DNA from: Rhizodiscina lignyota
Taxonomy: Eukaryota
DNA: 64,000 bases
Reading direction: 5' to 3'
Assembly (NCBI GenBank): GCA_010015805.1
Contig: ML978122.1
Coordinates: forward strand, 778,453-842,452
Both the position numbers and the translations under genes were made by a program. Under the pieces are notes generated by a model that was not told where the DNA came from, did not search any database, and saw only the letters and a program-made list of their open reading frames with translations. Shown one piece after another: positions 1 through 64,000 of this stretch (the stretch's first letter is position 1; every line of letters begins with the position of its first letter).

Positions 1-113
1 CTTATCATTTCTGTTCAATTGGGATTTCTTTCGTACAATAATAGTGTACTATGATCTTAGCGCTGTCTGATCTCGTAAATTAGGTGTCGAACGGTCGGCA
101 GCATTGACGAGTC

Positions 114-2362
114 ATGGACGCCCCAGATGCAACCGACAGAAACCACAATGAAGCTGTACAGCCATTCTCAGCACTCAAACGGCCTTCCTGCTTAGTATCA
201 CCTCCTGATTCAACGCGCACGAAGCGACCGAGGTTCAATCCAAGGAGCCTCGATGATTTCTCTAAAGCAGAGCGTACAATCCTGCAAGGAGCCGCAGAGA
301 TCCTTGATATTCCAGTCGGACATCTCCTAGCCGCAGCCACTTCCTTGTCCTCGTCTGGGAGCACTATCACTTCCCCTGACAGTCGAGATATTGGCTCTCC
401 ACCAAGCAACGATATACCAAGAGTTGATGGGATTCCATACGAGTCGACCGCGGGCCATTTCTCATTGGCATTACCAAAATCTTCTCACCTGGTACAGCGC
501 CGATTGGAGTCTTCAGGGACATCACTTGCCGTGGCAAATAATGGAGACTGGATGCAAGACCAGTCATTCAGCTGGGATGAGACGTTTGCTCCTCCACCGG
601 CGGCGTTATTTAACGATATCGATATGGATTATCAATCTCCCATTCTCATGGCCGAAGTAAATGATGTGCCCAATTCCATGGTAGAACCCAGCTTTCCATG
701 TACTCAGTCCACGGACGTAGTTGTACAGACCGCTCCCGAGCCCTTATATTTTCGTTCGGACAGGGTCCAACTCGACCTTGGAGCATTCTCTGGGGTGCCA
801 ACTGCAACATTGCTCCCGGCGAGCAATTCAGAACATCCCTCTCCTCATTCACGGACTGAAACTCGCGATAGACAGGTCGCAACCCCACCGGAATGTGCGG
901 AGGAGCGCCACAAACCCAACGATATTCGAGATGTGGGCGCGTGCATCCGCTGTCGAGAGCAGCACATACAGGTATGTCATTGCTTTCCAAGGCTTATGTC
1001 ATATTGCAATGGCCGCTGATGAACGTAGTGTGAATCAGATCCTTCGAGTCCAAATGGTTGCTGTCTCACCTGTGCCAAATTACGGACAAGGCGGCTGCCT
1101 TGTTTGCGTTATAAGGTATCAGATGCGCTGCTGTTCGATCATGCAGATCGCCCAAGGCCCTCTTGGTCCCAAAGGTGGAAAAATATGAAGATCGTCGACA
1201 TTAGAGAGTGGGCATCAGACGAAGTCAAAACCATCACCATAACTCAGGACGTTGGAAGCTCATACTATAACCTCCGAGTCCGAAAATTTGTACCTGTTCA
1301 AGGAGACTCCTTATGTCGACGATGGAAACACAATAATGAAGAGCGGTCCTTCCAATGCACACCATATGCCATCGCCAACATGCGAGAGGCTGGACACTCT
1401 CTCCTGCAATTTGCGGAAAAGACTCTCTGCGAGTCTATTTGCTTTTATATCGACGAAACTGATAAATTGCTGCGTGACACATATGCCATGGCATACCGGC
1501 ACTCAAGGTGGGCGAAGGTACGTACATCACGCCTCATATAGATTGAGCTAATATTTGGCTTAAAGCAAGAGAATGAACGACAGCTGCTTCGTGCAGTACT
1601 GCGACTCTGGTGTGCATGTCGGATGGAATCTCGGTCTGAGCGTATCTGCGGCATAGAGGCTCTTGGTATGCAGCCTCAATACTTTGAGGATAGAGATCCC
1701 AACGATGGCCATATTCTCGTACCGCCGGTATTCTCTGCTCAAATGGAGGTAATAGTAACGGCTATGATCCTCCAACCTGCACAGAAACAGGTCCTCAGAC
1801 TCCTCAATAAGGTTTTTGAGGAGTCCAAGAAGCAACGTTCCTGGTTCAGCATATATTTAGCTTTGTTCATTCTACTCCATAGTTGTGCTCTATTAACGGA
1901 GGGAGACAACAAAAAGGCGAAGAAACAAGGATCTGCGGTATGTGTTTTTGACATCAACTACAAAGGCATTGAAGTAGCTTACCGTGCAACGTCAGGCTCG
2001 CTATTTCCGAAACTCTCTGATTGAGGAGTTACATTACGGCACCAAAATTCTCCTGCACATTTTCACTACTTCATGAGAGGCAACTACCCCTTCACAGAGG
2101 ACTGGAGTTCATCAGACCAAGCGAAATGGATAGGCCTGGACTCTGAACAAGCAGAATTCTTGAAGGCGACATCATTGGAGGTCGACAAGAGAGGTATGTC
2201 GCTAAGCTCTCATCACTCCGTCATAGACCGCAAGCTGATCGATGTCGAGCAGGCGAACTCTTTCGCAATATTCGAAAAAACGATATGTTTGAGCACGAAT
2301 ATTATTTTATTTCTCAGCTCTACGATCGTGACTGGAGGCCGAAATCGACAGGTGTAGCATAG
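114..2362 (+). CDS. Zn2Cys6-like (C6 finger) fungal transcription factor, multi-exon
   Basis: Splicing intron 972-1028 (GTATGT..TAG) gives CIRCREQHIQCESDPSSPNGCCLTCAKLRTRRLPC, a six-Cys binuclear-cluster pattern. Later exons (ORFs 1104-1541, 1623-2024, 2073-) are joined by GT-AG introns. The last exon ends ...YDRDWRPKSTGVA* at 2362. Confidence 0.75.
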
Positions 2363-2381
2363 CAAAATCCCAAAGGCGAAT

Positions 2382-3185
2382 TTACGAATCGAGCGATAAC
2401 CCAACTAGCACGACACGTTCCGGAACGATTTTAGACAGCGGTCCCTCCGTCAACTTCTCTTCCGGCGTCCATGCCAGCCCTGGAAACTCTATCTTCTCTT
2501 CCTCGCCCGAGACCGTAGTTACTACTGTCACTACTGTCACAAAGCCGAAACGCTGATATAACTCACGTGCGTTTGGGTTTGCAAAGAGCGTGATGGGTAA
2601 CTGTCTTTTCCGAGCCAAGTCCAAGCCCCAGTTCAGGAGCATCGACGCAACGCCATTGCGAAAGTACTTCGGGTTCGTCGCTAGCTGAGCAAGACTGAGC
2701 TGAGCTGAGCCGTACATCTTATCGAAGTATTCTGCTTGAGCGTACCCGACGCTTGCGCGATAGACGGCCATATGGATCGGGTCAGCGTCGCGACGTCGTG
2801 GCTTGGCCGTAGGCGGCTTCACTGAAAGAGACTTAGCAAATTGCAATAAATGTTCGCTGGACTCCAAACATTTGTCATTATACTCCCCGTTAACGACTCT
2901 GCCAGGTAGACGCCAAATACTCAAGCCTACTACCTTGGTAATCGTCGGATCGTGGGGATCTGTGTTTTCCGCCACCATGATCTCACATTGAGGCATTCTG
3001 GCAGCTTCCAGCCATTCGCGGTATCGTTCCCGAGTGTATTTCCAGTGATCTTCACTGAAGCTCTTTGAAAATGGGTATCTATAACCCCATTGCGGCTCCA
3101 AAGGAAACGCGTGGATCCCAATGTATGTGAGGTGATCCAGGTCTTCGAGTCTGGCTGGGCGGATTGTGATATTCAGCCCCCTCAT
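2382..3185 (-). CDS. GNAT-family N-acetyltransferase
   Basis: N-terminal IRPARLEDL; acetyl-CoA-binding motif A LATNPKYFRNGVASMLLNWG; motif B ANPNARELYQRFGF. Probable in-frame 48-nt intron at 2822-2869. Confidence 0.85.
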   Translation of the reverse strand: MRGLNITIRPARLEDLDHLTYIGIHAFPLEPQWGYRYPFSKSFSEDHWKYTRERYREWLEAARMPQCEIMVAENTDPHDPTITKVVGLSIWRLPGRVVNGEYNDKCLESSEHLLQFAKSLSVKPPTAKPRRRDADPIHMAVYRASVGYAQAEYFDKMYGSAQLSLAQLATNPKYFRNGVASMLLNWGLDLARKRQLPITLFANPNARELYQRFGFVTVVTVVTTVSGEEEKIEFPGLAWTPEEKLTEGPLSKIVPERVVLVGLSLDS

Positions 3186-5776
3186 CGTACTGTCACTTGT
3201 CGAAGAAAGGAGCGGAATAAAGCAGACAATGATTTATAAGTATGGTGAACATATGGGGACAGGAGAGATCAGAAGTACTGTGCTGGAGCTCACGGCGCAC
3301 ATCATTCCTTTGAAGGATGTACTTAAATGCAACAGACGAAACCGCCAGATTGTCACCCGAGCGTGGGAATATATTGTGAACCAGAATACTACTACCTTCG
3401 GCGACGGGCATACTCTTAATGTGGGACATACCCAGTTGATGGTCGTACTCCTAAGATATGTACAGGGCATATCCTAAAATGTGTGAAGTACCGAATACGT
3501 GGTAAACCGGCCACAAGTAATTTGGCCACTGTTGAGGATTGGCTGAATACACTTATGCTTTGCTGAATGACACCAAAACTAGGATAGCTAGTCTGAACTG
3601 GGCTCACATTTCATTCCCACAGCCCAAGATGCCTGCATAGAACAGTCTACGTCCCACACTGCGGATGCACGAAGGATGTGCACTGGGACTACCACTTGCA
3701 GCCATGTTCTCAACGACCAATCAGATTACGCCCGGAAATCTCGGCGAGGTGCTCTGCATTAAATCTCGCCGAGATGATCGGGCTCCGTAGCGCTACGCAA
3801 GAGCCTCAACTTCTTCCCGAGAAAGTCGGAGAGCACCCCAACCTCCAGCAAGACCAATTTCGCTAATTGCAATGCCTGGCCAATACTTCTCCTGCTATTT
3901 AACCGCGGGTCGCCACAGTCACCCCATAGTTATCGTACCGAGAAAGTTTCTGGAGATGATTGTCGGCTTCCTAGTCGTCATCAGGATGACGTTCAGTTCA
4001 AACTTCTGATTATGCCAAGTTGCACTCGTTTGCTGGACGATGGCCCTCTACATACACAAAAATGCGTATTCTCAGTCTTAGTCCATGAGGGAGCTTTGCT
4101 GCCATTTAACTTGTCGGTGTTGATGCATCAATTCCTTCGGTATCTGGCAGGAGGCACAGCTTTTTACAGCTCATATTTTTTATGATATTGAGTTTTGTTG
4201 CATGGCAGTGCAGAACAGGAAGTCCTTGAATTTCATAGAACTTGAACGTGTGCAAATAAATCTAAATATACGTCTGAAGGCCAGAACAATTCCTTGACTG
4301 GCAGATCGTACATATCCAATCCAGAGCGTGATCCTTGAGATGCGTATCACAAATCGCGCGTTGCGCCAGCGCAACGGAGCGGATGCTTAGAAACGCTCCA
4401 AATGATCAGAGCAAAACACCAAAATCGTGAGCCGGCAATATCATTTGTCGGCAAATTGAGCCCCAATCCCGAGAAAATCTGCAGGGCTGCGTTCAGTACC
4501 AGGAACAGGATCGATCCGGTCGCGTGGGTCGGACTTGACGATACTCTTGTTGTAGCCACCGCGAGACGATGGAGCAACAACTGAGCAAGAAGAAGACGAG
4601 GAAGTATGGCTGCGGGAGGCTGCAAGACTGTCGCAGAATGCTCGATCGAACTCTGCTCTCAGTCAGCGATATTGCACAGAATGTTCCAACGTCGAGCGGA
4701 TACTCACCATTGCATGCCATGAGCTGCATGTATACGCTTGGTCTTGGACGCTGCGCCATTGATGATGATGTGCAATAGGTGTTAAACGAGCGACCTAATA
4801 TTGGTGTGAAGTAAAGGAATAGTTGCCTTCTTGTGCGCGATTCGATGTCGTCCAGAATTTTTCCATGTCGTCCGAACGCTACTTTAAATATCGATTTGAA
4901 TCTCGCAAAGTCGAATGCCATCGATTTCACCGATAATATCGTACGACCTCCTAGTTACTCGGGGAGCAGTCACCTGAACACGCGTTTTGGGAGCGATCAT
5001 CATCGGGTTGTCATATTCAACTGGCGTCGCGGCGCTTTGCTGATGAGACCATCCAGCAAGCTCTACGTAAGCAAGGAGAATTTTTGACTTGGGAAATGAT
5101 CGACAGCGGCGCTGTTGTCTAAAACTCGCGCGGGTGAGGGTGCGTAGACCATATTGGATGATGACCGGCCTCGTGGATGCCTTAGGAACGAATCGTTGTC
5201 AACTCATTCGCGCAATTTTGCTTCTGCGTATCGTAAGCTTGTAGACCAGAATGCAATCACCACGAACTATCATTATTTAGCATTCTGACAAATGAACAGA
5301 TTGGTTGCACACAATGTTTCCGCATTTGCAACCACCAGCCGCTTCGGGCGGTGCCAAAACATAGCCACACTGTGGCTTGCCCGACAAAACCGGTGAAGTT
5401 GGTGAAACGGGAAGTGAAACGTTTCTAAGCGAAAGGGTAATTGACATGTGAGAGAGGAAATTCTTTTGGTAAATCTTCGCCGGTGAGGAAGAGGAGCTTT
5501 GCGGACTGGCTCCTTTCTATGGAATGGGTACTAAGCAATCTTGACACACACAAACGCGATGCTGATCTCCGCACATCTAGGCACAGCACTGAGTAAGCAT
5601 AGTCCACTAACGATAAAATATCAAAGGGAAATGGAAAGTATGCCTTACAAATAGCGTTCAACCATCCTATATTTGGTAAACGACCAAGCTCTGTATAAGC
5701 CGGCAAGGCAAACCCCACGCTGTGAACCGCTCCCAACCACATGACGTGAACGCCTATCGCTAGAAACGAGCCACTT

Positions 5777-8286
5777 TTACACTTCTTGAATATAATTGGC
5801 AGGCACAACCGCCGTCTTCCCACCCTTCTCAACCTCCGCCCACCCATCGCCAGAGTCCTTATTGATGAGGACAAACCTTTCGCCCTCGGCCATGCTATGC
5901 TCTGCATCGCTTCTTGCCTCGTAGTCGTATAGTGCCTCAACATACTTCAGCTTCTTTGCACCACGTTTCGGAGCCACCGCTGGGCCTTTCTTCTTCACAG
6001 CGCCGCCGATACTGCCAGCGATTGAAGCGGAGAGCGAGGCGGAGGACGAGTGAGAGTAAGTCGAGTCTGGGCGTGCGGACATTGGTGTCGATGGAGTAGG
6101 TGCAGATGTCGGAGGGAAGAGTTCGACGTAGGTGGCTGGGACGAGGCCTTCGAGATAGCCCGCTCGGACTTTCATCCACCCTGTTCCATCTAGATTAACG
6201 TTAGCAGTGTGATTTAACAATGAATTGAAATGCCACTGTAATACCATCTGGTTCAAGCAAAATGACTTCTCGTCCTTCATGCACCGTAATCTCACCGTCA
6301 CCATTCTTCTGATACTCGTACAACATCTTGCCTTTCCTCTCCAGTGCATTACCAGCATCTCCACCCGCGTCTGGATCCGAGGCATAGTGCATCGGCGGCG
6401 GTGCCATGACACGTTTCCTTGCCGCAGCAGCAGGAGCAGGTGCAGGTTTACTAGCTGCAGGGACTTCTGGAGCGCCCTGCTCAGGTGGGGGAGGCATCGA
6501 AGCGCTAGATATTGATCGATGTGCTGTGTGTGAATATCCAGAGCTGAGTGTGTTCATCGAGTTGACGGTGTCGGATCTTGATATGCCTGGTAGATCCGAT
6601 GCAGATCCAGAGCTCATGGTGCCGTTCGATGTCGTTAACCTCGAAGCGGCTTCTTGCCTTTCAATCTTGAGTCTCTTTTTTTCCTCCTTTGTCTGCTCAC
6701 CTGGACAGTCTGCCGGGACTTTCAGCTCGCACTTGCTGTGACAAGTGTAACCACAATCCCGACATACGAAGCCCTTCGCCGACAGCCCCCAAATTCGATC
6801 CCCACAAAGGTCGCAATTTGTAGGGATTTTGAAGGTCTCGGATTTGAAGTCGTGATTTTGCGCGCCTATGCTGACATCGCCAACTGCCTGTGTTACAGTG
6901 GCAACTTCGACTTCCGCTGTAACCTTCTTTCGCTCGGCTTCGTGGAGACCCTCTTGGAGATGAAATACGGCGCGGACACATTCGACCTCGTCCCGTTTGT
7001 CCTTACCTTCACGTATCAGCTGCCTCACTTTTCTGGCATTATCGACTTCCTTTCTCTTCCCATCTGAATCTCGTTTTGCCTCGATCAATTGGCTCTTGCT
7101 CTTGAGCAGGATGTTTCTAAGGAAATTCTTCGCCGCTTCGTTCGTGATCATTGCATCATCATCGTGCCATACAGGACTAGGCTCGAATACCAGATTCCCA
7201 GGCTCTTGCCAGTTGGCGAGGTTATGTCTCATGAACATCATAGAGTCTAGCACTGGGTTATTACGAGGTATTTCAGTTGATAGGTGGTCGAGATAGCTGG
7301 TGCTGCGGGTCATGACGGATTTTTCCAGGTCTGCAGCCGTTAACCAGATCTGGTTGAGTCTATTGATACGAGTTTCCGAAAGATCCTGCATGCTCTGTTC
7401 GGCTTGTGAGCTTGCTCTGCCCTGTCCAACGAGCCGAAGGTACCTACGTCTAATAATTCCGGGACATATTCATGATAATACCGCTCTTTCTGCTTGTTGG
7501 TGACGTTGATGTTGATGAGATAAGTATTCTAACCAGCTGTGAGCGAAGCCAAAGTAGCAGACAAGCTGATACCATACTTTTACGTTGTATACCTCGTTCT
7601 GCTGCTGTTGATATGCCAGCGCCGCCTTTTGTTTCCCATGATCAAAAGCACCATCGCTCTTTTTCCGTCTGCTTTCTAGTTCCTGACAAGCCGAGTCATA
7701 TTTGCCCTTCATCTTCCGTAGGTCGCCGTACGCGCCATCTCGCTCCTTCTCTAACTTTCCCGCGAAATCAGCATGAAGCTTCCTCAGCTCTTCATACCGA
7801 GTCTGTAGATGTTTTAAAGGATCCGCAAGATTTGCAATTAGTTGTCCGGCGTACTTGTCGTGTTCGGCGGCACGGCTTTCAAGGGTGGTAAGTTGGACGG
7901 TCCACGTTGTCATAGACGCGCTTTCGAGGGAGCCTGGGGTAACAGTGGGCGTGTCTCCAACACTCAAACTGCTCGACTTCTTCGCCTTCCTCTCAAAGTA
8001 CTTCTTCGCTAGAGCACTGAGCTTGCTCGCATATTCCCGCTCGATCGCGCTTCGTTCGCGGTAGAATTGCTGAATGTCGTCGAGCCAATTAATGCCATTT
8101 GAGACCTGTGTGCACAGCGGTCAGCGTCCATTCTGGGCTCTACGGGGGATGCGGAGTATACTCACCCATGCGTTGACGGGTTTGAAGCCATCCTATTCCG
8201 CGTGTAAGCCTGAACTTCTCCACAGCGAATAGCAGCGGTACCTTGAGCGTGGCCCCGAATTTGGGAGCAGTGTCGACTTCAGCCAT
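5777..8286 (-). CDS. BZZ1: Bzz1 (F-BAR + C1 + two SH3 domains), actin patch/endocytosis protein
   Basis: ATG at 8286 (MAEVDTAPKFGATLK); F-BAR helical region; C1 domain HDFKSETFKIPTNCDLCGDRIWGLSAKGFVCRDCGYTCHSKC; two SH3 domains (MLYEYQKNGDGEI..GLVPATYV and ALYDYEARSDAEHS..VVPANYI). Confidence 0.93.
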
Positions 8287-8771
8287 TATTCCGCGCTGCA
8301 AATATCACGAAGAAGGCGGTTGAAGGGCGACTTGAATACCGAATGGATGGCATGGAGATATTGGGCGGACGCTGGAAATAGGATGGGCATTACGACGACA
8401 CGAGGTCGGCATTGTTGCGTGGTGGGGCACCTTGTGGCACTTTCAGCCTCAAGCCCTTTGGAGCTTCCCGCGCGAATCTTTACCCCACAACGACAATAGA
8501 CAAATTTCCCCCATTCACGACAATAGCCAGCCTCTCCAATATACCGGCCTCTCCGGCCTCTGGTCTCTTGGACACTCTTGCAGAGCTCTCAATTCACTAT
8601 CCTTTCTTCTTTCACACTCTCTCATGGCAGCTTGAAGCTCGACTCCACCAGCTCTATTTGCAGGCAGCTGCGCTTTTCGCGCCTCTTGGTGAATATCTAA
8701 ACACACTGCTGCGACGACACCACTCGAACACCTCTCCACCTCCACCTCAACCTACTCTCCCTCACATCAAG

Positions 8772-10386
8772 ATGTCGACAGAGGAGGCCAAGCCCGAGGC
8801 CGCCGCTCCCTCCCTTGCCAGCAGGATCACTCACGACGAGCCCGACACAAAGAGCGATCTCGAGAGCGCGCAGACAGATGGCGCGCCTGAAGAGCTGAAC
8901 GGATCTGGCCTCGCAGAGCCAGAGTACGACGTCCAGGTGTCGCTGAATGACCTTCAACAAGATCCGAACAACCCTCTCTACTCTGTAAAGTCCTTTGAAC
9001 AGCTCGACCTGTGCGTGTCCTCTCCCCCAAATAAAGCTGTGTACAAAGTGTTACTAACACTCCAATCATAGAAAACAAGAGATCCTGAAAGGCCTCTATG
9101 CCATGAATTTTCGCAAGCCGTCCAAGATCCAGGAGCGCGCCCTTCCCCTCCTCCTCATGAACCCGCCGCAGAACCTCATCGGACAGTCTCAGTCGGGCAC
9201 TGGCAAGACCGCCGCCTTCGTGCTCAACATACTCTCACGCGTCGACACGAGCGACCGCACTCCGCAAGCCCTTGTGCTGGCCCCTTCGCGCGAATTGGCG
9301 AGGCAGATCATGGGTGTCATCGAAGTCATGGGACAGTTCATTCCTGACTTGTCGGTCTATCCGGCTGTGCCAGATCCAGCGCGCAGGAATCAGAAGGTTG
9401 AGGGCCATATTGTGGTTGGCACGCCAGGCACAGTCACGGACCAGATCCGCAGAAGACTCATGGATGTGTCAAAGATGAAGACGCTTGTCTTGGACGAGGC
9501 CGACAATATGCTCGACCAGCAGGGCTTGGGTGATCAGTGCAAGCGTGTGAAGCTGTGCGTAAACAGATTCAAAGATTTTGGAGGAAAATTCTAACAGAAT
9601 TCCAGGCTACTCCCTAAGGATGTCCAGACCGTTCTGTTCTCCGCCACCTTCCCGACGGACGTGCTGCGCTACGCAGATATCTTCGCGCCTCGCGCCAACA
9701 AGCTCACCTTGAAGCACGAGGAGCTCACAGTCGAGGGCATTAAGCAGTTTTTCTTCGACTGCGACTCTGAGCAGACCAAGTACGACATCCTGGTCAAGTT
9801 CTACGGTCTCATGACTATCTCCTCGTCCATCATCTTCGTTAGGGTGAGTTTTATTCTACCACAATCTCATAAGATAGACACAGGCTTACAATATGATGAA
9901 CAGCGCCGTGACACCGCCGCCGAGATCGAGCGCCGCATGGTCGCTGACGGCCACAAGGTCGCCCAGCTCACTGGTGCCTTGGAGGGCCCGGAGCGCGACA
10001 AAATCATCGACAAGTTCCGCAGCGGCGAGGCCAAGGTTCTTATCACCACGAACGTGCTGGCGCGCGGCATCGACGTGCAGACGGTGACCATGGTGATCAA
10101 CTACGACATTCCCGAGGGTCCTCGCGGCGAGCCCGATGCCGAGACTTATTTGCACCGTATCGGTCGCACGGGTCGCTTCGGTCGTGTAGGTGTGGCGATC
10201 AGCTTCGTGAGCGACAAGAAGGCATGGGAGAACTTGAACGCTATCGGAGCAAATTTCGGCGTTGACATCGTCCCGTTACCAACTGATAATTGGGATGAGG
10301 TAGAGGAGACAGTTAAGAAGGTCATCAAGAGCCACCGCGCGGGCAAGACGACGAAGGAGATGAACAAGGGGTTGAACAAGGAGTGA
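8772..10386 (+). CDS. DBP5: DEAD-box RNA helicase Dbp5 (mRNA export)
   Basis: Q motif [65 protein letters not shown]-terminal [15 protein letters not shown]; introns at about 9011-9071, 9555-9606 and 9844-9903. Confidence 0.95.
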
Positions 10387-13211
10387 GTCAGCATGGCGGT
10401 GGTTCTTGCTTGAAGGAGGTCATCTTCGATCAAGTTTTTACACCAAGTCAGTTTCAGGGCTTCACGCAGCAGCCGCATCTGGAAATGGATTGGAGATATT
10501 AAGGATGCTGAAGAACGGAATTTGCATATGGATTGATTCCGCACGCCGTTGTTTGTCAGGAACACAGCGGTTCCCTTGCGGAGGTTGCGACACTGCATAT
10601 CTTTTCTTTTACACCGGAATGAACGAGAATGATAAAAAAATACCCCACTTTCATGCTATCTGTAGCATATTTGTCGGATTTCCAGATTAGTTTCTCTAGG
10701 AACAATTCGACATCACTCCACACCACAATCCGTCTTGCGAGTCACAGCCTACAGTTCGTTATCTTTCCAGGAATCTGGAGACTTCCAATCACCTCACACC
10801 ACGACTGCCGAGAAGCTCAGATAATGCAAGCCATGAGAATGATACCGGTTTATACTCAGCTCTTGAACGGTCGCCGAATCAAGAGTTTGAAGCCCCATAG
10901 TCCCTTCCCGAACCACGCCGTTGGGTGCTTTGTACATACGGCCCGGACCATAGCGTAGGGTTTGGCCGGCCCTGAGCCCTCTGATGCAGTACCACATACC
11001 AATGCACTGATCTTCGGGAAGAGCTGCAAAATGCTTCGAAACGACGCCGTGAAACCCCGTTTTCTCAGCCTCAGCTCGTGCAACTCTCAACAAGTTCCTG
11101 GATGTCTTACATACGTAAGTGGAAAAAAGGAAAAAAAAAACTGTTGAGTGTCTCTCTTTGCCAAAATCGTGGGGTAAAGCTTTCCAAATTATCCCGCAGA
11201 TCATTGCGTCTCACGGGTCGTGTCTGTTTCGCGTAGAATTATTTTATCCTGCCTTGGCTTTTCCCGCGAGTGCGTGCATTCCGTGGCTCGTGGCTATTGG
11301 GTTCCTGGCGTGCGCGGAGAGACCGGGCTTGCAGCGCTTGCAGCGACAATTCTCGTGCTGCTGAACTCTGCTGCACATTCATCTGAAAGCAGCCTAGGTG
11401 GAGAAGCTATGGCTTCGCTCTGTCCCGCATTTACGCGCATGCTGGAGGGTGGATGAGAGAGCGTGTTCGTGCGCATGCTGGGGGATGGACGGAAGGAGGT
11501 GTTCGGTCCTTGATGCCAATTGAGGCTGCTTCATTGCATCGCTGCCGTTATAGGCAGTAATGGCATACAGCTGCGGCTGTCCGGATGGCATCCTATCGTG
11601 CGCCTGACCAGTGCTCGTCCATCAGGCCATGGAACATGGTTGTTTTGGCGAGAGAGTAAGAGATCGTCACCGATCAGCGTTGGCCTTGTTGGACCCTCAA
11701 ATTCACATGTGCGCTGCCGTCACAAGGAAGGGAAATGCACGATGGAGAGAGAGGAGGAATGTCTTTTCTGCGTATAGACGGAAGGTCGAATACGAGAGTG
11801 TGTGTGAGGTGGAGGTACACAGAGAAGCGCCACGCTAACTTTAGAGAAAAAATTTTAATAGGTTAGTAGAGAGTATAGTAATAGATCAACTACCGATAGT
11901 GCCATGGCGTGATGCAAGCCTCGTGCTTAGTTGTCCGTTAATTACGTGAGTGACGAAGGAAGAAGCTATAACAAGGAGAGTCAAGATCTTCACGAAAGAT
12001 GCTACTCATTTGAGAGACGAAAATATAAGCCGTCAAATACCTTGAATCGGGCAATGGAGCTTTCCGGAGAAGTTCATGGGCAACAAGGTGATACGAGACA
12101 GTACGGAGTTTGATCCTTCGCAACCACCGACGATGGAGGAATGTCGCAGACGAAGAGAGCCTGATATTGTATGCAGCTGTACCGAGAGCCGCCAAGGTAG
12201 GACAGGAAAGAAAAACGTGACACGGTGCATGAGGCCAGCAGCTGGAGTGTGGAGTGTATGGTTCGGAATGCAATGGCTTTTCACCAGGCTTGCGTTAGCG
12301 TTTCGCCTCAACCACAACGTCATTTTCGAGCCGCTTCTTTATCGCCATTCGCCAAAGCATGTCCAACACGTTGCTTTCCTCCTTTTTTGATTTTCAAGGT
12401 CTTGATGAGTCACGAGGGAGGCAATCATGGGCGTCTCCAGTGTAATGGGCGCTGCCGGCTCCGCTCGCCAATTGTTTGTCCGATGATGAAATTGACGTCT
12501 CTTCACCGTGTAGAGAAAGCGCCGTCTTTGACGACATTCGCTTCGGAGTAAATGGCCATCTGACTGGCTTGGCGGAACGACGGCCTGCATATGCTGTTCC
12601 ATACGAATCCCCGTCTGCACCGCCATGCCCTGGAGGTACCTTGAGAGGTGATGGACATTGTCGATCGACGGTCCGAGGGTCGAGCAAGATACGAGTTTTA
12701 GCCCAGTAGCCAAACAGCCAGCACTCCGGGCGCCGTTGGAGCGAGAGCCGCAAATCACACGCAGGCAGAGCAGCACCTGGAGTGAAACGCAGTTCGGCGG
12801 CGGGTCCAGGGACAAGGTGGGTACCAGGGAAGGGCGAGTCTGGCGAGAGGTTGGAAGCGAAACGAGCCAACGGGGCGCTTGCTGCGCTTCTGCGATCAAC
12901 GCGAAAGCGACTTACAAAAGGTGCGCGCTGGCCTCTGCTCCACACGCCCAGCGATCACTTGCCTGCTCCGCACAACCACTCATTTGCTGCCGCGACACCC
13001 GAGGGTTTACTTAGATACATAGCACAGATGCTCCCATCTGTTGCAACGAGACCACACCACACGAAATCCCATGCAACAGACGGCTTTGAATTAAATTATC
13101 CAAAGCTACGACACTGCGGTTAATGCAGGAAAAGCTTCGTTTTGTCTTCATCATCCGGGCGACGGAAAAATAAATTCGTCGCCATCATCTAGTCGGCGCC
13201 GTAACAAAAAT

Positions 13212-13802
13212 ATGCCCTCTCCGCCGACATCAAACCCAAACCAGCACCAGCACCAGCCATCCTCACCACTTTCACCCCACCACTCTGACACCCTCCGTAC
13301 CACCATGGCGAACTCTGCAAGGCGACCAGCGATGCGGACCAACAGTTCCTCACGGCCAGGCAGCTTGAAGCTCCCGTCACTACCTCGATTCCATCCAGCG
13401 AATTTCCCTTCGCAGTCATCGAGCTTCGCATCGACTCCTGCTTCTGGCGTCAACAGCCCTCAGCCGCCAATGTCTCCTCGCTCGCAACAACGACAATACT
13501 CGGACGCGCAGCGACAGCTGTACGTCTACCAGCGAGAGCTTCTTGCCAACGCCGGAAAGATCCCATCAAGACCTGCACCAACCAGCAGACCAATCAGCCC
13601 AAGACTAGCACCGGCAGGCAGCCCTGGACCAGTCACGCCACTGGAGCTCGAGAATGAGGGTGGATATCTCATGGCCGGCGGACATTCGCCAGGCACAAAT
13701 GAGCAGGCGCAAAGAGAATACGTGGAGAAACTGATTCGGGAGGAGGCAGCACGTCGGGGCGACATATCGCCAAAGCGGACACAGACTGTCGGCAGCTACT
13801 GA
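13212..13802 (+). CDS. Conserved fungal Ser/Pro-rich hypothetical protein
   Basis: Intronless 196-aa ORF with motifs LKLPSLPRFHPANF and SPRLAPAGSPGPVTPLELE..GYL that I recognise from uncharacterised Pezizomycotina proteins. Function unknown. Confidence 0.7.
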   Translation: MPSPPTSNPNQHQHQPSSPLSPHHSDTLRTTMANSARRPAMRTNSSSRPGSLKLPSLPRFHPANFPSQSSSFASTPASGVNSPQPPMSPRSQQRQYSDAQRQLYVYQRELLANAGKIPSRPAPTSRPISPRLAPAGSPGPVTPLELENEGGYLMAGGHSPGTNEQAQREYVEKLIREEAARRGDISPKRTQTVGSY

Positions 13803-16454
13803 TTTATTGCTGCCTACCCCGACGAGGTCCAAATTGTCTACTTTTGTTTTCAGCATTGCGGGAAGTACTGGTTGCGGTTGCATTGCAGGCGTTCATCATG
13901 CCATTGTGGGTTTACATCTGGGTTGCTATCCATCGTCACTGGCACCGTCTCATTTGTTCATCACGGGAAGGAGAAAGAGGCTTAAAATTGGGATCTGAGC
14001 CTTCTCATCATCCACAGATTGCAGGCATGGCGAAAGGGAGTCATCGTCTCCATGGGACGACAGAGATACCATAGCATTAGCGGCGGTGTTTTTGCACGAT
14101 GGTTAAGCTTTTCATTTCTCTACATTCGCTTCTGCGATGTACCACATCACCAAGCGCTGGATGAGTGGACAAACTATTTTGGTTGGGCATTCTGCACATC
14201 CGTTTGCTTTTTCTTCAACGGCATCTGTACCTGTCACCAACCGTTACTCAAAATACCACTTCCTCGCCGATCATATCTGATCCGCGGTCTTCCAACAAAA
14301 GTTATTAGGGTCCGGATTTCCATCATTTTGTCATCGGCGTGAGATTGATCTCCCATTACGGACGCGGTAAGCAGCATGGACAACATTAAATCCATGGAAC
14401 CTCGCCACACCTTCCATTTCAGAATGTTCCATTCTCAGGGCCAGTGTTCCTGAAGAGTTCGCTTCTATGCACGTCTTACCAATCAATAAATCCCGCCCTA
14501 TTCCCAGTTTCACAGCATAACTTATAAATTTGTATCACCATTTCTACACGTACCACAGGTACCAAAGTCACGAACGAGAAAGTGGCTTCACCATCCTTCA
14601 AACGCTGGACTCCAACTTCTTTCTTATCGCCGACTTGAAACTGCCAAACACCGACGGTAGATCTGATCCAGGGAGTGGACGGATAGCGCATTAGACCGGA
14701 CGCCACAGCCGCTCCGAACGCTGTTCAGAACGCTGCTCATCACGTTTTCCGTCTCCTCCACGTCTGTCGTTCGGCACGACTGACTGGCCCATTGCTGACA
14801 AGCTTATCGATTGATGTGCAGGCTCAATCTGCCAAATTTTATCGTGGTTGCTCTTCACCAACAAAAGGGTTTGCTTGTTGTCGATTTTGCGAAGATCAAT
14901 GAAGATTTTCGTGATGACGACGTTGGAGCAGCACAATGGCAGGGCAGACAGCGCAAGACAGGGCACCTGGTAATGAGCAAGGACACTCGGATCGTGATCT
15001 CATTCTGGAATGCTTCCTCACATGAGATGTCGTGCTGGTCCCATGGCCCCCATGTAGCTGCAGAGCGTACGACTGACTCCTGTGCTTGCTAGGCGTTATG
15101 CGGAAGTGAGAGCTAGAACTACCGCAATTACTGGACGACATGGCCTCCTCTGACGAGTCAGGACAGGTCATGTGCGAGCTTGCCGAGACGTTGGCGAACT
15201 GAGTACGAAATGTATACGAATAATCGAAATGGCGATACTGCGTCTCCAATATTCCCCTCTAGCCACTGAGGATTCAAATCACTCGACTCGAAGATGCAGT
15301 GGAACAAGTGGTTGAATCATTCATTCCAGATCTCTGTGAAGCCTGCTGCGGGCGCTCACGGCCACTCGATGAAAAGTCCGCTTGGAAATCAATGGCTCTC
15401 GCCCAAAGGCTGGGACCGCTCACGCGTCCGCGTAAGGGGCATGCGGAGGCTAACACCCCGCCGGAAGGTGCGAAGCTACGTCAGCGGCGCATGAGGCTTG
15501 TGAGGCGTTTAGCTTCCGGAGATATCTCCGGCTCTCCACTACGCTCTCGAAATCGTCGCACGAGCCACATCTTTCCTTTCCTTGAGGCTGTCGAAGGTTT
15601 ACATTTCTTTTTTACAAATTCGATGACGATGCGGATGGGTTTTGCGACTTCGCGATGACGGAAAGGTACATATCCATCGCCACCACTACAGCTAGCTGCA
15701 TTGTGACGGAAACTCGGACAGAGATGCCGTTGGAGTCGACTCAGGTCTCTGCGTCGCCGGCGTGGTTTGTATTCGCTCTGCAATTCAGGACTTCAGAGTG
15801 TGTTCCAGCTGAACATCGAGATGAGTTTAGCCGTGATGCAGGTTAGTATGAACTTCGTGGAAGCCGAGATGGCTTAGGGTCAGGTAAGGGGAGAGGTAAC
15901 AAGACTCTCAGAGCCAAACAATCGTAAAAGAGAATCTTCTCGTACCATAATCTACTAGACTTTAGCCCCTTATTTCTCTGAATCAAACCTTCGAAATGCT
16001 GGAAGAGTTGATGGAACTCTTCAATCTGGTTTCTACCTCATATGAACTTTTCTCTTGACATCCTCTTTCCTTCAAGTCCCATCTCAGTAGGCAATATAAA
16101 CTTTCCACTCAATTCCATCTCAAGCACAACAGCTTCTGCTGATCATCACCAACGACTGCTGCTGGCGATTTCCATCTAAGGCTTGAGGCAGCTTCCAAAT
16201 TCACTCTCAAACGGCCTCTCAGGGAGTGAAGTATTTCAACTCTCTGGGTTGAATGGAATTGCACCGCCAGCTCTTCTATGCATCCAGAGTCCACTTACTC
16301 AATACATATTCTACTTCTAACCATCTTCTCTCTTTTCCCTTCCATCTCTCTCATTCTACTTTTCGTGTCATCCACTCTCACACCTTCCATTTAACTGCTT
16401 TCACTGTCCTCCAACTGACTTTCCCTCTCTCAATTCCTCCCACTGCCGCCTATA

Positions 16455-17850
16455 ATGGCACCACTTCTCAAGAACTACATCATCGCCGCAACCGGTGACT
16501 TCGGTCAGGCCCGCTCACACGACAACCTGCGGCGCTGGGTCGAGGCCAACGGCGGCAAGTGGGCATCCACTGTCACCAAGCTCGTGACACATCTGATAGT
16601 CTCGAAAGACCACTGGAAGCGTCAAGTCGCAGCGGGTACTTCCATCTCACCTCCACTTGACATTTCACTCCATCCATTCCATATATGCTGACCACATCAC
16701 TCCAGTCAGAGCCGCCCTCAGGATCAAGCAATGCAAGATCGTATGCTACGACTGGCTCGAAGATTCGCTCCAAAACAAGGGCCGCAAGCGCGAAGGCCCG
16801 TATCTATGGAAGAACAAGGAGAAGGAGTCGGCGAAGTTGCGCGCCGCGCGACAGGAGTCGGTTCGTCGTATCCTGAAGAAAGATGGTAACCCTTTCCATC
16901 CAACTTTCAATACAAGTTTACAAAATGTTACTAACAACCAGACACCAGTCCGCGCCTTCGAAAACGGCTGCGAGAACGCAAAGTCCGATCTCATGTCAGG
17001 TTTGTTGACGCCATCGCCCTCGGCCTCATCCAAATCCACATCATCATCCCCACAATCCGCCGTCGCAAATCTCGCCCGCCTGCGCGCACAGCGCACCGAG
17101 GCGGTGCGCGACACCTTCAGCGGCCATCATCGTTCGAGCACCCCGGCTTCTTCTCCACCCGCTGTGTCGGCCTCCGAAGACGTGGCGCTGCAAGTGCCGC
17201 CCTTCGAAGGCTTGCCCATGGGTGAGAAGAGATCCAAAAGAGGTGCTCCTGCAAAGAAGGCTGCTGATGAGTGGGCGCGCATAGATAACCACCACATCTA
17301 TCGCGACGACACGGGCTTTGACCACGACGTCACGCTCGTGAGGACGGATGTGGCGAATAATACGAACGAGCGGTTCTCGATCCGCGTAAGTCCTTCACAC
17401 CTCTCGTTCTATCATGTCAGGTGGGACGTGTCTTCAGTTAACCACAGCCAAAAATAGCTCTACGAATCCCACACTGTCCCACACACCTATGCCACCGCAA
17501 CGCGCTACCGCCACTCGCACGCCTCGCGCCCCGCCATCGTGGTCATCGTCGACCCGGGCAGCCAGTTCGCACCGGCCTTCAAGCACTTCCGCATCGCATT
17601 CAAAGAGAAGACGCATGTGCCGTGGGAGCAGCGCTACAACAAGGAGGTCATCGCGAACGCCGTGGCGACCGCGAAGGAGGGGTACGACCGGAAGGTGCGT
17701 GTCGCGGAGGCGGAGGAGAAGGAGGTGACGGAGCTGGTTAGGAAGGACTGGGAGAGAAAGGCGAAGGTGTTTACGTGGTGTGGGGTGAGGAAAGGGATGC
17801 CGAAGGGGGTGATGGCGAGGAATGAGGGCGTTGCAGTGAAGGGTGCGTGA
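16455..17850 (+). CDS. BRCT-domain protein with C-terminal WGR-like domain
   Basis: BRCT signature WVEANGGK..VTHLIVS..KIVCYDWLEDSL across the first intron. The C-terminal HIYRDDTGFDHDVTLVRTDVANNTNERFSIRLYES..AFKHFRIAFKEKTHVPWEQR resembles the PARP-type WGR domain. Confidence 0.8.
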
Positions 17851-18546
17851 TTGATGGTGCTGAATCTAAATGAAGGCAGGTCGGTTGGATGGCTACGGGG
17901 TCCTTTTGAAGCGTGATTTGCGTCCTCGGATTGATATTTAACGTCTGAAGTTGGCGTTACGGAACATGGAAGGGATGAAGCCACGCGCTCTCGATCTCCG
18001 TTTGGATGGCGTTGTGAAGAACGGCTCTAGGCGATTCAGTTCAAATTCGGAGGACAATCACTGGAACATGGGGACCGTACAGCAAATGTTCAAGCATCAC
18101 CGTCAGAGAGGTCTCTTTTGGAACACATTTGCAATGTTTGATGGGTCATTGATTTTTGGCCGACAAGGCCAGCATGCATGCTAGTTTACACATCCGTGAA
18201 AAGAAAGCCAATATGTCCTTTCCGCTGGTGGTATACCCGGGCTATCCTCAAGAGAAGATATCCAAATTATCCACCAGGGTAATCGTAGCCGAAACAAACA
18301 GTAGTGTGAAAACATCTCAGAAAAGAAAATGGGGGAAAGTAGAGCAGACATCCGCCAGAACGACAGAAGTCTCATAGAGACCCGCCAGAGTAGCAGAAGT
18401 CCGTCAGCCATCCATCAGAGCAGTAGTAACCTTGCCAAAATGCACCATACGCCATCGCTGAGTTCCATCCATGAGAGTCCGATCCAGGTGACGCCACTAG
18501 TCCAAGCAGAACAGCCTACGGATCAGTTAACAGAGAAAGAGAATCC

Positions 18547-19631
18547 CTAGAACTCCATAGACTCCATCAACTGCTCGCTCATAGCGCGCAACGGGCTCTT
18601 CTCCTTCTCCAAGAGGAACTCGTCGTCATCCTCGTCGTAATCGTCGTCGAAAACACCGAGGTATTGTGGACTCATCACTTCGTAATCGTCGTTATCCACC
18701 TCGTCGTCGCCGGCGTGGCGAATCACGTAGTCGTCGTCGTCGTCTGCGTTCATGCGGTCGACGTCGTAGCCAAGGCTCTCACCAAGCCAGTACTTCGCTC
18801 TCTTGCTCGCTGTGCTGCCTCGATAGTCAATACCTTCTGATATGTTACGCTTGTGTGACGGACCGTTGACAGGAGAGTGCGAAAGAGCGCTCAAACCACG
18901 GAGATACATGTAGCAGACGCGCTTGCGCTCCTTGCTGAAGAAGAAGTAGTTGAGACTCCAGACGGCGCCGTCGTCGTGAGTAAGTGGGTCTTCGTCGGGC
19001 AAGAAGGTGTAGACAGTGCAGCCCTTCAGGCCCATCTCCTTGTCGATGAGGTCCCACATGTGGGGTCCCCAGATCTGTCCGCCACCAGCGTTATGAACTT
19101 GTCCGCGCTGCAGCATGAGGTCAGCGAGGCGCAGAGCCTTAGGCTGCAGATTGTAGATCGCCTCGTCAACGTCATCCCGCGCAGAGCGAACGCTCGCGAC
19201 GCGCTTGAAGTCCTGTGGGCGCAAATGCGAGAAGTCGTAGTCCGGGTGGCTCGCGTTGAGAGTCGCAATGAGATGCGCAAAGGTGCGACGACTTGAAGGT
19301 TGGCTCAGCGGGCCGAACGGGCTCGAACGCGACAAGTTCAACTGATCGGCAAACGTCTCAGCGTCCGGGGGTGAGAGCGACGCCGAGAGGCGAAGGACCG
19401 TCTCATGCTGCTCTTCGAGATTCTTCTCGACATTGCGGTAGAGTTTCTTCTCGTCACCGGTTGTCTTTGTCGTGTAGAGCTCACAAGCACCGAGGACGAT
19501 GCAATCGCCAGTCTCAAAGCTGAGAGTGCTTGACACCTCTTCGATCTCGCTAATCGGAAGGAACTGTGATGAATGTCATGTTAGCAAAGAACACAGCACA
19601 TGGATTCACTGCTGATGCGACGTACCTTCAT
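18547..19631 (-). CDS. MAF1: Maf1, repressor of RNA polymerase III
   Basis: MK|FLP start; GACELYTTK..EKKLY; SPFGPLSQPSSRRTFAHLIATLNASHPDYDFS; WSLNYFFFSKERKRVCY; acidic tail. Confidence 0.95.
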
Positions 19632-20893
19632 TCTGAATGATCGAACACGGGCGTTCGTTAGCTATGGGTGGGAGAGAGAGCCTGGAGGGAACTAAGGTAG
19701 TATACCGAGACCAAAGCGCATGTGGCGATTGTTACTCTTGATGCGCGCGCGCTTTGCGACGCGGTTGTTAGGCGGATGTTTGGGAAGATCGGGTTTCCTG
19801 CGAAAGCGAGACAGCGTAAGGCAGTTCCTCAAAGCTGGGTGCAGAGAGACGTCTGCAGGCGCTGTTCAGGCCAGACCTTTCAGTCTAGCAGGAGTTGATG
19901 ATGCCAGCGGAAGACATGAAGCGGGAAGTGTTGTTTTTATAGCGGTTCCTGGTTGTTGTTGCCGCGGTGAAGAGGCAAGCAGTGACGTGGTTGCCGTTTG
20001 CAGACGACGTGAAGTTGGAGGTCCGCGGTCGCCAAGATTGCGACGATCAAAACAGGCACAGCAGGCTGCTTATGTCAACGCCTCGTCCCGTGACCGAATA
20101 CAGGCAGCCGCGGCGCGGAAGTTAGGCAGATAGGCCCACGGAGTGATGATTAAGGTATGCGAACTGAAGCCCTCTGGATAATGAGAAGAGAAGGAGTACT
20201 TCCAATGCGGGGAGGATTGTTCTATTGCCGCCGAAGTCGTGGAATCCAGACAGCGAAAGCTCTCACCAATGAGACATCATCACAATCGCACATGCATGCT
20301 CAACGCGGCGCCGAGTGCGCGGGAGGAACGGAGTTTCACGGGCGCCTGTCGTCAGCAGATGCAGTTCCATTGTCTACTTAACATAGGTATTTGGGTATCA
20401 TTCCTCGCTGCATCGACGAGCGTGTCTCTTCGTAATATGGCTACAGTGCTGGGCTTCTTCGTGTCAGCGTAGGAAACGGAATTGCAAAGAGCCAAAGCAA
20501 ACCATGCTACCAAATTCCCTCTCAATCACTATCCTCCCATTTGCCAAACTCCGTCGAACCAAGCATCATCCTCTTCCTCCAAACCCGGTTCTAACACAAG
20601 CGTCGTCCATCGTTCCAAGGCAGCATCATATATAGGCAGCGAATTGGCGATATTGTTCTGGTATGACTGTTCTCGCTCGAGGCCGACTGACTCATTGTTC
20701 AGGCTGCTGATGAAGTTCCGACTCGATGGCTTCTCCTCACATGAGCCCGACCTGACGAAACTTGTCTTGGATTTGATCGTCTGCCTGCATGCAGTGAGGA
20801 TATCGAGTCAGCCACCGTGCCTTTTTCAAGGCCGCCGAAGCCGCCGAAAGGATAATCAGGTACGTAGTGGTGAGAGCGCTGCAACCCCATATA

Positions 20894-21632
20894 CTACATG
20901 ATTTTGGTGACGCCCTCGTCTTCGGCCTGACAGTACCACAATCAATATCAGTATGTTGCGTGGGGAAATGTGGCATGTATAGCAGGTTACGATATGGCAG
21001 ATGCACTGCAGTGTGACGCAGAACTGAGAAAAATTTACCTCCATGTCCTCTAAGCTGTCCTGCTGTCCGATCGTCCTCAGCACGTTCTTCTTGCTGCTCT
21101 CTTGCATTTCGCCGGCTAGCAGCAGCTCGTCAAGTATGAAATACGCCTTCTGGAAGTTGAAGATGATGTCCAACTCGCAGACATTGCCGTAGTACTTATC
21201 CATCTGCTCTACGTATCTGTGTACGATCTCAAGGGTGATCAGTTCATTATCGGTCGAGTCACAGCCGGCGATGAAGAAGAGAGAGGCGTATCGACGGTAC
21301 ACGATCTTGGTGTCTTGGATTGGAGTCAGCGCGTGGAGTCACTGCGGGCATGTTCAAGATCACTTGCCTTTGTACTCGAGGAAATTGCACATTCGCGTCC
21401 GGCGAGCAAGGACTAGCTGAGAAACATCTTTCACGATCTTTGCTTTGTCTTTTGGAGAGAGAGTGGTGAACCACTTGGCTAGGCGCTGGAAATGGCGGTC
21501 AGCCAGGAGCTCTGAAATTCACGCAGCTGTACGCACAACTTTGCCTTGTCTTGAAAGGAGGATGAGATATCTAGATCGTGTAAGTTTGACTTCTATTTAG
21601 CTCAAGGAAAGTTGGATATACTTGATCGCCAT
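20894..21632 (-). CDS. APS1: AP-1 clathrin adaptor complex sigma subunit
   Basis: Spliced [75 protein letters not shown]; last exon [10 protein letters not shown]. Confidence 0.93.
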
Positions 21633-21917
21633 GCTGCACCACTGGATCCACGTGTCCTATTGTGGTGGTGGTGATGTACTGGTGGAGGTGTGTAATTTTT
21701 GAGTTGGGGCCGGCAGAGGAAATGCAGGTGTGGCACCGATTCGACCTGTGCTCGTGCCCCACCAGCGCCAAGTGGACGTCAATCAATGGCCACCAATTCA
21801 CTTTCTTGAGCGTCGTTCTGAAATAGTCAACATTTTACGAATAATGACCATGATCTTATGATACCGCCACGCCTCCAACCGTCCTAAACTCGAACACACC
21901 ACATCTAAGGCGTCAAG

Positions 21918-22942
21918 ATGCGTCTCGTCCTCTCCACGTCGTAAGTTCCCCGCCATTGCTATCGGTCAATAAAGCGAGTATCTGAAAGTAATCCTCCAGC
22001 AATATAATGGGCGGCTCCTCCATCATCTCCCGCGCTGCCGCTGAAAAGTCCAACACCGAACTTGTCTCCTCCCTCCGTGCAAACTTCCACTCCGTCCAGC
22101 GCTCTCACGAACAGCAAAAGCAAACGAACGGCAATGGCACCCACACCAACGGCAGTATCAGTATACCATACAAAGCCTGGACGCGACAAGAAGGCACAGA
22201 TCTGTACATCCCCACCGCGGACTTTGAGCACTCTGGCCTCGCGGAAGAGCGCTCGCAGTACGACATCACGGTGAAGCTGTTCTACCTACCAAATATCCCT
22301 CCGTCGAAACGATGCGCGCATACAAGGGAAGCCATTGAGCTGGTGTTGAAAGAGCTACATGTGAGCTCGATAGACCTGCTGATAATATCCTTCCCGGGGA
22401 TATCGTTCGACGCGGACGACGAGGAATACTCTGACATTGACGAAGAAGATTCAGGGATTGTGGATGGAGAGGGCGATGATGTAGGCGGAGTAGACGATAT
22501 CGACACAATGGCGACGACATGGCGGACGCTGGAAGCGCTGCATGATGAGGGGATAATAGGGAAGCTAGGACTGGCAGAGTTTGGGAGCCAGCGGTTATCG
22601 AGGTTGCTCGCAAAGACGAGGGTTAGGCCGACGGTCGACCAGATAAATGTGCGGGATTGCTGCGTGGTACCGAAGCAGTTGATACTGTTCGCAAAGCAGG
22701 AAGGAATCGAGCTGTTGACGCATAATGACTGCACAAACATCCTGCCAAGAGGGACACTGAGAGAATTACTAGGACCGGGAGAGACTGGAGCTGGTGTATT
22801 AGCAGGCAGAGAAGCAGGTGGAGAGGGACTGAAGGGAGACGTAGAGCCACAATGGGTCGTCAAGTACACGGCAGTGGTCAAGAACAGAGGAGTCGTGGAG
22901 AACAAGGGCTATTTTGCTGCAGCGGAGCTACATGAATGCTAA
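21918..22942 (+). CDS. Glutamate-cysteine ligase modifier (regulatory) subunit, AKR-fold
   Basis: MRLVLSTS|NIMGG start; KSNTELVSSL; EERSQYDITVKLF; DQINVRDCCVVP..ELLTHNDC; PQWVVKYTAVVKNRGVVENKGY. Confidence 0.88.
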
Positions 22943-23151
22943 TGAAAGCAAGGATAGACGAAGCAAGTCCATGTTATGTGATGAAGTGAGGTACTTAATC
23001 CCTTACAATTTTGTCAAATGCGCCAGCAAATGTGTCCGCCACGAGCAATTACCGGGTTGAAACGCCCAAGTCAGAGATCAAAAACAAGGGGGAACGGGCT
23101 CGAAGAGAGGCCATGCAAATTTAAACCTGCCTTCAGCATTGGATTCGAACC

Positions 23152-24016
23152 TCACAGAAGTCTGGTTTTGTAACACGACCTTCCTTCCTTCGTATGCTCG
23201 TGATAGTAGCAAGCGTCTTCACGAAATGGCGCCGTCCATTGTTTGGTCTTCGAGGCCGTACTTGTAGAGAGCACATCCCATAGTACCTCCGTATTGTATG
23301 AAAGGAGAAACAACTTCTTCGAGGCAGGTCCATGGAAGAACCACTCCGTGAACCAATCGGTATCCCTCTGGTCAAGATGGCAGTCCACAGTAAGCTTGCG
23401 TAAAGGTGACTCCGGTGGGGTGTTCTCGTAGATATCTTTTCCCCAAAACGTTGCATAGATCTTGTCTTTGATCAGGACGTTAATGATTGCATCGATGACA
23501 GCGTCTTTGAAGTCGGCATCTTGTAGCATGTCGCCAAGAAAGTATGACTCAATTAGAAGACGGCCTTCAGACACGCCTAGACCATCCTCAGAACGAGAGT
23601 AGATCGTTGACGTGTAGAGCCATCTCTCGTAGAGTGTGAACTGCGGTACATCCGTCTCCGGCAACTCTACGAGTTTCTTCTGAGCTTCTTTCCAGTCACG
23701 GCTCAAAGCCTTTTCGAAGAACGCAGAGCGAGCTCTAATAAGTCCTTCATGGACAAGAAACTTCTCTTGCGACCGGCCAACAAGCACAGTAACGAATGTT
23801 GTGCCAAAACTATGTCAAGTCAGTTAAGGAATGTCCATATAGAAGCGAACAGGCGTCAACGTACACGGGCGCATTGCTAAGAGCATACGTTCTTAGGCCA
23901 GTTTGCTGAGCCCGGTCATCAAGTTTAATTCTCTTAGAAACCTGGCCATCGACTTCGCCATTGTTGTATGAGTTGAGATTGCTGTCAGCCGCTCGTTTAG
24001 ATGAAGTAGAAGCCAT
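23152..24016 (-). CDS. BTB/POZ-domain protein (fungal expanded family)
   Basis: VTVLVGRSQEKFLVHEGLIRARSAFFEKALSRDWKEA..LPETDVPQFTLYERWLY; YFLGDMLQDADFKDAVID; IYENTPPESPLRKL; ACYYHEH. Confidence 0.85.
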
Positions 24017-24302
24017 TGAAATCGATACTGAAGTGGGATTGAATTCAGACGGAGCGTGATGTTGGCAGTGTAGAGAAATCAGGTGTAACGCGAGTTTATT
24101 GAGCGTGTATTGGTTGAGATTGCGGTTGTGCGAAGTGTGGACTTTACCGACGGCTCGAGTTCAATGTGGAAGTCGCGACTGCCTTCGAAGAGTCGAATGT
24201 GCGCGAGCTTCAGCCGAACGTTCGGGGATAAAACTTGTGTCTAATGGAAGCACTCCACTTGCAGTCTCCAATTCGCTTATTTTGTGAGCGACAGACATCA
24301 TC

Positions 24303-25049
24303 TCAAGAAGCCGTCGATTTCCGCCATTGAAGCACCCTCTTCTTGATCTGCCCAGCGCTCTGTTGCATGGGATTCAGCTTCCTGTCCATGAACATCTTGT
24401 CGTAGTCATCGCCATGTCTCTGAACCAAAGCCTCTACCCACTCTATTTCCCTTGCACTCTGATGCCTTGGCTTCTTGCTCTCTCCCGCGGCAGCTATAGA
24501 TTCCAGCTGTCTGACGACCTCCGTCCGCCCCACTGAAGAGTCCTCATTGGTTGTTTCATCCTCCTCTCCCCCATCTTGGTCGTCCTCTTCATCAAACTCG
24601 TTCAACAAGTCATGCAGAGGGTTGTCGCGGACCAGCCCCTCATCCTCAATTACACGCAATATCTCACCAGTTTCTGGATCGCGTTCGACACGCGCCTCTC
24701 GGATCGCCATAGTGGATGGCAGTTTCGGGTTGATGGATAGTTTGCTGTTCTTAGACTTCGCCGCATCTTGCTCCTCTTGCGCTTTCAAGATTTGTATGGT
24801 CTTCTCGGTGCCGCCTGTAGGCCGATTCAAGCCCACTGCGAGGCCAAGCTTCTTGTAATTTTGACTCAATGTTAAAGACTTGTCCCTGCGTGAAAGCGTC
24901 AGAGTCAAAGTGTTTCACTCTTTGCGGCACATAGCATACCAGTTGGCAGCGATGATAGGATTGCCAAAGTGCTTCTTCTTCGACTTCGGCTTCCTCTTCA
25001 CTCTGTTGAGTGACGAGCGATTCTTCTTCTTCTGTAGTTCGCGCCCCAT
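24303..25049 (-). CDS. NOP16: Nucleolar protein 16 (ribosome biogenesis)
   Basis: MGRELQKKKNRSS..GNPIIAANW|DKSLTLSQNYKKLGL; C-terminal LVQRHGDDYDKMFMDRKLNPMQQS. Confidence 0.92.
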
Positions 25050-25255
25050 TTTGAGATTTCAGTTGACTGTGTCTGTGTCTGAAAGAAGTTGACGCCGAAG
25101 GGAAGAGGAAGTCTTTAAATTTTGTCGAGGGTCGAAATCTTGGCAGGATTACTCTAGATCTAATCTTATCAGCACCCATTATCACTTTACCCTCAGGGGC
25201 ACGCGAACACTCTATTTCCACATCACAAACACGATTCAGCACAAAAGTCGCCAAA

Positions 25256-26723
25256 ATGCCAGTCAGGCTATCCCGTGCCGTACTAGGCATATGTATTACC
25301 CTCATTGCTTTCGCATATTCCGTTTGGGCGGAGACTGAGCATAAGCTCCCCGATTGGGCAACACTGCGCTCTGTTCCAGCCATTGAACAAGCTCTTCAGG
25401 TAACTATATTCCCTGTTCTTGAACTCATCTGTCTATATGTGATACCTTCTACTCGAATGGAGTTCTACTCTTCTTGATTTGCATTTTCAGATCACCATCT
25501 TCATTTTCTTCAGCCGACACGCCCCACATCGACTTCGACTGACAATCATCTTGCAGGATACCTCTCTTGTGCAAGCCCTCAACAAACGCAAACTGGCCGA
25601 AAACTCCTCAGGCTCCTCACTTACATCTCAAATATTCGCCGTCCTCTTTCCCGGTAGCCCTGCGGTCAACGCTCTCCTCGCGACTCTCTACATCTCCGGC
25701 CCACCAAACTTCCTCCTCGCACTATGCCCTCCCAACATCGATCCTTCCTCTCTCAGCGTGATGGTCGCTTTTGCTGTTGGCGGCTTACTTGGTGATACTC
25801 TATTCCATCTGCTGCCAGAGATATTCCTCGGAGAAGATGCGCCGGATCACGTCCGCTTTGTCATGGTCGAGCCGAACAAGAACCTCCTGCTCGGTGTTGC
25901 GATAATGGGCGGCTTTGTGACATTCGTGGCGATGGATAAAACGCTGCGGATTGCTACAGGTGGAGAGGACCCTCATGACCACGGCCACGGCCACAGCCAT
26001 GCCAATGGTAAAGCCGACGAGACTGAGAAAGCCTCTGCATCTGGCACAGATTCCTTATCTGCAGACTCAGTCCGGTCGCGCAAACAGCCTGCCACTTCGG
26101 TGTCGGCACGGAAGGAAAAGAAAGACGAGACAAACGAGATAAACCCCAGCGTCAAGCTAGGCGGCATCCTCAACATGATCGCCGACTTTACGCACAACAT
26201 CACAGACGGCCTTGCTCTGAGCTCTTCGTTCTATGCATCTCCAGCACTGGGCGCAACGACAACAGTGGCTGTTTTCTTCCACGAGATACCGCACGAAGTC
26301 GGTGACTTTGCACTACTGATCCAGTCAGGCTTCAGCAAGCGCGCCGCAATGGGCGCCCAATTCGTCACAGCCCTTGGTGCGTTTCTCGGTACGGTCATTG
26401 GCATTACGATCCAGGAGCTGGGAGGCAGGAGCAGTGATGGGGGAATTGGCGATGAGGTCGGTATCATGGGCACCAGCTTGTCCTGGGGCGACATGCTCTT
26501 GCCGTTCACTGCTGGAACATTCTTGTATGTTGGCACGGTGGCAGTTATCCCGGAGCTACTGGAGACAGGCAAGGATAAGGGCCAGGAAGTGAGGAAGACG
26601 CTGATGCAGTTTGCGGCGATGGCTGCTGGTGCCGGAATTATGTTCACGTGAGTTCTCCCTGGGTTCCATATGGGGTTTGACGTTTGAGACTGACTTTCGC
26701 TGCACAGGATATCGTGGTCTTGA
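25256..26723 (+). CDS. YKE4: ZIP (SLC39) zinc transporter, Yke4/KE4 type
   Basis: Signal peptide; AFAVGGLLGDTLFHLLPE; His-rich loop HDHGHGHSH; ADFTHNITDG; FHEIPHEVGDFA. Confidence 0.92.
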
Positions 26724-27703
26724 TTGGCCAAAATTATAGAGTACGAACCTAAGGCAAAAGCATTTGCATTATAGACGCACTATGACTAGTTTCAAAAACG
26801 GCATTTCATTAAATATAGACCTTCGGAGAGCGTGTGATATGGCACAATGTGACTCACCGTAATGAATCGTTTCTGTGATCATCTTGAGATCAGAGAAACA
26901 CGCGAGATTCGCCGTAATCGCTACTACCTACCTTTTGACGCTATTATTCAACGTAGCATCAGAAGAGATGGAGGGGAGTCGACTTTTGATCAGATTCGTT
27001 CTTAGGTCACGACAGGAAAAAGAGGCATGTTGATGAAGGATGTTAGCAGAAGCAACTCAGAAGTGGACCCGAGCTTAGAGAGGTGTATGACGGACCACGT
27101 TTGAATGAAGAAAGCGGTTCCGAAATTAAATCTCATGATTCGAATGTCGAATAATAAATATAAGTAGTATAGGTTTGATGAAATGTGCATAGATAATGGC
27201 TATTAAATGTTTATGAGCAGAATGTAATCCGGTACATATCGAGTCCATGTTAACCGAATAAGAGAACAACCTGTTCTAGTGGAATAAAATCATTCTGAAA
27301 TATATCCTCCACATCCAAGTAAATGCTCATCACTGTGTACTCATCAGCTTTCACGCTCATGTCAATATGTATAATGGGAATGGTAGCCTCGTCACGTCAT
27401 TTGCCGGTATCCACGAGATGGTCCACAGAGGGGCGGCCTCGCGCTACGTAGGCTTTCCCGAGGTGTCTCTATCCACAAGAACGAGCAATGTCCACTATGG
27501 CACGAATCCATCACCGCACTACCGGACGAGCTTTTCCCCTATGAACATAACGCTGGAGTTAGCCCCGTGCGGGGAAGTCTGCCGAGCTTCAGCGACGTGG
27601 GAATCTTTATATGGGAGCATTGCCCCAGTCCAACAGGACGTAGTTAAAGATTTGGGTGGAATCCTGATTTATATAGCAAATCGAATCTATTCAAGTGATC
27701 ACA

Positions 27704-28270
27704 ATGGCGCCCTCTCTCCTCCCAAACGACCACTCCGGCTATAGAGCTCCCTCCCGCTTTATCACCACACACGATGCCGACGGGACATCCAAATTCGTCC
27801 CCGATCATGTCGTCTCCCCTGACGCACCATGGCAGGAAGCCGCTCCAGGAGTCTTCTTCTACATCCCCTGGGGCACCACCAGCTCCCCAGCACAAATGAC
27901 GGACGACGCCGATCTTAAAGCATATGAAGCCGGCAAGGTCGTGCCCAATATTATCGTGACGCCGAACGGCACGAACGTCCGCATCTACGACTTCGCGCCG
28001 GGCTTCGAGTCTGCGATGCACCGGACGTACAGCATTGACTACGGTATTGTGATTCACGGGACGATCGAAGGCCAGATGGACGGCGGTGAGGTGAGGGTTG
28101 GCAAACCGGGGGATATCTTTATTCAGAGAGGCACGAATCATTTATGGCGAAACCCGAGCAAGACCGAGTGGACGCGAATCTGCTATTTTGTGGCTGCTGC
28201 GGAGCCGTTGGTTATTGGAGGGAAGAAGATCGAGGCAGTGAAGGCAGACAATTCGAGTGCGGTGAGGTGA
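27704..28270 (+). CDS. Cupin-2 barrel protein
   Basis: RFITTHDADG; DFAPG..MHRTYSIDYGIVIHG; KPGDIFIQRGTNHLWRNPS cupin motifs; intronless. Confidence 0.88.
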   Translation: MAPSLLPNDHSGYRAPSRFITTHDADGTSKFVPDHVVSPDAPWQEAAPGVFFYIPWGTTSSPAQMTDDADLKAYEAGKVVPNIIVTPNGTNVRIYDFAPGFESAMHRTYSIDYGIVIHGTIEGQMDGGEVRVGKPGDIFIQRGTNHLWRNPSKTEWTRICYFVAAAEPLVIGGKKIEAVKADNSSAVR

Positions 28271-29594
28271 GTGAGTGTTCGTTCATCCCGTACAGAGGGT
28301 CGCTGGGAGGTGCTGATGAAGCATTAGCGAGGATAGTAAACTTTAAATGGAGACTCGTGAGATGAAAGATGATTTTCGATGAGCCAGAGAACAGAAAATA
28401 TTGTAGGTCCAAACAGAAGCCGCTGGCTTTCACAAATGGTGCACACCTGTGAGCTTTCGTTGCAAATTACTCTTATATCTGTCCTGAGTGCTTGTATAGT
28501 CTGTTACATTTACTGCCGCCAGAACTCCTGAGGTCAAAACGCGTCTTCCGTCCATGGTGATGTAACCATACGAAGCGGTGAACACGCCATGGTCGACCAA
28601 GTATTGCTCCAAGCGGCTTCCAGGTTATTTGCATTCCTCACGAAGTCCAAATGCCTTTAGAATTTGATTGTCAAGCATTTTGCGACTCGACAAGGTTGTT
28701 GATATGAATAAGTGGTTACATGGCGACTTTGGTGAAAGGATGACTGTCTTTCGATGCGACTCCATCGAGAACCGGGGTTGCAAGCGATGTTTGTTGAATC
28801 GTACGAGAAGTCAGTCTTCTATAGCGCGAAAAGGCATCGGTCGAGGTGCCAGCAGGTTTTTCATCGAGCCGGCGAAGCATGTGTGCGCGGAGGGCGCAAA
28901 CACCACAACGGACGAGATGAACACCGCGAACGAGCACTGCGAAATTAATCATGAGGCACAACGTCTACTAAGAGCTTAAGCACAGCGTTCAGATTGAGCT
29001 CCATTGCTATTGAAGATAGATCTACATACCTATATACTATTCCAAAGTTCCAACCACCACCATTCTCTTCGTCAACCTCCCGCACCAGGCAGAAGCATCA
29101 ATGAAAAGAAGTAGAAAGCCAGCAAAAATTGCGCCGGTGAAGCCCCCGAAGGAGATTCATACCAGCCCCACTCCGCGTTGTGCAATGCAGGCAGAACTGA
29201 TAGAACAACCGTCTTCTTGATCACAGTGTTCCCAACAAGGTAAGTATGAAGAGGAATGGAACAGGGAGGAGGGCGAGTATATATACTGCTGAAAGCAGTC
29301 TGTGCGCGGTGGGTGCTGGGGATTATTCACATTATCAGCAGTGCGTTTCTTAGTGAACTCAAATCCCGATCCGGCGGCTCCTTAGTTAAAAGTGGGGAAC
29401 CTCCAGCGTAAAGTAACACACAATGAGCGAATCAACGACGTGAAGATAGGAGCCATTCTACATGCCAGAAACGTAGACGACATCTTCGCTGGTTTGCATG
29501 ACAAGTAACAAAAGCTTAGGGACAATTTGAGTTTGCCACTCAAAGATAGTATGATATACTTATCTCTAGAGAAAACTACGATTAAATCCGCTAT

Positions 29595-29930
29595 CTATCG
29601 AAGATTGTATTCGTTCTTTACTATATCTGCTCCTTTTTTAGCAACAATATATGTCGGGCCTTGAGTATGGCGACTGCTTCGTGTCCCATTTCCTACCGAC
29701 AATTGGAGATATCCTGCTACAGAGTTAGACAGGCCCGATGTTGCAATGAGAAGAGGAGCAATGACCCACGCCAGCAGAGTCTCCAGCATTCAAATCTTCT
29801 GTAAACTTCCAGGCGCCGCCGATGGTTTTTGCGGTGTCCATGATTCGATAATCAGTCTCTTCAGCGAAGCCAGGAACACTGACTTGGACAGGACCATTGC
29901 CATGGGCTGATGGATCCAAGTAGACCGTTC
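29595..29930 (-). pseudogene. GMC oxidoreductase (aryl-alcohol oxidase/glucose oxidase-like) remnant with a large internal deletion
   Basis: DPSAHGNGPVQVS..EDLNAGDSAGVG|(intron)|[13 protein letters not shown] is mid-protein GMC sequence. It runs directly into HTQGPTYIVAKKGADIVK*, the GMC C-terminus. No N-terminal GxGxxG FAD-binding exon is visible. Confidence 0.7.
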
Positions 29931-30172
29931 CATGTCTCTCCACTTGCTTCCACACACTATCTCTACACTGCTCTGTATCGCTACAATCTTCACCTCTTAT
30001 GTTATCGTCTCGTGTTCGCGTAGTAGTATCTACATATTCATTCACAATAGCAGTGAACACATTCTCGACGTATAATTATTCTGCGTAGACCTACTTCGCG
30101 TCACATTACTCTCTGCATGTTGCAATTTCTTCTCCCCTCCAGCGATAGCATCACAAACCTTTTCTGAAGCTA

Positions 30173-31207
30173 ATGGATCGCCAAAGGACTTCTCACGCTA
30201 TGGCGGATCAGATTTGCCGACTATTGGTAATATTCCTGTATCAAGTTGTTGTCCTGATGTGACCGCTGATATTTCGATAACAGATTAAGAACAAAGCGGT
30301 CCCAAAGCCGACCAGCTTCATGGATCTTCCTGCCGAATTGAGACTTGCGATATATCGAGACCTCTTCGATATTGAAGACACCGTAATCACACTAGACACG
30401 ATCGAAAACCACAAAGTGTTGATACCGATGCTTGGTGTTTGCTCAGAATTCCGCCACGAAGGCCTCAAAGCATACTGGGGAGGGCGGACGGTCAAAATCC
30501 ACGTGGGTGTCCATTGGCGCTGGGTTGGCAAACATCATCCTCCGAACGACCGAATCTCTTTTATCACTCTCGGAACCGGACGTCAATTCTACGTCAAATT
30601 TTGGCCCAGCAACGGGTTCCGAATGTACCCCTGGATCGAATTCGTACCTATGCCAATTCCGGATTCCTTGTTCCGGTTCGAGCTGATACGTGACGTCGAC
30701 TTGCATGTATCAGACATGAGTCCACAGTTGCCGTGGAAATCGCAAGACTCTATGCGATCCTGTCTAGAAGCGATATCGATTCTGACGCAACGATACATGA
30801 TAGGCACTCGAAGATTAGGCGTATCTTTGCAAATGCAAGGTAATTGGATGACGCCGTTAGGAAGATATATGTGGGGTGCAGACTACAGACTTCATGGCCT
30901 TGAACGGCAAGATCTTGAGCAGAAAGAGCGCGCTGAACATCTGGGACTCTTCAGCTGGCTGATGGCTCAAAATTCAAGATTTCTTATTAAGGCGGACGAA
31001 TTGGTAGTGAAAAGTTGGTCTACTGGACATGCCATCAGAAGTGAGATGACTATGGCAGTTGAGAGGGCAGTAAGATTAGACTCCGAAGCCAAGACTGGGG
31101 TGATGGTTTGGATGGTCCCTTCTAATCTCTTGGAACCTCTTGGTTGCAGGTTGCTGGATATCTCTGTTCCCTCGGGGGTGAGAGAATGGTCTCCTGATAG
31201 GCTGTAA
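30173..31207 (+). CDS. Hypothetical protein with N-terminal F-box-like motif
   Basis: SFMDLPAELRLAIYRDLF motif in a 295-aa ORF; probable short first exon from ATG 30173, spliced at GTAATA..CAG. The remainder is unrecognised. Confidence 0.55.
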
Positions 31208-31966
31208 CGTGTAAACAGTGGCAGCTCTTGCACTTCGAAATAGGCGAGACGATCTCTGAGTCTAGTTCCGCGGCCTTCAGGGTGTATATAATTTGACCGC
31301 TGGCCCAGCTGTAACGGCTAAGAGCGAGCGGCTCATACGTCAAAGTCAAGCGCGAACATCTCTCAAGGCTTCGTTCTACATTATTCGGGCGTAGACATCA
31401 GTAGCAATACCATTGAAAGTCTTCTACACTTTATCCGTTTAGCGGCCTGTACCTCCCAGCTGTTCAATATTTCGAAAGCCGTCGCTGAGGTTTTCGTCGC
31501 CTCCTAGGTCGTGCGAATTTAACACAAGTAGCCCAGGTCTGCAGAGCCCGAACACCTGGTCAGCCTCGACCTGATCCTACACACTTCGATGCAAACTTGC
31601 TCTGACGGCGAATCAGCGGCTGAATTACTTAGAGTACAACTTCTCACCCTTCCGGTGATTCAAATGTAAACCGCTTTGCAAAAGTGTATCAGACCTCTCC
31701 CTCCTAATTTTACCAAGTCGAAGGCGCCTTCTCTTGCTTGAAATGGAGTGTATCCGCGTGTTCAATTACGACAGAAGCTACCTCATAGCCGCTCTTAACA
31801 CTGATCAGCCTTCAGAATTGTTGACCGTCAGCTCTATTTCCCTGGCGCCATCCTGACATGATCATTGCCTGCATCCAGTCGTATATTACCGCATTTTAGC
31901 GCCATGACCCATGCCATTTGGTCTACGTTGCACTCTGTGACAGACGAATCCGATATCGCAACAAAT

Positions 31967-32916
31967 TCACAAATAATCCTTCTTCCTGCTCGTCCTCGTG
32001 TACTGATTCAAATGCCATTCCACATCCCCATCCTTATTCTCCAGCGTACCCTGTCTGATCTCAAACAGCCGCATAGTCAGCCTTGGTCCTACCTCCGCTA
32101 GCTCGACGGTCGCATGGCCCGTCCGTACGAAGACATGATGGCGTACTTCGATGCTGTCTTCGAAGTTCTTGAATGTCACCACTCGGCTCCCTAGCTTCTG
32201 CGCACTTGTTGCAGATTCCCGCGGTGGGAAGAGGTGCTTGAGGATCTGGACCACGCGCTGGCCGAGCTTGGTGGTGAAACCGTCGAAAATGAGATGCGGG
32301 TAGGATTCGCTGACCGTTCCGGCTGCAGCATTTGGGATGTCGTGCCGTAAAACGACGTTGTGCAGTGAGAAACTGGCCGTCGGGCCGTGTGGGAGATGTG
32401 AAACCGTGAGTGCGGTGGGAGTGCCTCGATGTTCGTGTAGAAGAAGCATATCGGTCAAACCGCCGGCTTCAGCGGATTGTACGAGGTTCGGAAGGACGTA
32501 GTTTCCACGATTCAGCCGTATGGCAGTGGGTAGGAGTAATCTGATCTCTTTTGCGAACTGCGATAGACGGGTGGAAGGGTCGCGGGAGGTGGTGACGAGC
32601 ACTCGAGGGTCGACTATGCCACTGAGATGCGCATATTCGTCATCGAGGGCGAGCTCCTCTTCGGTTGTGCGATCGGCGCGCGACTCGTCGAACTTGAAGT
32701 CGGTTCGCAACGCCTTGTCGCTGGCAATTGAGGGATCTAGAGGTTTTCCCTTTGCCAGAGAGTCACGCAGCGAGCGACGCTTTGCGGCGATTTCTGCATC
32801 GCGGAGGGTCAGGGCGCGGCGGTAGAGGTAGTCTCGCCTTTCGCGGGCTTGTCTTCTCTGGATATCCTTATCAGCAAATGCGTTAATGGGTTGATAGACG
32901 GTAGACCTACTATCAT
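31967..32916 (-). CDS. IMP4: U3 snoRNP protein Imp4 (Brix domain)
   Basis: [64 protein letters not shown]. Confidence 0.96.
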
Positions 32917-33307
32917 CTTTTGAGGTCAAACGTGTGAAGTTGCACGGGTGCAGGGGAGGTGGAGATTTCAGATCACTCATGCACGAAATAATTTTAGCGG
33001 GGCACTTCGGTGGTGGTGTTGCGGCGAAATATTGCCGATATGCAAGCCCTCCTTCTCTCTTTCAACGCTCTACCTTCCATCACCGCAACAAAATCCAACC
33101 CAGAGCCAACCCACATCGAAAAGGGCTCTTCTCGACACGTCTGGAGATTGCTGGGCTACCCAGCTGATGCCACGTGCCTGTTTGGCATGAGGCAAACCCC
33201 ACAACCGACACCGATTCTACTACGCCGCTCGGTGCCACCCACTTACTACACCCATTTCGTGCCATTCCAACTCGCCTTCTCACCGGAAGACGCGTTCGAA
33301 AACAGTT

Positions 33308-36300
33308 ATGGAAGGCGCGTTCACTCACCTCGGAAATCATCTGGTTTCCGACTCTGCCTCGACGATCAACGCCGGCGATGACGAGAGCATCCTCGATGGG
33401 CAGTTCGGCGGCGGCCTGACCTCAGGCGCGAGGCGCCGACGACACGACGACGATGACGAGACCGATGTGTTCGACGATGATGATATGGAGAGTATGGCTA
33501 GCATGGCCATAGAGGGCGCGAATGGCAAGGCACCTGCCAAGGTCGAGGAGGAAGTCGAGCTTCCGCCGCACGCCTGCGCGTGAGTCTCACATTTTGGGCC
33601 ACCGAGACTGCGACTGGCTCTATATTATAATTATTTATTTGCTAACAAGAAGAGGGGTGTAGGTATTGTGGCATCCATAATACGAGCAGCGTGGTCAAGT
33701 GCTTGACCTGCAACAAGTGGTTCTGCAGCGCTCGTGGCAATACTTCGTCTTCGCACATCATCAATCACCTCGTTCGAGCTCGCCACAAGGAAGTCCAGCT
33801 TCACCCTTCATCCTCCCTTGGCGATACTGTCCTGGAATGCTACAACTGTGGCACTAAGAATGTCTTCCTCCTTGGATTTATTCCTGCCAAGTCGGACACG
33901 GTGGTCGTGCTCCTCTGCCGCCAGCCTTGCGCTGCGATGCCTTCTTCTAAAGATATGAACTGGGATACGTCGCGCTGGCAACCTCTGATCGAGGATCGCT
34001 CATTCCTGCCGTGGCTCGTCTCCGCTCCCACAGAGCAGGAGCAAATGCGCGCTCGCCACCTTAGCCCACAGATGATTGTGAAGCTGGAGGAGATGTGGAA
34101 GGAAAATGCGACAGCCACAGTGGCGGACTTGGAGAAGGGTGCTGCGGTTGATGATGAACCTGCGCCAGTCCTTTTGCGCTACGATGATGCTTACCAGTAT
34201 CAAAATGTCTTTGGGCCTTTGGTCAAGATTGAGGCAGACTACGACCGGAAGCTGAAGGAATCGCAGTCCCAGGACGGCCTCATTGTCCGATGGGACTTTG
34301 GTTTGAACAACAAGCATCTGGCTAGTTTCGTTCTTCCCAAACTGGAGCTTGGTGACGTGAAGCTTGCAGTTGGTGATGAGATGCGCCTCCGCTACACTGG
34401 AGAGCTTCGGCCTCATTGGGAGGGTGTCGGCTATGTCATCAAGATTCCGAACAACCAGTCTGATGAAGTCACGATCGAACTGCGAGCCAAAGGCGATCAC
34501 AAGTCTGTGCCGACGGAGTGCACGCACAACTTCACTGCGGATTATGTCTGGAAAGCGACTTCCTTTGACCGCATGCAACACGCGATGAAAACTTTTGCGA
34601 TTGATGAGATGAGCGTCTCAGGTTACATCTTCCACCGTTTGCTCGGACATGAAGTCGCAGCCGCGCCGATGAAGACTCAAATGCCACGCAAGTTTAGCGT
34701 TCCGGGCCTGCCGGAACTTAACGCTAGTCAGATTAACGCTGTCAAGAGCGTACTGCAGAAGCCTCTCAGTCTCATTCAAGGACCTCCGGGTACTGGAAAG
34801 ACGGTCACATCTGCTACTATCATCTACCATCTAGCCAAGCTGAACGGAGGCCAAGTGCTCGTCTGCGCTCCGTCGAACGTTGCTGTCGACCAGCTCTGCG
34901 AGCGTGTCCATCGCACTGGATTGAAGGTCGTTCGCGTCACCGCAAAGTCTCGCGAGGATGTAGAGTCTCCAGTTGCCTTCCTCTCTCTCCACGAGCAGGT
35001 TCGCATGAATGATACGAACATCGAGCTTAACAAGCTCAACCAGCTCAAGAACGAGCTTGGCGAACTGTCAAGCCAAGACGAGAAGAAGTATAAGCAGCTT
35101 ACCCGAGCAGCTGAGCGCGAAATTCTGACGAATGCCGATGTCATATGCTGCACTTGCGTTGGTGCAGGCGATCCACGTCTCTCCAAGTTCAAGTTCCGAA
35201 CTGTGTTGATCGACGAGTCGACCCAGTCTGCCGAACCGGAGTGCATGATTCCGCTCGTTCTTGGATGCAAGCAGGTTGTCCTGGTCGGTGATCACCAGCA
35301 GCTTGGCCCCGTCATCATGAACAAGAAGGCGGCGAAGGCAGGCCTCAATCAGTCACTGTTTGAGCGCTTGGTCATTCTTGGATGTGCTCCTATCCGTCTT
35401 CAGGTCCAATACCGCATGCACCCTTGTCTCTCGGAATTTCCTTCCAATATGTTCTACGAGGGCTCCCTCCAGAATGGTGTCACGATTGCCGCGCGTCTGC
35501 GCAAGGATGTCGACTTCCCCTGGCCAGTCACCGAAGCTCCGATGATGTTCTGGTCCAACCTTGGCAATGAAGAAATTTCGGCTTCCGGTACTTCCTACCT
35601 TAACCGCACTGAGGCGTCTAACGTCGAGAAGATTGTCACTCGCTTCTTCAAGGCTGGCGTGCAGCCTCAGGATATTGGCATCATTACGCCGTATGAAGGC
35701 CAGCGCAGCTACGTCGTGAGCTCCATGCAAGCGAATGGCACCTTCAAGAAGGAGAACTACAAGGAGATCGAGGTCGCCTCTGTGGACGCCTTCCAGGGTC
35801 GTGAGAAGGACTTCATTGTGCTCTCTTGCGTGCGTTCCAACGACCACCAAGGCATCGGTTTCTTGAGCGATCCACGTCGTCTCAACGTGGCGCTCACTCG
35901 TGCCAAGTTTGGTCTCGTAATCCTCGGCAATCCCAAGGTCCTTTCGAAGCATCCGTTGTGGCATTATCTTCTCCTTCACTTTAAGGAGCGCAACTGCTTG
36001 GTCGAGGGCCCACTCTCGAATCTGCAAACTTCTCTCCTGCAGTTCTCTCGCCCAAAGCAATCGTACCGCGGCCCACAACGCTACCAGATGGCTTACCAGC
36101 ATGCCAACAACATGGCTGCTGGTGCACGTGCAGGTATGAACGGCACCCGCCGCAACGACTACTCCAGCGAGGCCGCTTCCGTCGTTGGCTACATCCCAGA
36201 TGACGTTTCTTCCGTGCACTCCTCTGCTATCGGAGGTGTCGGCGTCAACGCGTCCAACTACCCGCCAATGTTCTCAGGCTTTGCAGAGAACTGGCCATCA

Positions 36301-36681
36301 CTTCCTGGATCTGGTGGACGCGGTCCAGTCGGTGCCGGCAAGGGCAAAGCCAACGGCGTGGCGAGCAGCGTCGCGGGCGAGAGTATCGCAGCGAGCGAGC
36401 TGACCGACATGACCACCAGCGCAGTCGATGGAAAGCCCAACGGTGTCGGACAAGGCGGCGTCAGCCTCGCTGGCCTGAGCCTGAACGATCTCAACAAGCC
36501 GCAAAGCCTCAGCCAGAGCGACCGTCTGAAGCGCTTCCTCGATGCCAATGGTCGCCCGATGGACCCGAATGCGCCCAGGGGCTTGGGACGAGGCGCTGGG
36601 TTCGTCGGTGGTGATGACGACGATGCCAGAAGCATTAGTACGGCGTTCGCAAGCCAGATTGGATTGGGTGGATACGATTGA
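33308..36681 (+). CDS. UPF1: Upf1/Nam7 nonsense-mediated decay helicase
   Basis: CH zinc domain [57 protein letters not shown]; one intron at about 33580-33663. Confidence 0.98.
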
Positions 36682-37984
36682 TTTTTTGCATTTTGGCTAA
36701 TGACTTTTTTGCGATGATAGACCTGGCTGAAGCTTCTTCTCAAGACCGTCTAGATGCGTCTTGATGTTCCGCCGGGACTACGCAATGTACTCGCCAGCCA
36801 AAGCGTTCTTTCGCTCACGCCGGGGGATGGGGCCTTCCTTCAGCTGGGCATCGGCAGACAATTCTCGCTAGCGATGAGGGCGGGCGTGTGAGCGACATCT
36901 TGCAGCTCAACGGACACTCCGCCAGCCGTGCGTCGGCCAGCTGCCCGTCAATTAACTCGCCTGGTGTCTTATTCGGATGTGCCTAGCATCTGCGCGGCGC
37001 ATGCCTAGTATCTACTTGCGCAAGGAAATGCTCAGAGCTCCGGCTGAGTGGGTTCTGATTCTGATTCTGAAAATGCTAGAATGGTTTGCAGTTTGATAAT
37101 TGGTGGTTTTTTTATGTGCTCTTTTGGCGCATGCCGACGGTCTTTACTGTACTTTGCTGGAACTGAATACAATGGTCACTCGTTTACTTCGTTGAGCCCC
37201 CTCCATTTGATCCCGTGATACTGGTATCTGAATGCAATGTCTCCAACGTGCTCCTGTTCAACGAGCTTATACACAGATAGCAGGAGTTCATTCGAGACCC
37301 ACTTTACGTCGCCAGATACCGGAGAAACGGCGCCGGAATCCATTATTGAATGATTGCCTAACACTTTCCCTGATGCTCCGCGTGCTCCCATGCGTGGCCT
37401 ACCCAATGAGGTGTGATCCACGTGGTGTCGTTCAAGGGTCGGATCCAAGCCGACTTTCAAACGTCAGATTCGCAAATTCGAGACGCCTTAAATCAGCCCT
37501 ATGCAGAATGTAGAACGCTCTTGACGTGAAAATGTCCCACTTACGAAGATAGCTCGATAATAATCTTAACTACATAGAGACTGCAGGCTCGTTAAATGAG
37601 CCTTCTTTGCACTTGCCATTTGCGGACGCCACAGCTAAACGCCGGACGCCACAAATGCGAGACGATCCAGGGCGTTGAACGGGGAGAAACTTGCGCATTT
37701 CCCCCGCAGCTTGTGCAGCAGCAGAGAGAGAGGGCTTTAGGATTTTTTATGCGTGCTCAGAACTGACCGACGAATGCGCGTCTTGAGTGGCTTTTAGCAA
37801 ACAAGCGAGCCTATCGCAGGCACACCTGGACTGCGAAGGCTGGTGCAGTGTCAGGCCAGGCACAGCCTGCCGGTGACCTCAAATCCTTCTTTTTGGCTGA
37901 GCTGTCCACTCTCTCCACGTTTCGAATTCCACACTCCTTTACACTGCATCGCGCGCCGCCGTTGCGCGTCTCGTCCAGCGAAGT

Positions 37985-39437
37985 ATGCGTACCAGCGTCT
38001 CCCTCCTCTCTGCGTTCGTGTGCTTCGAGACTGTCCGCGCGTTGCTGCTTTATGGCGCGGTCCAGTCCGGCCTCAAGATTTCTCCGACTGCTGTGACGTT
38101 CTGGTAACGTGCCTTCCACGATCCGTATAGCAACGACCATTCGCACTGACAATCTCCAGGGCCGAGTTCCTCAAGCTCTCCGTATCAACGCTGTTCCTGT
38201 GCCGCCAGATTCGAAAGGACGGCCGGAGCCTGACTTTCAAGGCGTTCTTTGAAGCCGCGCAGCTCGCGGACGCGGAGAATCCCAATGCATCAGCGTTCAA
38301 GCTCTACGCGTCTTATGCCCTACCAGCGGCGCTTTACTTTATCAACAACATTTTGTATCTCACAGGACTGCAAGTGACGAGCCCGTCGCTCCTGCATGTC
38401 ACCATCCTGGCAAAGCTCCCGCTAACCGCCATTCTGCACCACTACCTCATCAGGTCGCAGAAAAATGGCAAAGCTTGGATATCGCTGGGCGTTCTGTGTG
38501 TTGGATTACTGATTTTCCAAATCCCGCAATCTGTTAAGAACTGGATGTGGAGTTTCATCACAGCGGTGGGCGTAGTTTCCACCGACAAACCCAGAGAGAA
38601 TGGCCCTTCCAACGAAGTCCTGGGGCTGCTGATTGGCTCCACGATTGCAGTGATCTCGGCCTTCACGAGCACTTATACCGAAACCATTCTCAAACGCTCG
38701 ACAAATTTTTGGACCGCACAGGTTTGGCTATATCTGTACGGCTCCTTGTTCGCTTTCATCTCCGCGTTCTTCTGGGACGGCCGCGTCAAGCATGATAAGG
38801 ATGGCAACGAGAACGCAAGCAAGATCGCTTCGGCATCCATCACAATGCTTGTCAGCGCTGTAGCCTCCATCGTCACTGCTGCGACTGGACTGGTGGTTGC
38901 CAACATCCTCAAGAAGAAGGATAATCTAGTACGACTTGTCGGCGTTGCGGCGGCGATTGTTTCTATCGCGCTGTGGCAGGGTCTCCTCTTTGCAGATCTG
39001 CGGTCGAAGACTATCAATGTCTTTACGGTTCTTGGACTTGGGACTATTTCCATTGCGACATGGACGTATAATTATTACAAGGATCAACAGCCGGGGAACG
39101 GGGCTGCTTACACGCCGGTGGAGAATGGAATCAACCTCGACGGAGATGAAGATGAAGATAACAAACCGGACGCTGGAAATGCTTCTGGGACCGCGGATCA
39201 GGACAAGACTCCGTCATATCTGGTACCTACGTGGCCGCGGCTGATTGGCGCTACTGTGGTTGTGCTTCTCCTTACTGCTTTATCGGCAATGTTTCAGCCT
39301 TGTAAGTGAGCGCCTTTTTGTTCTCCCTCGTGGCATTTATCCCGTTCTTCGGGGGAAGACAGAAGCCGGGGTGCTGTCTCAAACTATCAATGCGCGCAGG
39401 AGGCTAACAATTATGTTCAGCGAGCTCAGAGAAATGA
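37985..39437 (+). CDS. Nucleotide-sugar transporter (SLC35A/UDP-galactose transporter-like)
   Basis: Spliced start MRTSVSLLSAF..SPTAVTFW|AEFLKLSVS; YALPAALYFINNIL; KLPLTAIL; STYTETILK; QVWLYLYG; multiple hydrophobic helices. Confidence 0.8.
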
Positions 39438-40931
39438 GGGGCGTCAGCTTTTAATCAAAATATTATGAGATGTTTGCATGCAACGACACGAATCGCAACA
39501 GCTCACATCGAAACAACACAATGGTGCCGCGGACCTCCGGCTATTATGATCTCTAGCGATTCCAGCACTCTTATGAGCCTGAAGTCGACGTAATAAGCGT
39601 TGCCATCGCCTCCGCACTGCCTATTGCTACATAATGTCACTCACATTGCAAGATCCAACGCCTTACGCCGTGAGTGGTGTTGTCTCATCAGTCCCTTCTT
39701 AAATCCGGCTGCAGCTTCGCCAGCACTACACATATGAGCCGGCATGTCACTGGCTTTGGGTCCGGCGGTCAGAAGTCAGTACGTCCGCATGAGCGAGGTA
39801 CTATGCGGAGAGAGCAATGATTGTGGATGTGGAGGAAGGGACCAAGAGGAAAGGCTAGATGTACTCGGAAAGAAGAGGAGTTCTTGATGCAACGACGTTC
39901 AGTTTGGGCGTTGTATGCATGGCTGAGTGAGCAGAGAAGGTTTACATGAGTGAGGCCAGGGAAGAAGAACCGGTTACATTTGCGGCACCTAGGACGGTTG
40001 GAGTGCTTTTCGGAGGTGCTGGGATAGTCACAGCTTGTTGATCGACTGGTCGCAGTGGGCCTGAGTGTTTGCACAGGAAATCTGCAGTTCTTGGTTAAGA
40101 GTGGAAATGGACACAACTAATAATCCAACCAGTTCCTTCAATCTATCGACAGGTCACGTAGCTGGACTTCAATACCAATAGTCTCGCACAATCTTCAGTG
40201 AAACATGCTCCGTACTTTCGTAAAGTTGAAAGAGGAACTTCCGTCACTCAAAGTGTTGCGCAGTGCGACGTTGGAGCCTTAAGCACAATTGGAACAATTA
40301 TGGCTGCATATGGAGTTTCATATTTCATATTTCCTCATCGACGAGGTAGCGGGAGGTAATGGGTATGTTCCAATCTTCGCATATTCATTCAGCTCTCTCT
40401 GAAAATTCAATACCCAGTTCCCGAACGTCCCATAGTAGAATTTCCCCTTCATCGCTGCCGCCAGCAATGCGGCCGAATATGCACCGGACGTAAAACCCTG
40501 CAGCATTCGTACCGGCTGGCCAGTAGCAACAGATGGCAAAGAAGAACTTAGAGGTTAATACATTTGGCTTTTCAGTTGGAATTTCAAACGATTTGAACGA
40601 GGTTTGATTAGGTTTGAATCGGTAGGTACATTAGTTCGACGTACACTCCCAAGCCTCGAGGTAAATCTGTTCTATGGCCCGTAAAAGCGTGATTCCTCCG
40701 AGCAATGGAAGATCGTCGGTGGACTCAAAAGGGACCAAAGTAATAGGAAGTGAAGGAGTGAAGTGTACTACACTAAGAGAGACACCCTCTACTGCATTCT
40801 ATCCTTCTGTAAAATGGTCAGTGGACGAGCGAATACCTTTTTGGGGTTGCGTCTACCTGAATTGCCGCATATCCGCTGAACCGAAGTCCTACGGAATTAG
40901 TTCTTTTCTGAGAAGAGTCAGATCGACCTGG

Positions 40932-41601
40932 TTAAGTAAAGTGTAAGGAGAACACACCCGAGCCAACAAGCTCACGCTTATCGGGATCTTCCCAGCCATC
41001 GTAGTCGCCATCCTGAATTTCCTCGAGCGAAGTTGCTCCCTTGATAGTTTCTGTATCAAAGGTAACGAGCTCACGCTTGTCAGGATCTTCCCAGCCATCG
41101 TAGTCGCCATCCTGAATCTCTTCAAGCGAGGTTGCTCCCTTGATAGCTTCAACATCAAAGCTCACAAGCTCACGCTTATCAGGATCTTCCCAGCCGTCAT
41201 AATCGCCGTCCTGGATTTCCTCGAGCGAAGTCGCTGCCTTGATGGTTTCGGTATCAAAGGTGACGAGCTCACGCTTGTCAGGATCCTCCCAACCGTCGTA
41301 ATCACCATCTTGAATTTCCTCAAGCGAAGTTGCTCCCTTGATAGTTTCAGTATCAAAAGTTACGAGCTCACGCTTATCAGGATCCTCCCAGCCGTCGTAG
41401 TCGCCATCCTGGATTTCCTCGAGTGAAGTTGCTCCCTTGATGGTTTCAGTGTCAAAGACTACGAGATCACGCTTCCCATCTGCCACACGTAAATCAGATA
41501 TATGCGATATAAGCTGCCCCGATAAATGAGATCTTACTTGCAAGCGGAGCCGCGATAATGGCAGTGATGCCAGCGAGAATGACAACAAGTGACGCCTTCA
41601 T
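40932..41601 (-). CDS. Kex2-processed repeat protein (KEP); candidate dikaritin RiPP precursor
   Basis: ATG 41601 gives signal peptide MKASLVVILAGITAIIAAPLA. Intron 41537-41480 (GTAAGA..GCAG) is followed by NGKR, five 33-aa repeats each ending KR, and tail ELVGSGVFSLHFT*. About 203 aa. Confidence 0.88.
40974..41468 (-). repeat. Coding tandem repeat, 5 x 99 nt
   Basis: Five units encoding (D/E)LVxFDxExIK(G/A)ATSLEEIQDGDYDGWEDPDKR; nucleotide differences between units are mostly synonymous. Confidence 0.97.
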
Positions 41602-41695
41602 TGTGGCTGGAGAGGATCAAGAGTAGCTCCGAGATGTGAAAAGCTGAGAAGTTGATAGGCGATGTGTTCATAGAAAGGAAGAAATGACTGTGGGC

Positions 41696-41783
41696 TTTAT
41701 ACCTCGAGGCAAAGAACTCACTCTGCTTCCAAAGGCATGAAAACACTCGCGGGAATGAACTCACTCTGCTTCCAAAGTCATGA
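41696..41783 (-). promoter_or_regulatory. Putative precursor promoter: TATAAA plus a 27-nt direct repeat
   Basis: TATAAA on the minus strand at 41696-41701, about 95 nt upstream of the ATG. GAACTCACTCTGCTTCCAAAG(G/T)CATGA occurs at 41714-41740 and 41757-41783 (26/27 identical). Confidence 0.5.
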
Positions 41784-42759
41784 TAGCTACTCAATTGAGG
41801 CATTGTTAATTTCGGCAAGTAAAAACTTACAATCTGCTTGTCTTAGTGCTTACTATGTTCCCATGAGAGTCTCAATATGTCCGTGACTACAAGTTCAAGG
41901 CAGTAATTGGAGAAGACGAAGCCGAGAGACTCTCGACAATACGGAACTGATGATGCCCTCGGTTGCAGACGCATGAGAGTATGCAGTCTGCCAGTCCTCT
42001 CCATTTCAGGAAAAAGGTTCAGAGCTTTACTTTTGAAACTCCTACCTCCAATTAGGTTATTAGATCTTGTCGATCAACGAAGTAACGGCTTGTGCGAGAG
42101 AGAAAAACCTCGAATCGGATGACGCCTATACAAACGTGACTGTCTATCACTGATCTATGCTAAAAGTTATCATTGGTTAGATTCCCTATGAACAAACCCG
42201 ATAAAGGGATTTTCCTGAAATGGGGAGGACTGCATAGTTGCATGCATCTGTAGAAATCATAAAATCCCAATGCATGTGAACAGTCTCCCTGCCTGACGGA
42301 CGATGTAGCTATGATCATATGATGCATGTATTGATCGTATTCGTCTTTGGTGTAGGTTTCGAGTTGTGCCATCTTCTCCAAAGCATCTTCTACTAACCCG
42401 CTTGTCCTTTGGATATTTTTCGGGTCCTTGAAACATTTTCGGGTCCAATTCAATCACCCTTCACGTCTTGAACAGGATATCGATCTGTTTGGTTACACGG
42501 CATGGGGTGAATGTCTCCCGAATCATGTTCCATATGCTGCATGTGCTGAAAGTTCTGAACATCTCCAGAATGCTGTGTTATCACGCTGCGTATAGTTGAG
42601 TAGAGTGTGATGATTGGGATACGATACCAATTTGGAATATACCTGGTCGGGACTGCCAGGGGTAACCGAACACATGTTCGAGGAGCATATGAAGTAAAAG
42701 GCCATCGGCTGTCCTTCATCGCCAAAAAAAACATCCCACCTTGCTGTTTCAATTGCAGT

Positions 42760-43719
42760 ATGGCGAAGAACTATTCTGATGTCCTTTTCAATTCAAGCGA
42801 AGACGAAAAGCCACTCCTTGAGGAGGAACAAGTCATCAAGAGATATACGTCGAGAGCGACATCATGGAATTGTTTATTGGCAGCAGCGTGCGGATATATG
42901 CTTGGTGTCGGAAGTAGTTTGCTGTTCAAGGAACGATTCATCTGCACAGATCCATCTCTTGCATTGTGGTGTAAGTGTTGACGGTGCTCGGTGCAGCTTG
43001 GTTATCTAACATAATATGAAAGCTCCTGCAAATGGAGCCGTGAAATGGAAAACCGTCACGTCAGATCGATATTTCTTCACCCGCAGCCCATATATGGGTA
43101 CGGATATTGAGCGGCTTGATGCGATGTGGGCGGACCTGTACGATTGTGAGTTGCCTGTTTGAGAATTTGGTTGGCAACAGTTGGCTCACTGACTGTAGAT
43201 GGAACTTCGGCCATCTCTCCCGCAGAGAATTCAAAGCTCTTGAATTCAACACTTCCATCACCAAAGGACAATAATACATACGTTGTGGAACTACAGGTGT
43301 TTCACGATCTTCATTGTTTGAATATGATTCGTAAGACGGCGTACCCTGACCAGTACCCTGAAATGTGGGAGTACTATGAGAACGGCACTGTGAACCACAA
43401 CTCTCTGCCGTCGTTCCATCTGGGTAAGTTGTGTCGATGACTCGCAGTGCAAAGGATTTGCTGATGAAACGCAGATCATTGCATTGATAGTCTTCGTCAA
43501 GGGCTCATGTGTACGGCGGACGTCACGCCGGTCGTCTTTCATCACAATGCTGATGACCCGTACCATATATTCCCACAGATTTGGTCGACGCGGACCTGCC
43601 GGGATTTCGATAGGATCAAGGAGTGGGCCATTGATAGGCAGATTGAAAGGTGGAAGCTCGATTTGGATGTGAATACTAAGATCGTACCTGCGGAAGATCT
43701 CAGTGAAACGTTTGGATAG
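42760..43719 (+). CDS. DUF3328/UstYa-family oxidase (dikaritin cyclase-type)
   Basis: Introns 42971-43022, 43146-43198 and 43424-43474 give an N-terminal TM anchor, WSPANGAV, SPYMG..DAMWADL, LQVFHDLHCLNMIRK, FHLDHCIDSLRQGLMCTADVTP and RTCRDFDRIKEWA. Two HxxHC motifs are present. Confidence 0.93.
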
Positions 43720-44424
43720 AAGAACCACAGTGGAAGACGTTTTGCTTGCGCCTGAGTCTAAAGTTGAAGTATTATAGAACATGCTAAAACTGCTCTCGTG
43801 GTTAGCACTGCTAAGTAGTTACGTGGAGTGCATTACGTTGCGCGAAGACGCACTTCTGGATGTATTCACAGCGAGGCGAAGATGAGCGCATGCGTATTGA
43901 CTGAGTTTGGGCAAATCGGTCGTTGATTTAAGCTATATGGATCTTGATCGCATGGTGCTGTGCGTGTGTCCCGGGAGCAAACAAGTACGGCGATGGTCGA
44001 TTACTACTTCAATCCTGATGGATTCGGAAGGCTTCTGGGTACTTGGAGCTATTTTCGAGGGAATATCGCCAGGCGGTACAAATAGTAATGGCGAAAGAAT
44101 GCGCGGCCATTGGTAGGACTAGCCGTCATCGAAACGGGGATGGGTTTGGTTAGAGTGACAATGCAAAGATTATCTTGAGACATCAGAATTCGCACATTGC
44201 GGTTAGCACAAGCTAGTGACAATTTAATAAGAAATACATTGCATGCATTCATTTTACAGCTGTAAAAACTGAGGTAGATGTTAATATAAGGTCTAACATG
44301 GGAGGTTGGCCCGATACTTAGCGAAATCGAGAGTGTAAGGCCACAATCGATCTTAATGACTCCTATGTGAACGAGACAGTCGTTGGAGCCTCACAACTGA
44401 GATTGGTTGCGCAAATAGGAATTT

Positions 44425-45257
44425 TCAAGATATTGACAATCGTTCCAAATCTATGGCGGAGAAGGACCAAAAGTCGCTCGACTTGGCGATGAGGTCGGCC
44501 ACTCTCTCTAGGCCATGTTGATCATCTTCATCAAAGCCATTCAATTCGGCGCAATCAATGTCAATGATAGCTTTGATCTGCGATGCGGTTAGCATATTGA
44601 CTGGGCATGAGGTGCTCGGGGGAGCGCCAGACCTTCCCATCCTGCACTATCGGCACAACAATCTCGCTCTTGCTCGCCGAATCACATGCGATATGTCCAG
44701 GGAACTTCTCAACGTCCTCAACAAGTTGTGTCTTTAAGCTTGCAGCTGCGGCTCCGCAGACACCCTTGCCGAACGCGATAGTCTGGCATGCGACATGGCC
44801 CTGGAACGGGCCTAATATCAACTGCTTCGCGTTTTTGGGGTCGACGACGTAGAAGCCACACCAATTAACTGCGGACGACGGCGGAGGAAGGGAGAGCAGG
44901 CCATGATTCAGGAGTGCGGACGCGTTCGAGAGATTACTGGCTTACAGGCGTTAGAGATCGATGGGCTGATACTTTTTTCGGATGAATGGATCGCGGAGTA
45001 GTTCCGTTGACATGCGAAGGATCGTGGCTCACCAAACCTTGAGGGATTGCCGTTAGCTTCAAAAAGTACGAGGAAGATAGGGGCTGTCTCACCCAGTTTC
45101 TTTGGTCTTCGAAGAGAGCTTCTGCTTGCTCTATGACTTGATCGTACACTTCCTTTTTGGACAGTCCGGAGCGGAAAGTGGAGGACTCAGCGTGTACCTG
45201 CATGCGTCAGGGTCCATTGCCGATCAATCATCCAGAGGAGAGGGGCAGAAATACCAT
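44425..45257 (-). CDS. GAF-domain free methionine-R-sulfoxide reductase (fRMsr, YKL069W-like)
   Basis: M|VHAESS..QRNW|VC|NLSNAS..NWCGFY..LGPFQGHVAC..GKGVCG..FPGHIACDSASKSEIVVP..IIDIDC. Confidence 0.93.
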
Positions 45258-45614
45258 TATTTCGGGTCTCTGCAAGAGGAATTCCTTTTTCGTGCTAAAA
45301 TGTAGATGAAATGGTCTCCGGTCAGAAGAAATCTGTTAATGTTACGCCGCTAGTCTGACCTTGTGCTTTGGAAATTCACACGCACAATGACGTGCTTCGG
45401 ACAGGGCTCCGAGCATGGTTCAAAAGTCATATGAAGGAGAGCAATTACACTCTCGGTCTCTTCGAGTTTTGCAATTATGCAGTTTTCGATTCATGTTCGT
45501 AATCATTATTGTCGCTATCTATGTAACCGCAAAGCAGTCTCCGTGGCTCTAAAGGGTACACAGTCTCCAGCAGTCTATAGCCTTTAGTAAGATCGTTGGC
45601 CAGGTTGAGGCCTT

Positions 45615-46807
<1,193 letters not shown>

Positions 46808-47405
46808 GGTGGAAGACTTTCGTACGATGTTAAGTTGGCTTGATAATCGGGCTATCGCACTTCGTGCAAACATAAAGCTTGGAGCGGAGGAAGAAGAGCA
46901 ACTGGGAGTTATGTCATCAAATCCTTGATCTACCGTGGCCGCAGAGATACGCTTCACAGAAGTTATGATCTAGCTTTGAAAGGCACGGCCTATGATTCGC
47001 GATACACGAGCGCTTAAATATCTCCAGCCGGATCGTGTCTCTCCGCAATTTGACCTTCGCGAATCTTACATGGAGATAGCCATGTTTATCACCGTGTCTT
47101 TCACTTTGGATAATTTGACGCTGAAACTTGTATCCAGGGACCGAGATCGGTGTAACATAAGCGCTCTCCTTACTCCAAGAGACCGGCTGGTGCATTTAAC
47201 ACCCTTTTATATCGCGCTAGGCTCCATTGAAACAGTGGGTATCGCTGACCTCGCCCGATGACCCTTGCTACGTGATAGCTGCGGCTGCATGCCAAGATCC
47301 TTTAACCACTACTTCGGCCAGGAGTCTGCAAAGGAACGTCACGCTCAAAATCCTCTCAGGCGACCAATCTCTCGACTGCGAGCCACCTCCCGCGACGCAT
47401 AGTAT

Positions 47406-49142
47406 ATGAATGGGGACGCAAAACCGAACGGAACTGTTCCTTCGAAAGCGAAAATACACGATTCGCCCTCCTTCGAACAGCCCAGCTCCCCCGATCACTC
47501 GTTCCTAACCCTTTCTCAGCCCCGGCCGAAAAAGAAATCTCCGGAGGAGATAGTCCAGAACTTTGGCAGAGACAGATTTCCGTCAACACGGCTTCATAAT
47601 CAAGAAGAACTCGTCGACCCATCTGGGTTTGACGACTGGGACGAAGAGGAGGAAGAGCCCCGTCAATCTGAAGACGACGGATATACAGACATGCCTTCAG
47701 ATCTGAGGCCGCCGCTCCATCGACACCACGATGGGCGGTCACAGCAGCCGCTGTTAACTGGCAAGCCTCCAGCCTACGATGATCGCGACGATCTGCCTGC
47801 CGTCAGTCCTCGGAGGTCGACGTTTCACGAGCGAGACCCAGACGTGCTCGCAGCCAGGGCCACGAGACAACGATACATATACGCGTCGTTCTTCTTGGTA
47901 TTGAGCTTGGTCAGTTTCGTGGTGCAGACGGAGACGGCTGTATACATTGCCAATGAGCTGAAATGGAGGAAATCGTACTGCATGTTGTATGTATCTCTTG
48001 ATAAGCATGGTCTTAGCAGGGGCAGTCACTGACAACGGCCTCGCCGTTAGATACTTTACGCACGGTTCCTGGTCCCTCCTTTGGTTAGTGCAATTAGCGA
48101 TCCTGCGCATACAAAAGTGGCACCTGCCCTGGGAACCTTTCTGGAAACGACATGTACAGATCCTCACGCAGACGGCGCAAATGGTGGAACATCAGACACT
48201 GCACCTCAATGGCTTTCAACAGAAAAAGTCACCGGTGCCATACATGATACGGACGACGGCTTTCGTTACATGCTGTCTCACCTTAGCTGGCGGCAGCTGG
48301 TATGTGGCTGTGAACCTCACAACCGCCAGCGATCTGACCGCCATTTACAACTGCTCCGCCTTCTTTGCATACGTCTTCAGCGTACCTCTGCTGAAAGAGA
48401 GGGTGCGAATGTCAAAAGTTGCTGCTGTAGCTGTCGCCATCATAGGCGTCATTATCGTCGCTTATGGACCAGGAGTTGCACCCAAACACGGCAGCAAATC
48501 TGGCGGAGGAGCTGGCGGTCCGAAACATCCGACCAACGAGCCGGCTGCTAGAGGCTTTGGTAATCTCGTGATAGCGATAGGCAGTATGCTCTACGGCTTC
48601 TATGAGGTGTTGTACAAGAAGGTTGCTTGTCCACCAGATGGATGCAGCCCCGGTCGAGGTATGATTTTTGCGAACACGTTCGGTAGCTTGATCGGACTTT
48701 TCACTCTTACCGTCTTGTGGATCCCTCTTCCCATTCTACATATTACAGGCATTGAGACCTTTGAACTTCCACGGGGCGAGGCGGCGTGGATGCTTTTGAT
48801 AAGCGTCCTTTCCAACGCAAGTAAGTAGAACAACATCCCGTGATATGAGTAATCGCTGACAATACTGTAGCCTTTTCTGGTTCGTTCCTCGTTTTAATCA
48901 GTCTCACTTCTCCTGTACTGTCCTCAGTTGCCGCACTGTTGACAATTTTCATTGTTGCCATTGTCGATGAGCTACTCCCGGAGCCAATGAAGAACAAGCT
49001 CACTCCATCGGCAATTATCGGCGGCTTGCTGATAATCGGAGCGTTCCTTGTTCTAAGCTGGGCAACTTATCGCGAAATGGATGAAGAGAGACGAAAGAAG
49101 CTCGAGGAGGAGAGTGAAGACGAGAGTGTTTTAGGAGACTAG
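47406..49142 (+). CDS. EamA/DMT-superfamily (SLC35F-like) membrane transporter
   Basis: FVVQTETA; WYVAVNLTTASDLTAIYNCSAFFAYVFSV; LYGFYEVLYKK; LISLTSPVLSSVAALLTIF; about 10 TM helices. Confidence 0.85.
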
Positions 49143-51024
49143 ATCTTCGTCTGCACGTGATACGTGCTCTAGGGCATAGAATTGTTAGAAAGGCACATGT
49201 ATGGCTAAGGGAGGCACTGTGATACAGCGGATTGTTTAGAAGGCGGATGTCTCCTCTACGCGGCATCAGGCGGTGCGTCTGCAGCATCTTTGAGCTTGGA
49301 TCTCACGGCCTACCTGGGCAATATTGGCGTTTGGACGCCCTGTGGAGAACCGCATGGGCTTGGCTTTTAGCATTGATGATAAGAACTTCCTCCCGAGACT
49401 AGCGTGTGCCATCAAGTGAAGCTTCATGAGCTGTCTGTTTCGAGTCATACACTTCTAAGGGATCGATATTTATTAGATATCCCACGAATAGCCCACACTC
49501 TCCGCATCCGCATCGTTCCCAACGGCAGGACGGTGCCTGACTGCATCTATTGACAGGGGGGTCTCGAGGAAGCCCAGGGTTTCGATTCGAGAATTTGGGT
49601 GCTGAGGACAGATTCTCTGTACACCATTTCTTCTTTCATCGTTGTCCATTTACTTGCAATGCTGTGCACGCGAACACCAATATCAAATTCACAGTTACAT
49701 TATCGTGATATACGAGTCAACGTCTGACTCAAGAAATGTCAGCGTCTTTTAATGTCTCATTCGCACAAAAAGAAATCCAAAATAGCACCTGCAGCCTTCT
49801 GAGGCTGATCAGATTTACCCTTACGAGGCGTTCACAGACGAGGATCAATTCAGCCGGAGGTTCCTGGAGTGGCTGGTGAGCACACCTTTACCCATCTACA
49901 TTCTTGCGCAGAAGAAAATCCAAACTTCTACAATTCATGGAGGAGTTCTGAATACCCCAGAGTTGCGATTCACTCAGGTGAGCAGTCATACTGCACTCCA
50001 CAGGACGTGCACGCGATACGATCTCGAGATCTCCACTTTGAACACGCCAATGCCTCTAGACTCCGGTCGATCTGGCTCAGCTGTTGAGAACTGGAGATGT
50101 GACGGGTGGGTCACCTCACTATGCAGCCCTCACAGACCGTCAGGCCCTGCAGATGGTTCATTGCTCTGAACCCGGCACCCCATACATATTTTGCCGCCTC
50201 TACAGTACAACGCTGCATTTTAACCTCTCCTTTGGTAAGATGTTGCACTCTATTGACAGCACGTTATTCCTTACCCAGATAAGCAAATGAACGTCTTCAT
50301 CAACAGAACCCTCTCGGTGCCGCAATCCTTCAAAAGTGCGTGCTGGTTAGTCTCCCGATCTGAGCTCGTGACGAAGATAGAACGGATAGCTCTCGGTCAA
50401 ACGGGGGGCTTTCTCGGAGTCGCCTTGATTGGCTAAAGAGGCCATCGATGGAGCTTCTTCGGCGGCATCAGGCGGCGGTCCCTTGTCAATTCGTCCGCTA
50501 GTGTCAGACCAGACGAGATGGCATTGGCCTCGAGCGCGGGCGTGGTGCGGAGAAAACCCGCAAAAGAGCATGCGTTGGGTTGTGGCCCTGCTGGCTCAAG
50601 CGAACCCTCCACATTCGTCGCCCGGCAGCTTTTCTGGATCTCTCACTCTCCTGTCGAAGTTTGACCTGCATCTTCCTGTTGGTTGTGTGGATGTGACAGC
50701 GGTACGGCCCACCAAGACCTGGGGCCCCGTCATAGTTATCTATGCTCCATATCCCCCGCATAAGTGGGTGAATATACGATCCATTTTTTGCCTCCATATT
50801 CTTCCCTCGTACACGACACTTTTAGAGACGAACTAAGCGTCGCGAAAATACGCACGTGGAGAATTGACGACATCCGACATTTCCGAAGACTCGAAAGACG
50901 TAATCAGCCCCCCTAACCTTCGCCCACAACCGTATATTGACAGTACGCGACTTCGAAGAAGACTGGCTGCACTTTCCGAGAGCAAATACATGACCTACGG
51001 GTCGCAAAAGGGAAAACCTTCATC

Positions 51025-54000
51025 ATGCCAGGCATACTGCCTATGAAAGTAATCAAAGTCGGCTCTTCGGCCCAGTCACGCATCGCACAAGCCTGGTGAG
51101 TTCGCCATAACCTATACAGATGTTCAGGACTAATCACTCGCACAGTGACCGCTGTAGGTCAAAGAAAATTCGATGTGACGGGGTACGACCGTAAGTAACG
51201 AGTCCATTTGATGCTCGCGACTCCTTCACTCACTTTTCATACAGGAGTTGCACGCAATGTGTCAATGTGGGCTTCGAGTGCAAGACGAGCGACAAGCTCA
51301 GTCGCCGTGCCTTTCCACGCGGATATACTGAGTCGTTGGAAGAGCGCGTCCGCGCTCTAGAGGCAGAAGTGCGAGAGTTGAAGGACTTGCTGGACGAGAA
51401 GGACGAGAAGATCGACATGCTATCGAGAATACACTCCCACTCCCCACAGTCGATGCAAACCTCGCCGCGACCATCCGTAGCAGCCACAGGCTCCGAGTCT
51501 CCCGCTGAGGCCGACAAAGACAATGTCTTCAAAGTTACACAATCTCCCATTCTTTTCGACAATGAGGGCTCAGACGGTTACTTTGTGGGGACTTCAAGTG
51601 GCAGAGCTCTTGTCGGTAGGTTCCCCGCATACCCCTCGTCCCCTTACACGTCAACTGACCGTCACAGACGCATTCAAGAACAAGGTTCAAGAAACAGGCA
51701 AGAGCTTGGTCGAGATTCGCGCCGACGCCTTCTTCAAAGCGGAATCGAAGCAGACAGGGTCGGCACCGAACAAGGCAACGATATGGAGAGCGCCTCCTCG
51801 TCTGCTGTCAGACCAGCTCATCAATATCTTCTTTCAGGAATGGGCGCCGATCTTTCCAGTATTGCATCGCCCCACCTTCCTGCACCTATACGAAGACTAT
51901 ACTGCTGCACCAGAGTCTGTGACGGACAAGAAGTCGCTGGCGCAGCTTCATCTCGTCTTTGGTATTGCTGCTCTCTCAAACCAAGTATGTTGCCACCAAT
52001 CGCTCTTTGAAGACATGATTCTAACATGCATCCAGACCCACAACGTCGAAGAGTTAGCCTCGATTGAACGACAATGGCGCGCCGCGCTCGACTCTTTCTT
52101 AATGACCGACTCCCTCGTGACACTGCAATGCTTGACGTTGGCGATCATCTACTGCCTTCAGTCGGCTGATCATTCTGGACTTTTGAAGTTCAAGTGCCTT
52201 GCTGTCAGCTTGTCGCAGCGTCTGGGCTTGCATCAATCGCAGAAGCGATTTGCACTTGGCACACTGACGAGTGAGACGAGGAAGAAGGTCTTCTGGACTC
52301 TCTACACGCTCGACTGGTAAGACTTCCAAGTCTCTTGATCGTTATTCACCAGCTAATGGTTGCAGCTTCTCCGCCGCCCAGATTGGCCTGCCGAAGCTCA
52401 TGAGAGAGGATGACGTCCATTGCGAGTATCCTGTTGATGCTGATGACGAGTATGTGACGGAGAAGGGCTTCTTACCCACCCTTCCTGGCGAATCAACGAA
52501 ACTCTCCAGTGCCCTTGCCCTCTTCCGCGCCACGCCAGTCCTGGCGAAGGTGCTCAAGGAGCTCTACCCCGCTTCGCCAACCCACGATATCTCGTTCAAG
52601 ACGTTGACCTCCTTGGCGGATGAACTCGATGCATGGCTGGACAATCTGCCCGCCCACCTTAAACTGCAGTTCGTTCAAGACAAGCCAAGCACTCATGTCG
52701 TCAATAGCCGTTCGCCTCTATTGGTAAGTTGCCTCTATTGACGCGACGCGTGACCATCCAGCTGACCATTATCATCCAGTCTCTTGCCTACCACTATATC
52801 CGCTCCCTCATCCATAGGCCTGCTGTCTGTGCCAGCTCCCTGCTTGGCGACCGAGCATCATCATCGATTGTCGCCATCGCCAGCTCCGCCAAATGTATCA
52901 TCCAGATCATCCAGCTGCTCGAGGAGCGCAGTCTTGGCTTCTCCTTCTGCCTGAACAAAAACGAGCTTCTCATCGTCTCTGGCTTCAGCCTACTCTTCCA
53001 AAGCCTTGACCTCGACCGCGATGGCAAGCTCATGAGAGACCACCAGCGGACGCTCAAGGCCATTGTAGAGATACTCGAGCAAAGGAAGGCTCCCGGTGCC
53101 CGCCACTTCCGCAAGGTCGCCGGTTCAATTCTTTCGGCCCTGTCTCAGGCACCTATTCTGTCCCGACAGAACTCCGACAAGACTGGCATGACCACCCAGG
53201 ATGCCCTCCGATCGACGCAGAAGCACCTCAAGGCAATTGCGGCACGTTTGTCGCCTGACAAGCAACGCCGCCGCGAATCAGACAATATATCCCTGAACGA
53301 CGATGGCCGACGCGCAACTGCACCGGCAATAGGCTCACACCCCAATAATTCACAAAACAGTCTCTCGTCAATCCACTCAGAACCCGCTACCCTCCTTGCA
53401 GCAAGCCATCGTCCCTCCCCCACAACTTCAAACCCAGCCGTGTCTCCGTCCTTCCAACAACTTCGCCAGTCCCCACCGAACCAGCCTTTGAAACGCTCCA
53501 GCACATCCGCAGCACCACGTCCCCCGAACCTCGACTATCTCTCCTTCACGGCTTCCTCTCCCGCAGGCACCATTTCCCCGCGCAGCAGCACGAAGGCCAC
53601 GCCCGCTGACATCCTCCGCGCATACCACGCGTACCAGTCCGCCCCACCCGCCACCAGCAAGCCGCAACTAGACGTCTCCAGCACCGCAGACTGGGAGAAA
53701 CTCATCAGCTCCCTCGACCAGACCGACTCGAACATATACGACTCCATCTACGGCGGGCCCGGCGGCGTCGACCTTTCCAACCACCTCGCTTCCCCTCACT
53801 CCACCAACAGCATGCCCTTATCCGCAAGCGCGATCGAGGCGCAGAACTTGGTCTGGGATGCGCAGAGCTCCGCTTCCACCAACCCCACCAGCAACGGGAG
53901 TATGGACGCACCGAATTTCGGCTGGCGCCCGGGATTCGCGGGTCTCACACCCCTCGCCTTAGACGGCTATCCTATGATGAGTCCTGCGCCGGTGCCGCAG

Positions 54001-54192
54001 AGTGTGCTGAGTTTCTCGGATGAGAGTTTGAGTTCGGGAGAGGAGTTTAGCAGCGTGGGGATGAGCACGGGTGGGAGAAGTGGAAGCGCAGGACTGGGCG
54101 ACGAGGTGGATGTGTATGCGGATTTGGATATTGGGATGTTGAAGATTCCGGCGGATGATATGGGTGGGTTGGATGGGGGTTTTGGCCTGTGA
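51025..54192 (+). CDS. facB: Acetate-utilisation Zn2Cys6 transcription factor FacB/Acu-15 (Cat8/Sip4-related)
   Basis: [75 protein letters not shown]; fungal TF middle-homology region [31 protein letters not shown]. Confidence 0.92.
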
Positions 54193-55458
54193 GTTGAAAC
54201 TTGGGTTGGGTTGGGTTGATAGGAGTTTTGGAATGGAAAGGATTTGGATGATATGTTCAAGTATGTTTGGATGATTTCTACTTGATACCATTTCGTTTTC
54301 GTTAGGCCTTCTGCTTGATCGGGATCGGCTGCCTCTTTGTCTTTTTAGAGAGGAAGGCGACGAAGTTTTGATGGATATTTTATTTTTGGCTTCTACGAAA
54401 AGTAGAGATTCTTTTGTGGTTACTATCTGATTGACTATCTCGGAGACTTGTATATATGTTTATCTTCTTATTTATTTTCTTGAATTTGGACCACTGATTA
54501 GCTGGTGCTCCTATCATCGTGACCTTTCAAGACCATACCAAGCATACTTCGCTACATGAATATACAAGAATTTCAGAATCAAACTTCTCCATCCACCCAA
54601 ACCGAGCTTACCCGTGACATCCTCCCCCTCAATATCTCCAGATCTAGCAGCTCATAGCTCTTCTGCAACACCTACCGGACAAAAGCTGTGGGGAGCCCCG
54701 CGATTCGCTCGTACGGTACAGCGCGGAGACAAAACGCGTTTTTCGATGGGGCCTAGGCTTACTGTGCTCGGTACGCGACATACATGCAATGCACGGAGCA
54801 GCCGGGATTGTCAGCTCCCCGGGGAGACGCGGACGTCATTGTCCGCAGTCGGGAATGCATGGGAGCTCTTTTGTGCAGCATGGGCTGAGGGTGGTGTGAT
54901 GCAAAGCTCAGGCAGGAAATAAAATTTTGTGATCGGTCATTCGGATGAGATTTCGATTAGAGAGCTTTACCAATACGACTACACGCTGCTGCTTGCTGTA
55001 GAGATGGAGCGAAACGAAACGCCCAAGATATGCAAAATGCCTACCAAAAGGATAATGGAAAGGTCGTTGAAGATAGCTATGGGATCCCAATCGTGGAGAG
55101 TGTGAGTAGTGAAGAGTTCGCCGGAGTCGCATGCCATTATCCAAAGCCCCGTAGTTACGCCCTCCGATGCTGCTGATATATGCCAAATGCCAGATGGAAA
55201 AATGTACGAGAAAGAAATGTGAGAAGATAGTGCCTGTTGCTTGTAACCAACGTCCTTAACAAGATATGCCGAAAGAAAGCAGTCTGCCTTATTTCCAACT
55301 CCATGTCTAGTCCCATCTTTCCAATATTTGGCGCCTTTGATCATCGGCGAGGCCTGATGATGATGGGTGTCTTTGAACGGGTATCGAGTAGATGTTCATC
55401 GTGCGAATATTACATCTGGTCTATGAGTCGATACTGGTACAGAGAGAGCACATGGAGT

Positions 55459-55986
55459 CTAGCTCATGTCCATGGCGTCAAGGTCTCGAATCATACAAGC
55501 GACTTGTGCGCGCTTCGCAGCCTCGGCGATGAGGTTGTAGTCTCTTAGAAAAGAGGCCGTTTCTGGATTAGATGTCCCTGCTCCTTGTCGGTTGGGGACG
55601 TAATTCCATCCCGTCTGCATCTGATGTGGCACGGCCTGCTGTTGTGATGCTTGAGACTGCTGTTGCACAGTTGGTGACTGTGGCATCTGAGCTTGCGTCT
55701 GGTAGCTAGCTTGTTGTTGGTACTGCATCTGGCCTTGTTGCTGAGACGGTATTTGCTGGAAGGTGCTTGCCTGTGGCGATGCAGGGTTTAAGGAAGCGAA
55801 GAAAGGACGTTGTTCGGCGGTTGGAGATGGTAGAGGTGCAGATTGTGGTGCGGACGCCGGATTCTGACTCGGCATTATTCCGTTGGGAGATGGTAGAGAT
55901 GCGAGGCTGCTCGAGCTGGTGTACGCGGAAGAGGAAGAGGAGGGAGCAAGCGTTGGGTAAGGAGGTCGAACTCTTGACCGGTCCAT
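55459..55986 (-). CDS. Conserved fungal Gln/Pro-rich hypothetical protein
   Basis: First ATG at 55986 (MDRSRVRPP); conserved C-terminal motif FLRDYNLIAEAAKRAQVACMIRDL. Confidence 0.7.
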   Translation of the reverse strand: MDRSRVRPPYPTLAPSSSSSAYTSSSSLASLPSPNGIMPSQNPASAPQSAPLPSPTAEQRPFFASLNPASPQASTFQQIPSQQQGQMQYQQQASYQTQAQMPQSPTVQQQSQASQQQAVPHQMQTGWNYVPNRQGAGTSNPETASFLRDYNLIAEAAKRAQVACMIRDLDAMDMS

Positions 55987-56894
55987 GGACGGTGAATGGG
56001 GCGATGAGGCCAGGTGCTTGGAAGTGGGCGTATGGCCGGAAGGAGATGAAAGAATGATGGTGGAGACGTCCGAAGCAAGTGTTATACAACAATGAGGGAT
56101 GCTGGAAAGTCGATTTGATGTCAAGGCAGAATGTCGTGATACGGAGGACGGACCGGGAATATTCGTGGAGATGGCGAACCGCACTTTATCGTGCGGAGAG
56201 GTGTCTCAGTTAGCGACGTAGGTCCCAAGCGCCGTTGGTCGTCCCTGAACGTCTGGATATCGCACGAAAAATGTGAGAGATTGAAGGAGTAAGACAGATG
56301 GCGAAGCGAGAGTCATCACAGAAGTAGCGGTACGGGGATAAGGCAACGGTCGATCTCGTTGGATTCGTGCATTTCATCGATATGCCGCATTCAGCCATTT
56401 CAGCCCTCCAGCCTCGGCGAAGGCTTTCTTCCCGGACGCCCGCGTGGGATATGCGCACCCCCAATCACAGCGCTGCTCCACCAGCCTCCACACTCTGCGC
56501 TGCCGCCGTCACATTTGCCCTCGGACCAGTGTGCGGCACTCCCGACGTTGCTCTGTGGATCGTTACTCGGACTTTCCAGGCTGACAGATCTGGAGACGAC
56601 GACTCACAGTGCCATTCGCTGCCGGTACCGCTGCGGCGTTCGGTATGCTGCGCGGCTGCGTCACAGCTCGCCTTACCCCAGACATTGCTGCAGGGCTCGC
56701 AGGCGACTCCGTGGCAGTGGAGAGTGTGTGGAGGGAGGGAGTCCGGGCCGTGAGCGGTCGGAGCAGACCTTCACCGAGGCCGAGACAGCCACCGACATCA
56801 ACCTCACCACCAATTCATCCAAATTTATCCCTTTAATCTCGTCTCACGCAGGGGCTATCACGCAGATCGCCTGATTAGGTAGATCCTGATCGCG

Positions 56895-57977
56895 ATGCCG
56901 GTACGTTAGGTTCCGCATGTCTGCATTATGCTTCCGCCATACTGACTCATGGCTAAAGCTCATCGTCATCTCAGGCTTTCCATGCTCCGGCAAGACGCAT
57001 CGCGCGAAGCAGATCCAAGAGGACTTTGAGTCGCGGTTAAAGGACGATCGGCGCTTCGCGAAATCGAAGCTTCATCTTATCAATGACGAATCTCTCGGCG
57101 TGTCTCACGATGCATACCAGACCGCGAGGACGGAGAAGGATGCGCGTGCCGCAGAAATGTCGGCCGTGAAGCGCCATCTAAGTCGAGACGATATTGTCAT
57201 TGCGGATGGTTTGAACTACATCAAGGGCTTCCGGTATCAGCTGTACTGTGAAGCTAAAGCTCTTCAGACACCAAGCTGCGTTGTGAGTTTCGTCCAGTCC
57301 ACTTATCACTACAAATCAAATCATTTTGAATACCTCAGCTTACCGTGTCAGAGATACACATAGGGACACCAATAGACACGTGTCGAACCACCAATCAATC
57401 CCGCATCGACTCCTCCTCACCTCACGCATACGACACCGACACCTTCGAGAACCTCATATTTCGCTACGAGGAGCCCAATGGCATGACGCGCTGGGATTCT
57501 CCTCTCTTCACCGTCGTAAACGATGACCTAACACCTCCCTTCTCCGCTATCTGGGACACGCTGCTGGGCTCCTCAGACTCCACTTCCTTCGACCCCTCGA
57601 AAGCGGGCAGAAAGGTACTCGTACGACCAAATGCGGCGACAGTCCTTGCACCAGCATCAGAGAATGACTTTCTGTATGCGCTCGACCGCGAAACTTCCGC
57701 AGTGATCAGCACGATACAAACATGGCAGAAGGAGCATTCATTTGACGGCGGAGGTGGGGGAGGTGAGGTCGCTATCGAGGGCGCAGAGGAAAAGATACAA
57801 TTACCAGCGGGAAGGACGCTAGGAGTCGCGGAGCTTCAGAGAGTGCGGAGACAGTTCGTGCAGATGATGAGAGCTCAGGGCATGGGTGGTGCGGGCACGG
57901 CGAGAGCGAGGATGGACAAGGGCAGGATAAGGGGCGCTTTTGTAGGACATTTGAATGGACTATGGGAAGAAGAATGA
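56895..57977 (+). CDS. KTI12: Kti12, Elongator-associated P-loop protein
   Basis: MP|LIVISGFPCSGKT; IADGLNYIKGFRYQLYCEAK; FRYEEPNGMTRWDSPLF; ELQRVRRQF. Confidence 0.95.
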
Positions 57978-59701
57978 AGAGCAAGGTAGTGTGTGGATGT
58001 GAATGTGCTATTATCGACATTAACGGCACTAGGCAGAATGGCTAAGAAAATCTCACTGTGAGCCATAGTGGGAGCCATTCAATAGGACGGGTTGAATTGA
58101 GGGGGCTTCTGCCAAGAGTGCATGTGTAACTTTGGAACAGTTTGAACGGAAGAAAAATCTGCTCAGACTTGGCGAAACTGCTCAACAAGCTCCTTGGACA
58201 CTTTCGTACGATTCTCTACACTTCAGTCGGGTTACAAGAGCAGTTATGATTTGAGCCAATTCGAAGCACTCAAAAGGCACGAGGACGAGCATGCGATATT
58301 GAAACGGCATTAGTTACCACTCTGGGGTTTTGTTGAAAGGTGGGAAGCACTTGATAACGTCCACGTCACCATTGGGCAAATATACGGAGAGTGGAGAGTC
58401 TCAAATTCCTCCGTTTTCCTCTCTTTCGCTTTCTACAAGACAGTTGCCGCTGCTGGTTCTTCTGACTCATCCTATTGCATCCTGTTAGGGAGATCAGTCG
58501 AGCAGCCATTGCGGGCGAGCCAAAGGACCCTCTGACTTTCTGAATTCGAATATGGCTGACATGACCGAACCGCTTCCATATCTCCGAACTGGGTCACTAC
58601 TATTTGCACATCAAGGCTCCTAAGTTGGCCTCTTCCTCTTCTGCACAACCGCTGTCGAAAGCTTCAAAGAGAATAAGGTCAAACGCTTCGAATTTCGCCT
58701 AGTCCGAGTAGCCTTTCCCGTGACTTCTCCCCAGCTCCGAGTTCAACTGTGGCAGGAGTCAACTCCATGCAATCAGATTTCGGTGAAACACTCCTGATTG
58801 GAAGCCCAGATGGTCGCACGAAAGCTCGCCAGCTCGCACTTCTCAAGTCTCGGCCGAACTACAAAATGCGTCTATCGAGCCGCTGGACGAGCACTCGACA
58901 GAAGACTCTTCGAGACCGTAGAGCGTTGTATTAAACGATTCAACCGCTTTCCAAACGAGGTACGCCGTACTCGAGGTTCAATTGAGGTGGCTTCTGCTAA
59001 GCTTGTATGCACCGTTGGGGAAGGGTTCAAACGGATTAACAGGCTGCTCGGACTCGGCGAATTTATGTGACCAGTTCCTTGCTCACTTCCGTGCGACGGT
59101 CAGCGTCATTTCCCGAACATGCACCCATATACCACCATTTTCATGGCGGAATATATCTGCTCCACAGGAAAATGTTTTGGAAAGGCCCAGAATTACAAAC
59201 CTGACACTGTAGTGGATCGCCACCTCGCTCGAAATGGACGACAGCTGAACGAATTACAATGAATGGCGGGCATTAATAAGATTGCTCCGGTGAGTAACAC
59301 TTGGTACCCTGCCTTTGTGTGTATGCTGATGGTGCGCAACAGAGCCAGCAAATGGACTGCCAATGGGCTTGATGAATCATTACAGAAAGAGATGAGATTT
59401 GTTAAGCAAGCGCAGTTCGGATCGGACGGATGCTGCTGACCAAATGGACGACGTTTCGCAAAGTTAGTGTAAAGAATAATCTTAAACTAGAATGTGAACC
59501 ACTCTCAGACTCCAGGCTCGCCTTAATCAACATTGCTCCAAATCGGGTTAGCCCAAAGCACCGACCACACACTCACGTCTATAAAAACATCCAACACGTT
59601 GGATTTTCCTACATCTTTTAAACACTCGCAACTCCTGTTATGTTCCTTCCCTCGAAGTCCTTCCTCTACGTCTTAAAACGGTGGCCTCATTCGAGGTCCT
59701 C

Positions 59702-60580
59702 ATGGAAGCAGTCATGAACTTCCAGCGACCACTCTTCACGTGAGTATTAACCATTTACGAGCATTCATGATTACAAGGGTCTATCACTCGCTCCGACAGG
59801 CTAGACAACCTCGAATTAGTCACAGTCAAGGTCGGCAAAGACGCCACCCCATGCGTCTTGCACAAAGCGCTCCTCTGCGCAGCCTCCAAGTTCTTTGAGA
59901 ATGCCTTCAATGGAAACTTCAAGGAAGCCCATGAGCGAGAAGTCAAGCTAGAGGAAGTTGATTTCAAGACGTTCGCGATGTTCATGAACTGGCTCTACTA
60001 CTCAACATTCTCCTTTGGCGACGAATGCTTTCCAAAAGATGTCAAGAACAAGGCAGCGTCGACGCTGGCATTCAACAAACGCTTCAATTACATACTAGAT
60101 CTCTCCGTCTTCGCCGATCGATACGACTGCCCACCGCTTCATACAGCTGCTCTATGCGCGTGGCAGGAGGCCGAAATTAGCATGCTGAAGTCCGATGCTA
60201 CGATCGAGACCGAGACGATCCATCGCGTTTTCAACGAGCTGCCTAACACATCGTCGCTCCGTCAGGAATTCGTCAAATGGGCAGCTACTAGCTTGGTCAA
60301 TAAAGGTCTGGACAATTACCCCGCTAGCTGTGTGGTGGAAATGTTCAAAGTGTTGCAAGAAGCATTCCTAGATAAGAAGGGGGTAAATGACTGGCCGGTA
60401 TATGGCCGTTACCGGAATCTATGGGTCGAATCTCTCTGCGAACACCATGGGCATGTGAGTGAGCAAGAGGCTGCAGAATGCTCTGTGAGGAAGCGTGCAC
60501 CGTATCTTGGCGAGACTGAGAGGAGGCTAAGAGCTTTGGACGAGGTGTTTAGGTCTACAATTAGGAGCAACCAGGGCTAG
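59702..60580 (+). CDS. BTB/POZ-domain protein
   Basis: MEAVMNFQRPLFT|LDNLELVTVKVG..LHKALLCAASKFFENAFNGNFKEA..FAMFMNWLY; VFADRYDCP; LPNTSSLR; CEHHGH. Confidence 0.85.
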
Positions 60581-61584
60581 TCTGATGAGGGATAATCATG
60601 ACAATGGATGAACGCGAGTGAAAAATGGCGAAAATGAAGTCTCAAGTGATTGTTTAGGAGAGACGCTAGATTGAATCATACATGATATTCGCCTTACGCT
60701 CCAGTTCTGCTTGAATAAATTAAACTGAAATCTCGGATGGTCAATGTCCATAATGGGTTTTCCGGGATGCTCGCACACTTATTTTAAATATGCTGAGATC
60801 AGAATGATGCCATCTTCCACTAGCTTGTAGATGTACGTCCCATTTAAGAGAGTGTGTTACTGCGAGTCGCCTGCCTTCCGTTCGCGAGTATGGACTCGAT
60901 ATCCGCTTCTCATGTGGAATTCTTTCCTTAAATGTGAACGACGGTGCCGTCCATGAGTCTCCCCGGCTCTCAATATAGAAGTTCGGCCCATCGAGCTCCA
61001 AGCACCGTGAGGCGTAAAGCCCTCGATGAGCTGGTAGCACTGCTTGAATGATCACTGGCGCCTTCATCAACAGTTGAAGTTGTTCAGGGCGGAAGCCACT
61101 TTCACCTTCGGCGGAACCTGGACAAATACGAATTGCACCATTGCCTATATGCACTTAGATGAGAGACGACATTTTATCACAGATGTGACAAGGGCCTTAG
61201 CTCATATACATGGCAATATTCTCGAAGTTCCACATTTAATATGCCCAAGCTTAAGGAACCCTTTCTTGTACTCGAACTATGTGGCATGTACATGTTTAAA
61301 TCGCGCGGCATCCACCTCAAGCCTCATACTAGACTTGGATGAATTTGAACTAATATCATTAGTGGCACGAATGTGTCCTTTGCTCAGAGCAATTGTCGTC
61401 AAAAAAGTGGGCTTAAATTACATACGCGTCAATAGCAAAAGGGTTCGGAGTTATGTGTTCGATGAGGCTATTGAACTGGTTCAATTAGGGATATCTTCTA
61501 AAGACTCAGTAGAGAACTCGAAACTCTCAAATTATATTCACTTGAAGCGACGTGTTGTTATCATGTTCTCTGCTACTCCGCCGG

Positions 61585-62323
61585 TCAATCATTGTTCCAC
61601 GCTTGCTCTACCTCCATAGCCTGCTTCTTGATGGAGCAGTCAGCGGCCTCTTGCTCATTGGTGTGCCCATGATGTTGACAGAAAGAGTTTAGCCAAGTCT
61701 CATAGAAGTATCTGTTCATTGCGTGCTCTTCATTTTCTTTGCTTCTCAGCGGCGTGTAATACCTTCACGACTTGCGCCCAAAAAGCAGGCGGGTAATTGG
61801 CATTAGCAGAAAGCACCATTCTAAGTGCAGCCCATCTCGCAAGCTCTAGACATAGTGGGGATGTCTCCGGAAGGTTGTTGAAAGCGCGCCAGATCGAGTC
61901 CGGATCTACACTGAAGCCGGATTCCGTAAGAGTCTCGAGGCTCAACTGTGTAGTCTGCAATTTGCAAAGTACTCCTTCACGAAGCGAAGGGCAGTCATAG
62001 CGATCGCCAAAGATGTACATGTCCAACAGATAATCGAAGTACTTCTGGACTGCCAGTTCATGAAGGACACGAATATCTCTAGTCCAACCTCTTCGAGTTT
62101 GATCTCCCGGTCGCGCGCTTCCTTAAACGATCCGGTAAACGCGTTCTCGAAGTACTTCGAATGAGCGCAGAGTAATACGCGATGCAGCGAACATGGTGTC
62201 AACTTGTCCCCGACCTTGACAGTGACGACATCAAGTGAGTCTTTGCTGCAAGCCGATGTTAGCTACGATAACTACGAAAAACTTAGGCCATACTAACGAG
62301 AATCGGGCACGCTTGAGATCCAT
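61585..62323 (-). pseudogene. BTB/POZ paralog of 59702-60580, frameshifted
   Basis: Collinear with the + strand BTB gene (VVTVKVG..LHRVLLC..FENAFTGSFKEA..FMNW; IFGDRYDCP; FCQHHGHTNEQEAADCS). The frame breaks at about 62050 (roughly 76 nt missing relative to the paralog) and again at about 61740. Confidence 0.75.
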
Positions 62324-62561
62324 GATGATCCCGAGGCGAGCTTAGCAGCTCCGGCAGCAGTGGAAAAGCAACAGTTGAAGATCGAAGTTGGAATGTGGAA
62401 GGTTGCAGAAGTTGATGCGTCAATTTGTGGTGTGACGCATGCGAGGCCCGTGCGCTTAAGATTGGATCGAAGGCAGTCGTGGAGAGTGTTGACGAACATT
62501 CACTTCCGGTTCTCACAGAACACATCGAGTTATGCGGTGGTGAGAGTCGGAGTGCCTCTTA

Positions 62562-63315
62562 TCATCGAATACTCCGCACCAATTCGCGCAAATCACCGCC
62601 CTCAACCCAGCTTTCGCCTCCTGTACCAGCACCTCCAGCAGCACTTGCGCCGCCCGCAGCACCCCATCCTTCGCCTACTTCACCAATGATCCGGGCTGGT
62701 CGACCGCCGACGACTGAATTGGATGGTATCACCATATTGGCAGGAACAATGGTATGCGGTAGAATCTTGACGTTTTCTCGGACCATACTGAACGGCTGAA
62801 GCACGCAGTGCTCGCCAATATGGACATGTGATGAAATTGAAGCCGATTGTATAGTAGAATTTGGACCTGATCCAAGTTCAGCATCAGAGTAAAGAGAATG
62901 CAACTCGGACATACCGATGAAGACATTATCTCCAATCTTCATGGGATAGTAAGTCAGCACGCCTCTACTGACCCTACATGGCGGTTTGATCACACAGCCA
63001 GCAGCCACAACGGAACATCGGCCGATACTGATCGAGTGACTTGAGCTACTCTTCGAGCCATCTTCTTTTGTAGTCGATAGTCGATGGAGGTCTCCTCGAA
63101 GATGCACGTCTTCACGTATGACCGTGCGACCACCCAATGTGATATTGGGAGCTCCGCTGATGTTCGCCTTGCGCCAGACTTTGTTGCCGCTATCCTAGAG
63201 AATTGTTAGCATGCTCTGAGCAAGTTTTGAATCACTTCATGAACCGCGTGACGCGTCTTACCGTCTCGATGTACTCTCCCTTCGGCGCCTTTCGCGCGGC
63301 GCTGGGTCGTGACAT
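62562..63315 (-). CDS. DCTN5: Dynactin subunit 5 (p25), left-handed beta-helix
   Basis: KGEYIET|DSGNKV..NITLGGRTVI..LRGDL; YYPMKIGDNVFIG; VKILPHTIVPANMVIPSNSVVGGRPARIIGE. Confidence 0.92.
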
Positions 63316-64000
63316 GCTTGCTCGTGCTTGTGCGACTGTAACAACGCGTCTCAAGTAGCACAAGACTCATGAAAGGACGACCGCGGAATCTCTACCGTTT
63401 CAGATAAGATTGTGGATAAAAAGTCACGATGAGGTGTGGTTGCAGTCCATGTCGAATGGCTCACGGACCGTACCGCAGTCCGACGCACCTTGGGCAAGCT
63501 TAAGCTCGCCGAGCACGTGTCGCGATGCGGCTTTTGGCGACGCGCTTCTCTTCGGAGCATTTCGAGTGCTTAACAGCGTCAGGACCACTCGACTCACCAC
63601 CTCCTGCGCGTAATCTGAAGCAAATCGACGCGTCACGCGACCTCAATCTCCTGCTACAGCGCGCAAATTGACAGGCCTGGCGGCGCACTGACTGTTAAGG
63701 ATCCCTTCTCCCTTCAGGGTTGTCTCACTAGCCCCAACGGCGCCCCTAACTCCCACAGAGCGCACACAGACACCCTGACACCCACCCATCCTCCATACCA
63801 TCATCAGGACTTAAATCCACTGCAGTCCAGCAATCCGGGGTCCGAAAGCCAGTCAGCAGCGGGTCGATCAAACAACTCTCGATATATCTCCGTCAGTGGA
63901 GCGCACACACACCTCTTGTGCTCAAGGCTACTGCGTTTGGAACACTATCCGCACCACAATTTAGGCACACGTCACGAAATCCTGCTGCGCAACGGTGGGC

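Follow-up and report, generated by a model that had tools for sequence, protein, structure and literature searches.

Two divergent genes in the Rhizodiscina lignyota DNA analyzed here (a 64-kb stretch, hereafter the window) encode a KR-delimited repeat precursor and a UstYa/DUF3328 protein, and together they would constitute a ribosomal peptide locus of the ustiloxin type (dikaritin-like) in minimal form. Both genes are almost certainly real. Judging from sequence and arrangement, the UstYa protein probably modifies the adjacent precursor, making the two a functional pair. By analogy with known systems, the modification could be a Tyr-centered macrocycle, a plausible but tentative proposal. 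The locus is a further example of an established class; as a starting point for genome mining of new fungal peptides it is sound but fairly ordinary.

The UstYa gene lies on the plus strand and is divided into four exons. Exon 1 (42760-42970) is predicted to encode a cytosolic N-terminus and a single membrane helix at about residues 36-56, based on Kyte-Doolittle hydropathy (19-residue maximum of 1.80 at residues 38-56) and an AF2 model (helix at residues 19-49; mean pLDDT 68). Exon 2 (43023-43145) matched PF11807 weakly (E 0.035), and a profile from the homologue alignment matched it with an E value of 1.1e-11. Exon 3 (43199-43423; E 2.7e-12, 47.4 bits) and exon 4 (43475-43719; E 1.2e-15, 58.5 bits) both exceeded the PF11807 gathering score of 25 bits. 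The initial annotation had proposed this HMM search as a check on a four-exon DUF3328 gene with two HxxHC motifs, the second split by an intron, and that structure was borne out at 42760-43719. The three introns (52, 53, and 51 nt) all have GT..AG borders and CTRAY branch sites. The gene encodes a 267-aa protein with exactly the sequence of NCBI 'hypothetical protein NA57DRAFT_71651 [Rhizodiscina lignyota]', for which PF11807 is also precomputed. HDLHC (residues 147-151) is encoded in exon 3 at 43303-43317. The coding sequence of HLDHC (residues 185-189) is divided between 43417-43423 in exon 3 (two residues plus 1 nt) and 43475-43482 in exon 4, with intron 3 interrupting the Asp187 codon. Cys199, Cys228, and the TAG stop (43717-43719) also lie in exon 4. 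H147, H150, C151, H185, H188, C189, C199, and C228 were invariant in all 18 aligned UstYa homologues.

Orthologues of the UstYa protein, 60-74% identical, were found in three genera: in Hyaloscypha variabilis (PMD48120.1 and KAN0117818.1), Stipitochalara longipes (KAE9368132.1), and Neoarthrinium moseri (KAI1862903.1, KAI1866130.1, and KAI1846747.1). Identity was 63% across 258 aa for H. variabilis and 60% across 186 aa for N. moseri. The model gave no Foldseek match in the PDB at E<=1e-3, a wide VIA-align search gave a best Z of 4.3 that was confined to the long helix, and the UstYa profile had 0 matches among PDB sequences. No structural analogue can be named for the modeled protein. Complex prediction for the UstYa lumenal domain with one repeat, run without controls, gave a score of 0.00, a result that counts neither for nor against their interaction.

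The precursor gene lies on the minus strand and has two exons. Exon 1 (41601-41538) encodes 21 residues, comprising the start and a signal-peptide-type N-terminus, and contributes 1 nt to the following codon; its ATG at 41601-41599 stands in the context CCACAATG, and a GTAAGA donor lies directly 3' of the exon. In the intron (41537-41480; 58 nt, GTAAGA...CAG), a CTGAT branch site precedes the acceptor by 13 nt. The intron is required because the repeat-bearing 221-codon stop-to-stop frame contains no Met. Exon 2 (41479-40932), delimited by translation and Tandem Repeats Finder, encodes the pro-segment up to KR, five 33-aa repeats, and a 13-aa tail, and ends in a TAA stop (40934-40932). The 203-aa product thus runs from a hydrophobic N-terminus through NGKR and the five repeats to the tail, with six KR sites at residues 24, 57, 90, 123, 156, and 189. 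At its N-terminus, Met-Lys precedes a hydrophobic stretch of 18 residues, where Kyte-Doolittle hydropathy averaged over 15 residues peaks at 2.62 (residues 3-17). These features agree with the precursor first proposed for this strand, which had a signal peptide, a pro-segment ending in GKR, and five 33-aa repeats each closed by KR. The protein was absent from all protein collections searched and is apparently unannotated. Contigs from a public DNA-type run matched 3 kb of the locus without differences and broke inside the array at 41013 and 41088; they are not independent support because the run is possibly the sample behind the window.

Tandem Repeats Finder reported the array with a period of 99 nt, 5.2 copies, 84% matches, and 0 indels. 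Repeat 1 (41468-41370, minus strand, as are all five) starts with DLVV and otherwise resembles the other repeats, including the KR end. Repeat 2 (41369-41271) reads ELVTFDTETIKGATSLEEIQDGDYDGWEDPDKR, repeat 3 (41270-41172) has Ala in place of Gly12, and repeat 4 (41171-41073) has Ser4, Val7, and Ala9. At the protein level repeat 5 (41072-40974) is the same as repeat 2, with 12 synonymous differences between them. Residues 13-33 are the same in all five copies, and 17 of these 21 codons vary synonymously. Across the ten repeat pairs (Nei-Gojobori), dS was 0.65-3.08, dN 0-0.08, and omega 0-0.08. Such heavy synonymous and minimal protein divergence indicates that the gene is real and that the whole unit is under purifying selection.

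These values bear directly on whether the precursor ORF might be unexpressed, that is, a decaying or never-transcribed array lying beside the UstYa gene by chance. Protein searches indicate that the ORF is missing from the deposited annotation, and a single-sequence AF2 model had no confident fold (mean pLDDT 37.8), so that the model lends no support to a folded repeat domain. Annotation often misses small repeat precursors, however, and a disordered precursor is expected to give a low pLDDT. With omega near zero over all ten pairs, synonymous sites near saturation, and an intact 203-codon frame that has a signal peptide, a good start context, and a canonical intron, we consider an unexpressed array highly improbable. 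Pfam returned RraB for the precursor at 24.4 bits against a cut-off of 23.3, but without a qualifying domain, and this match was rejected; other Pfam matches were sub-threshold and repeat-driven.

Each repeat contains a single Tyr (position 24) and a single Trp (position 27), both invariant in the five copies, and the 33-residue unit is very acidic (11 Asp/Glu versus 3 Lys/Arg). None of YAIG, YVIG, YVIP, FYYTGY, and GLKLAF is present in the precursor, confirming the earlier remark that the repeat lacks the known core motifs. We take the DKR/E junctions of the repeats to be similar to yeast alpha-factor sites, and we know of no pheromone-like motif in the repeat. The invariant DGDYDGWEDPD segment presumably resembles a DxDxDG-type calcium-binding loop; the EF-hand and TSP3 Pfam families had no match at the locus. 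Both this likeness and the spread of purifying selection over all 33 residues, not just a short core, would suit an alternative in which the precursor is an ordinary Kex2-processed repeat protein. It would yield linear, unmodified acidic peptides of ~31 residues or remain an intact acidic secreted protein, with a role such as signaling, metal binding, or effector activity, and the UstYa protein would act elsewhere. We regard this alternative as rather unlikely, and gene linkage weighs against it.

The two genes share a divergent intergenic region of 1158 nt (41602-42759), exactly the spacing given in the initial annotation. A 38-nt direct repeat (41703-41740 and 41746-41783) lies in it, 100-180 nt upstream of the precursor ATG, together with a hairpin-like inverted repeat (41966-42014 / 42210-42250). 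Each is unique in the window, with a chance expectation of 0 matches. A Pfam screen of the window covered 149 six-frame ORFs of >=104 aa, a scope in which short or heavily spliced genes may be missed, and it found no NRPS, PKS, tyrosinase, methyltransferase, P450, or S41 peptidase at E<=1e-4. Neither a second UstYa gene nor a dedicated kexin was found within the 64 kb. Genes for an aldo-keto reductase (45618-46711) and for an EamA-type transporter (47962-48825) occur 2-5 kb away, and nothing links either to the pair.

Published surveys give base rates for this arrangement. Kex2-processed repeat proteins (KEPs) have been defined as proteins with a signal peptide in which dibasic sites bound three or more tandem repeats of 8-100 aa (Umemura 2020, PMC7329392), and the present precursor has a signal-peptide-type N-terminus and five 33-aa repeats between KR sites. 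In the parts of that survey used here, 31.8% of 9,399 DUF3328 genes lay within 15 genes of a KEP, compared with 0.7% of MFS genes, and the linkage count was highest at the adjacent position (PMC7329392). From its per-assembly figures of 6.4 DUF3328 genes and about 9,900 proteins (PMC7329392), we estimate that any one KEP would have a DUF3328 gene immediately beside it by chance with a probability of about 0.0013. Chance adjacency of the precursor and UstYa genes is thus unlikely. Tyr occurred in 65.6% of DUF3328-linked KEP repeats versus 38.2% of unlinked ones (PMC7329392), and the repeat described here contains Tyr, as does the majority of the linked group.

The same survey supplies support for an unmodified product, as 78% of KEPs had no DUF3328 partner and many work as linear peptides (PMC7329392); among annotated proteins, no precursor homologue was found to accompany the UstYa orthologues. 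An unmodified product would, however, leave the immediate divergent DUF3328 neighbor to chance, at an estimated rate of roughly 1 in 1,000, and no other substrate pathway was seen in the 64 kb. Pheromone-type KEPs, moreover, had DUF3328 neighbors in only 3 of 443 cases in the portion of the survey consulted (PMC7329392). The present precursor is like the pheromone KEPs in matching the published KEP detection criteria, and unlike them in its position, since DUF3328 genes almost never adjoin them according to that source (PMC7329392).

Modification by the neighboring enzyme remains our preferred reading. A newer definition of dikaritin (ustiloxin-type) systems, as excerpted from PMC12048977, treats DUF3328 as the class-defining enzyme, and here a repeat precursor and a two-HxxHC DUF3328 gene are immediate divergent neighbors. 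The original five-gene definition (Ding et al., as given in PMC12048977) calls for a tyrosinase, a methyltransferase, multiple DUF3328 proteins, and a transporter or peptidase; the locus falls outside it, having one UstYa gene in the 64 kb and no tyrosinase, methyltransferase, or S41 peptidase among the 149 ORFs screened. All of the sequence features on which a dikaritin assignment had initially been based (a signal-peptide-type N-terminus, KR-bounded repeats, an adjacent PF11807 protein with two HxxHC motifs, and a repeat lacking the known core motifs) were found, and placement among ustiloxin-type/dikaritin systems is therefore reasonable. The 2020 catalogue lists 1,758 Kex2-repeat precursors with a nearby DUF3328 gene and 2,560 precursors without homologues (PMC7329392), so an unmatched core beside a UstYa gene is the common case for the class.

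Homologues of the precursor were sought in several collections. There were 0 among 5.8 billion clustered proteins of 99-317 aa. Seven matches (E<=1e-3) among 1.84 billion representatives of all lengths were long proteins (490-1240 aa) whose repeats are unrelated and not bounded by KR, and they were rejected. Among JGI metagenome contigs, 20 pattern matches yielded two loci confirmed by tblastn, and both proved to be chance motif matches: QDGDYDGW lay in a bacterial metallophosphoesterase-like ORF and GWEDPDK in an unrelated ORF. The top score in an ESM Atlas search was 0.78, below lead level. Rhizodiscina, DYDGW, and GWEDP are absent from the supplements of Umemura 2020, where the tables give accessions rather than sequences. 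The null result in the protein sets means that the annotated proteomes of Hyaloscypha, Stipitochalara, and Neoarthrinium contain no recognizable counterpart. Hyaloscypha variabilis F has 19 KEPs in Umemura Table S2, none near the UstYa orthologue PMD48120.1 (the nearest is PMD48393.1), a comparison that presumes that accession order equals gene order and is weak, since the precursor described here is itself unannotated.

The nearest counterparts of the locus in cluster make-up are the asperipin-2a and epichloecyclin clusters, which are tyrosinase-free. The four-gene asperipin-2a cluster of Aspergillus flavus comprises the precursor gene aprA, the DUF3328 gene aprY, aprT, and aprR (PMC6514808). 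It shares with the present locus a signal peptide and KR-delimited repeat precursor with Tyr in the repeat, and a single DUF3328/UstYa enzyme without a tyrosinase or methyltransferase (PMC6514808, in the sections drawn on). Its FYYTGY core is missing from the present precursor, and, compared by gene content, the present locus has no adjacent MFS transporter or isoflavone-reductase homologue. The epichloecyclin cluster contains gigA (precursor), gigB (DUF3328), gigC (SET methyltransferase), and kexB (PMC10540207). It resembles the present locus in having long repeats (27 aa), with a short Tyr-containing core of 8-9 residues and a conserved follower, and one DUF3328 protein, which is required there for cyclization (PMC10540207). 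Unlike that cluster, the window contains no dedicated kexin or methyltransferase, and the present repeat, 33 aa long with an unrelated core, is strongly acidic and has its Tyr and Trp close to the C-terminal KR.

In the clusters of the founding dikaritins, ustiloxin (ustA/ustYa/ustYb/ustQ) and phomopsin, the precursor is built in the same way, and the DUF3328 enzymes also carry two HxxHC motifs. Ustiloxin also has acidic residues around the core before KR, the UstA cores lying between ED and KR (PMC6514808). These systems differ in carrying a tyrosinase, a methyltransferase, and further genes alongside 2-5 DUF3328 genes, whereas the present locus has a single DUF3328 gene without such companions. 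Their repeat units measure 13-14 aa, compared with 33 aa, and their YxIx core is missing here. CctR, the cyclochlorotine hydroxylase and the biochemically characterized DUF3328 member, is similar to the present UstYa protein in having an N-terminal disordered region, one transmembrane helix, a lumenal domain, and an HxxHC(x)nHxxHC motif with further conserved Cys (PMC12435403). It differs in acting on a non-ribosomal peptide (PMC12435403), and the Pfam screen found no NRPS in the window. In the available text of that source, a binuclear copper center, a homodimer, and O2 dependence are demonstrated for CctR only (PMC12435403).

Taken together, the sequences suggest the following pathway. The precursor would enter the ER via its signal peptide, and a Golgi Kex2-type protease would cut after the six KR sites, releasing five near-identical acidic 33-residue units. 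The UstYa protein would be a type II membrane-anchored, lumen-facing enzyme and, by analogy with CctR, may be dimeric and O2 dependent with binuclear copper. That it oxidizes the released peptide is suggested by its family, its conserved His and Cys residues, and the adjacency of the two genes. The likeliest chemistry would be a side-chain cross-link from Tyr24, in the invariant DGDYDGWEDPD segment just before KR, which would match the Tyr-centered links of ustiloxin, phomopsin, asperipin-2a, and epichloecyclin. The flanks may then be trimmed by additional peptidases.

Cyclization is not assured, since DUF3328 enzymes also hydroxylate, halogenate, and carry out other reactions (PMC12435403). 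The locus could be a functional RiPP system in which the UstYa protein hydroxylates, desaturates, or halogenates a side chain of the released peptide. Hydroxylation is documented for CctR (PMC12435403), and family members have been implicated in halogenation, isomerization, and other reactions (PMC12435403; PMC12048977). At least one DUF3328 protein is, however, tied to cyclization in each of ustiloxin, phomopsin, asperipin-2a, and epichloecyclin in the sources cited here, and the present locus has a sole DUF3328 enzyme; we judge a non-cyclizing enzyme unlikely.

Conservation of all 33 residues, together with acidity, would also fit a longer linear peptide function. A further, decidedly speculative form of the mature product would be a strongly anionic peptide of about 20-31 residues that keeps DGDYDGWEDPD, with Tyr24 cross-linked to Trp27 or a neighbor in a DxDxDG-like metal-binding loop, rather than a trimmed macrocycle of 4-9 residues. 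Selection on all 33 residues agrees with such a product but does not require it, and a Tyr-Trp link made by the DUF3328 family is unreported in the portions of the literature cited here. If true, it would give fungal RiPPs a class that is new in both size and charge and possibly metal-binding.

Since the deposited annotation apparently missed the precursor, catalogues of annotated proteins undercount such precursors. If the pair is functional, it would be among the smallest possible test beds for DUF3328 chemistry, as it comprises two genes, a single enzyme, and a repeat whose only Tyr and only Trp are both invariant, in a family with no solved structure and for which copper dependence was shown only recently. 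Otherwise, the locus joins a list of well over a thousand predicted clusters. A functional pair would, in addition, contribute a peptide scaffold from a Dothideomycete that has received little study.

A minus-strand gene at 41601-40932 encodes the secreted-type precursor placed within 40932-43719 by the initial annotation, with five 33-residue repeats each closed by KR. Exon 1 (64 nt) opens with the ATG at 41601 and encodes Met-Lys followed by an 18-residue hydrophobic stretch. The 58-nt intron that follows (41537-41480, GTAAGA...CAG, with a CTGAT branch site) is required because the repeat frame itself lacks a Met. Translation gives a 203-aa product consisting of a signal-peptide-type N-terminus, NGKR, the five repeats, and a tail of 13 residues. 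Tandem Repeats Finder reported 5.2 copies of a 99-nt period, with 84% matches and no indels. The product counts as a Kex2-processed repeat protein (KEP) under the operational definition in the literature (PMC7329392). Each unit carries 11 Asp/Glu and 3 Lys/Arg, and the product contains none of the known core motifs YAIG, YVIG, YVIP, FYYTGY, and GLKLAF, as had been claimed. Logan contigs of a single public DNA-type run end inside the array (40989-41117), at 41013 and 41088, and the short pieces bridging it have higher word depth. Since the contigs break there, short-read assemblies may fragment precursor genes of this kind.

The precursor was missing from every protein collection searched, and the gene thus appears to be unannotated. 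A word-indexed search of 5.8 billion protein clusters, a collection that includes the neighboring protein P0001, returned no match to the precursor, not even itself. Exhaustive HMMER comparison with 1.84 billion representatives gave seven weak matches, which were rejected as homologs (490-1240 aa, with unrelated repeats whose period is similar but whose units lack KR boundaries). The case for a real gene rests on selection, as seen between the repeats. Across the ten repeat pairs, dS was 0.65-3.08, dN 0-0.08, and omega 0-0.08, and repeats 2 and 5 share all 33 residues while differing by 12 synonymous changes. Unit residues 13-33 are invariant in all five copies, yet 17 of their 21 codons vary; variation in the protein is confined to five positions within the first third (1, 4, 7, 9, and 12). 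Because the repeats are alike in protein but far apart at synonymous sites, these comparisons indicate that the copies are old and that their likeness does not come from recent DNA homogenization. They also indicate constraint on the peptide along its full length, tightest in the C-terminal two-thirds, where the unit's sole Tyr and sole Trp are found.

The four-exon gene described on the plus strand (42760-42970, 43023-43145, 43199-43423, and 43475-43719; introns of 52, 53, and 51 nt) does start 1158 nt from the precursor gene, and its 267-aa product is exactly P0001, an NCBI hypothetical protein of Rhizodiscina lignyota. Its proposed membership in DUF3328 (UstYa, PF11807) held in the HMM search, in which exons 3 and 4 reached 47.4 and 58.5 bits, above the 25-bit gathering score. 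Both expected HxxHC motifs are present, HDLHC at residues 147-151 and HLDHC at residues 185-189, the latter split by intron 3 within the Asp187 codon. H147, H150, C151, H185, H188, C189, C199, and C228 are invariant in an alignment of 18 homologs, as are several Arg and Asp residues. P0001 has a single hydrophobic helix (residues 38-56), and an AF2 model built on this alignment (mean pLDDT 68) shows a long helix at the N-terminus and a lumenal domain of moderate confidence. Neither sequence nor fold searches found a solved structure resembling it. CctR, the biochemically characterized DUF3328 member, is described as a disulfide-linked homodimer in which a disordered N-terminus lies in the cytosol and a single transmembrane helix leads to a lumenal domain; its binuclear copper site, which requires O2 and electrons, is built from the HxxHC(x)nHxxHC motif (PMC12435403). 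The predicted helix and lumenal domain of P0001 and its conserved motifs agree with this description.

Close relatives of P0001 form a small group comprising orthologs from Hyaloscypha variabilis (63% identity, 258 aa), Neoarthrinium moseri (60%, 186 aa), and Stipitochalara longipes and a few environmental fragments; identity outside it is at most 38%. All relatives are named hypothetical or DUF3328 proteins, and none is characterized. The S. longipes ortholog, otherwise very close to P0001, has YLDHC as its second motif, with Tyr replacing the first His, which may reflect true variation, loss of activity in this copy, or an error in sequencing. An environmental gene call on a 907-bp ENA contig, close to the Hyaloscypha ortholog, has its conserved blocks interrupted by unrelated residues where the R. 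lignyota gene has introns 2 and 3. This call appears to read through introns, and the match suggests that intron positions may be conserved across classes.

Hyaloscypha, Stipitochalara, and Neoarthrinium, the genera with a UstYa ortholog, yielded no detectable precursor homolog in their annotated proteomes, and none of the 19 KEPs recorded for H. variabilis F in Umemura's survey is close in accession to the ortholog PMD48120.1 (PMC7329392). The 33-residue unit is also longer and more acidic than the 13-14-residue ustiloxin units (PMC6514808). This counter-evidence makes the main rival a KEP processed to linear acidic peptides beside an unrelated UstYa gene, which we consider unlikely, if a serious contender. 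The missing homologs and the accession comparison weigh little against a functional pair, since the class diverges quickly (2,560 of the 7,878 surveyed KEPs have no homolog; PMC7329392) and annotation missed the precursor here, and long units have precedent in the 27-aa epichloecyclin repeat, an 8-9-residue core plus follower (PMC10540207). In the survey totals, 1,758 of 7,878 KEPs lie no more than 15 genes from a DUF3328 gene, with counts highest at the adjacent position, and 31.8% of DUF3328 genes lie in KEP neighborhoods vs 0.7% of MFS transporters; Tyr occurs in the repeats of 65.6% of DUF3328-linked and 38.2% of unlinked KEPs (PMC7329392). With ~6.4 DUF3328 genes and ~9,900 proteins per assembly in those totals, we estimate that a given KEP has an immediate DUF3328 neighbor by chance in about 1 of 800 cases.

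The pair is set among housekeeping genes. Pfam searches (E<=1e-4) of 149 six-frame ORFs, each 104 aa or longer, across the whole window, leaving out six ORFs inside the two genes, identified UPF1 (33646-36678) and a nucleotide-sugar transporter (38131-39306) upstream and a GAF-domain gene (44564-44941), an aldo-keto reductase (45618-46711, minus strand), an EamA-type transporter (47962-48825, within 47403-48825 on the plus strand), a fungal-specific transcription factor (51195-54189, plus strand), and KTI12 downstream. No tyrosinase, methyltransferase, P450, NRPS, PKS, kexin, or S41 peptidase was found among these ORFs, a long-ORF set that short or highly spliced genes can escape. An 18-homolog profile matched just the four exons of the one UstYa gene among all six-frame ORFs of 25 aa or longer. 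With no such partner biosynthetic gene and no second UstYa gene among the ORFs searched, the locus appears, as far as can be seen, to consist of two genes. Some 2-8 kb past the UstYa gene, on the downstream side, are the reductase, transporter, and transcription factor, which might belong to the locus, as the reductase AprR and transporter AprT do to the asperipin-2a cluster; that cluster and the epichloecyclin cluster are, as described, closest in make-up to this pair.

The shared intergenic region contains a 38-nt direct repeat (41703-41783; 89% identical, 43-nt spacing, exact 21-nt core GAACTCACTCTGCTTCCAAAG) 100-180 nt ahead of the precursor ATG. It occurs nowhere else in the 64-kb window and may be a duplicated promoter element. 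Midway lies a hairpin-like inverted repeat (41966-42250; arms 41966-42014 and 42210-42250, ~195 nt apart) with 23-nt segments 96% and 83% complementary. It is MITE-like in size and shape, with no second copy in the window and no clear target-site duplication seen.

In all of the characterized cases, namely ustiloxin, phomopsin, asperipin-2a, and epichloecyclin, a DUF3328 protein has been tied to side-chain cyclization (PMC6514808, PMC10540207). From these cases, the KEP definition, and the survey base rates, the pair is most likely a minimal ustiloxin-type RiPP locus. The precursor would enter the ER and be cut by Kex2 after every KR, and the released peptide would be oxidized by the UstYa protein, a predicted lumen-facing copper enzyme, and then trimmed. 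The Tyr-centered chemistry of known members and the conservation pattern suggest that the core likely surrounds Tyr24, in the invariant DGDYDGWEDPD segment preceding KR. As DUF3328 enzymes are also known to carry out hydroxylation and have been linked to halogenation (PMC12435403), a RiPP locus whose UstYa chemistry is other than cyclization is conceivable but improbable, somewhat more so than linear peptides. A long anionic Tyr-Trp cross-linked peptide, possibly metal-binding, in place of a small trimmed macrocycle, seems very unlikely.

The term dikaritin applies to this ustiloxin-type pair under the newer definition, in which a two-HxxHC DUF3328 protein beside a repeat precursor is the class-defining enzyme, and does not apply under the original five-gene definition, which adds a tyrosinase, a methyltransferase, multiple DUF3328 genes, and either a transporter or a peptidase (PMC12048977). 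The suggested novelty stands for the repeat, which has no detectable relative, but not for the kind of locus, which is already known, heavily catalogued, and rich in such orphans. The locus is a clean, minimal candidate in which DUF3328 enzymes could be studied experimentally, although it would not surprise a specialist.
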